In this document: one piece after another, positions 1 to 64,000 of the stretch
Numbering within the stretch: position 1 is the first letter of the stretch
How the letters are laid out: every line of letters begins with the position of its first letter
NCBI RefSeq assembly: GCF_036588685.1
Contig: NC_086382.1
Location: forward strand, 24,614,001-24,678,000
Direction: 5' to 3'
DNA from: Mytilus trossulus
Taxonomy: Eukaryota
Length of the DNA stretch: 64,000 nt
Notes under the pieces: generated by a model
Database searches by the model: none
What the model was told of the DNA's origin: nothing
Seen by the model: only the letters and a program-made list of their open reading frames with translations
Translations under genes and position numbers: made by a program

Positions 1-1221
1 ACATGGGGATTGCTCTGGAATTCCCTTTTTGGGAAAACTTTAAAAAAATTACGGCAACCTTTCGTGCATGGGACACATAATTTGTATCATCTTGATCCCT
101 TTTTCTTATATTTCCGTCTTTTCGAGAGAGAAAAATCAACATTACGTCATCGCCCACTTATAAATTGCTTGTTCTAGACAAACTTTTATATCGTTTGGTA
201 AACAAAAATACATGTTTTTTACGGTATTCAGAATTTTACAAAACTAAAAGTGTAACGCGGGACAAGGAAATCATATTGCAAAATGAAGGTTTTATTGAGT
301 TTTGATTAATGAAAATGGTCTGTTACCTATACAATATTGCAATAATCTTAAAGAAGAGTTTAAAAGCTTTAAAATGATATACAACACTTTATAATATCAT
401 TGTTTATGTTTAAAAATTAACAAGATGAATGTGTATTGTCCATGATTTCACCAAAGTAACACCAGTAGCGTGCGACGTTTCACTTGTAATAAGTAAGCCA
501 ATAATTTATCATCCGAATAATTATGTAATTCCACAATTATAGCTGATTATATTTCAAAGTTAAATCATGCTTCAAATTTTAAGTTTATTAGTTCGATAAG
601 ATTTCAAGCAAGAATTCATGTAGATTTGTTTATCATATCATGTTTGTCGTTTATTTGTGGTTTATTTGTGTACTCTAAAGAATACAGGAAATTATTCATA
701 TTTCCTGAAGGTAAATAATAAATAATGTTTATTTATTTATGAAATGAATTATAATTTTATCATAAATCTGTAATGCATTACGCTATATGTAAATGCATTA
801 GAAAAGTGAAACGGTTTAATGATTATTTGTTAAAATTTATGTATGATGAAAGAAAATGAAGCCTCATAAATTTTACATTTGAATGTAAAATATTCGAAAG
901 TCGAAGGTAATATATACACGTAGTTTAAAGGTGTTTTCCGTGATCATTTCATTTTAATTAATTTTTGAAATGTTATGTTGTTATTTTTATGGTTTTTTTG
1001 TTGATTTTATGACAAGTATTAAACATATTAGTTTGAACAACAAAAGGTAAAAAGGTATTCTATCCACACACATTCACCAATGTTTTATGCCAATATATAT
1101 GATCAAAGTTTTCTTTCAACCAATTCTTTATCAACTCGTTATAAGTTGAATCAAACCTTTAGCTAATCCCATCCAAATACAATATATTTTCTTCTATTAA
1201 CCAAGCATAATAATTCAGATA

Positions 1222-1475
1222 AGGGTGAAGTTTGGGAACTTAAAACGTTTAAACCCGCTGTACATGTCCTAAGCCCGGAACCTGATGTTCAGTAGTTGTC
1301 GTTTGTTGATGTGTGTTTCATAACTAAAGTGTTTCTCGTTTTTTTATATAGATATTAAGACCATTGGTTTTCTCTTTCTCACTAGTCATTTTTTGGGACC
1401 TTTTATAACTTGCTGTTCAGTGTGAGCCAAGGCTCCGTACACATTGTGACTTGGGTGGAGAGTTGTCTCATTGGC
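1222..1475 (+). repeat. Interspersed repeat family B, degenerate copy
   Basis: Shares 'cagtagttgtcgtttgtt...gtgagccaaggctccgt...gagagttgtctcattggc' with copies at ~5930-6200, 9897-10163, 10690-10822(-) and 21934-22081. Confidence 0.8.
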
Positions 1476-2297
1476 TCAAATATATTTATTATAAATTGAG
1501 TGTGTATTTCCTTCACTATATAGATTATAAGTTAATATTGTTCATCATTTCTGATAGTTTCCAGTTTTTCTAAATATCTTTTCGATCTAATAAAGATGTA
1601 TAACACTTTGAATCAATATGAATAACATTACAGAGATGAATAATGACAAATTTTAATCGATACATGCATAAGTAAGAGAGTATAGTGTTTTCCAAAAATG
1701 TCTGGAATAGCGAAGATCGAATGAGACCCCCAATAACAAATGAAGTGATAGAAAGAGAAGGACAAATGAGTATTCGTTGTTTTTCTCGTTTCAATTGCTT
1801 TGAATTAAGTCATGGTTATGGCCTTTAAAAGCCTTCTTTATAGTCTGATTGCTCCTTGTTAAAGCCCGTGCGATGGGTGTATTACCACCAAATCATGGTA
1901 CATCACATCCGGTTGTATGAAAGTAGGTCTATTCTTAACTATTTCTGTGTCATAAACATATGTCTTGGGTATTTCAAAACACCATTATTTTTTATTTGTG
2001 ATCTCTATAGAAAATTTTGTATTCATTGGGGTTACATGGTGACTAAACCTTGTGCACAGATAGAATAAGGGGATAACTTTGATTGATTAACTTCCAATGA
2101 TGGTTATTTTTTTTATATGCAATGAAATGTTATGTGCAAATTTTTCTGTAGAACTGGACAGGATAAAACTTTACTCATGCCAAGTATTTCTTTATTTGAA
2201 ACAAAGATAAATTCTGCACAATTTTTTGAAAAGTGAAAATTTAACAAAGACTAATATGGAAAAATCAATGGTGGTATTACACCTATAGTTGCTTCAT

Positions 2298-2544
2298 GAG
2301 GCTCCAGCAGGGTCAAAAACGACCTGCGATCTCTGGCCTTTTTAGATGCGACTTCCGACCTGAGGGCCCCCGGGCCTTCTAAAAACGATTTGCGACCTGT
2401 AAAATTTGGAAAAAAACGCCTCCGACCGACTTCCGTCCTCTGTGTTCAAAAACGACCAGCGACCTGTACATTTCCCTTAAAACGACCTCTCGACGAATTT
2501 AAAAGCTACCTTGCGACTTGAGGGGGATACCCTGTAGGAGCCTC
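2298..2544. mobile_element. MITE-like element with 16-bp imperfect TIRs (GAG...CTC ends)
   Basis: Left gaggctccagcagggt vs reverse complement of right end gaggctcctacagggt; GC-rich interior with repeated cgacc motifs; no clear TSD. Confidence 0.65.
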
Positions 2545-3527
2545 CTTAATATATCTTTCTCATTTATTCTCTGGTGTTGTTGTCTTGACAAACATACCTC
2601 ATCTTTATTTTTTATATAGAGAGACACGGAAACATTTTATTATATAGTGCTTCAATAGATGCAAAAGTTTAGTTTGCTTTTTTTTTATATCAATTTTGTT
2701 TATCTACGAACCCATTGTTGTATCGAAATACCTAATTTAAAAAAAATATTAGTATATGGCCACAGTTATACCAACATGTGTTAGGTTGATATAGTACATA
2801 TAGTACGCTACACAAATGCAAAACACATTAATGGTCACCTGGTCTCTAATAGTTCCAACGTTTTTGTGCATTTAGGGGAGTCTGGCGTATATTTACTATT
2901 ATACAGTTGAATAACACTCCTAATGCTCAGATTGGTTGTCATCGACTCGTGTTACACAGTTAATAACACCATATACGAAAAACATAGAACTCCTTTTGTC
3001 ATAAGACACTGTCAAACATCCAAACATACTATCCACACTCATCTGTGTCCACACTTGTATACAGTTGAAAAAAACAAAGTAGTGAGAATTTGTGTATCTA
3101 GTGTCGCCTGTCAGTTACAGTAGTTGTTAATCAAAAAGCAACCAACCATATAAGGAGTTGATGGAGCTTCAATTCACAAAAGGTTTGAGTGGGAAAATGT
3201 ATCTTTTCTTTTTCAAATTGCGCTGTACACAAGGGAGATATTTATTCGTCGATAACTTATGCAATGAAAATATGTCAAAACAAATTTTCGAAGATTTAGA
3301 TTGTATCGCATAATTTAAGTTTATTATTGCCTTGAATACTTTGTGTATGACATCATGTTTGGTCTATATTTTATGTTGCATTACAGAAGTTATTTATACC
3401 TGCCCAAGGTAACACTTACCTTTGAAAGATGCATTAAATGTATACATAAATTAAATGAGGAATGTAATACAACAAATGAAGTAGAAAAGTTTTTAGTGAC
3501 ACATTTAATATAAGTTATATATGCTAG

Positions 3528-3610
3528 CACTCGTCTCAGAAAAAAAATTCCTTTATATAATACCTTGTGTTATATAAAGGTATATAGGACATTTTTATCT
3601 GAGACGAGTG
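3528..3610. mobile_element. Tiny foldback/MITE (CAC...GTG ends)
   Basis: cactcgtctcaga...tctgagacgagtg 13-bp perfect inverted repeat, plus an internal cctttatataa/ttatataaagg pair. Confidence 0.6.
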
Positions 3611-3625
3611 AATGATAGTAAAACA

Positions 3626-3953
3626 TGGTTAGAGGTATAGGGGGAGGATTGAGATCTCACAAACATGTTTAACCCCGCCGCATTTTTGCGCCTGTCCCAA
3701 GTCAGGAGCCTCTGGCCTTTCTTAGTCGTGTATTATTTTTAATTTTAGTTTCTTGTGTACAATTTGGAAATTAGTATGGCGTTCATTATCACTGGACCAG
3801 TATATATTTGTTTAGGGGCCAACTGAAGGACGCCTCCGGGTGCGGGAATTTCTCGCTACATTGAAGACCTGTTGGCTACCTTCTGCTGTTGTTTTTTATT
3901 TGGTAGGGTTGTTGTCTCTTTGACACATTCCCCTTTTCCATTCTCAATTTTAT
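3626..3953 (+). repeat. Interspersed repeat family A
   Basis: Closely similar copies at 12277-12403(+), 45611-45903(-), 46508-46963(-), 52184-52278(-) and 62583-62836(-); shared end '...gacacattccccatttccattctcaattttat'. Confidence 0.85.
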
Positions 3954-4587
3954 AGCACTTTAAACCGTTAAACATAAATGTGCACACGAAGTGAATTCAG
4001 CTTTTTCCCATGCGTTCTGAGAAAAACTTAAAATCTTAAGTCTTGAACAAATGTGAACAACAAATTTAATCGATAAAATTAAATTGGGCGACATCAAAAT
4101 ATCAACTGCGACAAAAAAAAAGATTCCGAGTGTTTACAGCGTCATTTCAAGTCACCTAATCATAAGAATCGGGTTCAGCTTGCAGACGCATTCTTAGAAA
4201 TAAGTGAATTTAGAGTGATCGATAATGATTACTAAAGCATTGTCGTCAGATATTGTCAACAAGACAGACTAATTTGGAAACCGGAAAGAATTTCAATACA
4301 ACATTCAATTATAATTCATCTTAGTAACTGTCTTTCATAATTCAATCTAAAGGCATACTATATATACTAATATTTTATGGTGTAACATTGCCGCCTATAC
4401 AATGTGAATATTTATCTTACATTGTGTCCATTTTTACGTTTGCAATCAGGATTTCCTTGATATAAAGTTTCTATTGAACCGCGGGTTCCTTACTGTAACA
4501 TTGATATTCATATTTTGATGACCAGTATGGAATAATGTCACAAATGACTACCGAATATGTTCTATTTGTCTAAGTTCCAGTCCTCTT

Positions 4588-4750
4588 TTTTAGTCTTCTT
4601 TCCTTGTTTATCCCATCTTTTTCAGTCTTCTTTCCTTGTTTATCCCATCTTTTTCAGTCTTCTTTCTTTGTTTATCCCATCTTTTTCAGTCTTCTTTCCT
4701 TGTTTATCCCATCTTTTTCAGTCATCTTTCCTTGTTTATCCCATCTTTTT
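4588..4750. repeat. 33-bp pyrimidine-rich minisatellite, ~5 copies
   Basis: Unit tcagtcttctttccttgtttatcccatcttttt; explains the repetitive ORFs 4557..4838 and 4604..4864. Confidence 0.92.
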
Positions 4751-5929
4751 GAAATCATTACTACTGGTGACAACCATGGAACGGAAAGTGTTTATATACC
4801 CTTTCAGAGCACCTGCATTAAATGTTTGGATTGTTTAGAGTTTCGAAATCTTAAGTTTCTGTGAACTGTTTTCTGTGCTGTTGTTAGTCTTCTCCTTGAG
4901 GTCTCTTTTTCATTCTCCTGATATTCTTCATTTGAAAAAATAATTGTTATGTTCTCTTATAATGAATGTTACAAAAAAAGATTGGGATATTATCTAACTT
5001 TATAACTGTTATCAATTTCCTTAATGTCTAATAATAAAAAAAAAACATTTTAATTATGAACAAGTATTGATTAGTTGAAGCAAAACTGTAGTCGCTGAAG
5101 CTATTAATCCTTCTGTCTGAACAGAAAATTGTTTATGTTAAGGAGAATCTTTTTCAATTATAAGACGGAATTGTTAATAATTATCAGGCGGAATTGTTTT
5201 CTTTTTTATTATATTGATCTGACATCAGAGAAACGGATCCATGTAATGAAAATATGATAACAATTTGTTGTAGATTGTCTAGTGCAGAAGGATGAAAACA
5301 TACGAACTAGGTTTTATAAATTGATATATCATACAGTAAATCCACAATAAATCAAGAAAATAAGTGATGCGGACATATTTGTACTGTAGAATTGCAAGGG
5401 ATCAAAGTGAGATATATAGCGAATTTAATGCGTACGAAGCACTTTATCGGATTAACCTTTATCAGTTATGCTCAAATTAACACATAACCAAGGATAAATA
5501 CCACAGTGCCCTTTTGATAGTTCTGCTAAAAGCAACACATTATCTGGTATAAATACCAACAAGGATTACTTCATCAGTAACGCTCAAAGTAACTCACTTT
5601 TTCCAGATTTACCTTTGTCAGTAACTCTTAAAGCAATTAACACAATGTCAAGAGTAGGTACCAAGGTGCACTTTTACCTGTTATACTCAAGCAACACATT
5701 AACAAGAATAAAATAACACTGAGAAATTCATTGAATTGGAGACTAAATGCCATAAGAGGAAAGCCTAGTTACGTTTTTGTTTAAATACATTATTGAATAT
5801 CATTGTTACACTGGCATTGGTATAGACTAAACGGAATCAAATTGACACGTAATACTTAAAAATAAAAGAGGATCATGTCAATTCATTGAAATAGTCGACA
5901 ATAAACAAATTATAAGCTAAACAATCATA

Positions 5930-6200
5930 ATTTAAACCCTGTTGTTCGATGGTTGTCATTTGTTGATAAGTTGTTCATAAGTGTTTCTCGTTTTTCGTTA
6001 TTTTATATAGATTATACCGTTCGTTTTTCCTGATAGAATTAGTTTAAACTAGTCATTTTTTGGGCCCTTTATAGCTTGCGGTTCGATGTGAGCCAGGACT
6101 CCTTGTTGAAGACCGTACCTTGACCTATGATAATTTACTTTTTACACACTGTCAATTGGATTGAGAATTATTCCATTGGCACTTATACCACATCTTGTAA
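5930..6200 (+). repeat. Interspersed repeat family B, degenerate copy
   Basis: Colinear similarity to 9897-10163. Confidence 0.75.
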
Positions 6201-7098
6201 TTTCTTTTTTAAAAGATTACACCAAGATTACATCCTTATGAGGTCAAAAGAAAATTGAGCGTGAGAATTGGAGAGACAATATCCCCATGAATCAGAACCA
6301 TCAAAGTTAAAGTGACATACAATTAACCTATATATGTTGATGTAAGTACAAAACCATTATGAAGTGCTACACTTCACAGCTGGTAACCAGTAGATTTCCT
6401 TCAACTGCTTCAAATATTTCATACAGTTTCGAATTTCATTGTATTTATATTTTATAAGGATACAAATACTTTTTGTATCAGCCAATGCATCTAACGCCAA
6501 CATTTTGATTAAGTCAGAATATACTGTTTTTATTTATATGAATTCATATCATGTTTACAAAAAAGGAAGACATTTAGAACATGAAGTTTTGATGTCTTTA
6601 AATACATTAAAGATCGAGTACCGAATGATCTTTCGTCAATTTTAATAAACTATTTTGATGAAGATACACAAAATATATAAATAGGGATACGCGCTCTTTA
6701 GTGGATATGCATGTATCTTTGATTGACATTCAAAAGTATAAAAAGGGATATTTGTAAATTGTAGTCCAAACTGTCACAGAGAATAAATAAGGAAATAAGT
6801 TGAGTAAATGCATTTAAGACCTTTGTCCAAGATTATGACATATAATCCGTGTAAAACACTTATGCCTAAATTTACGACAAAGTCTAGAATAATTAAATAC
6901 ATGCAAAACCTAAATATATTAAAACAATTGAATTACTAAAATGTTGTTTAAAAACTAATTTCATTGCACTGTCCAAATTGTCCGGTCATAAAGTGATGAA
7001 TCTTCAAATTAAAGATTATTATCTTTGGTGGACATTCAAAAATATATAAATAGGTATCTTGCCAAAAAGCAACGTCATTTAAAAAAAAATTAGAACTT

Positions 7099-7470
7099 CA
7101 AATAAAGGCAATAGTAGTATACCGCTGTTGGATAGTCATAAATCGATTTAACTGTAGAAAATATGGGTCACAAACCAAACTGAGGGAAACACATCAACTA
7201 TAAGTGGAACAAAACAGAACAACAGAAACATTGAACTTTTATAAAAACAAACCCGAACATACATAAAAACGGACTATGTGATAACAACTGCTATATTTCT
7301 GACTAAGTACAGGAAATTTTAAGAAAAAATGGTGGGTTGAACCCGATTTTATTTTTAGCCAAACCTCCAGCTTTATGACTTTGTTAAGAATACCGTTAAA
7401 ATGACAAAATTTCGTGACAAGAATACAGTACACATAAAAATGCAATAACATTTAGAACAGAGAAATGCAA
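7099..7470. repeat. Interspersed repeat family D
   Basis: 'agtagtataccgctgtt...gtcataaatcgatt...ggttgaacc' is shared with 33132-33717 and 38189-38520. Confidence 0.8.
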
Positions 7471-8224
7471 ATATTAATAATATAATGTTTACATTTATGT
7501 GACTGTAAACTGTGGAAGACCTTCATGGATAAGTAATGACATTACACCCCTTGCCGTAGTATTTTCAAGAAAATCATCTTTCCTTTGAATAAGAACTACT
7601 TGTGTAAAATAATTTGTAAATTATACTCGATTGCGTTCCTGTTCATGAGACTTCTTATTGTAATCGACTCTTCTTTCGCTTTTTTCTTCCATCATTTCTT
7701 TTCAACTCTCGTACAAACACATTATTCAAAGTAATTCATTTTGCAGTTTCATTTCTTTTTGTTCCAAAGTATTTCGCTGTATGTCTAAGCTGTTTTAATT
7801 AGATATTCAGACGATCCATCTTCTTACATTCAGCGTTAGTACATTTACTTGCATAAGCTATTGAACACGTTTTTCAATATAAAAGATCTATAAGATATTT
7901 AAAGGTGTAGCATGTGAGATATGGCAATGCAAGTTTCCTGGTCTTTCTTTCACTCAGGAGATCCCTGTTGAATTTGAATTATATAGAAAGAGTACTTTAC
8001 AAAATTCTAAACAGCGTTGGTATATAGAACTACAAGAACAAGAAGGTTTTTAAGGACTATATGCTTTTGATACATCATTGGAAATTTTAAATGCGTATGT
8101 TACATTTTACATGAAAGAAACTTCGGCATTACCCCTGAAAAAAACGTTTACGTTTCCGTATTGCTATCGCAATAAACCTCAATTGAAATGAGGATTCGAC
8201 TAATGAGTTTGAATATCCCTTCGT

Positions 8225-8768
8225 TATCTTTCTCTCCTTTTCTTGCCTTACTGTTGCTCAACGTATCTTTCTCTCCTTCTCTTGCCTAACTGTTGCTCAA
8301 CGTATCTTTCTCTCCGTCTCTTGCCTAACTGTTGCTCAACGTATCTTTCTCTCCTTCTCTTGCCTAACTGTTGCTCGACGTATCTTTCTCTCCTTCTCTT
8401 GCCTAACTGGTGCTCAACGTATCTTTCTCTCCTTCTCTTGCCTAACTGTTGCTCGACGTATCTTTCTCTCCGTCTCTTGCCTAACTGGTGCTCAACGTAT
8501 CTTTCTCTCCTTCTCTTGCCTAACTGTTGCTCGACGTATCTTTCTCTCCTTCTCTTGCCTAACTGGTGCTCAACGTATCTTTCTCTCCTTCTATTGCCTA
8601 ACTGTTGATCGACGTATCTTTCTCTCCTTCTCTTGCCTAACTGTTGCTCGACGTATCTTTCTCTCCGTCTCTTGCCTAACTGTTGCTCGACGTATCTTTT
8701 TCTCCGTCTTTTGCCTAACTGTTGCTCACCGTATCTTTCTCTCCTTCTCTTGTATAACTGTTGCTCTA
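8225..8768. repeat. 39-bp minisatellite, ~14 copies
   Basis: Unit ttgcctaactgttgctcaacgtatctttctctccttctc; gives the 13-aa periodic ORFs on both strands. Confidence 0.95.
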
Positions 8769-9486
8769 CGTTGACACCAATCAACTTGATCTTTTTCTTA
8801 GTTCATTGACAACGTCAGTAATATTATCCCTATGTGAACAATCGAGAATTAAAACACGTACGGCATAAGCTGATTACACAGTGAGTAGAGAAAACATAAG
8901 TATTGCGTTGCAATATGACTAGAGTCTTTTACTCTAATTAGAACAAGTTTCAAAAAACGATCAGCATTAATTGACAGTTGCGTGACATCAAACAATTATG
9001 CCAGTTCCCCTACAATGATGCACATACCGTTACACTTTAATGCTAATAAAGTTCCAGAATTGATTTTTCTTTACTATAGCTGTCAAAAAGTAAAATAGAG
9101 CGAGTGATCAATTCACCAAAGGATCATGGAAATATCAAAACTTCGAATTCTATTGCGATGTTGATATCGTCTTGTCACAATTTAATCCAATAGGATCGAT
9201 CGTTACGTTAGTGAGTGACATGAATTATATGTTATTTCTGATAGAACTTTTATTTAAGTTGTCTGTTTTGGACTATTTACCATTTTACATGTAAGTATAC
9301 ATTAATTGAAATTTATAGATCTTTTACTTTACTTCCGATTTTTTACTTTGATATTCAGTAGACACTGCAATGATCGCCGATATATAATATACTAACTGAT
9401 ACTAACATTTAGACTAGTCGCGAAATAAGATGTCGAGGATTGCTTATAATACAACTCTCCACAAGAGACCCAATGGCATACATAGC

Positions 9487-9660
9487 AGAGGGACGAAAGA
9501 TACCAAAGGGACAGTCAAACTCATAAATCTAAAACAAACTGACAACGCCATGGCTAAAAATGAAAAAAAGACAAACAGAAAAACAATAGTACACATGACA
9601 CAACATAGAAAACTAAAGAATAAACAACACGAACCCCACCAAAAACTAGGGGTGATCTCA
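9487..9660. repeat. Interspersed repeat family C, partial
   Basis: 'agagggacgaaagataccaaagggacagtcaaactcataaatc...' recurs at 26372-26553 and 33268-33580. Confidence 0.85.
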
Positions 9661-9896
9661 TCTCAAAGCCTTATCATGGCTTTGTGTGCTGACACGTCGA
9701 ATACATGATAACTAAATCTGTCAAGGAGTATACATTAATGTGATAAATAAATGCTGTATATGAATGATTGATTGATTGACAAATGCTTAAGATTTGGATT
9801 TTATGAAAAATCTTGAGAACAAAATCTACCCAGTACTACGACTGTCTAACATATATAATATCATTTTGAATAAAAATGGGTTCTCAAATAAACTAT

Positions 9897-10163
9897 AATC
9901 TGATGTACAGTAGTTGTCGTTTGTTTATGTAATATATACGTGTTTCTCGTTTCTCGTTTTGTTTATATAGATTAGACCGTTGGTTTTCCCGTTTGAATGG
10001 TTTTACACTAGTAATTTTGGGGCCCTTTATAGCTTGTTGTTCGGTGTGAGCCAAGGCTCCGTGTTGAAGGCCGTACTTTAACCTATAATGGTTTAATTTT
10101 TAAATTGTTATTTGGATGGAGAGTTGTCTCATTGGCACTCACACCACATCTTCCTATATCTAT
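9897..10163 (+). repeat. Interspersed repeat family B, best-preserved copy
   Basis: Multiple copies in the window; related subfamily at 48055-48128(-), 50428-50615 and 61245-61375. Confidence 0.85.
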
Positions 10164-11504
10164 AGCCCTTAATCGTTAATTTTTTTCGACAATTTCTACA
10201 ATTCTCCGTTTGAAACCTCATTTAATTCTGTGAAAGAATTGTCCGTTTCGTTTCCTTTTGATTCAATGACAAACCACTTTAAATTCACAGAATTACTTAC
10301 TCAATGTGATAGACAAAACCTGTTTCGTTCAGAGCACTTAACACTTGAAGGCTCCAAACGCATCCTTTAACGACAATTGTAATTCCATCTTAATGTCCTT
10401 TTGTTTATGTGTAGTTTTACTAAATGTTTGACTTTTTTTTAATTGCGTCATGTTGTGTAATTAGAAAGAGGAAAGAGCAAAGCATTCTGTGGCTTTGACA
10501 ACATAATCTAAATGCTAGGTACAACTCTTTTTGTAAACACTTTTGATTTAGAATTAGAATGAAAATGAAACACTTTTTGAATTCATTTTTGGTTAAGTTA
10601 ATATAAGTTTGAACTTCATCAAAGTGAATCCGCATATTACATGTTATTGAAAAATAAACATAACATTACACCAACAAATGTTAACTTTATATATAAGAAG
10701 ATGTGGTATGCGTGCCAATGAGACAGCTCTCCATCTAAGTCCCAATTTATACAAGTAAAGTAGTATAGGTCAAGGTACGGTCTTCAACACAGAGCCTTGG
10801 CTCACACCGAACAGCAATTGTTATAAAATTCAAAATAGTTCTTGTTTTTTTTCTTCAATTTGTTCATTTGTTCTTACTGAAAAATTGCTATGGTGCACAT
10901 GCATTACAACTATCGAGAAACACGTTGACTGTCATAGATTCGGTTTATAATATTAAAAATTTTCTTCTTTTCAATTTCATTACTAAATCTGTAATCTGTA
11001 ACTAAAAATGAATTAAGATTGCAGAAAGCACGCTTCTGTCGCTTGTGTAACAGAAGATGATTTGCCTGTCATTGAAACATGTTCTGTCTCTTTTACTGTT
11101 AGTCTGTAGTCTCTGTTTGATCATTCGTTCTTCACATTTGACTTACTAAGCCTTACCAATGATTATTTCGATCTGTCAGAACAACAATAATATACATAAA
11201 GTATGGAAAGGCAGATGTGTAGTCCTCATTTTTCCAGGAAGGACAACTCGTATATTGCTTTAAGATGCTCTTTATATTTAGATTTTTCCCTTTCTTTTGT
11301 ATGGGATAGCTGGGAAAAAGTGGTGCGTAAACGTGTCGTGGTTTTTTTTATGTGTTTGATTTTTGTTTTGTCTTCTAAACCTTTCGTTTTCAAACCGGGT
11401 TGTCCTGATATTAGTTTGTTCAGAATCTTATACAGTCATGCTTATGCATGTTGTTTGAAGAAGTGTTTGAAGCAAACTACAAAAAAAAAAAAAAATTATA
11501 AAAA

Positions 11505-11885
11505 ATTATAAGTAGAACATGATATAAATAAATTTGGTGTTATTACTGTCTTCTGATTGGTTAAAATTATGAGTATTATTTTCAATGTTGTCAATTTTGA
11601 TGGCGACACGCCCACTCTGACGTTGATTATTCATACGCCAACATGTGTGTACGCTTGTTATTGTTAATATAAATAATATAAAAAGTTCTTTGAGCCTTAG
11701 TTTTGATAGAAATTTATTTATAATGAATGGCAATGATTCATTTTGATTTTATTGAACCATAAAACTAATTTTTGACTCTTCACATTTTACATAATCCGCT
11801 TCGCGGATTATTCAATGTGAAGAGTCAAAAATTAGTTTTATGGTTCAATAAAATCAAAATAAATAATAGCCATTCATTAAATATT
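11505..11885. mobile_element. Non-autonomous element ending in a ~160-bp hairpin
   Basis: Near-perfect inverted repeat 11721..11879 centred on ccgc-ttc-gcgg; left boundary is approximate. Confidence 0.6.
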
Positions 11886-13765
11886 CATAAGTTTCTTAAT
11901 ATATTTTTCGTTTTACTCTGAAATTAACCACTCGTGATCAAAGATAGCCTACTGATTTTATGCATGTTAGGTATAAGTGCAAAATTATCAAACATGTATA
12001 TCGTTTTTCATGTCTGCATTGTTTAAGTATAAAGACATTAATCTAAGCGTCATACGGCATTTTAATCGTTTTATCACAAAGCATATAATAAAAAATCAAG
12101 AAAGTATCATATGGAATTTCAAAAGACAAACATTCAGTCAAGAAATATTATTGCATTGAATCATTTGTCAAAAATAGCTCATGTAAATACTGGTTGAAGC
12201 GGCCGGGGCAAAGCTTTTAAACAATAGAAAGACAAAAACATATGAATATCGACAATAAACCATTGTATGTTTTTCTTTAGGGGCCAGCTGAAGCCCGATT
12301 CCGGATGCGGGATTTTTAGACCTATTTGCGGCATTCGCCTGTTTTCTACTATTTGGTCAGGTTAATGTCTCTTCGAAATATTTCACTTCCCCATTCTCAA
12401 TTTCATTTGGCACGAAATATGTGATAACAAGAACATGAAAAGGCAAAACTGACATCGGGTGTCTCAGAAGGGTAATACATAAAAACGCATGACAGTTGAA
12501 ACAGATATAATTCTTAGTATTGTACATGTACTTTGAATTATGATAATTAATTATAATAATACAAACTGAATTGGCTCTCACAGCAACAACTTCCGATATA
12601 ACAATTGAGAGATTTAAAGAGTCATGGGGCGTAGAAAAATTGTTATATGGTCACTGATATAATCCATACTTAAATAACAACTATGTTATCCGTTGAAGTG
12701 GTTAAATACGAAGTACAAATATTGTTTTAAAAAGTTTATATCGTCTGATAATACACAAACATAGAACTACAGCTGGCGGACTGAGTTTGCAATAGTCGGT
12801 ATGTTCTTTGTTTCATTATACAAAATTAACTATTGTTTGAAGCCTGGCTATCCAAGTTTTGAGAGTTCGCTAAAATTTTCTATTTATTACATATTTTTTT
12901 TTGTATAATTTGATATATATGTTTTAGGAACAGAATTTTAATTTTACAAATTTTATTAACTATAAACTATAGTATGTTCCATAAACTATTAATAACATGC
13001 GTCTCGGTGTGCCTTTATTAAAACAAAAACTTTCTTCGATGTTAATATTTCATGACATTTTTTTTTTCTGTTGTAAACATTAACTTCATTAGGTCAGGGT
13101 ACAACTTATGATACAGAGACTCTTTATGTAAATGGAAAAAATGTACAAAGTGTTATTGGAAAAATTTATTTCTTGCATTTAAACCTTTTTTACCAGTTTG
13201 CTTTCATTTTATGTTGATTATTGATCTTTCTATATAGTTTCTCATTTTAATTGATTTTAAAATATTTAAATTTTGTTGAAATATTAGAAATGAACATATT
13301 AAGGGGTAATAACTGTAAGGGTTTAATGAAAGTAAGACCACCCTCATCCTAGACATTAGCATTCATTTCATTTCCATTTTTTTTTTTAATTTTTATTCCC
13401 TTATTTTTATTTGTTACAAATTATTTCCAACAAAATTTCATGACATTTCCGAAGAAAAAATAATAGCATTAATTTCCAATAAATGTGCAGAGTCAATCAC
13501 ATTAACTGTATGATGGCATTGGAAAAGTTGTGAATAAAACACATACAAGTTAATCCCATATCATATATAAAAGCCAAATGTCCATATACTAAGCTACAAT
13601 ATAAATTTGCATTAAATAATAAAATGCATTATTGATGTGCTGTTTATTGCATACATTATAAAACGAACTTATCAAAAGATAAAGTGTACACAAGCATAGT
13701 AAGACGAGCATTCAAACTATATCGAATATGAAGTTTTACATTGTTTTAATTGTCTTGTAACAAGT

Positions 13766-13918
13766 CAGAGGCGGACTAAGGTGTCTAAGGGGGCCGGCCC
13801 CCCTTTTTTCCTGGAAAAATTGGTTGATTATAGAGAGAATGACTGGAGCATGACTGGAGTGGGCCCCTTTTAGGCAGTTAGTGGGCCCTACTTTTAAATA
13901 TTTCTGGATCCGCCACTG
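13766..13918. mobile_element. Short MITE with CAG...CTG ends (hAT-like termini)
   Basis: TIR cagaggcgga / tccgccactg; second diverged copy in opposite orientation at ~41181-41332. Confidence 0.65.
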
Positions 13919-14734
13919 GCAAGTTGCAGCAAATAAATAAACATCACGCTGTCCTTGTCGCTTTGAGATATGGTGGGCCGTAAGCAGCATTTCAAATCAG
14001 TTCCAACGCCCTATAAAGTTGACCAAGTGTTTGTGTTTGGAACGCCATAGCTGTCTTATGTTGCATGTGCTATTATACATTATTATGGAAGGTGGATATT
14101 TTTCTATGATAGAGTATTTTTTTTATTATATTGATCGTGCTTTCTTGTGTGGCATGTGCTATTATTTGCTTTGGATATTTCACAATATGATTGGGCTTTG
14201 TTTAATTATATGATGGTGCTTTTTAATGATGTGATGGTGCTTTCGTTATATACAATGGTGCTTTTTTATTATATGGTAGTGCTTTTGTGTTATGTGATGA
14301 TTCTTTTTTTGTTATATGGTGGTTTAACATGATTTATGAGATCTCAACCGTCCCCCTTTTCATGTAGAAAACCTATTCAATAGTTTAATATTCGAAGTTT
14401 ACGGACTTCGGAAGTGCATGTATTACCGGCATTGATTAATCTCATAATAATACAATTCGTACTTTATCTCACTTGAAAATCTTAACGAAACGAGAATAAT
14501 AATGAAAAACCGCGGGCAAAACATAATATAATGTTAGAGATACATAATGTAAATTAATGTAAGAGATAGTGAACTTCACCTTCACGGCTTTGTAGTGCTA
14601 ATGCATAACAACAGTTCATACCTGATTTACTGTTTTAACATAAATGAAAACAATTTTACATTATACCTTTTACATTAAATACACCCGCAGTGTAGCTTAT
14701 GGAACGCCATAGCTGTCTTATGTGTCTTTTTTTT

Positions 14735-15223
14735 ATTGCTTTTCTATTATAAGATGGTGCTTTTCTATTATAAGATGGTGGTTTTCTATTATAAGATGGT
14801 GCTTTTCTATTATAAGATGGTGGTTCTCTATTATAAGATGATGGTTTTCTATTATAAGATGGTGCTTTTCTATTATAAGATGATGGTTTTCTATTATAAG
14901 ATGGTGCTTTTCTATTATAAGATGGTGGTTTTCAATTATAAGATGGTGGTTTTCTATTATAAGAAGGTGGTTTTCTATTATAAGATGTTGCTTTTCTATT
15001 ATAAGATGGTGGTTTTCTATTATAAGATGGTGGTTTTCTATTATAAGATGGTGGTTTTCTATTATAAGGTGGTTTTCTATTATAAGGTGCTTTTCTATTA
15101 TAAGGTGGTTTTCTATCATAAGGTGCTTTTTTATTATAAGGTGGTTTTCTATCATAAGGTGCTTTTTTATTATAAGGTGCTTTTTTATTATAAGGTGCGT
15201 TTCAATCATAAGGTGGTTTTCCA
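14735..15223. repeat. 21-bp minisatellite shifting to 18-bp units
   Basis: Unit gcttttctattataagatggt, later ttttctattataaggtgc; source of the repetitive ORFs 14733..15224 and 14736..15290. Confidence 0.95.
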
Positions 15224-18200
15224 TAGTAGCTGCCGATATACCTTTTGCATGAGATTGATTTCTTCACATATTCCCTTTTATGTTTTGTGAAAAGGTTCAA
15301 TGTTAAGCATTATTAAGTTATACGTGTTTTTTTTTTCTTTCAACCATTTTTTCGTTTTTTGGAACTCTTTTTCCCTTATCTGTAGTGGCTAATCCTTTAA
15401 CTTGCACTTTTTGTCCATTATTTTCTATTTTCTTACACGAATTTGCATTGTCTATATATATAGCTAAGTAAAATAAATAAGGGTAAGTGTATACGTCCGT
15501 ACATCGTAGATGGTGTGTATCCTTTAAATTTTAAACTTTTAGTTTTCATATCTCAAAATCCCAAACAGGGTTATGTGAGTAGCAAATTGATATTCGAATA
15601 TTTTTTAGTAATTCGGTGAATATTAATATAAACATTTCTAACATATATGCACTAAGTAATATGTTTAAGGCAGATAGCTAACATTGACAAATAACCAACT
15701 GTGATTGAAACCATAAAGTTGGATTGCAAACTCTTACAAGGGAGATGCTACTATTGATATTTCTAGCACAGCCCTTCATTATTATTGCTCATGGCGGGAA
15801 ATCTCTTTTAGAGGGATTTTGGATCGTTAAAACATGTTTTTTTAACATTACATGTATAACAACATCGTGGGCAGCAAGTCTTGCTAGATGTACATACCGG
15901 TACATTTGGAAGATACATTTATATAATTAACACTAAAAGCCATCCTAAATTAACTACCCCATAAAGGATGCCCATGGCATGTTTGGTTGTGCAGTGGAGA
16001 ACGATGTTTTAATCTAGCAAATTATACTTATCCATGTTCATATCGATATAATGACTATTGAACATATTGTTAATGCATTCAATTGACAACAAATTCACAT
16101 TACAAGCTGTCAGTATATATCATATAAGTACATTTCATCAATATATGAATAAATGTGACTAACAATATCCTATTTCATTTCTTATACTTCGGTTATTTTA
16201 ATATATATAAACTTCCTATAAGCAATATAATGAAATGCGACTTTGTAATACGTGTTTTTTATATCACGGCGCAAGTGAATGCGCGAATTCTTGGAAATGA
16301 TATCTTGTGAAATTAGTAATTCATTTATTTTAATTGGACTTTTGAAAGAAGGATATTCATTTAATGTTTTGTTTTGTACAAACGGTGCACATTTGTTCAT
16401 CAGGTTAGTGGATTTGATAATCTAGTTCCTTACTTTTACAGCAAAATGCATTAAGTGTGTGGGTAAAAGTTTTGTCCTACAGACAGATAAATCGGTTATC
16501 TGTTGGACTTATCTTATCTAAAAGGAGGGTAGTATACCTAACCTAAAAATGACTTCACGGTTCAGCTCCAAGCAATTTAACCTACACACTTAATGCAATT
16601 TAGCCGTAATGTTTGCAATGTGTTATAAGAATCGTCCTGAACATGCATGAAATATAATCCACTGGACGTTCATAAAAAAAACATTCAATCATTACGCATG
16701 GTTGAAGATGTAAAAATATCTGATAACTTGAAGAGACAATTCTCTTCCCAATATACAGACATCAGATTTCATGCATGTAATTTTCGTGTAGAGAGAAACT
16801 TGTTTCGTAAATCTAAAAACACTACCTAATCAAACTTTGCTATTTGTTATATTGAGACATATACCATGAGAAGATAAATGAAGTCTTACTATCGCAATTT
16901 AGAAAAGCAACGCATTTTGTGTAACCCGGGAACATGTATAAACTTAACAGCGTAACTTTAAAAAAACATATTTTAGTGTGTTTGTTTTGCCAAAAAAAAG
17001 GATATATGTGGGAATAATTACCAATGCAACAAAAACAAAATGACATTTTAAAGCCAACATAACAGTCTTCGTCAGTAGACATGACCGATCACTTAAAAAC
17101 GTTTTAAATATCTAAATTAATCCGAGTCTATAAAGTTTGTGAATCAAGGCGGGGAGGTATGATAGAAGTCATTAGTTTAGCCTCACCTCCCAAATAGTAA
17201 AATTACTTTGTACGTGTTTCAAAAAGTTTGAAAACGTAAGGCCAATATGGAAGACTAAGTACAAAAATATTAATACTGATCACTTATATTCACGTGAGAG
17301 ATGTCATTTTGTTAATTTATATGATACTTAAATATTTTTTGAGTTTGGTCATAAACTGTGATTCATTACAGTAAAAAAAAAATCTGCTTCTAAAGGGGCG
17401 CAATTAGTGCCCATATGAATACCTTCAATCTGTCGATAATCTTTGGGGCCTAAAAAGTGTACCATTTTCTTTTCAGAAACAAATGCGATGCGTCGTTATC
17501 CCTAAAATCTAGAGATGATGAATAAATATTAGTGGCATACGACACCCACTAACGAGATTCGCAACCTGACATACGCACATGAAAATGTGTAGGATTAAAA
17601 AAAAAAATCTCAACGCTCCCCCTTTATAAATATGTTTTAGTTGAACAATCACATATTATGTTTTGAGTTATAACAATGAGTACAAAAAAGTCATGTATTT
17701 TTGTATACTTTGTTGACAATGACATATTGTTAAATGTAAACAGGATATCTTTACATGCAGATTTCCTATGACACATTCGATGTGAAAAAAACCCAACACA
17801 TTTGCATAGTACATAGTCTTTTAATCGGCAATTGAAAGGGCGGATACAATTGAATGTTAATGAGACCACAAAACTTTGAAAAACAGAGAAAATTATTTTT
17901 TTACACTTTTGTTCTGCTTTATCTATGACATTGAATTGATAAACTAAAGAAATTATCATCTATTGCATAATACAACACGATACGAACATCACGTGTTGGG
18001 GATCTCCCTTCAATGTTGTGGCTGGTAAAATGATTTGGTCAACAAGCTATATTAGATTATCAGAATCACTTCTTGTCATATTCCATACACACAAATTGGT
18101 GTAATTTTGCACACAAAAAAACAAAGTTGTATATTATAGGTTTTAAAATTCTCTTTCTAGCTGTTTATGAATATGAGTTGCAAATACTATAGCTCTAGAT

Positions 18201-19759
18201 TCATGAGCGTATTTTCAAAACATCTACCGGCAATATCATCGCACTTCAACTTTTGACCGTTTTAGATTAGCTAAAATAACATTGTAGCCAGTCGTGTTTT
18301 GTAAAATGTATATTATTATAAGTTAAACAGAGCTATCTCGTAAAGTGATCTGTAAAATGAAGCTACAGAAAATATATGCCTTCCAGCATATGATTCGTAC
18401 GTTTTTAATACGACCATGCTGTTGCATTGAGTTAATGAAAAAAAATCACATTTTTTACTGCAAATAAAAAGAATATGTTTATATTTCAGAAAACATAGGA
18501 ATTTGACAAATAAAGCATCACAAAGCACTGAATAATAGGTATGTAAATATGCACACAAGTTCATTTTTTTCTAATTATATCGAATCGAACTCGAGCATCC
18601 ATTTTAACCACTCAATTTCTTCAAGCACACTTCAAACGGTTCCAAATTATGACTATTACGTAAATTGATTGATTGTTAGTTGCTTAACGTGCTGTGGCAA
18701 ACATTTCATGCATGTTCAGGACGAGAACAAATTAACAATAAATACAATAGGTCTTGTAATAGAGGCCATCCGGGATGATGATCGGGGAAATTTGGACTGC
18801 CACTGGAAACTTAAGGTATATAGGATAAGAGCAGAAATTTTGCCTTGCAACAGGTTAACTACGGACTCCCCAAAGAGTTGTTGCAAGGGTTCTAAACGTG
18901 AAATCTATTGCATAAAAGAACATTTAATTTATATAAAGATACACAAGCAAACATTGAATGGAGGATGCTTGTCATTTCAAATTGTGTTAAAATCGTGCAT
19001 TGTGCAGATGTCTTATTTTGGCGTAAATGTCTTCTGTGGGTTGTGGGTGAACAGAAATTCTTTTTTGTTTTGCTGTCTTGCTTTAGTAGCTGCCTTACTC
19101 TAGTAGCTTTGATTTAGAAGATAGTTATAAAAAATTGTCACTTTTGATGGTCATAGTTTTAGCTTAGCGATATATTCACTCTTGACCTTCTTGACACAAT
19201 GTCTATGCACAAATTCAAACTAGTAAGGATTTCTGAACGTAAATAATCATCAACTAACTGTATGAAACTTACACATGTATCCTTTCTATGTGTATTGATT
19301 CATGTATATTTGGTTTGTTTGGGTTGCAATGTGTGCATTTTCGAATGACCAATATACAAAAGTATAACTCAAATGGGTAAATGTACACACATGTATGTTC
19401 TCGTTCCGTATTTTTCATAGTTGTTTTTTTACAGAGTGTAAATATTTTATCATAATGTGTTGTTTTGCAATTTGATAGGTATAAATGTACTCAGAAATTT
19501 GAACACGGAAATACTTGTTTCAGTACTTTCACCACTTGATTACATATTTTACATTTTTAACTAAGCAGTTTCATTTCCTTCTTTCGTCGAAAGTTTTTAT
19601 AATGCGCAAGAAGGAAAACGGGTGATAGATCATATTTTTCCTAAAATGACTTAATTAAGATTGGAGCGTAATCATATCATACTCTGATTTATAGTATACT
19701 CTCATTTATAGCTTATTACTTGTACGTGCATCCTTGACCAGTTTTAGAAAAAAAACTTA

Positions 19760-19975
19760 GTGCCCAACCTTTGGCAGGAAAACTGACAATCCTTGTCAAT
19801 TAAGATTGGACATGAGGGCACCAGCAACATACGGGATTCGAACTCATTCCCTTGGTGTTGACAGTATAGGGTTACAGAAGTTGAACTACATGTACATATG
19901 TACATTTTGAATTTTAAACCAATAAAAATTACTTACTTACTTACTATGTACTTAGACCACTCGGCCACCGAGGCT
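19760..19975 (-). mobile_element. tRNA-derived SINE, 5' part
   Basis: Minus strand has A-box-like gcctcggtggccgagtggtctaag and B-box-like gagttcgaatccc; body matches 56998-57035. Confidence 0.7.
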
Positions 19976-20187
19976 TCTGTTGTTTTAAGAGCACTAGTTC
20001 ATGATCGGACATTAAACTGTAAAATTCTACTATGTTCAGAAATCGAGTTTGCAGTCAATTGTTTTTCAATCAATATTTTGCCCTTCATTTTTTTGGTTTT
20101 GTTACACGCAAATATTCAATTTTGTCTAATAATCATTTTAAAAAAGACTGTTCATATTCAGATTGACAACACAGATAGTGTCCAAAC

Positions 20188-21634
20188 TACGGAAGCGTAT
20201 TAGGGACATTTAAAAAATAAATTTGGCAGTGAAATTTTATTTCAAAGTCGAAATTTTGACATTTCAAATCTCAAAATTTCGACTTTAACTCGAAATTTTA
20301 ACTTTTCTTATCTTGAAATTTTTACTTTTCTTATCTTGAAATTTTTACTTTCTAAAATCTTGAAATTTCGACTTTTTCTTAACTCGAAATTTCGACTTTT
20401 TCTAAACTCGAAATTTCGACTTTTTCTAAACTCGAAATTTCGACTTCTTTTTTACTCGAAATTTCGACTTTTTTAAAACTTTAAATTTCGACTTTTCCTC
20501 AGTATTTATACGTTTGCGATTACTACATTCACAGTCATTTATATCAGCGAGACGGAGAGCCATTTACATCATAAACTTCATAAGCATATTTTAACAAACT
20601 AAACCATTTTAAAGAGATTATTTTAGATAGAAAATCTTGTTCTTGCCAAAGAATAAACAAAATATGTTTCAGGTTCAAATACATATTTCAAGTCTGGACT
20701 TCAGATATGTGTACCAAGACAACCCCGCTATTCCGACACACCTATATTACGACATTCTTTTACTCAACAGTCTAATATATAAAGACAAGGGTTAATAGTT
20801 GTGTTATAAGAATTCAAACTTCCAAAACTAGAAAAAAAACTGAGCAGCTCATTGTTCGTTCTGAATATGCATGGCATTTTTGGCTACTTGATTTACCATT
20901 GTTTAAACAAGGCAAAGTCAGTGACTTGCTATTGGTATACCAAACAGGCCTTTGAAACTGTGATGCTAAATGTTCTCAGACCTAATGATCATATGACAGT
21001 GTTGTGGAAACTAAAACATGGAATATGGAAGGGGGGACTCTGTCAACATGCATGTTCTTTACGAATGATTTCTTCAATATTAAATGCTAATCCATATCTT
21101 AATTTAAGAACAAAACCAGTTTCTGAATATAAATTGCCAAAATGTGTGGATGACGCTTAAATAATTTGCGTCCATGTCTACTCCTTCTAAAATTGTAATA
21201 ACTGTGTTTGAATACTACAAAATTTCGAGATTTCAACAGTCGAAATTTTGAGATCAAAGTCGAAATTACGATTTAAGAAAAAAAAGTCGAAATTTTGAGT
21301 TTACAAAAAGTCGAAATTTTGAGTTTAAAATAAGTCGAAATTTCGAGTTTTAAATAAGTTGAAATTTTGAGTTTAAAATAAGTTGAAATTTCGAGATTCT
21401 AGAAAGTCGAAATTTCAAGATTCTAGAAAGTCAAAATTTCAAGATTTTGGAAAGTCAAAATTTCAAGTTGTAGTCAAAATTTCGGCATTTGAAAAGTCAA
21501 AATTTCGGCATTTGAAAAGTCAAAATTTCAAGTTGTAGTCAAAATTTTAGTGATTTGAAATGTCAAAATTTCGACTTCGAAAAAAAAGTTCATTGCCAAT
21601 TTTATTTTTTCTATGTCCCTAATACGCTTCCGTA
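20188..21634. mobile_element. Non-autonomous DNA transposon, IS3EU-like (TAC...GTA ends, 6-bp TSD)
   Basis: 22-bp perfect TIR tacggaagcgtattagggacat; CCAAAC duplicated at 20182-20187 and 21635-21640; inverted subterminal arrays of tcgaaatttcgacttt. Confidence 0.85.
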
Positions 21635-22712
21635 CCAAACAGTGCTGATAATTACTTTAGTGAATCTGTTTAGCACCTACTTAATGATATTATGTCTGAC
21701 TTGTAGATCGATACCACTGAAAAAAAGCTAGTTTTCTATTATAAATCTTATCACTGGTGGGAGTTCAATGTCGAATTTAATTAGCTTCCGTACATAAATC
21801 AATCCCATAGACAACAAGTACATCTTCCAGCAATATCGCAGGTGTTATTTAAATGTCATAAGTCTCATAGGTACAAATTCAGCTTAACAAATTTATATTA
21901 GTATCGTCATATTAAAGCGTTGGCAAACAATGTAGTTTGAATGGTTGTTCACTGGTAATTTTTGAGGTCCTTGATAGCTTGATGTTCGGTTTGAGCCAAG
22001 GCTCCGTGTTGAAGGCCGCATCTTGACCTATAATGGTCTACTTTTATAAATTGTTACTTTGATGGAGAGATGTCTCATTATTGACATTTTTGTGTGAAGG
22101 TCAACCAGAAAGTTGATGAAATCTTTAATTTGACTACTCCTTGTTGGTAGTAACCACTTGCGAATGAATAGATGTTCCTTATACTAGGGCATTGCGATAA
22201 GCACTATATAGGTCCGTTATCGAAAACTATGTGTGTTAAACTGCATTTGCGACCGTCTAATAATTGCATTATAGTATTACTTTGTTAAGAAATTTGGTTT
22301 GCAGTTGATGCATTGCGTACTTTTACATATATTTTAGTTGTTGACTGTTGTTTATTTTCTTTGTTTTCCCTTGTTTCGGCCATGCTATTGTCTGGTTTTT
22401 TTTTTATTAAACTTCGACGTATGACTTTTTATTGGCTCTTCACCACCTTCTCTCTCTGTCTCATACATGTATGTTTCTGCTACCTTGGCAACATAACTAT
22501 AAATTGCACCTGTACTATAGTTATATTGAAGGCGGACACTACACATGACAATAATGATAACAAAAAACACCATCTAAGACGACATAAGTGCTGACACATA
22601 ACATGTACTTTTCCCGGGCGTTATGACCTCTGAAGCTATACTTGAACAAAAAATGAAAAGTATACTCATACACTAAAATACAACAAGAAGTGTATTATAC
22701 TCCCGGATTATA

Positions 22713-23211
22713 CTTGTTTAGTCCATTGTTATTTGGTTACATTTTCAGCGAACGACTAATAGCTATACCATTGATTCGCCCTTTTGTATCTTCGACCACT
22801 GTCAAGCTCTTGTTTTTTAGTCCATTGTAACTTGGTTACATTTTCAGCGAACGACTAATATAGCTGTACCATTGATTCGCCCTTTTGTATCTTCGACCAC
22901 TGTCAAGCTCTTGTTTTTTAGTCCATTGTAATTTGGTTACATTTTCAGCGAACGACTAATAGCTGTACCATTGATTCACCCTTTTGTATCTTCGACCACT
23001 GTCAAGCTCTTGTTTTTTAGTCCATTGTTATTTGGTTACATTTTCAGCGAACGACTAAAAGCTATACCATTGATTCGCCCTTTTGTATCGTCGTCCACTG
23101 CCAAGCTCTTGTTTTTTTAAGTCCATTGTTATTTGGTTACATTTTCAGCGAACGACTAATAGCTATACCATTGATTCGCCCTTTTGTATCTTCGACCTCT
23201 GTCAAGCTCTT
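22713..23211. repeat. ~100-bp tandem repeat, 5 copies
   Basis: gtccattg unit starts at 22721, 22820, 22921, 23020 and 23121. Confidence 0.95.
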
Positions 23212-26149
23212 AATTGGCACAAAGATGAACACACGACACAAAAGGACTTCAAGTAACAATGACAACCACTATACGTTATTTTAAAACAATTTCGTTGATC
23301 GATTTCAATGATATATAAATGATTTTAATTATACATGCAGATATCAGAAGAATCTTAATGGACTTTCACCTTTTGACCTTTTAAGATAAGACTGAAACAA
23401 CATCTCAGCTTATCATATTTTCTTTCAAAATATAACACTAAGATGCATTGTTTATACAATTTTTAAACTCTATTTTCAAATAAAATAACAACTTTAAGCA
23501 ATACATGAATCATCTGTACAATAAAACTAATATATTTTAAGAACTGTAGGCAGTACTTTTCTAATAAACTACACGTGAAGACGGTTGTATTATATTGTTA
23601 TGAAACATAATAGTTATCAATATATTAACATATGTTTTAAATTTCAAAAGGACATAATCTGATTCATCATTTTACAGTAATAAGATCTAATAAGTCTAAT
23701 CTGGTATGTATTTTTTCTCAGTTAAATATATATATAGTCGTTTGTGTTAAATCACAAAAAGTGTATGTGATATCGCGTTCCTTCCACCACAAGGATTTCA
23801 AGACCTATCTGTTAGGTATTTACACGTAGATTTTGCCTGTATGAGTTTCGTTTGCAATGTAAATGTTCATCTCATAACCCGCAGCCAGAAGTGGTAATTC
23901 AATTACAACCTGTATTTATTTATGTCCTGTACACATTTGTCCGTACGAGTATCAGGATTGTTTACTATTGCACGTGTTAAATGATGTGTTTATTCTCTTT
24001 TTTGTGTCCCCCTCTTCCCCTCAGTTGTAGCGGAGGTGACTTTAAGTTTGACCCTTGTCCGTCCGTAGAGTAAACCCTCAATGACATATTATTATAGTTC
24101 CCAAATTATTTATAATTCTTTTAGTATACCATAAAGTTCGCTCTTTATAAAATGGTTAATCTAAATTTCAACGAACATATGTAACGCTGGAATATGCAGT
24201 ACGAATTACTGCAAATTATTGATTCGGAAAGAAAGTTATTTGATGTACTGACACACAACATTGTTGATAATTCTGCAACAGTTAAAAATTGCGATATCAC
24301 ACAGAAATTGAGTACAAGAACATTCCTCGTGTTTCAAACAATGGCTTGACGCTGATATAGATCGCAGTAAAATCACAAAGGAAAGGGATAGCAACATAAT
24401 ATACAAATATCAGACCTGCAAGTTGGTCATTTCTTTTCGTTATATCGTGAAAGTCTATACATACATTGTAGCTTTCTGAAAATATAATTCTTTTGTTATC
24501 CCACTCTATATCATAGAATGTAAGAACATACAACAAATCCACTTACATGTATAATTAAACTTAGTGCTTGCACAAAATTGTATCATACTTGAGAACTCCC
24601 GCTAGAAAGCATATGCCAAAAAGCAATATTCTCTCTTTGATATTTACTATATTCTTTAATGTCTGGCTACCATTTTACATTTCTGTAGGATATTTTCATT
24701 TTATGCTGTTTCAGGACTTACACCAAGAGGTCGTCGATCAAATGAAATAAGAAACCCTGCATGTATCATGATTTTCGATAGCATGGTCAAATTGCTGGAA
24801 ACCCCCTCCTCTTGAAAACTACCATTCTACATTAACAAAACTATCTTAGTGTAAATTAGTTCACTCATTCGGGCTAACGCCCTCGCGGTATATCCTATAC
24901 TTGTATTTGCTCAATCTACATTAAGGGAGAGACTGTAATTGAAATAAAATAGTATAATACATAAATGTCAGTAATAATGGTGAACGATGCTATTGAAATG
25001 ATTAATATCGGAATCAATGTGTTACTTTTATTTTCAGTTAGTACAATGTACAATAAAAAATAATGGCAATTATTTTGAATCAAAAGTCAAGTTAATTTGT
25101 TACGATGTTGATTAATTTTTTACCACGCACACGCAATAGCGACGCTCTTTATAATTGTCCGTGTAGTAGCCACTCGCAGAGAGAGAAAAAACAGGCATTA
25201 CAATCCATTTCATCATAATATACTAAGTCTTATATTTGGGCTATTTCAATCGATCACGCTTCTAAAAGAAGTGGGAAAAGATACCCAGGGGGCAACAAAA
25301 AACTATGTAAGTTCTAGATATATAAATAATCGAGTATTGTCACATTTTTAAAAGATACATGTACATGAAAGTGCACAATAGAATAAATCCACGTTATATA
25401 CACGACATCAAGGCAAACCAGAATGTTTTCTGAACTTGATAAACATGTCATAATAAGTGTTTACTATTCTTTATTTATATTTTTTCAAATGCCAAATAGA
25501 TTAAGAAGTTGAATGTAATTCTGTTTTAAGCTCAGAAGGCATCACTTGATGATTTGATGGTCGCTAATTAAGTTTACTGGCTACGCGTTTGCTTACAGTA
25601 CTGTATATGTTAAACAACTGCCTACACCTTGTGGCTAATGGTTAATGACGCCCCCGTCACTAATATATCATAGACAGGAATAAAACTTTAAACATTATAA
25701 TTTCTACGTGTACCCACATCTCAATTTAAATGGAACTCTGAACAATTATATAACATCTAGTAACGAAAACAGCTGCATAGTAAGTAAATATGAATTAACA
25801 CTAGATAAGTAACGACTATAGCTGGTAAGTTTTTGTTTCTTCACACTGCTAATTGATATTAATCAAAATTTGTAAGCTTGATTAATTATTAAGGTATATG
25901 AGACAACTATCCACCAGAGTTAAAACTTAGTTTAAACAGATGTAGTTAGCATCAAATATTGTTTTTAACCATGTGCATGTGTTTCGTTATTCGAATGTTA
26001 TTGTATCAAACGGTACCAGTTTACTTAGAGCGATATAGTAAAACTAAATAAAATACCATAATATGTTAAAGAAGCAAAAGAACTCACAGTAAAAAAAATG
26101 CTTCACAAAAGGCTTATGCTTGTACTTTAATTTAAGCATATATTTAACT

Positions 26150-26250
26150 CGTTTTTTATTCGAGCGTCACCTATGAGTCTTTAATTTGTAGACGAAACGA
26201 GCGTCTGGTGCAAATACAAACTTTCAATCCTGGAATCTGTGATTAGTTCA
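26150..26250 (+). mobile_element. Retrozyme fragment with degenerate hammerhead
   Basis: gagcgtca-cctatga-gtct...agac-gaaacgagcgtc-tggtg; the CUGAUGA core is mutated. Confidence 0.75.
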
Positions 26251-26371
26251 TGTTGAAGCTACAAATTAGATTCATTTGTTGTGCATTATGTACTTTGCTT
26301 AAACTAAAGCAGAATAGACACATATCCAGGAATTAATTATTGTTGGTTGCTTTAAAACTATACTAGTATAA

Positions 26372-26553
26372 ACGAGAGACGAAAGACACCAGAGGGACAG
26401 TCAAACTAATTAATCGAAAATAAACTGACAACGCTTGGCTAAAAATGAAAGAAGACAAACAAACACAATGGAACACATGACACAACATACATAAAACTAA
26501 AGAATAAGCAACGCGAACCCCATCAAAATGAGGGGTGTCACTGATCTCAGGTG
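26372..26553. repeat. Interspersed repeat family C, diverged
   Basis: Similarity to 9487-9660. Confidence 0.8.
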
Positions 26554-27541
26554 CAATAAAAGTCCCGGATGTATCCAAGGACGCTCTACAGCTTTATGGA
26601 CCAGACAAACATATAAAACACAGAGATGAAGCAGACCTTGATCTGTCAGCTGTGAAATAATTTAAACAATAAAATTCTTTGATCTCCCACGAACTGCAGC
26701 TAAATGACGCATTGTACATTTATGATAGCAGAAAAAAAATGTATTGCGTGGGTTTTCATTAGTCGATTGAGCTTAGGAATACTACCTTTTGAGTACAGTT
26801 TATATTGTAATTTAACGTGCAATCCCACATGATCAATTCAAAGTGGGCCTTGATCTCTTCTGTGACTAAAACGGCCGTACAAAAATTTATAAGCAAGATG
26901 ACATGATGTACTCCGGGAAAGTAAACAGACCCTACCGGAAACATTATTTCAATTTCGAGGCGACTAGTCTTTTTCTTGCTCTTCAGTGCCAAGTAATAGG
27001 CAGAGAAGCAGCAAATACAAAAAAATAATGTTAAGTGTTTGGTTTGACCCGTATAGATGTTCAAACCCACTTTCTCCCGCACTTGAGGCGATACGCTATC
27101 ACGAGACCAATGAAATTAGAAAACAGGATGTACACTTTTGAAATTAAATGTAATATTTCTGATAGATACAGTTTTGCCCGATTTGTAAGGTTGTTTAGAA
27201 AATAAACTTCAATTTATCAGTTATTGCCTGGTGCGGTTTAATTGCAATAGAATTATAATGTATACACCTCCGCATTGTGTTCAGCTTTGCAAGAATGGTT
27301 ACATTACACATAATCATAATAAATTTACAGTAATAATCAAGCTTTTAAGACAAATATTACTAAATCGATTTTATTAGCAGCTGTACCTTATTACTCAGTC
27401 AGCTGTGATGTGATTATAAAATATGTAATGGTTTTATATGTAACAAGTTACAGGTAGACGTTTGTGATATGATTCAGTGAAAGTTTCTACTTATTTGTGA
27501 TGGCTTACCCTTATAATCATAATATCAATGATTATTTTCAG

Positions 27542-27583
27542 AATACCAAGGACAGAACCATCTTTATACCATAACTTTCAAAG
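27542..27583 (+). other. Candidate non-coding 5' UTR exon of the WH1/CRIB gene
   Basis: Acceptor ttattttcag and donor AAG|gtaagc; downstream acceptor tttctttccag at 28871 precedes the ORF. Splice-signal evidence only. Confidence 0.35.
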
Positions 27584-29272
27584 GTAAGCCACATATGTAT
27601 GTTAAGTAAACAGGTATTCATCAAGGAATAACTGATGCAGACAATGCAGGCTTGAATTGCCCTTAAGTTGCGAAGTACTGATATATCTAATCTTACTTTC
27701 ATAACTTCTGAAATCATTCTGAAATATGTAGGGGATGGAACAGTGTCCTTGGTGAATGTTGTTTGAAAATTGTATAAACATTTTAAAAATCGATATCATA
27801 TACCTACTTTACACAACAAGGTCGGTACAACGATTGATAGATAAACAGTTCCCGCGGGAACTATCCTTTCAGCATGTTCAGAAGCAAGACTTAGTGTTCT
27901 TGTAACATATACTTGAATTATCAATACTTTCCAAAATGACGGAACAAAAGCAGTTGTACGGTATACGAAACAAGACAATAGCCCAATGACACACAACAAA
28001 AAAAAATAAGTCTGCAAGAATCAGCATACGAGTCTAGATCGGTAATGAATAGAAAAACGCTCTGCTCTTATTATATCAATCACCCTATGCCGAAGACAAT
28101 AATACAAAGACACGACAAGTACGTAATTAGAACTTAAAGGTTTCATTGCTTGTTTATAATGAGGACTCGTGAATTATAAGAGAGAAGTAGTACAAGTATG
28201 TATAAGGAATGCTTAGTTTGCCTATAAATTATATGGAATTTTTTATCTCTTCAATGTAGTGCATTAAGCTGCATGCATCTCCCTCAAAGACCGTTAGACT
28301 GACAACAACTTCATTTTTTTCAGGAAACTTCACTTAGATTTCTTTTGATAAAAAGCGTCAAGAAATCTTATTTAAAGACAACTTATCTACTACTACTATT
28401 ACTTGATGATATCAAGCCATTATAAACCTTACTCTTAGCACTTAAGACATTAAGATAATGGTTTTCTCTTGACACGTTTTGTGTAAATATTCTGCAAAAA
28501 GCACTTCAAAATGTATACATGAAGTATATCAACCTTTTTTATATAATGTATATAAATAACTGGAGATGTGTTTACACTTTAGCACATCAAACTATAAGAT
28601 ATCTAGTACAAATTAAAACTTACATTCCGGAAATCCGGGGTTGGACTTGTTTTAATAATTAAATAGATTTGATAATAGTTGAATTTATGTTAGATTTTGT
28701 CGAATTTGTTACTAGCATGTTTTAAGGGGGAAAGTTGGTATGTACAATGGATGTATGTGGTGAAAGATTGAAGAAATCTGTGGATTTTTTAATACATTTT
28801 GTGTTCATATAAATATATATAATGTATATGTATTGTCAGCTGAATCTTAGATTGCATTGTTTTCTTTCCAGAAAATGCGAAACAATAGAATATAGGGAAG
28901 TGAAAAAGTCACAGAGTGAAGAAATACTGCACGGAAAAGATAAGCTGATTGTTTGACGCAATTAATTAAGTTTCCAGTTTCCTGTTTGCGGGAAAAGACA
29001 ACTTGTAAACAACAAAGTTTTAAGAAAAGTGCAGTATTGATATTTTATATATTATATATTCACTCTAAGTTCAATGACTTTTCCAGAATAACGATCCGAT
29101 ATCTTTTCATTATTCAGCGACTTTATATTGATTATCAGAAAAAAAGTGCGAGACATATATGATTGACCGTGCATCTCGGGATTTATCGTTAAGTTAAGGT
29201 GTGTTTCTACAGGAAAACAATAATTATGACAATACAGTTTTAAACTAAAGTGGTTAAGGATTTTGCATAAAA

Positions 29273-30334
29273 ATGTCGACCACCTCAAGTTTCACAGTAT
29301 CAAACCCGATTGATATTACTAGTAACGGAAGCTCTCAAGAGGCTTCCTATTGTACTACCGAGGAAATTGTTTCGTTAAGGCGACATCATCGTGTTAAAGA
29401 TGGAATTAAACGTTTGACAGAAAAGTATGATTCTATTGGTAACTTTATTCCAATGACTGGACGACCGCCGAGTATAGCATCTTTGAAAAGTGCAAAAGAA
29501 GAAAGAGAAAGACTTGCTTCTTTTGGATCTAATGGGTCAACTAGTATCAGTCAAAGCCCATCACGAACTTCATTTGCTGAAGGGATTAGCGAGCATGATT
29601 TGCTGCAAGTTGAAATGTTTTACCGGAGTCATAAGACTGATGTTCATGTATGTCCAAGTTTAGCTAATTTGTACTTTGGAAAAGTTGTTGGAAACAAAGA
29701 CAAATGGAAATTCGCAATGACCGGAATACCTGTTCTGGTACTCGACACAGGAAAACACCAGCGTGACCGGAAGTTACATGTTATTCTTGCCGAAAAAGGT
29801 ACAGGATTCGTGCTTTGGAAAGATAAAGTAGATCAACTTACAGCATATAAAGCTCCTCATGCCAATTTCCACACGTTGCACCTGTCAACAGATCATACTC
29901 GTTTAGCAGGATTAAGTTTTGACGATAAAAAGGGGGCTGCAGAATTTGTCAAAAAATATTTGGAATACACATCTGATCCAGATGATGAACTACTCAAACT
30001 GAGTAAAGGAAAGAAGAAAAAAGTGAAAACTGAGAAACCTAAAAAATTCAAACCACCGAAGAAAACGGAAATTTCACAGCCATGTTGTTTTGTTCATGTG
30101 ACTAAGCTCGAAAATTCTGCTATGGAGAACTTACATAATAATAAAAGTGTCATATCTGGTCCAGTAGCATTCGAAAATTTACTGGATGTACACGATAAAA
30201 GAGAAAAAGACAGTTTAGAAGTTTCGAGTCTTCTTGGAAGTAAACTCACTATAAACAGTGATATAAGTTCTACCGTGTCTGAAGATCCAACCTCGGTTTC
30301 AAGTTATCAGTCAGAAAAGGGAATTCCGGACTGA
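29273..30334 (+). CDS. EVH1/WH1-like domain protein with basic region and CRIB-like motif (353 aa; possibly related to Drosophila MESR3)
   Basis: Long non-repetitive ORF in AT-rich DNA; LY...W...G.PVL.LD...LW...Y....FH......AGLSF pattern typical of WH1 folds; Lys-rich tract followed by ISQPCCFVHV. Confidence 0.85.
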   Translation: MSTTSSFTVSNPIDITSNGSSQEASYCTTEEIVSLRRHHRVKDGIKRLTEKYDSIGNFIPMTGRPPSIASLKSAKEERERLASFGSNGSTSISQSPSRTSFAEGISEHDLLQVEMFYRSHKTDVHVCPSLANLYFGKVVGNKDKWKFAMTGIPVLVLDTGKHQRDRKLHVILAEKGTGFVLWKDKVDQLTAYKAPHANFHTLHLSTDHTRLAGLSFDDKKGAAEFVKKYLEYTSDPDDELLKLSKGKKKKVKTEKPKKFKPPKKTEISQPCCFVHVTKLENSAMENLHNNKSVISGPVAFENLLDVHDKREKDSLEVSSLLGSKLTINSDISSTVSEDPTSVSSYQSEKGIPD

Positions 30335-30597
30335 ATACAATATTTTTTGGAAATTCTTGTTTGAATGGATTCTATGCAAAGTGCCAATGTTATTTGTTAA
30401 GTATATATGTGATTTCGTTTACAGTAGTTATAATTTGCAATTGTTTAATGTAACACAGTGCTTTTATTTTATATAAAATACCCCCATTTTAATATATTTC
30501 TCATAATTTTTTTCCGACTTGCCTAATTTGACATTATTTTACATAGTGTTAGCAGCTACGATTTGTCATTCCCTTCCTGTTTGCACCTCGCCCTGAC

Positions 30598-30880
30598 TGT
30601 TGTATGTGTGTCAAACTCGTTTGTGGTCAGTCACTCAGCTCGCCCTGACATGTTGTATGTGTGTCAAACTCTCGTTTTTGGTCAGTCAGGTATTAAAGAC
30701 TTGTTGTATGTGTGTCAAATTCTCGTTTTTGGTAAGTCAGGTATTACAGACTTGTTGTATGTGTGTCAAACTCTCGTTTTTGGTCAGTTAGGTATTAAAT
30801 ACTTGTTATGTGTGTCAAACTCTCGTTTTGGTCAGTTAGGTATCAAACTCTCGTGTTTGGTCAGTCAGGTACTAAAAAGC
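30598..30880. repeat. ~51-bp minisatellite, ~5 copies, decaying rightwards
   Basis: Unit gacttgttgtatgtgtgtcaaactctcgtttttggtcagtcaggtattaaa. Confidence 0.9.
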
Positions 30881-31777
30881 TGAACATAATTATATCTACA
30901 GGAGTTAGCCAATCTTCTTTTGTCAGTTATACGATAAAAAACCGACAGGAACGATTTTTTACTAAATTTAATCTATATACTTGTTTAAGAATACCTACAT
31001 TTTAAAGGATATACAAGAAGTCATCAATAAGCTATAACTATTCTGGGTATTTTTAAGATAAAAACAAGACGTTTCAAAGGAATTGCCCTGTTGTATTATA
31101 AGATCTTGTAATTTAGTTTTTCTTCTTGCTCCCAACGCCTTTAGACATGAGAACTTTCTAAACACTTGCTTTATGTTTTTCTGGTATGCATTTTACCCTA
31201 AGGACAGATGACAAGTGTAGCAAAGTCGGATGCTAAATCAAAAAAATTGAACTTTCAATTAGATATTACAACGTGTTTAACTCGTGTGCCAAGATACTTA
31301 AACGTTCAAGATTATCAATGTTGATATTGGAAAATTTCAGTGACTTATGAGTGGATTTCGTCGAAGTCCCTATAATCACTTCCTTTACGTATCATTATAA
31401 CCTATATGAAGAATTTGATATTGGTCTGCTGCAACAAAATTAAGGATTGACGAAAAGGGGGTTACACAGCATTGTTTGTACATATACACCTGGAAAAAAG
31501 TATTGCCACACTTCCACTGAAGACAATGTAAAATGACATGATTACAGGTTTTTATAATTTGGGTTTTGCCAGATACTTTTAAACCGTTTATGGTTTAAAA
31601 TTGAATGTGTAATAGTAACTTACATTTTAGGCAAATGTAAGACTGAAGTGATGTATCATAAGAGATGTACTGACAAAATTATTCAAGCTTTGTCTTGTCT
31701 TCTAAACCGACATTTTATAAAAATAATTTTTACAGCAAACTGAACATCTGATACAGAAAATATGTGTTAACAATACT

Positions 31778-31900
31778 AATGCTCTTCAACTTTGTACTTG
31801 TTTGGCTTTATAAATATTTTGATACGAGCGTCACTGGTGAGTCTTATGTAGACGAAACGCGCGTACTAAATTATTATCCTGGTACCTTTGATAACTAATT
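31778..31900 (+). mobile_element. Retrozyme fragment with degenerate hammerhead
   Basis: gagcgtca-ctggtga-gtct-tatgt-agac-gaaacgcgcgta; core A6 mutated and the 3' strand of stem I lost. Confidence 0.75.
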
Positions 31901-33131
31901 AAACTAGCCATGATTTTCAAATAGTTCAGAATGAGTTTAATGCATACATATCTGTATTTCTTGCAAAACCAATGTTCTTAAAATTTACATTAAAAGCGCA
32001 AAAAACTATTTCCTAGCAGCTGTTATGTCCTATCCATGTAGCATTACTATTGGGTGAAAAGAATTCAATTTTAAACCATTAACGGATTAAAAGTATTTAG
32101 TAAAACCCAAATTATACACGTTCTACAATCATATTATTTCACAATTGAAGTGTTTCAGTACTTTTTTCCTGGTGTATGGATAAAACAAACGACAGTTGTT
32201 AATTTAACTACAAATAAAAATGTATAAATCCATGGCCAGTGGCGTTACAAATTGACAGACAGACAAATGTGTCGTAAACAAAATAAAGACGAACAGCATC
32301 AACTCAAAATACTTGACAGAATCTAACGGATGATCATCAAAAAACACCCTGATAGACGTTAACAAAGGGTACTTGTGATGTATTCTTTTCACTGTTCGCA
32401 TCGTGTTTACCTGACAGTTATATATATATCTATATATATATTGTAAATCGAGTTTAAAATTTAAAATTTGAGCTTTAATGATTGGTTGATTTGAAGAACC
32501 CATACATTAGCAAATGTCTTTAAATGAATAAAAAGACAGAGCAAGGAAGAAGTTAAAACGTTATCGTTTCAATAGAACATCAAATCGTCAAAAGAGGGAC
32601 GAAAGATACTAGAGAGACATTCCAACCATTATGATACTTTACCGTTGCCCCCGATGGTATCATTAGCTTATTTGGCAGTACTTCGGTACCGACATGATTT
32701 TTAAAAAAAAACTGTTCTTAAAAAGTAAAGTATACTAGTAACAAAAAAAATAAAACGAACTCCGAGGAAAATTCATAACGGAAAGTCCGTAGTCAAATGG
32801 TATAGTCGAAAGCTCAAACACATCAAACGAACGAAACCCAACTGTCATATTCCTGACATGGTACATGCATTTTCTTGTGAAGACAATAATTGATTACACC
32901 TGGTTTTAAAGTTGGCTCAGTTATTTGTCACTTTTTAAATTTATGAGTTATCCAGAAACGAAAGTTTCAACTCCATCATTCAAAATTTACCTTTCATGCT
33001 ATCGCTATTATTGTTATGCCTTTATATTATTGTCTAATATCATAATAGCTCTTTAACTGTTTTAGCTTCCATACATTTTTCACTTTCAAAAAGTCAATAA
33101 ACTCATAGATACAAGGATTGAAACACAGCTG

Positions 33132-33717
33132 TAAATAAAGACAACAGTAGTATACCGCTGTTCAAAAGTAATAAATCGACTGAGAGAAAACCCATCCGCG
33201 TTACAAACTAAAACCGGGGGAAACACGTCAAAAGCAAGAGGAAAACAACGAAACAACGGAACACTAAAAGAGGGACGAAAGATACCAAAGGGACAGTCAA
33301 ACTCATAAATCTAAAACAAACTGACAACGCCATGGCTAAAAATGAAAAAGACAAACAGACAAACAATCAACATAGAAAACCAAAGAATAAACAACACGAA
33401 CCCCACAAAAAACAAAGGGTTATCTCAGGTGCTCCGGAAGGGTGAGCAAATCCTGCTCCACATGTGACACCCGTCGTGTTGCTTATGTGATATCAAATGC
33501 GGTACATAGTCTTATTCGGTAGGTCACATTCATGAAAGGGAAGGGGATTGTAGTTACGACGTAAGGAACATATCCGATATATATATATATATAAAGTACG
33601 ACAATGCAAAATACATTAAAACGAACTATTAACTAACAACTGCAATAATCCTGACTTTGTACAGAACACTTTAAAAAGAAATGGAAGGTTGAACCTAGTT
33701 TTGTGGCTAGCAAAACA
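33132..33717. repeat. Family D copy interrupted by a family C insertion (~33268-33592)
   Basis: The two flanks join to give a sequence colinear with the uninterrupted D copy at 38189-38520. Confidence 0.75.
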
Positions 33718-33821
33718 CTAGTTAGCAAAACCTCACAAACACAGACCTGTAAGCGTTTAATATGATGAAGATATATCAAGAAATAAACTCATCATAGATA
33801 CCAGGACTAAATTTAGTACAT

Positions 33822-33865
33822 ACGCCAGACGCGCGTTTCGTCTACAAAAGACTCATCAGTGACGC
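33822..33865 (-). ncRNA. Type I hammerhead ribozyme, intact core (inside retrozyme fragment 33783-33900)
   Basis: Minus strand: gcgtca CTGATGA gtct tttgt agac GAAA c gcgc g TC tggcgt; stems I, II and III all pair. Confidence 0.88.
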
Positions 33866-33934
33866 TCGAATCCAAAAAAGTTGAAAAGGCCAAATAAATG
33901 CGATGTGGTCGCTTGAAGATCATACAGTGTTGTT

Positions 33935-34091
33935 TCACAGCACTTGGTCAATATTGATGCTCACAGCACGTGGTCAATATTGATGCTCACAGCACGTGGT
34001 CAATATTGATGCTCACAGCACGTGGTCAATATTGATGCTCACAGCACGTGGTCAATATTAATGCTCACAGCACGTGGTCAATATTGATGCT
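33935..34091. repeat. 26-bp tandem repeat, 6 copies
   Basis: Unit tcacagcacgtggtcaatattgatgc. Confidence 0.95.
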
Positions 34092-35036
34092 GGTAGAATG
34101 TCTCCCTAAGAGTGTCATCAACTAAGAAGTCGATACTTTGATCCTGTCGTGATTTATAACTAGTCTTTCTTAAACCATCAATTAATAAATTTTATAAATT
34201 GTTAGGAAACTCATTCAAGCAAAGTAAACCTTATCTGATTTCGCTATATTCGTTTTTTCTTTTCAACTGTTACAGTACTAATGCATTCTCTGCTTTTTTG
34301 TATTTATCTACATCAGAAACAAATACTGTTGAATATTTTAAAGCCAACGCGATTTTCATGGATTTACCCACATCAGGAACAATGGCAGCCGGATATTTGA
34401 AATCAGAGAATGCATAAGAATTGAACGGCACATGTGATTTATCAAGTGCTGTTTTCGTTTTTACAACACTGTGACGATATCGCTGCTTGCTTAATGTCTG
34501 TCCCCGATTGTATCATCATCTCAATTTCTGTACTTCTTTACGGGCATAATTTGTTAGATTATCTGTATATAAATTATTATAAAAAAAAAGGTTTTGTCTC
34601 CCTCAGTTATAGCTGGCATTAAATAGATTGGCTAATATACTAGTATTAAGTCACGTTTTGTTCATACAGCTCTTCAAATGTTTAGGTTCTTATACATCTT
34701 TAGATTTCAAGTGTTTCTTTAAATCTGAATGTGCAAAGTATAGATAACAAGAACTTTCTTTAAAAAAGATATCCGACGTATTTTAATTTGAGTCTATGTT
34801 TAAAACTATCATTTCGATAACCTTCAGAAGCACAATGACTTAATGATGCAGGAACTCTTTAATAAAATCTCCATCTGAATGTATAACTTCAAGAAATTAT
34901 TTACTAAGTCTGGTTATATTAAGGCAATAATATATACGAATATTGTGATGACACCTAAAATTTATCAAAAATCCAGTGCAAATAACAAGAAATAAATATA
35001 CATTTACTACTGTTTACATCAAAATTAGTTCATGGT

Positions 35037-35120
35037 TAACAAAGCTAGAAACTATTGGTAGTATAACAAAGCCAGAAACTATTGGTAGTATAACAAAGCC
35101 AGAAACTATTGGTAGTATAA
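35037..35120. repeat. 27-bp tandem repeat, 3 copies
   Basis: Unit taacaaagccagaaactattggtagta. Confidence 0.9.
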
Positions 35121-36525
35121 GTAGTATCTTTCTGTAATAACATTCACCAAAACCCCGCGGAAATCTCACATGCGTAGGTGCGTTCTAAAAGTCATGTACT
35201 TTTGTACAACAAAGTTTACATTAAAAATTATATAATTGTCCCGTATAAAAGCTATTGGAGAAACAATTGTTTTAATAAAAATATAAATCTTTGTAAGATC
35301 TAGTTCAAATATTTAGTTTTTCACTTGCTTTCAATCACGATATAATTTTCGAGACGTTTTTTTCAAACACAACCAAATCACCTACCTTGACAGCATTTTG
35401 TCCAATCGTGACAGAAAGGATTTTCGAGCATGCGTATTCCGTTGCCATAGTTAAGCGTCCTTAAGTTCAAAGGGCACAAACCGAAACTATAGCGACTACG
35501 TCGGAAAAACAACAGAAATTATTTAATGTAAACAAAGGGAAAATAAAATATAGAGTCGTAAAACAACCAGACAAAACCATGATCGAAATAAAAATAGACC
35601 AACAGAAAACAAGTCTACAAAATACTACCCAGAAAACTAAACAATGAGTTACCCAAAACCCTACCAAAACACGTGATCTCTGTGAAGCTCTCTACTGGCA
35701 CATGTAATATAATTATGGCATTCAAGTCTATGTACTTGGCAAGTTAACAATCGAAGATACTATTCATTTGCTGATGTCGAAGTCTAGTTATAGAAGGCAG
35801 CACAGTTGAAATATTTGTGTGGACATCAAAGAAAAGTAAAATCACAAAAAAAATCCGAGGAATATTCTAAAAGGAAAATCCCTTATCAAATGGCAAAACG
35901 GATTCATTTATATTCGTTGGTACAATTTTTCATGGATTAAGCAAAACTTTCATGCTTGGGGATATTAGATTTAGTGGTTTTGCCGGAGCTAGCATAAAAG
36001 CCTATAGAAAAGGAGTATGACCACGCAGGGTTAAAAACGGCCCTGTTTCAGAAATTGACGAAATTATTGCAGAAGGATCATTTACTAATCCGACTCAGTT
36101 TACTTCATAAAAAGATAACCATTAGACTTGTAACTGTGATTGATTAACTTTCCAGGGCGTCAGAAAAGACTAAGGTACAACAGTATTATAGCCATTTGCT
36201 AGTAACGTTTAAAATAGTTTTCATTAACGTTCTAGTAATTTTAAACAATTTCCCAAACGAACTAGTATTATAATATTCTGAAATATTTTTTCCACTGGAA
36301 CAAATATTATTCACTTCAGAAGTAGGTGTTAAGGCATCTGTGAAACCCACTCATAAATAAGTGATTCAACACATGTAGTTGCCGCCCATATTTAAAATGT
36401 TAGCAGAATAAATAGTTGTGGGCTCAGTTTTTTTTAGACAAATATAACCTTGTAGTGACTGAGCTATAATGGAAATATGAGGCATGCACTTTGTCTTTTT
36501 TTTCTAAATTATGATACCTGATTAT

Positions 36526-36961
36526 GGTGGCACGGTAGTATTTGCTTTCCAGAATTTAGGTTGCTCTTTTGTGTACCCTACTTAGGTAAATGTATCTAAA
36601 CAGTGTGATTGGACAAAAAATACAGTATCAAATGAACATACTTTCCCAAACTGAGTGATGAATCAGGTGTAGAAAAATATGAAATAATTTTATATACAGA
36701 TGAAAATGAATTTTTGAGAATTTTTAAAAATTTTGCATTCACTGCACCATAAAAGACCTAAAAGTACTAGTGGCCTTAGGATTTTAAAAATAGCAAAAAA
36801 AGTAAACGGTCATGGTACATATCCAAATTCATTTCTGAATGGTAAAATGAAAGTACTTCAGTTAACTGTGAATGTAGAATTTTTTGCAGTGTTAGAAAGT
36901 GGTGAAAATTCTAAAAAGGCTATCATTATCCCTTATGGCCAGGAAATACTACCGTGCCACC
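36526..36961. mobile_element. MITE with 18-bp TIR and TTAT TSD (Kolobok-like)
   Basis: ggtggcacggtagtattt / aaatactaccgtgccacc; TTAT on both flanks. Confidence 0.8.
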
Positions 36962-37510
36962 TTATGTATTACATAAAAAAAGAAAAATCACAAAAAGTAC
37001 CGAAAATTAAAAAACGGAAGTGGTTCTGAAGTCTCCATTCTCGGGTTTTAAGGTATCTGCTGATCGTCCGCTTGACCCTTACATTTAGTTTTTAAGTGGT
37101 TTCTTTACATTTCAATTTTCATTCCTCCTAAATTGATACTTAGTATATTTAACCCAGCTCGTTATATTGAGTTAATCCGTGTGTCTATCCGGCTATTCTC
37201 TGAAAACTGATGAATACATAATATGTATAAAGAAAGATAACTCCACCTCTACAAATATAATGAAGTTCTATATTTTTCATATATTTCCTTTCACATTCAA
37301 CTGAAAACAATCTTAACATCATTCGCTATCAAAGTCAATATGGGCAAGACGTCAACAAGTTTTAATCCACAAAACTAAGTAAATTTTTTTTACCGAATGT
37401 TGTTCGTAAAGGAAATAGTCGGAAATGATATATGCTTGGGTGGTGTTACTGTTAAGAGTTCGCCAGTTATAATGTGGATTTGTTACAAATTTTCATATCA
37501 CGACCATGTT

Positions 37511-37636
37511 TAGTCCAAGATTACTCTGACGTCCGACAGCTGTTTTGCCAGACAAGCTTGGGACGGCTGCCGTGGGTCCCACGGCCCCAGCTTGTCTGGC
37601 AAAACAGCTGTCGGACGTCAGAGTAATCTCGGACTA
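37511..37636. mobile_element. 126-bp palindromic MITE, TAG...CTA ends, 9-bp TSD (AcademH-like)
   Basis: 48-bp arms with one mismatch; GACCATGTT at 37502-37510 and 37637-37645. Confidence 0.85.
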
Positions 37637-38188
37637 GACCATGTTGGACTCTTTAGAACAGTAGAACGCAGTTCTACTTTGACACTAATGATAGCATTCT
37701 TAATTTCACTGATCATCACAATTATAATGGAAGAGACTAATAGAAATTTAATACACAAAAAAAAATCAACTGTGAAAAAGTTTGAAAAAACAAATTAGGG
37801 CATGTCAAAATTTGTCTATTCCTTTGATGTGTTTGAGTTTTTGATTTTGTCTTTTGATAAGGGACTTTACGTTTTGAATTTTGCTCGCAGTTCAGTATTT
37901 GTGTGATTTACTTTTATAAGTACGATCGAACAGATTCTAACCAGAACTGTTGTTCTTATAACTGATATTTACACAAACTTTGAAGATTTGATATCTTTAA
38001 ATTCAGATTGAATCCACCATTTGCTACATATGGAAATGCCTATGTCAAGTCAGAATGTGTGACAGTTGTTTTCCATTCATTTGATGTGTATGAGCTTTTT
38101 TTTGCAAAAAAAATAATGGACTTTCCAATTTGAACTTTCCTTGAAGTTTGGTATATTTTTAACTTTAACTTTTAAATGATAGTACGAA

Positions 38189-38520
38189 GAAGCAACAGTA
38201 GTATACCGCTTTCCGAAAGTCATAAATCGATTTCGAGAAAACAAATCCGGGTTACAAACTGAAACTAAGGAAAACAACGAAACAACAGAAACACAGAAGT
38301 GCAACAAAAAAACGAAAATGCAACACAGCAACGAACTATAAGATAACAACAACCATATTCCTGGCTTGGTACAGAACATTTTAAGAAAAAAAAATAGTGG
38401 GTTGAACCTGATTTTGTGGCTAGCCAAAACCTCGTGCTTTTATGGCAAGGTAAAACGTAATACTCAAATGACAACTTTATGTTACATGACTAAAGTAAAA
38501 ATAAATGCAAGAACATGCAA
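38189..38520. repeat. Interspersed repeat family D
   Basis: Similarity to 7099-7470. Confidence 0.8.
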
Positions 38521-38759
38521 TTATAATTCAGTTACTATAATATGGAAACAAACATTATGTGGGTATTTATATGACAATACATAGTCCACTACCGATTAAA
38601 GATGCATTGTAATGGAACGAGATTCTAACATGATCTATAATAACTTGAGTGTCATAGTGTTAACTACATAAAATAAAAAAAATAACCCTTCCACTAAATT
38701 CTTCAAACAATTAACTAAAGAAAAGGAAAAAACCCAAAATTTCATTTATCTTTATACAA

Positions 38760-39080
38760 TAGTTACAATGTTTTTTACAAATCTTTAAAAAAAAAAGAGT
38801 TTCCCTTTGAACAGAAATCTAGAAATTAATAAGTATTTCATCAACAATTTAATTCAAGGGAAAGGGCTGAACAAGGAGAAAAGCTTAAATCGTGAAAATG
38901 GAACATGACCTGTAACTTGTCATGATAAAACAATACATCAAATACCAAAAACAATATCTACATCCAGAAGAAAAAAGGTTGGAAAACTGATTTGTTGGAC
39001 TGACGGATGGACAGACGGACAGACAGACGGACAAGGTGTACACCTAAAGACCACTTCGACTTCGTCGATAGGGGACTAAT
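38760..39080 (-). mobile_element. Helentron/DINE-like (HINE) remnant
   Basis: (GACR)n microsatellite followed by a short inverted repeat and terminus; left boundary uncertain. Confidence 0.55.
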
Positions 39081-39835
39081 AGATATCTCGCTGAAGTAAG
39101 CGAGCACTAGGAGAAAAGTTCAGAGATTTGGGGCGAGCAGTAGAAGATTTGGATAGTCGTGCACACATGTACATCTGTACATAACCCAGTAATGTGCAGA
39201 TTTCAGTATTAGAACATTTCTTGTTACTTGTGGAGAATCGATAGATTTAAAGATGGTAATAAGAAATACTAAGCTAAAGTCAATACATCAGTGTCATGTG
39301 CAAACCCAAGAATGAACGAAACCCTAGTAAGATAGTTCATAGAAATGTGTACTGAGTCGGTGAAGTAAACTTCGGACTAAGACATTTCTGAAAAGCACAA
39401 CGAAAGAACCAGAACACGAATATTCATGGACTGCAGCGACGTCGACATGTTAGCAACTGCATGTGACAAAACGATTCATATAGTCGATAGATATTGGAAA
39501 AATGTAAAAGAAGTTCGTATGACGAGCAGTATAAAGCCAAGTTCCGAACTGTTGTTATTCTCTCATAGCAAAAGTAAATCAGAGTGCATCCTGGATCTTC
39601 AGAAGATGTCAAGCAGCACTCATTGAGGGCATTGTTGGTTCGTAGTAACATGGTTCACGTGAAACAGTTGAACAGTTCGCCTATTCAACTTCTTAATGTC
39701 TTCGTTATTAAGAGGTGAGATTTCTACAAGGTAACTCTTTTAAAATTTGGTTAAGTTATTTTCAGAAATATCTTATTTAACGAGTGACAATCTGAAACGG
39801 AATATCTATTACTAGGCGGTGGAATTATGGAAATT

Positions 39836-40271
39836 TCACTGATGAGTCTTTTTGAGACGAAACGCGCGTCTGGCGTAATTGTAAAATTTTCATCCTGGTA
39901 TCTATGATGAGTTTATTTGCAACCACTGGGTCGAGGCCACTGCTGGTGGAGATTTATTTCCCCGAGGGTATCACAAGCCCAGTAGTCAGCACTTCTGTGT
40001 TGACTTCAGTTTTCATTGATATGTTCATAACTATAAATTAACTGTTAACAAAACTTTGAATTTTTGAAAAACTAAGGCTTTTCTACCTCAGGAATAGATT
40101 ACCTTAGCTGTATTTGGCAAAACTTCTAGTAATTTTTGGTCCTCAATGCTCTTCCACTTCGTATTTTATTTGGCCCTTTTTACATTTTTTGATTCGAGCG
40201 TCACTGATGAGTCTTTTTGAGACGAACGCGCGTCTGGCGTAATTATGAAATGTTCATCCTGGTATCTATGA
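39836..40271 (+). mobile_element. Retrozyme-like element: ~365-bp unit bounded by two hammerhead-containing direct repeats
   Basis: CTGATGA at 39839 and 40204; ~70-bp direct repeats; predicted GUC cleavage after 39870 and 40234. Confidence 0.88.
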
Positions 40272-41180
40272 TTATTTTATTTTTATTAGAGTTTGGTGCC
40301 TTCGAAATTATTATATTAGTGTTAAGATACCACCCGATGCCTACTGAAAGAACTGTGCTTATTGGGAACTGTCGCGGTACCGTCATTAGTTTGTGTATAA
40401 GCGAATTTGAGAGTGTGTAAGAATAAATTTATAAAATGAAGCATTCAATTCTTAACTAAAGATAAATAATGTCTCACGGTATACATTTTAATTTGTTTTG
40501 CCAATTGTTTTAAGTATTTTTGGTTTTTATTTTTAAAATCTATTTGAATATACGAAAACAACGAACCGACATACTGGCAAATAAAGAAAACAGTACTCGG
40601 CATACTGCTGTTCACATGTCATATAATTGACATACTTTATCATTTTCAAAATTATCCTAGCAAAAGTTTATATCTTTTCATTATAATTTAAAGTTTTTTT
40701 CAGTTGTATGTGCTCGAATGATGTTGCATGCATGACTATCTATTTTTAAATGATAAAGTATTTTAAATATTGTATGTATGTATGTAATTAAGCTTACTAC
40801 TTTTTCAGTATTTGCTGTGTAATAAAGATAATGTGATGTGTATACACAACATGACATTGTTTAATTGTATAATGTGTAGTTCCTGCAAGCAGGAGAACTA
40901 TTTGTTTGAAAATATATAAATGTTTGCCGCAGGTTTGCAGTATACACGCAGCAGGTCTGCTGCAAACACGCAGGTTAAAATTAATCTGCATAAAATTGTT
41001 TGCTGCAGATCTGCCGCGAACACTCATTTGCATATAATTTTTTTCAGCAGGTCTCATTTGCATGGTAAATTGTTTGCAGCAGACCTGCAGCGTGTTTGCA
41101 GTAAAACATGCTGCAAACTCAGACCTGCAGTAACTATTTGCAGAAGGCTGACTTTTTCAGTAAGGGGTTATAATCTTTAC

Positions 41181-41332
41181 CAGTGTCAGATCCAGAACTT
41201 TGCATAAGGTCGGTGACTGACCTAGGATGGGGACTGAAGTCATGCCTCAGTAATTCCCTATATAATCAACCAAAATTTTCCCACGAAAAAGGGGGGTCGG
41301 ATCCTCCAACTCCCTCCCTGGATCCGCCTATG
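41181..41332. mobile_element. Short MITE, second copy of the 13766-13918 family
   Basis: Reverse-complement similarity (tataatcaaccaaaattttcc, ggatccgcc). Confidence 0.6.
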
Positions 41333-42356
41333 TTGACTTATGATTGACATGCAATTTTGGACACACAGAGTAAATTCAAAGATCTAAGACAAAATAAGAT
41401 TTAATTCATTAGATTGGGCTTATCAAGAATCATGCTGATTTCAAAAAATGAATATGTGTTTTTTTTATATTCAATTGGGTTCGAATTAACTGGTCTAATT
41501 GATTAGTATTTGAGTTGGTTAAACAATCTTATTTTAAGACAAAGAATCAGTATACATTACTGACTATAAATGCGCATACCTTTTCACTTTGGAAGTGCTC
41601 CTGAGAGGGGAGGACATTACCAGTTACAGAAACAGTATGGTATATGATAACGTAGTTTTGGGTAAAAAAAAAAAGAAAATAATTGTTTTAACTTCCAACA
41701 CGTTATTTAATTTTTATACTGAAAAGCTTATAAAGAATAACACATACTCTTTTTAAAAGAACATCCATTTTCTATCAATCCATGATGATATATAAAAATA
41801 CCAATTCAACAACCACATGCACACAAAACTTAAACTAGGATTGAGCAAGGCAGTCCGTATTTTTTTTTTAGAAACTCAAACTTGTTTTGGGAACTTTTTG
41901 GTTTAAATTTTATTTATTTTGTTTGTGGTCTTAGGACATCGCAGCCTTCGGTTACTCCCCTTTCAACATTTCCGGCGGGAGTTTGAAACGTAAATATTTT
42001 CATATGTGACAGATATATAACTAAAAAGAACTGTTTTGTTCGGTAATGATTGAGTAAACGTAAACTAGAATGCATTCAAAATGAAATTGTGACAATTACC
42101 GAAAGTATTCTGACTTTAACAACTCTTTATTTTTACTTTTGGCATTGCATACCTCTCAACTTCTCAAAGTCTCCATGGGGATTTTATGCACAAGCCACAA
42201 GATATAAGGTCAGTTTAGCCCTATTAGGAATGGATAAGCGTAATTATTTTAAGGAAAACATACCTTATACTCCTAAGACACCAATGTCAACTGGTCATAC
42301 TATCAGACCTGCCAGCTTTTTAAAATCTCCATGGTCATGATGGTGGATTTGCATGG

Positions 42357-42958
42357 GGAATCTGGGTCTGTTCGCCCCCATTCACTTTCACACCCTACAC
42401 GTTCGCACCCAATTTTTATTGCTTTTGTGTTTAATAACTTTGTAATCAAGTTTTGGCAAATGTATTCATATAACATGTATAAGTATATTTGTTGTCATTG
42501 TCTGACAACGTTGTTTTTTTGTGTTGAATACGTATACATCTTATTCTTGTTTTGGTTTGTGTATTGCTAACTTTTATTTCATTGTTTCAAAATAAAGTGA
42601 GACTCTGACAACATATTTTTTGTGTTGAAAATAAATTTTAATCATGTTTTGGTTAGTGTATTGCTATAACTTTCATGACTTTATGTTTCATTGTTTCAGA
42701 TCAAAATGGCCAATCTGTTAAAATCTTTTGTGTTTTTCATTTAAAATCTTCAATGTTTTACTCATACCAAGCTAAATACATGCAGTATTTACATCAAATC
42801 AATTACAAAGTTTGAAACAACAATCTTGATTTTCTCATAATAAATTATTCAACTGGAATTTGATTTTAAATTGGGTGCGAACTGACCTTGGGTGTGAATG
42901 TGCAAGGTGCAAACGTGTAGGGTGCGAAAATATATTTGGCGTAAACGGACCTGATTCA
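42357..42958. mobile_element. MITE with imperfect TIRs and 8-9-bp TSD
   Basis: gaatctgggtctgttcgcc / ggcgtaaacggacctgattc; ttgcatgg(g) on both flanks; subterminal ttcgcacc/ggtgcgaa repeats. Confidence 0.75.
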
Positions 42959-43640
42959 TTGCATGGGTACAACTGTAAAAGTCAAATAAGTACAGCTGGT
43001 CAAATTGGCACCCATAGAAAAAGTCAAATCGGCACCTTGTTGTTTGTTTCAAATAACCGTAATGATGTGATGTATGTGATGTCATAGAAAATACTTTTAA
43101 AATAGAATCAATATGTAAAAGACCATAATCATGATAAAGATAGGACATTCAGGATAATAATTTAGATAAAACATAGCTGAGAGGTTAATACAGCAGATTG
43201 GTACCCCTTGAAAAAGATACAGTATGTGTTATTTATAATGATACCTGTTGAGTGTTGTAACTGTTGATTAGCTAGGGGTCGTAAACAAAGTCATAAACTT
43301 GTTGCTATGTAAAATTTTGTACAGTTTTTTTTTTAACTCTTACCAATTAAAATGAAGATCAATTTCGTCAGGTAATGAAAATTGTTAGTCCAAATAGATC
43401 AACCATCTTTCCCCACACATGTGCACAATATGCTAGAAATATCGCCAGCAGACATATTTTGTCGCCAGATTAAATAAAAATTCGCAGATTGCAACATTGG
43501 CAACACACAGCATGGTCCCTGGTTGTGACCATTGATCTACAAATGTATCGTAGGGTCCTAAACTTGACATACAAAATTATAGATATTTAGAAACTGATCT
43601 GACAGAAAATTTCAAAATTGGTAACCAATAATTTTTTCAG

Positions 43641-43784
43641 GTGCATGTATGTTTTGTGAAAATCTGGATGGGAAGGCCTTGTAAGTGTATTACAATTCCA
43701 ATATCAATGGATATCTGGATTCAGATTTAGGCATGAAAATCAGAATGATACTGTCAAAATCAGGATAGTCATGATAGTGGGCAG
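43641..43784 (+). other. HDAC8: Candidate 5' UTR exon of HDAC8
   Basis: Acceptor attttttcag and donor CAG|gtaagc; next acceptor tgattgtag at 43922; stops in frame with the main ORF. Confidence 0.55.
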
Positions 43785-43940
43785 GTAAGCACTTTTTACT
43801 GTGAAATTGTAGCTCTATGTACATCATGTACATGTAGTATATCAATCCATTCAAGATAAACATTCAACTTAGTGCATTTGTATTTTGTTTACAACTCTCT
43901 ACATTGTACATTGTGATTGTAGCTTCCAGTTTCACAAACA

Positions 43941-45104
43941 ATGGAGAAAGATATCTTAGATGGAGTTGAACATGTTGAAAGGGACAGCAAAGAAAGTCTG
44001 AATTCTAAATCTTTTGATACCTTTGGACCAGATGAAAATTTTGTGCCTACAGTTTTAGACTTTATTAACAATGAAACACCTGAAAGTAATATTAAAAGTG
44101 ATAAAAATGAAACAAATTTGTCACAAAATACAGAAAATGACCAAGCTGACAGAAATACAATTTTAGAAGCTTGTGAGACAAAACTAAACCAATCGACATC
44201 CTCTGGTAAAAATGAGAATGTGGTAAAATCTACAGAGGATTTAGAATCTAAACCACACACATTGTTGACAAATGATAAAACAATTCTGGATCATGCCAGT
44301 GTCAATGTTAATGATGAAGATGAAACTTGCAAAACATGTTCCAAAGAGACTATTTCTTCATTGACAAATGAAATAACAATCCTTGATCATGCCAGTATCA
44401 ATGTTGATGACCAGGATCAAACTTCCAAAACAATTTTAAAAGGCACTATTCAACCTATTTCTTCATGTTCAGAAAATGAGAGTTTTGGTTCACTCCAGAT
44501 AAATGTTGATGACAGAATTTTGTCAAGTGAAAAACTTCAAAAAGCTGTGGATAAAATTATTGAAGAAGATATGGAAATTGATTCATCTGATATCGATGTT
44601 CCCCATGTTCAAGAGAAGACCAATCCATGGGAACTCTTAGAAGACTCTTCCTTGTGTTCTAATGAGGTCACATATATTAGTGAAAAAGACAAAGTTGACA
44701 AAATTGAAGTTACAGATGACATTTATGATATTGATAATGATGTTCATCAAGAAACAACGCATACACCTTCCTTACAAATGTTAAGAAAAGATCAAAAGAA
44801 AGAAAGGTCAATCTTTCAAGGTCAAGATGACAGCTGTCAGGCTGCTGGAGACAAAACTAGTGAGGATTTATCTTTAAAGCAGGTTAAATGTATAGACACA
44901 AAATTGAAACCTGTTTCTGAATTAGGAATCAAGAAACTAGGACTTTCAAAGCAATCAAAAACTTCTGAAGACGTAACTGAAAAGCTAAGAAAAGAAAAGC
45001 TTTCTCATACTGTAGATAAGAAGAACAAAAATCAGAAAGTTGTTTATATTTACAGTAAGGAGCTGATTCAGATTTGTGATCAGATGCAGAAAATACCTTG
45101 TAGA
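43941..45104 (+). CDS. HDAC8: HDAC8 coding exon 1 (long acidic N-terminal extension + VYIYS...IPCR)
   Basis: C-terminal VYIYSKELIQICDQMQKIPCR matches HDAC8 [21 protein letters not shown]; phase-0 donor AGA|gtaagt; start ATG inferred. Confidence 0.85.
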
Positions 45105-45610
45105 GTAAGTAGAATGTACAAATGTATACAGGTATAGGGGTAAATTCAGTAAAAAATCTCCTATTTACTTTAATGCTATTCTATGTCATATATGTATGAA
45201 AATAAATTTATACCTGATTTACCTTTAGAAATTAGAAACTTTCATATATCATTCATGAAACTACAAATGTATCCCTATCTTTTGCAACAATACAAACATA
45301 GGGTCATGCAGCATTTTTGAGCATTCACATGGCTTTTTTTACAAACAATGTAGATTCACACTGAATTCCTATACTGACCACATTTACCATGTTTACTTTA
45401 AACCCTGTAGGAAAAAAAATAGTACATTCAGCATTTTTTTTTTTTTTTTTTCAACTCTAGTTTTGATCCATCTATCCAAAATTATTTATTACAAACATTA
45501 TCTACCAATCAGAAGAGCACATGACTTCAGTTTAACACATAAAGCTCTCCCCCAAATGGGCGGTCCCTGATGACGTATATTTATTTACTGAATTTACCCA
45601 TATACATGGT

Positions 45611-45903
45611 ATAGAATTGAGAATGGAAATGGGGAATGTGTCAAAGAGACAACAACCTGACCGTTGAAAAAAACAACAGCAGAAGGTCACCAACAGGTCT
45701 TCAATATTGTAGCGAGAAATTCCCACACCCAGAGGCGTCATTCAGATGGCCCCTTAACCATGTTAACAAGTATATATATACAAGTTCAGTGATTATGAAC
45801 ACCATACTAATTTCCAAATTGTACACAAGAAACTAAAATAATACAAGACTAACAGAGGCCAGAGGCTCCTGACTTGGGACAGACACAAAAATGCAGCGGG
45901 GTT
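45611..45903 (-). repeat. Family A copy in HDAC8 intron 1
   Basis: Reverse complement of 3660-3953. Confidence 0.85.
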
Positions 45904-46507
45904 ATATATACATTCATTTGACATTGTATATATTATAAATATTTTAAGGTAAATTTTAATAATCAATGATTATTTATCAATGTATATGGAATAACTAATT
46001 CATGTTATCATGAGTGATCATGGTAATTGAAGAATCCAAATTAATAGAGGAACATTCAACAAGTGACCAACATGACCAAGCAACACATTAATTTATGAAT
46101 GCGCTTGGTGCGTTACTTTTTTTTTATGAAATTCAAGTAGAAAATGTAAAGAATATATATTTTTTTCTACACATTCAAAATTTGTTTTGGTCCAACGTTA
46201 TTGATGTCTTGCATTGACAACGCCCATCATGCCTTTTGTTGTATGATGTCAGAGGAGTGATATAACCACGTTTATTTAACATGTAAAATTATTGGTTTTC
46301 ACTGGGAAATCAATGTATTTCATTGCAACCAATTTATCAGTAAGTCACTATAGCACTCATTTTCTATACAGAAATATTATTTTCATTTGCATATAATAAT
46401 AGTTTTCAACATGTAAAATAAATTGTGAAATGTGGTGCTTAAACTATGTCTGTATCAACATTTTCAAATCTTCCTGAAATACAAAATTGTCTTTCATCTT
46501 TATAAAG

Positions 46508-46963
46508 ATAAAATTGAGAAAGGAAATGCGGAATGTGTCAAACATTTTTGTCAAAGCGACAACAACCCCAACATAGAGCAGACAACAGCTGAAGGCCACC
46601 AATGGGTCCATGGGTCCTTCAGCTGGACCCTTAAAAAATATGTATACTAGTACAGTGATAATGGACGTCATTCTAAACTCTAAATTATACACAAGAAACT
46701 AAAATTAAAAATAATACAAGACTAACAAAGGTCAGAGGCTCATGACTTGGGACAGGGGCAAAATTGCAGTGGGGTTAAACATGCTTATGAGATCTCATGA
46801 TCAACCCTCCTCCTATACCTCTAGCCAATGTAGAAAAGTAAACGCATAACAATACGCACATTAAAATTCAGTGCAAGAGAAGTCAGAGTCCGATGTCAGA
46901 AGATGAAACAAAAGAAAATAAATAAAATGACAATAATACATACATAACAACAGACTACTAGCT
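46508..46963 (-). repeat. Family A copy (longest) in HDAC8 intron 1
   Basis: Reverse complement of 3626-3953, extending further; ends just before the exon 2 acceptor. Confidence 0.85.
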
Positions 46964-46989
46964 AACTGTTTTATTAATTTTTATTACAG

Positions 46990-47042
46990 GCAAGTATGGT
47001 ATACAGTCTTATTGAGGCTTATGGCTTGACTCGGTACATGAG
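46990..47042 (+). CDS. HDAC8: HDAC8 coding exon 2 (ASMVYSLIEAYGLTRYMR)
   Basis: AG/GT bounded, 53 nt, matches HDAC8 ASMVHSLIEAYAL. Confidence 0.95.
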
Positions 47043-47209
47043 GTAAATATAAAAAAAAGATTGATATACATATTTGTACTTTTGTATTACACTGGGGGAA
47101 AAAACATATTAAAGTGTGAGACATATATATATACATGATATACATGTAGTTACTGGGAGAAAAAAACAAAGATGTAAATATTTTGGCTAAAATTGTAATG
47201 AATATAAAT

Positions 47210-48047
47210 AAACAGCTGTGCCATGAGCACATGATACGCCCATCGTCTTGTGTGTGTGGATGTTATGCAATAATCATAAATAGTTTCTGACATACGGTGC
47301 AACTTGAAAAACCCCCCTTTTTTTACAAAAAAACTTAATTACTCTAAAATGAAATGTTGAATCATTACTAAAAATTATACAGATCTTTAGATTAGTATTA
47401 CTAAGTATTGTGTAAAGTTTTAAGCAATAATCATAAATCCTTTTTGAGGTACATGAGGTACGGCACGACATGTGAAAACCCCCTCCCCCTTTTTTTACAA
47501 AATACTCAATAACTCAAAAATGAAATTTGAATCATCACCAAAAAGTATACTGATTTTTAGATTAATATAACTAAGAATTGTGTAAAGTTTTAAGCAATAA
47601 TCATAAATCCTTTTTAGTAACGGCACGACATGTGAGAACCCCCTCCACCTTTTTTTACAAAATACTCAATAATTCAAAAATAAAATTTGAATCATCACCA
47701 AAAAGTATACTGATTTTTAGATTAATATAACTAAGAATTGTGTAAAGTTTTAAGCAATAATCATAAATCCTTGTTGAGAGAGCACGACATGAGAAAAAAC
47801 ACATCCCTGTTTTAGTTCCAAAGTCCCATTACTCAAAAAGTTTTAATCTCATTTTCTTCAAAAAGTAAACAGCACTTTTGACCATCATAAGAAACAAACA
47901 ACTATCTTAAATTTCATGAAACTTGGATAAGTTGTTCTAAAGTAATGGTGCAACATGTTTTCGCGGGAAAGACAGATTGGCAGACAGACGCCTGACATTT
48001 GCATACCATAATACATCCCTTCAAAAATTTTGACTAGCGTATAAAAA
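47210..48047 (-). mobile_element. HINE/Helentron-like element with internal ~120-bp tandem repeats
   Basis: Internal tandem units (gtgtaaagttttaagcaataatcataaatcc), gacagac microsatellite remnant, A-run flanks. Confidence 0.65.
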
Positions 48048-48270
48048 AAAAATTGTTATGATTGCCAATGAAACAACTCTCCACAAGAGACCAAAATGAC
48101 ACAGAAATTAACAACTATAAGTCACCGTTTCTCATGATTTTATAAATTTTATGATTTGAATAATAATATACAATGTATTGATATTATCTATAAGCTATTG
48201 ACATATACATGGCATTTTGGCAAGTGCATCAATGAGAATTATGGCAATAATTTTTGTTCAATGTTTTTAG

Positions 48271-48407
48271 AGTTGTAGAACCAAGGGAGGCAACAGAAAG
48301 AGAAGTTCTTGCCTTCCATGACCTTGACTACATAGAGTTCATAAAGAAAATCAGTAACCATGACGATTCTGAAAAGTTTGAAGATGAAGCAACACACTAT
48401 GGATTAA
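48271..48407 (+). CDS. HDAC8: HDAC8 coding exon 3 (VVEPREATEREVLAFHDLDYIEF...HYGL)
   Basis: AG/GT bounded, phase-compatible, class I HDAC FH..DY motif. Confidence 0.93.
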
Positions 48408-48509
48408 GTATGAATATCTGCATATAAAGATAGTCATGATAGTAGCTTAAAGTCATAAGAAACCTCAAATAAAAAAATTTAATGCATATGTTTTTATAAC
48501 TCAATGGAT

Positions 48510-48985
48510 AGTTAGGGCCCCGCCTTTTTTTTTCGCCTTTAGGCGGGTGTCCTATAGTGATCAGTCTGTACGTCCATCCGTCCGTCCATCTGTAACACTT
48601 TGACTTTGTGTTCGCTCCATATCTAGAGAACCATTATGATTTCATACTTTATACTTTACATGTTTATTAACCACCACCAGAGGGCGTGTCATGATGTATG
48701 TACAACTTTCTAGGTCAAAGGTCAAGGTCAAAAACTTTGGTTTCAGTTGACAACCCCCTGTCCTGTGGTGAAGATCGTGTCCGCTCCATATCTAGATAAC
48801 CATTATGATTTCAAAGTTTATACTTGACATCCATTTTAACCACCACCAGAGGGCGTGTCATAATGTATGCATCCTAGGTCAAAGGTCAGTCAGTTGGTCT
48901 GTCCATCCATTCGTTATTCTTAACAAATTGTGTCCGCTCTACCTCTCGAGAAACGTTAATATTTCATACTTTATACTTGGTGGGT
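48510..48985 (+). mobile_element. HINE/DINE-like element
   Basis: 5' inverted repeat cccgcct...aggcggg, (GTCC)n microsatellite, ~165-bp internal repeats with ggtcaaaggtca. Confidence 0.65.
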
Positions 48986-50427
48986 CATAATATATTGAAG
49001 GCATAATTCTAAAAATATGTGACAAATATCAATTGGGCAGCACCTTTAAACATATTGTTCAAACATCAATCCATATATCCAGAAGTCATCTTAGAGTAGT
49101 CAACAATGAGTTCACATCATGCAGTCATATCACTATTATACTATGAAAGTAAGTTGAGAATATTTATCAGTTTTAACTTAAAATCTTAGAATAAAATCAC
49201 ACATGAGACTATGTAATAACTTCAAATAATGCTTCATATCAGATTATCCATACAACTTATTTACCCCACGTTATTGACAGCGGGGCACACAGAGATGGCT
49301 CCCATCTCAATGGTATCTAGTTTTCATTATAAAACTTATGTACATATACTTTTTTCTGAAGAAAATTCTTTAATTTATTCATATTTAGAAGAAGTTTACT
49401 TTATTTCAATTGCTGTTTCCAGGAAGCAATTCCCCCAATATATTTTCCGTATGCAAAGTGACCTCAGTGTGACCCATCTCGTAAAAATCTGGTGATCACA
49501 ATACGCATGGATGTCCTTAAAATAAACTATTATCTGAATTTACATGTTAAACACATGCTCAATTTCCATGCTTTTTTGTTTATTTTTCGTCAATTGTTGA
49601 CAAAAATGTGACAATCGTAAACTTCAAAACACGAACTTTAATTACCTGATTGACGATTATACGAAATTTAATCGAAAAAAAAATGATATATTCGAGCACG
49701 GAAGATTAAGTTTATGATGTTTATATGCATTGGTTCAAGAATTGGAAGAACATTATGTTTCACCGGTCACTTGTTCTTTATGACTTTAATATTGATATTC
49801 AACATCAAAAATACAAAGATAAATTTTACTGCTTACAACCACCACACTCATCCATAGAAACAGATATTGATCTAGATATAGATAAAAAAGATTTCAAGTT
49901 TTTCAAGAAAACAATCTAAATTTTTTTATTATCAAACGGTCACCACTTTTGATATTTACAGGCAGTTTTCCTGAGAGTTACATGTACATGTAGATGTTAA
50001 AAAACATGAAAAATGCAATTAACTATATACAAAAGTCATGTATATAACAACTAAAGAGATGTGGTATGATTGCCAATGAGACAACTTACCAGCAGAGTGC
50101 AAATGAATAAGATTAAGGCAAATTCAGGTCTCCAGACCAAATTCAATTTGCAAAAAAAATATATGACTGACTTGAACCAACAACAACTGATTTACACGCT
50201 CCTGACTTGCAATAGCTATATATGGGCACATAAAGAATAAGGAAAGGGTTAAAGATGATTGTGAGTACTCAACCCTCCATCTTACGGTACCTGTGGTAAT
50301 GGTCTTACAGCACATTACAAGAATGAGCTGTAAAATTCAGTTGAAAAGAATTCCCATCGTAACATAATCTATCAGGAATTGCTGTTTGACAAGATTTTCC
50401 TGTAGTAAAATGTGTTAAATAAATAAG

Positions 50428-50615
50428 GCAGTTAGTTTTCTTGTTTGAATTGTTTTACATTGTCTTATCGTGGCCTTTTATAGCTGACTATTCGGTATGG
50501 GCTTTGCTCATTGTTGAAGGCCATACGGTGACCTATAGTTGTTAATGTTTGTGTCATTTTGGTCTTTTGTGGATAGTTGTCTCATTGGCAATCATACCAC
50601 ATCTTCTTTTTATAT
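50428..50615 (+). repeat. Family B-related subfamily copy
   Basis: Near-identical to 61245-61375. Confidence 0.8.
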
Positions 50616-50775
50616 AAAAGAATCATGACTTCGGATGTAAATTTTATAATTACCATAAAAATGACACAAAATATATACATGTATGTCCATTATATTAGTT
50701 TTATCTTTTCAAATGCACTACAAGCTTTATGTTTTTGCTATGTGAATTGTTGACTGTACAAAATACTGTTTTCAG

Positions 50776-50917
50776 GTTATGATTGTCCCTTACAACAGGG
50801 TCTGTATAAGTATGCCACTATGTCATCAGGTGCCACCATAGTGGCAGCAGAATGTTTGTTACAGGAAACCTGTAAAGTGGCTATCAACTGGTGTGGCGGG
50901 TGGCATCATGCAGCTAA
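50776..50917 (+). CDS. HDAC8: HDAC8 coding exon 4 (YDCP...[13 protein letters not shown])
   Basis: Catalytic His dyad GGWHHA; YDCP loop; AG/GT bounded, 142 nt. Confidence 0.97.
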
Positions 50918-51975
50918 GTTAGTACCGTGTAAAACAGTTGTTCTCTGTATTTTAGATAGATTTTATTATTTTTTTGTACTTGAGAACTGAATGCTTCTTT
51001 TTGTAACTTCATTGGGGTGTAAAAGCGTTGACTGAAGTACATTTTGTATGAAGCATGGGAGTGCATGGTCAATGCTTTTACAACCTTTTGAAGTTACAAA
51101 AAGAAGCATTCCATACTTATAATTACATTTTTTAGCTTGGTTAATCATGAACACACGATATAATTTTTTTAATTTAATTCACCTGTGGCTGTGCACTTAT
51201 TGTGGGACCTCATGTTATCATGAATGATAAGTTTTATTGAGTGATGCAATTGGTTAAGGAATAACATGTGATGTGCAGGTATCCAATCAGAACAACATAT
51301 CATAATGAAACATACATCTAATGTAATTATTAATAGATATAAAATAAATTACAGTATAACTTTTCTTCAGAAAAATTATCAACATCTAATCTTTTTGAAA
51401 TCATTGGTAATGTTAGGCAGAACAATATTAATGTATTTAGTATCATCTGCTAAGATGTGGTATAATTTTTTTTCTAATAGTGCAGGGATTTCAAATTTTT
51501 AAGCAGAAGCCTGTCCTTTTTCCCATTTGCATAGCCGACCCAATACTCATTTCAAGTAAATAAGAATGCTTGGAAGAATTTTCTCCTTCCTGGTCTCAAT
51601 TTGAAATGAGAAGAATTCAGAATTGTTTAAGTACTTGATTTGAGTGGTTTTATCAATATTCCCTTTTTTTGTATTTGAAAGAAGAAAATAAAAAAGAATA
51701 TTCCATTGTATTTTGGGAGAATTTCGACAAAAAGCTTGCATGGATTTTTTTCCATGCATATATAATTAAAACAATACATGCAATTAAGTTTTAAGAAATT
51801 ATTCAAACCTGATTCTCCTATAAGGATATCTGGTTATATTTAGCTGTCTTTCGACACCCAACTATATACAGCTTTTTGTTACAATATTAAAAGTCAGGGT
51901 TAGTTTGTCCTAAGTAAGAAATATTTGGATCTGGTACATTACAAAGTCGTCAATCCATGTTCATTTTTCTTCCAG

Positions 51976-52088
51976 AGACCATGCTTCAGGGTTTTGTTAC
52001 ATTAATGACATTGTACTTGGTATACTTAAGCTGAAGGAAAAGTATGATAGGATACTGTATGTTGACCTTGACCTACACCATGGTGATG
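51976..52088 (+). CDS. HDAC8: HDAC8 coding exon 5 ([11 protein letters not shown]...[11 protein letters not shown])
   Basis: Zn-ligand motif DLDLHHGD; 113 nt. Confidence 0.97.
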
Positions 52089-52716
52089 GTAAGAATTTTT
52101 CAAAGTATTGAAAACAATTTCTGTTATGGTATATAGCTAGAGAAAGAAATTATATTGTTATATATACACAAATGCAACAAGTAAAATTGAGAATGGAAAT
52201 GGGGAATGTAACAAAGAGACAACAACCCGACCATAGAAAAAACAACAGCCGAAGGTCACCAACAGGTCTTCAATGTAATTCCTATCTATTTGTACATGTT
52301 GTAAATAAGCAATGATGTAATGCCCCAAACACATTTTTAGTATACTGTATGCCAGCAAATCTGATCATTATAAGAAAGCCTTGAACACATAAAAGTAGAT
52401 GTTTCATTTTTATACCAGGTGGACAATGTCAGGTAAATATATAAATGTCCGGAATATATATATGACTGTTTTGGAAACCATGGTCTGCTGGATTTGTATT
52501 TTACCTTGAGCTGTTTCAGTGGTACCATAATACTGCTTAAATTTCCATAGAAATGACACAGAATATTTTTTACCAAAAAAACAAAAGTCATGTAGACAGA
52601 ACTTTATCCACATATAAAAATACATGCTTTGTTGCAACTGCAACAAAATGCATATCTTTTGAAATGTTCATAGATCAGTAAAAGCTTTGAATGTATTTTA
52701 TTTATTTTGTTTGTAG

Positions 52717-52794
52717 GTGTTGAAGATGCATTTAGTGCTACATCAAAAGTTATGACTGTTTCCTTCCATAAGTACCTTACAGGATTTTTTCCAG
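52717..52794 (+). CDS. HDAC8: HDAC8 coding exon 6 ([26 protein letters not shown])
   Basis: AG/GT bounded, 78 nt. Confidence 0.97.
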
Positions 52795-52953
52795 GTAAAA
52801 AAATATTTACAGTTCTGTTGATATTTAAAGCTAAACAAAAATGCTGAAGGTATGTTCAAAGGATGCCATGAGGAAGACAACATATTTCTTTTATATAGAT
52901 AAACCCACCACAGTAATATGTGTTTTTAGTGAAAGCAGTTGTGATGGATCAAA

Positions 52954-53065
52954 ACATCAATAGTTATGACTGTTTTCTTCCATAAGTACCTTACAGGATT
53001 TTTTTTATAGATAAACCAACCACAGTAATCTATGTTTTAAGTGAAAGCAGTTGTGATGGATCAAA
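52954..53065 (+). repeat. Local duplication containing a partial, splice-dead copy of HDAC8 exon 6
   Basis: 52954-53005 matches 52740-52790; 53006-53065 matches 52894-52953. Confidence 0.85.
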
Positions 53066-53286
53066 CCAAACACTTTTAAACATGTTAAATTGGTATTTGC
53101 TACTTCTCAAACAATCACAAATTACTTGAGAGTTAGTTGGCTCAGAATTAGTAAACTGTGTCTAGGTAGGGTGACAGGTCTAACTGTTTTCTCAAGAGCT
53201 TATATGTTAAAGAGAAATTCAGTGTGTCTTTCTGGTACACCTAAGCAGGGTATATTCATAATTCATGTTATTGTCCTAGATGTGAA

Positions 53287-53482
53287 TTCTACCTCAGGCA
53301 TAGATTACTTTAGCTGTATTTGGCAAAAATTTTAGGAATTTCGGTCCTCAATGCTCTTTAACTTTACTTTATTTGGCCTTTTAACTTTTTTGGATTCGAG
53401 CGTCACTGATGAGTCTTTTGTAGACAAAACATGCGTCTGGCGTTTATACAAAATTTAGTCCTGGAATCTATGATGAGTTTAT
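53287..53482 (+). mobile_element. Retrozyme fragment in HDAC8 intron 6, hammerhead with GAAA->AAAA
   Basis: gagcgtca CTGATGA gtct tttgt agac AAAA catgcgtc tggcgt; flanks match 40080-40270. Confidence 0.85.
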
Positions 53483-53647
53483 TTATATATATATATTTGA
53501 AGCTGAACATTAAGCAGTCATTGATTATCTTTTCTGTTGAGGTTCAAATAATATGTTCAGTTCATGAATGAGATCTGCAGTGGTTTTCTGTATGATTTTC
53601 TTGTTATTTGTAAGTTATTGATTAGATTGGATGACTATATTTTGTAG

Positions 53648-53756
53648 GAACAGGAAGTTTGGATGACATTGGAATAGGTAAAGGTCAATACTATACTGTC
53701 AATGTTCCATTGTTGGATGGCATTAAAGATACAGAGTTTACTCCATTAGTTTGTAG
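53648..53756 (+). CDS. HDAC8: HDAC8 coding exon 7 ([27 protein letters not shown]...)
   Basis: AG/GT bounded, 109 nt. Confidence 0.97.
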
Positions 53757-53954
53757 GTATGGCAAATATACCTAAAGAAAAACATGAATGGTTTTAAATT
53801 AAATACAGTATTGAAAAAAAATACAGTTATTCATGTTTAACTATATTTTGATTATCATTTTTATTCATTATCATCTTTGAAGGTTTTGTAGATGGCCAAA
53901 ATGTCAACACTTTTTCAACAAAGACTACCTTTATTTTACATTTTCTAGTGGGTG

Positions 53955-54525
53955 TATTATTAGTTACCTAATACGGTATGTATGGGGTCAGTAAATCCCA
54001 TATGGGATCAGAGCGAAGTGATACTGACCCCATATATACTGTATTACGTCACTAGCACACTATGTAACAAATTTATCTTACCGTCTATTTTAACGTGTGA
54101 AATTTAGACTAGTGACTTATCAAAATGTGCAAGTCTTCAATACTGTTAGCATTAAGAAACTTCCTATATTGATCGTACAAAAACAGATGCCACAATAACA
54201 ACTTGTTAACTTTAAATGTATTTTATGAATTTATTTCAATCTTAATCATCAATTTCCTCATCTGTTGAAACCTTTAAGATTTTTTCTCAGTACTGTTGTG
54301 TTTTTATAAAGGGATGTAACACCACTACTAACCGTGTATGAAATAAGCCCCTCCTCCCTCCTTACCTAATATGGAATATAAAAGGACGTAACACCACTAC
54401 TAACCGTTTATGAAATAAGCCCTACCTCCCTACCATTGCCTACTAACCGTATATGAAATATACACGGTTTCCAAGCAGAAGCTTTTAACCAATCATATTC
54501 CTAGAAATGTATAGGAGGTAAGATA
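53955..54525. mobile_element. Non-autonomous element with terminal hairpin and internal repeats
   Basis: taatacggtatgtatggggtcagta / tactgaccccatatatactgtatta inverted pair; aaccaatca near the other end. Confidence 0.5.
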
Positions 54526-55294
54526 ATTTGAGATATATGGTAAATATGTAAATATAATTTTAATATGACGTGCTTCTTTTGCTTTATGAATATGTTATCA
54601 GTAAACCAATGCCATGAATGCTCTAAATCCAATATTACTTTTTTTGCACATTCATATATTGACTTCTGCAGAATCATGAATTTTATCAAATTGGCATGCA
54701 TTTATTAACTTAAAACACTTCTCAACTCATAAATGATGCACATGTTGTTACTAATTCATTTATTATGACTTTCATGACTGTAATGTGTTGCATTCTGAAA
54801 TTGACATATTTGACCTAAGTAAGACCATCATTCATGTTGGATTTTCAAAACTCCTTCCTCTGAAAAATCACAGTGCCAGCTGTTTGCCTTTTTACAAACA
54901 AAAAGTGGAGGTTCATGGGTTCATGGAAGAGCCTACACAATTGCTTAACCCTTCTACACATAGGACATCTAGATATCCTTAATTGTCCTAATCAGAATTG
55001 AAATAATTGATGCAAGCTATCGCTCGGGCAAAAATAATCACAAATTTAATGCATACCCATGTTGAAACTGCAATAAAGTATAGCTTGCATCAATTATTTC
55101 TTAAATAGAGGAGATGTTGTTTATACATCAACAACACGGCAACCCAACACAAAATTTATATGACAGAAAAGTGTTCAAAATTAATTTCTATCAATAGTTC
55201 AATAAAGGAATAGAAATATTCATGCAGATTTATTAATCTCTTTGGTAAAGAAAATGTATGTTTTTTTTACAATAAGATGTTTTTTACATTTCAG

Positions 55295-55467
55295 AATTCT
55301 GAATAAGGTGAAAGAAACATTCCGTCCTGAGGTTGTCGTCTGCCAATGTGGAGCAGACGGATTAGCTGGTGATCCAATGGAATCATTTAATTTAACACAC
55401 AAAGGACTGGGAAAGTGTCTGTACTTCCTTTTACAGTGGAATCTTCCAACATTGGTTTTAGGGGGAG
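55295..55467 (+). CDS. HDAC8: HDAC8 coding exon 8 (ILNKVKETFRP...GADGLAGDPM...LVLGG)
   Basis: Third Zn-ligand Asp (GAD); DPM Met typical of HDAC8; 173 nt. Confidence 0.96.
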
Positions 55468-55724
55468 GTATGTACTTCCTGTTACAGTGGAATCTTCCAA
55501 CATTGGTTTTAGGGGAGGTATGTACTTCCTGTTACAGTGGAATCTTCCAACATTGGTTTTAGGGGGAGGTATGTACTTCCTGTTACAGTGGAATCTTCCA
55601 ACATTGGTTTTAGGGGGAGGTATGTACTTCCTGTTACAGTGGAATCTTCCAACATTGGTTTTAGGGGAGGTATGTACTTTTGTTACATTGGAATCATTCA
55701 ACATTAGTTGTAGGGGAAGGTAAA
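55420..55724 (+). repeat. 50/51-bp tandem repeat (6 units) spanning the exon 8 3' end and donor
   Basis: Unit tgtacttcctgttacagtggaatcttccaacattggttttagg(g)ggaggta. Confidence 0.95.
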
Positions 55725-56997
55725 TACTATTTGAATGTTGTACATGTACAGTTGCCCATTTTTTCAAATGACAAATTATTATATAAAAGTATTATTGCAA
55801 AATTGAAACAACAAAGGTAACCAGCAAGATGAATAGTTAAACAGTATATGACTTTTTTTCAATAACATTTCAAACAAAACAGTTGATATAGAAATGCTGC
55901 CAGCAGATATTTTTTTTGTGTCAGAGACCATGGAGACAGAATAGAATAATTTTTAATCAATGTTTATTAAATTATCATTTCGGATTTAGAAAATTTCAAG
56001 TTATTGCAGATTCTTAAATTCTTGTTAAATAAAGAATTTTGAATGTAATACATGTAGTAGTACATACTTTACAAAAATTAGATAATTATAATGAAACATT
56101 TTAATTTTTGAGCAAGTATATTTCTAAGATAGCAGTCCAAGTTAATAGATATTGGTCTAAATGAGGATAAAGGCTAAAGGAAAACTATTTAGTCTGTAGT
56201 CTGATATCTAGTATTTGTGTTGAATTTTTTTCTGATATTTGTTATCTTTGTTTTATCCATTTATATATAATTAGTGGCCATTAAAAATTTTGCCTGCTAA
56301 TTTCTACTTTTCTTTTTATTGTTTTATTGCATGTAGTTTAAAAAGATATTCTTTAAATCTTACAAAATCCTTGTTTTCTTCTTAGTTTTAGAAAAATGAA
56401 AAAATCTAGATAGAATCATTTTTGTCAAATTTTTAAGTGAATATATATCAATTTTTACCATACATTTTGTAGTAAAAACAGTAGTTCTGAATATTTGATA
56501 AATAGCCTGCTGTTTAATCCATATTGCACAACTTTGATGCATACCATTTATCATTCCCTTTATCACATCCTTTATCACAAACGTACTCATTTTTATTTTT
56601 TTATACATGAACTTGTTTTAATTTATGCGAGCCTCTTCAGAATTTTTGTCCCTCTAAATGGGTCCTAAATGAACAGTCATTCGGGTGTGACAAAATTTAT
56701 TAAATGACGTCATTGTTTGGAATGTGACATCAAAAACGTTGAGTTTTCATATTTCTGACACATGATATGCAACTATAAAAAAGAACTCAATGAAATACCT
56801 AAAGGCCCTCTGGCTGATCAATATTGGTATCTCGGGATTATACGGCAAATGATAGGGATTTTGCCATGTATTCTTCTTTTACTTCCTTGTTAATTTGAAA
56901 CAGATCTATGAATACCCTTAAAGGATCAGTATGGTTGATTGTTAAAAAACAATACCTTATGTTTAGAGTGCACTCCATTTTTGTGATTTCACTTTAT

Positions 56998-57148
56998 TCC
57001 AATCTTAATTGACTAGGATTGTCAGTTTTCCTATCGAAGGTCTGTGGTTTTCTCTGGGGACTCTGGCTTCCTCCACCAATAAAAAATGGCCGCCATGCCT
57101 AAGTGCGGTGCTTAAAAGTGGTGATAAAATAACAAAAATCAAAATCAG
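56998..57148 (+). mobile_element. SINE 3' part with CORE-like segment
   Basis: ggttttctctggggactctggcttcctcc motif, aaaatc tail, match to the 19760-19810 SINE body. Confidence 0.65.
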
Positions 57149-57169
57149 CTTTATATGTTTATTTTTCAG

Positions 57170-57264
57170 GTGGATACAATTTAAGCAATACAGCCAGATG
57201 TTGGGCATTTCTTACAGCTTTAGCCACAGGGAAACAAATACCTACAGAGATTCCTGATCATGAG
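57170..57264 (+). CDS. HDAC8: HDAC8 coding exon 9 (GGYNLSNTARCWAFLT...EIPDHE)
   Basis: Catalytic Tyr in GGGGY; 95 nt. Confidence 0.97.
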
Positions 57265-57323
57265 GTATGACAAACATTTTGATAACCCATTACAAACAGC
57301 GCTGAATCATAGATTTGCACTTT

Positions 57324-60030
57324 TTAGCTCACCTGGTCCAAAGGGTCAAGTGAGCTTTTCTCATCACTTTGCGTCCTGTTTCTGTCATCTGTCGTTGTCG
57401 TCCGTCGTTAGCTTTTACAAAATCTTCTCCTCTGAAACTACTGGGCCAAATTAAACCAAACTTGGCCACAATCATCATTTGGGTATCTAGTTTAAAAAAT
57501 GTGTGGCGTTACCTGGCCAACCAACCAAGATGGCCGCCATGGCTAAAAATAGAACAGGTCAACATCTATCTGCCCTGAAATTTTCAGATGAATCAGACAA
57601 TCCGTTGTTTGTTTGCTGCCCCTGAATTGGAAATTTTTAAAGAAATTTTACTGTTTTTGGTTATTATCTTGAATATTATTATTGATAGAGATAAACTGTA
57701 AACAGTTATAATGTTCAGCAAAGTAAGATCTACAAATAAGTAAATATGACTTAAATGGTTATATTAGTTGACCCCTTATGGGTTATTGCCCTTTATAGTC
57801 ATTTTTTACCGATTTTTCCTAACTTTTTCTAATCTTTTTACAAAAATCTTCTTCTCTAAAACTACTGGTCCAATTTTAACCATACTTGGCCATAATCATT
57901 ATTGAGGTATTTAGTTTCAAAATGTGGCGGTAACCCTGCCAACCAACCAAGTTGGCCAACATGGCTAAAAATAGAACATAGGTGTAAAATGTAGATTTTG
58001 GCTTATAACTCAGAAACCAAAACATTAAAAGCAATTCAGACATGGAGTTAATTTGTTTTGCAAGTCAAGATCTATCTGCCCATAAATTTTCTGATGAATC
58101 TGACAACTGGTTGTTGGGTTGCTGCACCTAAATTGGCAATTTTAAAGGAAATTAAACCGTTTTTTGGCTATTATCTTGAATATTTTTATAGATAGAGATA
58201 AACTGTAAACAGCAATAATGTTCAGCAAAGTAAGATCTACATATAAGTAACTATGACTAAAATGGTCAGTTGACCCCTTAAGGAGTTATGGCCCTTTATA
58301 GTAATTTTTTACCAATTTTTCCTAATTTTTTCTAATCTTTTACAAAAATCTTCTTCTCTAAAACTACTGGTCCAAATTTAACCATACTTGGCCATAATCA
58401 TTATTGAAGTATTTACTTTAAAAAAATGTGGCGGTGACCCTGCCAACCAACCAAGTTGGCTAAAAATAGAACATAGGTGTAAAATTCAGATTTTGGCTTA
58501 TAACTCAGAAACCAAAGCATGAAGAGCAATTCAGACAGGAGTTTAATTGTTTTGCAAGTCAAGATCTATCTGCCCTGAAATTTTCAGATGAATCTGACAA
58601 TTGGTTGTTGGGTTGCTGCCCCTGAACTGGAAATATTTAAGGAAATTTTACTGATTTTGGTTATTATCTTGAATATTATTATAGATGGAGATAAACTGTG
58701 AACAGCAATAATGTTCAGCAAAGTAAGATCCACAAATAAGTCAACATGACCAAAAAGGTCAGTTGATCCCTTAATGAGATATTGCCCTTTACAGTAAATT
58801 TTTAATAATTTTGTAAATTTTTGTAAATTTTAACAAAATATTTTCCTCTGTAACTAAGGCCAGGATTTTTTTATTTGTTGGTTTACGGATGCGCTGACCC
58901 GATTTTGCCGGTTCCTAGAATAAAAATAAAATTGATTTTTCATGCTTTTTTATTCCCGCCGACCCAAACAAATACATTATCCCTGATAAATAATTAAATT
59001 CTTCTTTTTTTATGAAATGAAATGCATGAATCACTAACAAAATTGATAACACTCTCTGTTGTGAAAAAATAAAACTTCCAGTTAAAGTTTCTAAAAATAG
59101 ACAAATTACACAAATAATTTTGCGGAACGAATTCTGTGTTTAAAACCAATTTCACAATAAGTTTGTTTCCCTTATTTGTCATCAGTCTGTAAGATGCATA
59201 ATCTCATAGAAATAGACTTGTCCAAATGTGGACAGGTGGAAAGCACCTTGGAAGTAAAAGTTCTGAATACCAACAAGTCATTTAGAATTTTCTTGTTTCA
59301 TGGATAATAAAAAAAAAAAATATCATCCATTTGGATAAAAAACGGGAATGCATGACACCAGATTAACCTGACATTCTCGTTTTTTCCGTGGACAAGTCTA
59401 TTACCTTTTTGACACGTTTGTTGAAACTTATTTTGGTATGATGTTTTTTACATGCTTTTCTTTATCAGTTTTCGTTTTTAAAGATCATTACTCACCAAGT
59501 TTTCTGGAATTGATTAAGAACTATGCGAATTTGTTTTTCTTGTTTGTGAAATGACGATTTAATTTTTTCGTCTTTGTCTATGAACACCCCCTTTTTTACG
59601 ACTAATCATTAGACAATGTCATGTAATATTTATGACAGCTGAGCAAGAATATTTCATTGAACTTAAATTTGAAATGATGACAATATAGCATAAAAAACGT
59701 TTTGTTAGAAAGGTGAAATGTATAATTATTTTGCATTTTTTTTCTGTCTTGAAAGATATTTTTTTTTCTTTTTTTTCCTGAACGACCGACCCGACTTTTT
59801 CATGGGGAAAATCCGTAAACCAACAAATTAAAAAAACGTGGCCTAATGGACTAAGTTCGTTATAAATTTAGATAATTGTAAGAAGCAAGAATGTTCAGTA
59901 AAGTAAAATCTACAAACACATCACTACATCACTATCACCAAAACACAATTTTGTCATGAATCCATCTGTGTCCTTTGTTAAATATGCACATAGACCAAGG
60001 TGAGCGACACAGGCTCTTGATAGCCTCTAG
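57324..60030 (+). mobile_element. Helentron non-autonomous element (HINE) with ~500-bp internal tandem units
   Basis: T-run insertion site, 5' agctcacct with nearby gtgagct, gtc microsatellite, 3' aggtgagc plus hairpin aggct...agcct then tttt. Confidence 0.8.
58858..59843. mobile_element. PIF/Harbinger-type MITE nested in the HINE
   Basis: ~32-bp TIR ggcca...atttgttggtttacggat; TAA TSD at 58855-58857 and 59844-59846. Confidence 0.82.
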
Positions 60031-60804
60031 TTTTATTGTAGACTATTTTTATAATGTAATTTTTATACCAAATTTGTAAACAACATATTTAACCTTTATT
60101 CTAAAGCTAGAGACTAAAGTGTTGAAAGCTAGATATTTAAGAATTGGGAGTGCTCAAACCTAAAAATGCATCGAAATGACCACTAAATCTATCCAAGTTT
60201 GACAACTAGTAGCACAAAAATTTATATCTTGCTTGAATTTCTTCATTTGACAGATGCATAATTAAACCTTAGCTGGCAATTTAAGAAATATCTGTTAACT
60301 CATACATGTCATAGCTAGCTTCGCTCTGCAACGCTAGCTAAACTCAATTTGCGACAGTAAAATCTACATTTTACAAATGCCAAGCTTAAATTACAATACA
60401 GTTATCCCTAAATGTACAAGTTACAGATAAAAGAACTAATATGCACTAAATCATGCATGCATATGTATATAATATGAATAATCAAAAGGAGAACTGTGTT
60501 TTCATACCTGCTAAAGCATAGACAAAAACTGAAGATTCAGAAATAAACAAAAGTGACAATAAAAGACAATACTCACCACACCAACAAATAAAAACACAAT
60601 TACACAATATCTTTGATTTGAAAAGCAAAATAAGTCATTAAAAATGTTAAAAGTTGAATATTACAACTTTTGGTAATTGTTTAAAAAATTCTTCTGCCAA
60701 AAAATAAAATGTTATAAAATGCATGATAATTGTGACATTTGACATTTAGTATTGACTTTCGGCACAGACTTATAGTAATGATTTTAATTATCACCATATT
60801 TCAG

Positions 60805-60910
60805 TATTTTATTGAGTATGGACCTGATTATGAGTTGGAAGTTTATCCTGGAAACAGAAAGAATCACAACACAGCACACTATCTGAGACAGGTCTATGGA
60901 GCCGTTTTGA
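60805..60910 (+). CDS. HDAC8: HDAC8 coding exon 10 (YFIEYGPDYELEVYPGNRKNHN...)
   Basis: YGPDY motif; AG/GT bounded, 106 nt. Confidence 0.96.
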
Positions 60911-61244
60911 GTAAGTATATTTGACATTCATTGGCTTTAAATAATATTTACTACCATGACTACCAACATAATTTTTAGGCTAGTTATATATTTAAAAAAA
61001 TTTTTTTTTAGCACCTTTATTAGTCTTTTCAATTTATACCATTTGTTTCGTGACTGTAAGTCATGACATTTTGATGCAGGGATATTTTGGCAGTTTTTCC
61101 ACCCCTGCGACAAAAGTACTAGAATGCAAGACAAAATGACTACAATTTGGTATGGACACCATAAACTCTTTGTACATTCTATGTTAATGTTTCATTGTTT
61201 AGTCCATATCTCAGATACTAAAAACATTGTCTAACTAACTTACT

Positions 61245-61375
61245 ATATGCGGTATGGGCTTTGCCCATTGTTGAAGGCTGTACGGTGACCTATAATTATT
61301 AATGTTTGTGTCGTTTTGGTCTTTTGTGGATAGTTGTCTCATTGGCAATCATACCACATCTTCTTTTTTTTTATA
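61245..61375 (+). repeat. Family B-related subfamily copy
   Basis: Matches 50490-50615. Confidence 0.8.
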
Positions 61376-62043
61376 TTACTTCATTTATAGAATGATTGAA
61401 AAAGTTGAACATGCATTTGACTGACAGGTTTCATTTGACCTTCAATCGACATTGACCTTCTTTTCATTAAACATTGCATTGGAAATAATGTCAAGTTTAT
61501 CTGATACATATGTCAGTACCTTTACCAAACTGATTATAATGTATGAATTTTATCCTAAGGGACTTTGACAGTCAATTTTCACAGACATTACAGTTGTACT
61601 GTATACATTTATAACCATTGGAATGCATATTATCGCTATTTTGTGCATTTTCATTTAATTTTTTTGTGACAATTTTCATATCATGCTCCTCGCTTGAGAT
61701 GGAAAAATTATCGCTAGAAACTAAGCAGGCACGTGGCATTGCTAACGAAATTGACATGAAAATGACAATGTCTTCATAGGTAAAATAGCCATAAACATTA
61801 TCATTGGTCATCTCAACTTGATTGCCTTTCTGGCTTTCGCCAACCCAGCTCAAGCGAGAAAATCAATCTTGTTGAGATGATCAACAATAATCTATAATTA
61901 CATATTTGATATGTTGATTATTTATACCATCAGTATATATGGTTATTATTTTTAACATAAGAAAATATGTTTATTATAAAATACCACTAAAAACTTTTGT
62001 TAAATTTGTAAAAATATAAGCTATATTTTTATTTTTTTTGCAG

Positions 62044-62078
62044 ATAATATCAGCAAGATCTGTACTGAAAAGTGTTAG
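62044..62078 (+). CDS. HDAC8: HDAC8 coding exon 11 (NISKICTEKC*)
   Basis: Strong acceptor (T)n-gcag, phase-compatible, resembles the HDAC8 end NLKHVV; TAG stop. Confidence 0.85.
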
Positions 62079-62148
62079 CTGTTGCATAGTGAAACAAAAC
62101 ATATGACATTGGCAATGAAATAACGAATATTATGCAATATTTCTCAGG

Positions 62149-62154
62149 AATAAA
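62149..62154 (+). terminator. Candidate polyadenylation signal of HDAC8
   Basis: AATAAA ~70 nt after the stop, followed by a T/GT-rich tract. Confidence 0.45.
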
Positions 62155-62582
62155 CATTTCATTGTTGATTACCTAATTGTGCCATGTTAACAATTTTATT
62201 GACTTTTCAATTGTTACTTTATTTATAATTTTTATTACCATATAAAGTTATAGAATAGTAAAACATTGTTGTACTTTGCCTCAATCTATCCTCATATTAT
62301 TAACATTCTTTTTGATGGATTCATGATGATTTTAATGAGCACTTTGAAGCCTTCATTTTCACTTATTTTCTCATCTCTTATGCAGTATCTTTATTGTAAC
62401 CTGTAAATCTGGTAGATGAAATCATTCTAAACATAAAAAACAGCTACTGTGACGAGACATTTTAATCTAAAGATAATGAAGAAAACTGTGATCAATATGG
62501 GAGCGTGTAAGATAAAAAAAAATTGTCACAGTAGCTGCTATTTGTGCCTAGTATGATGTCATGTACTAGATTTATATGAAAT

Positions 62583-62836
62583 AAAATTAAGAATGGAAAT
62601 GTGTCAAAGAGACAACAACCTGACCATAAGAACAAACAACAGCAGAAGATCACCAACAGGTCTTCAATGCAGCGAAAAATTTCCGCACCCAGGGTCATCC
62701 TTCAGCTGGCCCCAAACAAATATATATACTGGTTCAGTGATAAAGAATGCCATACTAAACTCCAAATTGTATACAAGAAACTGAAATTAAAAATAATACA
62801 AGACGAACAAAGACCACAAGTTCAGCTTTGGACATT
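62583..62836 (-). repeat. Family A copy
   Basis: Reverse-complement similarity to 3700-3953. Confidence 0.8.
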
Positions 62837-64000
62837 GAGAATTTGATTTATCACACTGTAGACAATAGTGGTGTGCTCTATCCGTCGAAAACATACATTT
62901 AAGTCTTACATGCAGGGGGTAAAAAACAGTCAATCATAAACTAAACCACTTATATTTAGGATGTGCCATTTCCATTTCCAATTTATATTTAGTATGAATT
63001 TCAATGAAAGTATGCAAGTTACTTGACTTTCTTTGAAGTGATTGCTGCAATTTGTGTTAAAGAAATTTACGATTTTATAATAGATCTAATATCAACTTCA
63101 AACAGGGTTTAAGCAGTCCAAAACAACATTCATTTCTGTGGACAGATAATAAAACAAAGTTTGAACTTGCTGGTCTGTTAATAGAAACAACTCGAGTTAA
63201 AGTCACATTTTTCGGCAATAACTTGTGGGGCATTTGATTTTGCAGGAGTTAAACTCCATGCAAAACATTAAACAATACAAGTGTCTTTATGAAAACATTT
63301 ACCACATCTCATCATTGCACGATTTGCAAAATTTGATCAGTTGAATTAGAAAATTGTGATTTAAGAAATGTACAGGCCTTACAAAGCAGTGACGACGACT
63401 CCACTCTAGCATTACTGGAAAATCCTCTCAAGATTTTCATTGCAGAAATGATTGTTCTGCTTGACTGTAGATTATTAGTTGTGCAAATCTCAAACAGTCA
63501 GTAGATTTTTTTCCCTTAGTTAAAAAATCTTTCAGGTTAACTGGCAAATTTTCTTATGCATTACACAACACGAAACTGGAATCAATCACATATTCTTTAT
63601 CCACTACTTGATGATTATACCAGAGCACAAACAGAAATGTTATGTCCTATGATATAATTAATGTCTCAAAGAGTATTTATATTATTTGCATAATTTATAA
63701 CATTTATATAATTTGTTTATTGTCTAGACACCATGCATTAAGCTTTGCAGAGCCCTGATAATATTTATGTGTAGTGAACATACATGAGAAAAAATAGAGC
63801 TGTGACCAGATGGTCATTTCAACAATTGAGAATATTCAGATAATCTAGACTGAAATATTCAGTTTGTAGATCTAAAACCTTATTTGAATTCTGCAAATTT
63901 CACAAAGGATTGGTGAATAATTTAAACAGCTGAATTTAAAAAGTAAAAACTGTAGGACCTTTTTAAACTATTCAGAGTATCTGGTCCACTTCAATGTAAT

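What the first reader, a model, noticed from the sequence alone, without database searches (positions are those of the whole stretch)
33822..33865. Intact type I hammerhead ribozyme on the minus strand
All conserved core nucleotides are present. Stem I is gcgtca/tggcgt, stem II is gtct/agac with a tttgt loop, and stem III is only 2 bp closed by a palindromic GCGC loop. Predicted cleavage is after GUC (between + coordinates 33828 and 33827). A short stem III with a palindromic loop is the known hallmark of metazoan retrozyme/Penelope hammerheads that cleave efficiently as dimers, so this copy might be activated in trans by retrozyme RNAs from other loci (inference).
Basis: partly seen in the sequence, partly recalled or inferred. 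Interest (0 to 1): 0.7.

Follow-up and report, generated by a model that had tools for sequence, protein, structure and literature searches.

The report
Stranded fragment of known mussel retrozyme
The ribozyme motif is real but ordinary: it is one of more than 18,000 near-identical copies in this genome, inside a 118-base leftover of an already published self-cutting RNA repeat of mussels, and it stops where most copies stop, just before a predicted RNA hairpin shared with Naiad jumping genes, whose enzyme likely made it.

Summary
The hammerhead at 33822-33865 (-) is there as described (Rfam RF00163, 32.5 bits; cut at 33828/33827). It is not special. The exact core occurs 18,401 times in this genome. 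It lies in a 118-bp piece (33781-33898) of a ~360-bp tandem unit that matches the published Mytilus galloprovincialis non-LTR retrozyme at 44 of 45 ribozyme letters. The piece is young (117/118 identical to another copy), so an intact core is expected. It is 5'-truncated, has one ribozyme and lacks the rest of the unit, so it cannot give a circular monomer. The dimer reading is only partly right: the 8-nt palindrome could pair two copies, but the published mussel repeat cleaves as a monomer, and no transcript of this copy was shown. The more interesting point is its 3' end, 47 nt past the cut: only 311 of 2,257 copies with this end motif continue. That end lies 6 nt before a hairpin that also precedes the ORF of a Naiad retrotransposon, whose copies (6 of 6) stop at the same place. 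This scan noted the Naiad link before on other DNA of this genome; I retested it and it held.

The parts
33781..33898 (-). 118-bp fragment of the ~360-bp non-LTR retrozyme unit: 5'-truncated, with the family's usual 3' end
   Evidence: Similarity to other copies is confined to these bases; 117/118 identical to the copy in L002; in public contigs other copies run on as unit sequence past 33898 and as mixed flanks past 33781
33822..33865 (-). Type I hammerhead ribozyme core (stem I 6 bp, stem II 4 bp, stem III 2 bp)
   Evidence: Sequence; Rfam RF00163 32.5 bits, E 3.4e-4
33827..33828 (-). Predicted cleavage site after GUC
   Evidence: Position of C17 in the Rfam alignment and sequence; cleavage not tested
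33829..33836 (-). Self-complementary octamer ACGCGCGU forming stem III and its loop; could pair between two molecules
   Evidence: Sequence; duplex -13.3 kcal/mol
33804..33873 (-). Predicted longer stem I: GGAUU (33873-33869) with AGUCC (33808-33804) beyond an internal loop
   Evidence: Folding of 33798-33878, free and with the hammerhead enforced; prediction only
33781..33827 (-). 47 nt after the cut site, ending at the family's common 3' end, 6 nt short of the Naiad-shared hairpin, which this copy lacks
39836..40282 (+). 1.2-unit copy of the same repeat with two hammerheads 364 bp apart; the first is cut into at stem I, the second lacks one A of GAAA; same 3' end
53287..53485 (+). 199-bp fragment of the same repeat, core broken at three places; same 3' end
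31798..31892 (+). Fragment of the same repeat with the 3' sequence of the 354-bp subfamily
26143..26251 (+). Older, more diverged fragment of the same repeat; same 3' end

Best explanation
This is a 118-base, 5'-truncated copy of the known mussel non-LTR retrozyme, with one complete hammerhead motif but without the rest of the repeat, likely left by a reverse transcription that began at the family's fixed start point and stopped early, and likely a dead end. Steps: (1) shown: the family is a ~354-364-bp tandem unit with one hammerhead per unit. (2) published for M. galloprovincialis: tandem copies are transcribed, self-cleave and accumulate as circles. (3) shown: genomic copies end 42-52 nt past the cut, mostly 6 nt before a hairpin, and begin at scattered places. 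(4) shown: a Naiad Penelope-like element of this genome has a homologous hairpin before its ORF and its copies end 6 nt before it. (5) inferred: the Naiad protein binds that hairpin in retrozyme RNA, nicks AT-rich DNA and copies from just 5' of the hairpin, through the joined cut site, so the template was a circle or an uncleaved multimer. (6) inferred: this copy stopped after 118 nt; with one ribozyme and no hairpin it can neither make a circle nor be copied again. It would likely cleave on its own if a transcript ran through it on the minus strand.
For: 18,401 exact core matches. Tandem units in L024 and L028. 44 of 45 ribozyme letters and 23 of 24 downstream letters agree with the published Rtz 375 nt, compared by eye. 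3' ends at unit position 110-123 in 22 of 29 distinct chain ends among loci picked by the middle of the unit, 27 of 34 among loci picked by the ribozyme, 4 of 5 in the window. Genome-wide only 311 of 2,257 copies with the 31-nt end motif go on for 8 more unit letters, while 1,182 of 2,044 go on across the cut site, near the roughly 64% that mutation alone gives. Naiad: N-terminal GIY-YIG, CxC, DKA, RT-like C-terminal half; 6 of 6 copies with a visible 3' end stop 6 nt before the hairpin; hairpin pairs kept in 96.7% of 182 cells, three pairs changed on both sides between retrozyme and Naiad. Internal start of reverse transcription was shown in vitro for another Penelope-like element (PMC11167929).
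Against: No cleavage, binding or reverse-transcription assay was run. The three two-sided changes come from one retrozyme-Naiad comparison, not independent events, and the count of such pairs did not beat the shuffles (249 of 500). Only one Naiad family and part of one canonical Penelope-like family were read in full, out of 149 GIY-YIG matches, so another helper is not excluded. Pfam did not call an RT domain in the Naiad protein; that rests on a pairwise match, E 2e-11. No target-site duplication at this copy, and only 1 of 53 insertions had one of 10 nt or more. The hammerhead fold is 7.4 kcal/mol above a predicted misfold. The species was not established; the match to the mussel element is by sequence.
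Confidence: 0.85

Rival explanations
1. One reading: the ribozyme is weak alone and is switched on in trans when abundant retrozyme RNA pairs with it through the GCGC palindrome, cutting a host transcript.
For: Palindrome duplex -13.3 kcal/mol; double hammerhead -29.5 against -26.2 for two misfolded monomers. Retrozyme circles are abundant in mussel tissues (PMC7229834). The monomer has a predicted misfold.
Against: A cloned mussel repeat cleaves as a monomer at about 0.1 per min. A non-hammerhead duplex is more stable still, -34.6. The coding exons recognised in the window are on the plus strand, and 0 of 128 minus-strand frames scanned matched Pfam. Nothing sets this copy apart from thousands of others.
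Confidence: 0.05
2. The copy has been taken up by the host as a fixed RNA-processing site, for example to end or destabilise a minus-strand transcript.
For: The core and all stems are complete. Some isolated hammerheads are kept in amniotes (stated in PMC7229834).
Against: One difference in 118 from another copy, so it is too young to show selection; 74 of 105 copies are equally complete; it sits in a patchwork of repeats.
Confidence: 0.03
3. Same fragment, different maker: a canonical, ribozyme-bearing Penelope-like element or DNA-level recombination among tandem units produced it, and the hairpin shared with the Naiad is a relic.
For: [quoted passage not shown] Canonical elements with a C-terminal GIY-YIG are in this genome. 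Long homogeneous arrays near the start of C1 suggest local DNA-level expansion.
Against: Recombination does not give one fixed 3' end. The two canonical-element stretches read show no hairpin and no hammerhead core (L129, L130). Retrozyme and Naiad ends fall at the same distance from the hairpin.
Confidence: 0.07

Closest known systems
Mytilus galloprovincialis non-LTR retrozyme (Cervera and de la Pena 2020, PMC7229834, parts 1-4 of 6 read; sequence of Rtz 375 nt in PMC4918200 Additional file 11, read as PDF text)
   Same: Near-identical hammerhead and downstream sequence; unit of 354-364 bp, within the published 350-390 bp; tandem and dispersed copies; low GC.
   Different: This copy is a 118-bp fragment with one ribozyme. 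The count here is at least 18,401 against about 5,000 published for another assembly. The parts read do not describe the fixed 3' end or the Naiad-shared hairpin; the supplement could not be read.
Rfam Hammerhead_1 (RF00163)
   Same: Full-length match; the model consensus has the same ACGCGCGU stem III.
   Different: 32.5 bits, under the gathering score of 34.
Dimer-dependent hammerheads of amphibian satellites and minimal hammerheads of Penelope-like elements (PMC7229834; passages of PMC7761336)
   Same: Type I, short stem III, palindromic loop.
   Different: Those have a 1-bp or absent stem III, or (axolotl Amex2, 2-bp stem III) a weakened stem II; this one has 2 bp in stem III, a 4-bp stem II, and the mussel repeat was shown to cleave alone. 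It is not in the terminal repeat of an autonomous element.
Naiad Penelope-like elements (Craig et al. 2021, PMC8557442, section 6 and search passages read) and internal initiation by Anolis Poseidon (PMC11167929, parts 1-2 of 4 read)
   Same: 5'-truncated insertions with a set 3' end inside the RNA; the Naiad in L121-L128 shares the hairpin and the end position.
   Different: Naiads encode their enzyme and lack a canonical hammerhead; the retrozyme encodes nothing. Internal initiation was shown for a Poseidon, not for a Naiad.

Membership tests
Type I hammerhead ribozyme | Conserved core CUGANGA, GAAA, UH | tested here: met
Type I hammerhead ribozyme | Three helices with helix I open | tested here: met
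   6, 4 and 2 bp by sequence; the fold scores -5.7 kcal/mol but is not the lowest
Type I hammerhead ribozyme | Rfam RF00163 gathering score of 34 bits | tested here: inconclusive
   32.5 bits, E 3.4e-4, whole model; the sister copy at 39833-39879 passes with 35.7. The cut-off is a curation threshold, not a catalytic criterion
Type I hammerhead ribozyme | Paired changes in the stems across copies | tested here: inconclusive
   105 copies are too alike; changes look like decay
Type I hammerhead ribozyme | Self-cleavage in Mg2+ | not testable with these tools
   Published for a cloned mussel repeat, about 0.1 per min; not for this copy
Mussel non-LTR retrozyme family | Sequence identity with the published element | tested here: met
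   44 of 45 and 23 of 24 letters, by eye on PDF text
Mussel non-LTR retrozyme family | Family forms tandem repeats of 350-390 bp with one type I hammerhead each | tested here: met
   L024 seven units, L028; 354-355-bp arrays
Active retrozyme locus (this copy) | Two hammerheads in tandem around a whole unit | tested here: not met
   One ribozyme, 118 of about 360 bp; so filed as a fragment, not an active locus
Mussel non-LTR retrozyme family | Target-site duplication, when present longer than 4 bp | tested here: inconclusive
   Best flank match here 7 nt, reached by 22% of shuffled pairs; 1 of 53 insertions has a clear 19-nt one
Mussel non-LTR retrozyme family | Expression as linear and circular RNA | not testable with these tools
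   Only contigs of runs guessed to be RNA were on offer
Dimer-dependent amphibian or Penelope hammerhead | Helix III of one base pair or absent | tested here: not met
   Two pairs plus tetraloop, the invertebrate type of PMC7229834
Dimer-dependent amphibian or Penelope hammerhead | Located in the pseudo-LTR of an autonomous element | tested here: not met
   No long ORF nearby; only short 3' Naiad fragments flank it
Naiad (for the proposed helper, L121-L128) | N-terminal GIY-YIG, CxC motif, DKA motif, C-terminal RT, no canonical hammerhead | tested here: met
   GIY-YIG 138-228 of 1011 aa, CDC at 443, ADKAS and YIDD, RT half matches a canonical element, E 2e-11; no hammerhead pattern inside the elements; features from PMC8557442

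The most novel reading that the evidence does not exclude
Mussel retrozymes are copied by Naiad retrotransposons, which carry no hammerhead themselves: a shared hairpin recruits the Naiad enzyme and sets the start of copying 6 nt before it, on a circular or uncleaved RNA. This fragment is a plain product of that reaction. It would name the helper that the 2020 review said could not be deduced, and give a minimal RNA signal to test.
Probability: 0.7. Interest if true: 0.6.

Novelty: already known. Interest (0 to 1): 0.33.

Why it matters
The ribozyme itself matters little: it is one young copy among more than 18,000 of a published element. Its boundaries are useful. If the shared hairpin and shared end point mean what they seem to, they identify the enzyme that spreads the abundant circular RNAs of mussels and a short signal that tells it where to begin. 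The review PMC7761336 left the helper open, and the 2026 preprint ties frog retrozymes to ribozyme-bearing Penelope-like elements, not to Naiads. That part was noted earlier by this scan on other DNA and does not depend on this copy.

Tried and rejected
Expression of this locus: no holder is on record as RNA. In four runs guessed to be RNA the repeat is deeply covered, which reflects the whole family, and the unique flank has almost no cover; these are contigs from other strains or species (40 differences in 1,286 bases of the nearby ORF in X3), so this says nothing either way. Empty site: four more runs gave no contig across the locus and no joint that skips 33781-33898; no verdict. Target-site duplication: none above chance. 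A longer element at the 5' side: only an 11-nt, 10/11 match to the unit 15 nt upstream, treated as chance. A host gene on the minus strand: 0 of 128 frames matched Pfam; 7 of the 135 frames of 52 aa or more were left out as tandem-repeat or HDAC-overlap frames; short exons and non-coding transcripts are not covered. Pile-up of 5' ends at the cut site, as a cleaved linear template would give: none of 53 insertions starts at unit positions 68-74, and the genome-wide ratio shows no large drop; the test is blunt because the seven added letters are CpG-rich. Naiad-retrozyme chimera in L126: it is a Naiad inserted into a retrozyme, not a template switch. PDB search with the Naiad protein: 0 matches. 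One search used a structure one column out of register and was redone. The supplement of PMC7229834 and the text of PMC5785218 could not be read; the supplement of PMC8557442 (Naiad sequences) was not opened and those of the bioRxiv preprint are closed, so the Naiad family or the shared end may be recorded there.

Full report
Observation. Rfam matches it over the whole Hammerhead_1 model at 32.5 bits, E 3.4e-4, and finds two more in the window at 39833-39879 and 40198-40240. The cut would fall between 33828 and 33827. Folding programs prefer another structure (-13.1 kcal/mol, z -0.74) to the hammerhead (-5.7); the gap of 7.4 to 8.2 kcal/mol holds for all four lengths tried. A longer stem I is predicted out to 33873 and 33804.

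What it belongs to. The genome is 1.30 Gb in 541 contigs, and a 141-nt query gave 1,588 candidates, 40 scored. The exact core pattern has 18,401 matches, the reversed control none. Against 29 other fetched loci the similarity around the ribozyme is confined to about 33898-33781. In several loci this piece recurs every 361-370 bp; L024 has seven units. A second subfamily has a 354-bp unit, 83% identical, in long arrays. The window copy holds only the first 118 positions of the unit as numbered here and differs from the copy in L002 by one letter. The published M. galloprovincialis retrozyme of 375 nt (PMC4918200 Additional file 11, read as scrambled PDF text) agrees at 44 of 45 letters up to the cut region and 23 of 24 further down, compared by eye. 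PMC7229834 (parts 1-4 of 6 read) reports about 5,000 such ribozymes in 350-390-bp repeats, cleavage of a cloned repeat at about 0.1 per min, and abundant circles. I infer a Mytilus-like host from this match; the species was not established.

Intact is not special. Among 105 distinct copies with a 32-nt core (found with at most 4 changes, 1 of 106 dropped for length), 74 keep the catalytic letters, and changes fall on core, stems and loops at similar rates. At 1% divergence 88% of copies would keep 13 core letters.

The dimer idea. For it: the octamer pairs with itself at -13.3 kcal/mol, and a double hammerhead scores -29.5 against -26.2 for two misfolded monomers. Against it: a non-hammerhead duplex scores -34.6; the paper calls a 2-bp stem III with tetraloop the invertebrate type and finds the need for dimers in amphibians; the review says most invertebrate motifs cleave as monomers (passages). 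One axolotl motif with a 2-bp stem III also gains from dimers but has a weaker stem II, so a gain from pairing is not excluded here. Any such effect needs a minus-strand transcript. The exons recognised in the window are on the plus strand: a weak WH1-like ORF at 29258-30334 and two histone deacetylase exons at 51959-52096 and 55293-55475. None of 128 minus-strand frames scanned, out of 135, matched Pfam.

The ends. Copies start at scattered places and stop at one. After dropping chains that reach a locus edge, duplicates and the window's own locus, the 3' end lies at unit position 110-123 in 22 of 29 chain ends from loci picked by the middle of the unit, 27 of 34 from loci picked by the ribozyme, 2 of 3 from the pattern loci and 4 of 5 in the window; four of the seven misses in the first set are alignment breaks at the unit junction, at least two of them at long T runs. 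Genome-wide, 2,257 copies carry the last 31 letters exactly and 311 continue for 8 more. Across the cut site 1,182 of 2,044 continue for 7 letters, close to the 64% that the per-site rates give. Public contigs agree: loose ends at 33781 are mixed (agreement 0.39-0.44 in all four runs and the two listed), loose ends at 33898 are unit sequence (0.66-0.93 in the six rows listed). So the 3' end of this copy is the family's natural end and its 5' end is a private truncation. A fixed 3' end with ragged 5' ends is the mark of target-primed reverse transcription (established knowledge). Since the end lies 47 nt past the cut and copies span the cut, the template had that bond closed: a circle or an uncleaved multimer (inference). 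Only 1 of 53 insertions shows a clear target-site duplication, and this one does not.

The helper. Earlier notes of this scan pointed to a hairpin shared with Naiad elements; I tested this. Loci found by the GIY-YIG family alone include elements with the domain at the N-terminus. Eight such stretches read in full (of ten fetched) hold ORFs of 1011 aa (924 in L128) with GIY-YIG first, DKA and YIDD, a CxC motif and a C-terminal half like the RT of a canonical element, the features given for Naiads; Pfam itself did not call the RT. Just before their start codon lies a hairpin homologous to the one that follows the retrozyme's end point. On 14 hand-picked rows of 58 found, its 13 pairs hold in 96.7% of cells, against at most 49.5% when slid, with three pairs changed on both sides between retrozyme and Naiad; those are one comparison, not many events. 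All 6 Naiad copies whose 3' end is visible stop 6 nt before the stem, the same distance as the retrozyme. The two canonical-element stretches show no such hairpin. For a Poseidon element, copying was shown to start inside the RNA at a stem-loop, at the ends seen in the genome, and not to need ribozyme cleavage (PMC11167929, parts 1-2 of 4). I infer that the Naiad enzyme makes these copies. The window copy ends before the hairpin, as the model requires, and so lacks the signal.

In print or not. The element and its ribozyme are published. Three searches found no paper linking mussel retrozymes to Naiads. The closest is the 2026 preprint (parts 1-3 of 5 read), which links Xenopus retrozymes to pseudo-LTRs of Penelope-like elements and includes no mollusc. 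PMC8557442 (section 6 and search passages) says only that retrozymes may exploit such elements. Supplements of PMC7229834, PMC8557442 and the preprint were not seen and could bear on this.

Verdict. A real but ordinary ribozyme motif: a young, stranded fragment of a published element, class already known, interest 0.33. The part worth pursuing is the Naiad link (probability 0.7, interest 0.6 if true), which this scan had already noted on other DNA and which does not depend on this copy.

Noticed in passing
window 29258-30334 (+): 358-aa ORF with a weak WH1 match (E 0.0014, under cut-off). Contigs of four runs cover it, two end at 30485, and three carry other sequence upstream of 28870, as from a further exon.
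   Followed up: partly
window 51959-52096 and 55293-55475 (+): Histone deacetylase exons; HDAC8-like by recall only. The end of the second is repeated in tandem in 50-51-bp units, 55417-55679.
   Followed up: no
window 43923-45137 (+): 404-aa acidic ORF with no Pfam match over cut-off.
   Followed up: no
window 33935-34090: Six 26-bp tandem units 37 bp upstream of the fragment on the minus strand, each with two palindromes.
   Followed up: no
window 32737-32917, 33634-33716, 37992-38173, 35832-35898, 7282-7379: Short pieces 74-82% like the last part of the ORF and 3' region of the Naiad in L122; pieces like the 3' region of the canonical element in L129 at 9897-10163 and elsewhere.
   Followed up: partly
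window 33265-33580: Another abundant repeat, next to a (TA)n run, whose copies seem to end at 33265 (mixed loose ends) and run on past 33580.
   Followed up: no
L126:856-5307: A Naiad inserted inside a retrozyme array; retrozyme sequence resumes on both sides.
   Followed up: yes
G000:C1:113382-284873: Long homogeneous arrays of the 354-355-bp subfamily near the contig start, one with over 40 units, in both orientations.
   Followed up: no
L057, L060 (unit junction): Long T or T/C runs have grown inside the unit just upstream of the ribozyme.
   Followed up: no
L016: The one clear target-site duplication, 19 nt, among 53 insertions.
   Followed up: partly
window 20188-21634, 11716-11884, 37537-37612: A fold-back element with 24-bp subrepeats in both arms, a 71-bp inverted repeat and a GC-rich hairpin.
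   Followed up: no

What the first reader, a model, noticed from the sequence alone, without database searches (positions are those of the whole stretch)
55420..55724. VNTR that multiplies the HDAC8 exon-8 splice donor: one productive and five decoy 5' splice sites
The unit is the last 48 nt of exon 8 plus gta, recreating GAG|gtatgt at 55468, 55518, 55569, 55620 and 55670, and AAG|gtaaat at 55720. Offsets from donor 1 are +50, +101, +152, +202 and +252. Four-G units break the frame and read-through hits TAG at 55560-55562, so every downstream donor yields a product lacking the exon-9 catalytic Tyr (likely NMD). Each unit also has an acceptor-like tacttcctgttacag. An allele with a 51-nt second unit would instead insert 17 aa in frame beside the GGGGY loop. 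Repeat number and G-run length could therefore tune HDAC8 dose (inference).
Basis: partly seen in the sequence, partly recalled or inferred. Interest (0 to 1): 0.7.

Follow-up and report, generated by a model that had tools for sequence, protein, structure and literature searches.

The report
Repeated splice donor in mussel HDAC8
In a mussel's HDAC8 gene the end of exon 8 and its splice signal are copied five more times into the next intron, but spliced sequence assembled from four likely-RNA runs uses the first, genuine signal, so the spare copies are likely harmless, an ordinary example of a repeat type already known from human and lancelet genes.

Summary
The array is real: six 50/51-bp units at 55420-55722, the first being the last 48 nt of Mytilus HDAC8 exon 8 plus GTA, with donors at the stated places. 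It is not an assembly artefact: two independent DNA runs carry it, two others lack it. In 4 of 4 likely-RNA runs laid, the spliced contig joins donor 1 to exon 9. Contigs drop rare and decayed transcripts, so a small leak is untested. This is a known kind: human F7 intron 7, where only the first donor is used (PMC1557585), and lancelet 'mirages' (PMC3087553). Such duplications are common here: 4 of 79 other exon matches that I checked have one, and this scan noted at least eight more arrays in this genome (unchecked). Best reading: a lineage-specific, near-neutral duplication with silent spare donors. Dose tuning of HDAC8 has no support. Corrections: donor 2 stops in exon 9, not at 55560; copy-number variation was not measured.

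The parts
55295..55467 (+). HDAC8 exon 8 (173 nt); eighth coding exon of the 11 mapped in the window
   Evidence: tblastn; Pfam PF00850; best PDB matches HDAC8 247-303; contig joints 53756/55295 and 55467/57170; spliced CDS = P0023
55420..55722 (+). Minisatellite, six units of 50/51 bp, first unit spanning the exon 8/intron 8 boundary
   Evidence: TRF score 529; unit alignments
55420..55470 (+). Unit 1: last 48 nt of exon 8 plus GTA (five-G)
55465..55473 (+). Donor 1, GAG|GTATGT (intron starts 55468): the donor used
   Evidence: joint to 57170, GT..AG, in 4 of 4 likely-RNA runs
55471..55672 (+). Units 2-5 (50, 51, 51, 50 nt); each differs from unit 1 by one T>G, units 2 and 5 also by one G fewer; donors at 55518, 55569, 55620, 55670; acceptor-like CAG ending 55487, 55537, 55588, 55639
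55560..55562 (+). First in-frame stop (TAG) for read-through and for donors 3-6
55673..55725 (+). Degenerate last unit (8 mismatches and 1 gap against unit 1) with donor 6, AAG|GTAAAT (intron-side G at 55720)
   Evidence: two haplotypes of this unit in run X1
55463..55481 (+). Predicted 7-bp hairpin over donor 1, made by the duplication junction; repeated at donors 2-4, weaker at 5, absent at 6
   Evidence: ViennaRNA in 30-nt windows: -10.2, -8.1, -10.2, -10.2, -4.2, -0.5 kcal/mol; prediction only
57170..57264 (+). HDAC8 exon 9 (95 nt), carrying the Tyr of the GGGGY loop; TAA 57182-57184 is the stop in donor 2's frame
   Evidence: Y306 role from PMC9456347 passages

Best explanation
A local tandem duplication copied the end of HDAC8 exon 8 and its splice donor five times into intron 8, and the spare donors are likely ignored, so the array is likely a near-neutral passenger. 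Shown: the anatomy; donor 1 is the joint in the spliced contigs; the array is present in some mussel DNA runs and absent in others. Inferred: it arose by slippage at a short imperfect match (GTCTGTACT in the exon, GTAAATACT at the old intron start) in one Mytilus lineage; inner units were kept alike by repeat turnover while the edge unit decayed; exon definition or 5'-to-3' first-come selection picks the upstream donor; rare mis-splices carry premature stops and would be removed by nonsense-mediated decay.
For: Joint at donor 1 in 4 of 4 likely-RNA runs laid (3 studies); in three of them the depth in the bin 55426-55582 equals that of the spliced contig's 40 bases alone and the next bin, which the joint skips, is empty. 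7 of 7 Mytilus HDAC8 records spanning exon 8/9 have one copy of the motif (gene models, weak evidence). DNA runs X1 and X2 carry the array; X9 and X10 go from exon 8 straight into an unrelated intron start, so it is not conserved across these mussels. Inner units differ from the exon copy by 1 substitution and at most 1 gap, the edge unit by 8 and 1, the turnover pattern described for mirages (PMC3087553). 4 of 79 other exon matches have a two-copy boundary duplication. Precedent: F7, LMNB2 and PDGF use only the authentic donor (PMC1557585 Introduction).
Against: The RNA evidence is contigs at depth 7-44 from runs only guessed to be RNA; contigs drop rare variants, 12 joints were not shown, and decayed transcripts would be missing anyway. 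Run X23 has a depth-6 contig inside the array, which may be unspliced RNA, DNA or a downstream-donor transcript. Donors 2-5 equal donor 1 in sequence (7 of 9 consensus positions); donor 6 matches 8 of 9 and is predicted open while donor 1 is predicted in a hairpin. In two human genes of this build (6-16/IFI6, CBS) two pseudo-donors are used as well (as cited in PMC1557585). All mechanism data are from mammals or lancelet, none from molluscs.
Confidence: 0.78

Rival explanations
1. Leaky but unregulated (IFI6/CBS type): donor 2, or the open donor 6, takes a minor share of transcripts, which are degraded; the cost is tolerated and not selected for.
For: Identical donor sequences and a predicted hairpin over donors 1-4 but not 6; depth-6 contig inside the array in X23; IFI6 and CBS precedents as cited in PMC1557585.
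Against: No listed joint from donors 2-6 in 4 runs. X23 also has depth about 5 in intron 7, which fits unspliced RNA or DNA. Exon 7's real donor is predicted about as buried as donor 1 (7-8 against 5-8 kcal/mol to open) and is used.
Confidence: 0.16
2. One reading: repeat number and G-run length are a working, allele-dependent dial on HDAC8 dose or loop structure.
For: Every downstream donor gives a premature stop in this allele; unit variants exist between animals; some human tandem repeats are associated with splicing changes (PMC10078293, passages).
Against: Array absent in 2 of 4 DNA runs laid; no alternative joint listed; no record with an insertion among 7 Mytilus proteins; boundary duplications are common in this genome, so no special role is needed; copy-number variation not shown.
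Confidence: 0.04
3. The unit's CAG acts as an acceptor and makes short pseudo-exons; three routes to donor 55670 (30, 81, 132 nt) keep the frame and would lengthen the GGGGY loop, a first step of intron gain.
For: Frames computed; intron-gain model proposed for mirages (PMC3087553).
Against: Same motif is read through inside exon 8 (55436); each CAG lies only 20 nt behind a donor; no such joint listed and no such protein among 7 records.
Confidence: 0.02

Closest known systems
Human F7 intron 7 (IVS7) 37-bp VNTR; Borensztajn et al. 2006, PMC1557585 (read: abstract, synopsis, Introduction, Discussion, reference passages)
   Same: First monomer spans the exon-intron boundary; 5-9 identical donors compete for one acceptor; the upstream donor is the one found in spliced product.
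   Different: F7's unit is mostly intronic (4 exon + 33 intron nt); here it is 48 exon + 3 intron nt, so it also repeats coding sequence and an exonic CAG. F7's exclusive use of donor 1 was tested with 50 constructs; here only contigs.
Amphioxus 'mirage' minisatellites (Adh3, globins BflGb6/BflGb9); PMC3087553 (read: passages on 'mirage' and 'minisatellite')
   Same: Tandem copies of an exon boundary in an invertebrate; regular splicing kept; inner units homogenised, edge unit excluded.
   Different: Mollusc instead of cephalochordate; length instability shown there, not measured here.
Human 6-16 (IFI6) intron 2 and CBS intron 13 minisatellites (known here only as cited in PMC1557585; originals not read)
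   Same: Same build.
   Different: There two pseudo-donors are used as well; no such use was seen here.

Membership tests
Exon-intron-boundary minisatellite (F7-type / 'mirage') | Tandem array whose first unit spans an exon-intron boundary | tested here: met
Exon-intron-boundary minisatellite (F7-type / 'mirage') | Splice signal repeated in the intron | tested here: met
   five GAG|GTATGT and one AAG|GTAAAT; 7 and 8 of 9 consensus positions, against 5-7 for the gene's ten real donors
Exon-intron-boundary minisatellite (F7-type / 'mirage') | Regular splicing kept: main product uses the authentic site | tested here: met
   4 of 4 likely-RNA runs laid; dominant form only
Exon-intron-boundary minisatellite (F7-type / 'mirage') | Inner units homogenised, edge unit diverged | tested here: met
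Exon-intron-boundary minisatellite (F7-type / 'mirage') | Copy number varies between alleles | tested here: inconclusive
   present in X1, X2, absent in X9, X10; unit variants in X1 and X23; short contigs cannot count copies
F7 subtype (silent pseudo-donors) | Downstream donors unused even at low level | not testable with these tools
   only contigs were offered; needs raw or long reads with decay blocked
IFI6/CBS subtype (leaky pseudo-donors) | Transcripts from downstream donors detected | tested here: inconclusive
   none listed in 4 runs, 12 joints not shown, one unexplained depth-6 contig in X23
Regulatory unproductive-splicing (poison) element | Conserved across related species | tested here: not met
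   absent directly behind exon 8 in 2 of 4 DNA runs; criterion from my own knowledge
Regulatory unproductive-splicing (poison) element | Regulated inclusion that rises when decay is blocked | not testable with these tools
   no such data available
HDAC8 (class I histone deacetylase) | Hist_deacetyl domain, HDAC8 as best match, GGGGY loop | tested here: met

The most novel reading that the evidence does not exclude
The duplication buried the authentic donor in a new hairpin and left an open, better-matching donor 252 nt downstream, so array-bearing alleles lose a measurable, genotype-dependent share of HDAC8 transcripts to decay. Array-bearing and array-free alleles could meet in hybrid mussels and give a natural same-nucleus test of how an invertebrate picks among identical donors.
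Probability: 0.08. Interest if true: 0.45.

Novelty: new member of a known kind. Interest (0 to 1): 0.17.

Why it matters
Little on its own: it adds one mollusc case to a known class. Its modest use is as a test bed: five identical donors, an array-free allele in related mussels, and synonymous exon-8 differences that mark the alleles would let one ask whether upstream-first donor choice holds outside mammals. The broader point, that boundary duplications look frequent in this mussel genome (4 of 79 exon matches here), may deserve a genome-wide count more than this locus does.

Tried and rejected
Assembly artefact: rejected; run X1 differs from the window at 55388 and 55409 at full depth yet carries the array, with two haplotypes of the last unit, and X2 crosses donor 1 into unit 2. 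Dispersed repeat or transposon origin: rejected; one locus only. No RNA holder is listed on record for the stretch; the six RNA labels are guesses and their shares were 0.06-0.11; I laid 4 of those 6 and 4 of the 18 other runs. Intron-8 start of the array-free runs sought in the window: 0 matches at up to 3 mismatches. Metagenome scan for the junction: 0 hits, uninformative. Copy number from contig depth: not used, the tool says depth is no copy number. Whether X2 carries only five-G units (the in-frame allele): cannot be told from an 81-nt contig at depth 12. Hairpin as an explanation of donor choice: it covers donors 1-4 alike and exon 7's real donor is as buried; the whole-region z of -3.17 is expected to be inflated by the repeat. 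Other arrays of the window (8 viewed): no exon boundary evident by eye, not tested against proteins. Literature: 'Mytilus + minisatellite + exon-intron' gave one unrelated abalone paper, 'HDAC8 + Mytilus + splicing' one general paper, 'CBS + 31 bp VNTR' none; seen as listings only. PMC306954 (6-16 minisatellite) is not held. No supplements were opened. My first two translations were off by one base (for exon 8, for exon 7) and were redone.

Full report
Setting. The window is G000:C10:24614001-24678000 of a 1.30-Gb genome. The exon at 55295-55467 matches Pfam Hist_deacetyl, has HDAC8 as its best solved-structure match (residues 247-303) and is 100% identical to Mytilus HDAC8 records. Exons 1-10 spliced with donor 1 give an open frame identical to P0023, labelled Mytilus trossulus, over 513 of 513 residues compared; exon 11 starts at 62044. 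Exon 8 has one DNA match in the genome.

Observation. TRF finds 55420-55722, period 51, 6.0 copies, score 529. The units are 51, 50, 51, 51, 50 and 50 nt. Units 2-5 differ from the exon copy by one T>G, units 2 and 5 also lack one G; the last unit has 8 mismatches and a gap. Donor 2 gives a frameshift ending at TAA 57182-57184, 80 nt before the end of exon 9; donors 3-6 and read-through end at TAG 55560-55562. With two more introns downstream these would be decay targets (established rule, my knowledge). The loop's Tyr (human Y306, G302GGGY; PMC9456347 passages) is in exon 9. The junction pattern occurs 5 times in the genome, all here.

Is it real, and how widespread? Of 18 runs not labelled RNA I laid 4. 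X1 covers all 30 bins, has two haplotypes of the last unit and a variant inner unit, and differs from the window at two exon-8 places at full depth, so it is another animal. X2 has an 81-nt contig crossing donor 1 into unit 2 without differences. X9 and X10 leave the window's sequence at 55470 and go on with an unrelated intron start (donor GAG|GTAAGC), so they have no array behind exon 8. Organism labels do not track this cleanly: X10 and X23 share a label, yet X23's exon 8 is window-like (1 difference) and X10's piece has 14. Copy number could not be counted.

Which donor is used? I laid 4 of the 6 runs guessed to be RNA (3 studies). Each has one contig, depth 7-44, that joins exon 7 to 8 and exon 8 to 9, the latter skipping 1702 nt, GT..AG, from donor 1. 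No joint from donors 2-6 is listed; 12 further joints were not shown. In X19, X20 and X22 the depth in bin 55426-55582 (2.1, 2.79, 1.8) equals the spliced contig's 40 bases alone by my arithmetic, and bin 55583-55739 is empty. X23 has a depth-6 contig inside the array with two variant letters; it also has depth about 5 in intron 7, so unspliced RNA or DNA is the simplest reading, but a downstream-donor transcript is not excluded. Contigs drop rare variants and decay would hide the products, so this shows the dominant form only. 7 of 7 Mytilus HDAC8 records that span the junction have a single copy of the motif; the eighth, P0020, ends before exon 8. These are gene models, not independent evidence.

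Results that cut the other way. Donors 2-5 are identical to donor 1 (7 of 9 positions of MAG|GTRAGT); donor 6 has 8 of 9, and exon 2 uses the similar GAG|GTAAAT. The duplication junction makes a predicted 7-bp hairpin over donors 1-4, with donor 6 open (under 1 kcal/mol to open, against 5-8 for donor 1). Exon 7's real donor needs 7-8, so the hairpin is within what this gene tolerates.

Origin (inferred). The exon has GTCTGTACT at the jump-back point and the sequence at donor 6 reads GTAAATACT, a 6-of-9 match that could seed slippage. Donor 6 shares GTAA with the array-free intron start, so the last unit likely carries the old junction.

Base rate. I ran TRF on 80 Pfam-matched stretches of G000: all 23 HDAC matches and 57 of 136 kinase matches (left out: a duplicate locus, 18 fetched copies from tandem kinase arrays, and matches not fetched). 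Without this locus, 6 arrays overlapped a matched frame; 2 lie inside long frames and were dropped; 4 of 79 matches have a two-copy duplication across an exon boundary: L014 and L068 keep a GT donor in the copy, L019 lost it, L007 copies an acceptor. By family: 3 of 22 HDAC, 1 of 57 kinase. Boundaries were judged by eye; the sample is small and not random. The scan's notes list eight more donor arrays in this genome and others in other animals; I did not check them.

Comparison. The build is that of the F7 intron 7 VNTR, where only the upstream donor is used although the others work when it is mutated, and where frame does not decide use; the same paper cites LMNB2 and PDGF (authentic site only) and 6-16 and CBS (two extra sites used) (PMC1557585: abstract, synopsis, Introduction, Discussion read). 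Lancelet 'mirages' are the invertebrate precedent: regular splicing kept, inner units homogenised, edges excluded (PMC3087553 passages). Four of five features tested are met; copy-number variation is open. I found no paper on this locus in searches, which cover only the held open library.

Verdict. Real, ordinary, new member of a known kind. Silent near-neutral passenger 0.78; minor tolerated leak 0.16; dose-tuning device 0.04; pseudo-exon route 0.02. Interest 0.17.

Noticed in passing
window 52954-53004: A 51-nt copy (96%) of the 3' part of HDAC8 exon 6 (52740-52790) sits in intron 6 between two 68-nt direct repeats (52889-52956, 53001-53068) and stops just short of the donor; looks like a templated insertion.
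   Followed up: partly
window 53753-53758: A GT 4 nt upstream of the exon 7 donor would give a product ending FTPLV*, the exact end of record P0020 (isoform X2, labelled M. galloprovincialis). A possible minor unproductive isoform unrelated to the array.
   Followed up: partly
window 43941-45104: Mytilus HDAC8 has a long (about 370 aa), acidic, fast-diverging N-terminal extension in exon 1 with an internal 96-nt duplication at 44265-44450; 65-76% identity to other Mytilus records against near 100% in the catalytic exons.
   Followed up: no
window 55467-55475: Read-through into unit 2 gives GGGMY, placing a Tyr in the same register as the catalytic Tyr of GGGGY; likely chance.
   Followed up: no
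L014:1584-1877, L019:1561-1718, L068:911-1044, L007:1590-1764: Two-copy duplications across exon boundaries in three other HDAC-family exons and one kinase exon.
   Followed up: partly
G000:C1:26001466-26027886, C3:16309078-16365028, C4:20128862-20149986: Long tandem arrays of near-identical kinase-domain units with periods of about 1.7-1.9 kb.
   Followed up: no
window 29258-30334: Single open frame of 358 codons with a weak WH1 match below the Pfam cut-off.
   Followed up: no
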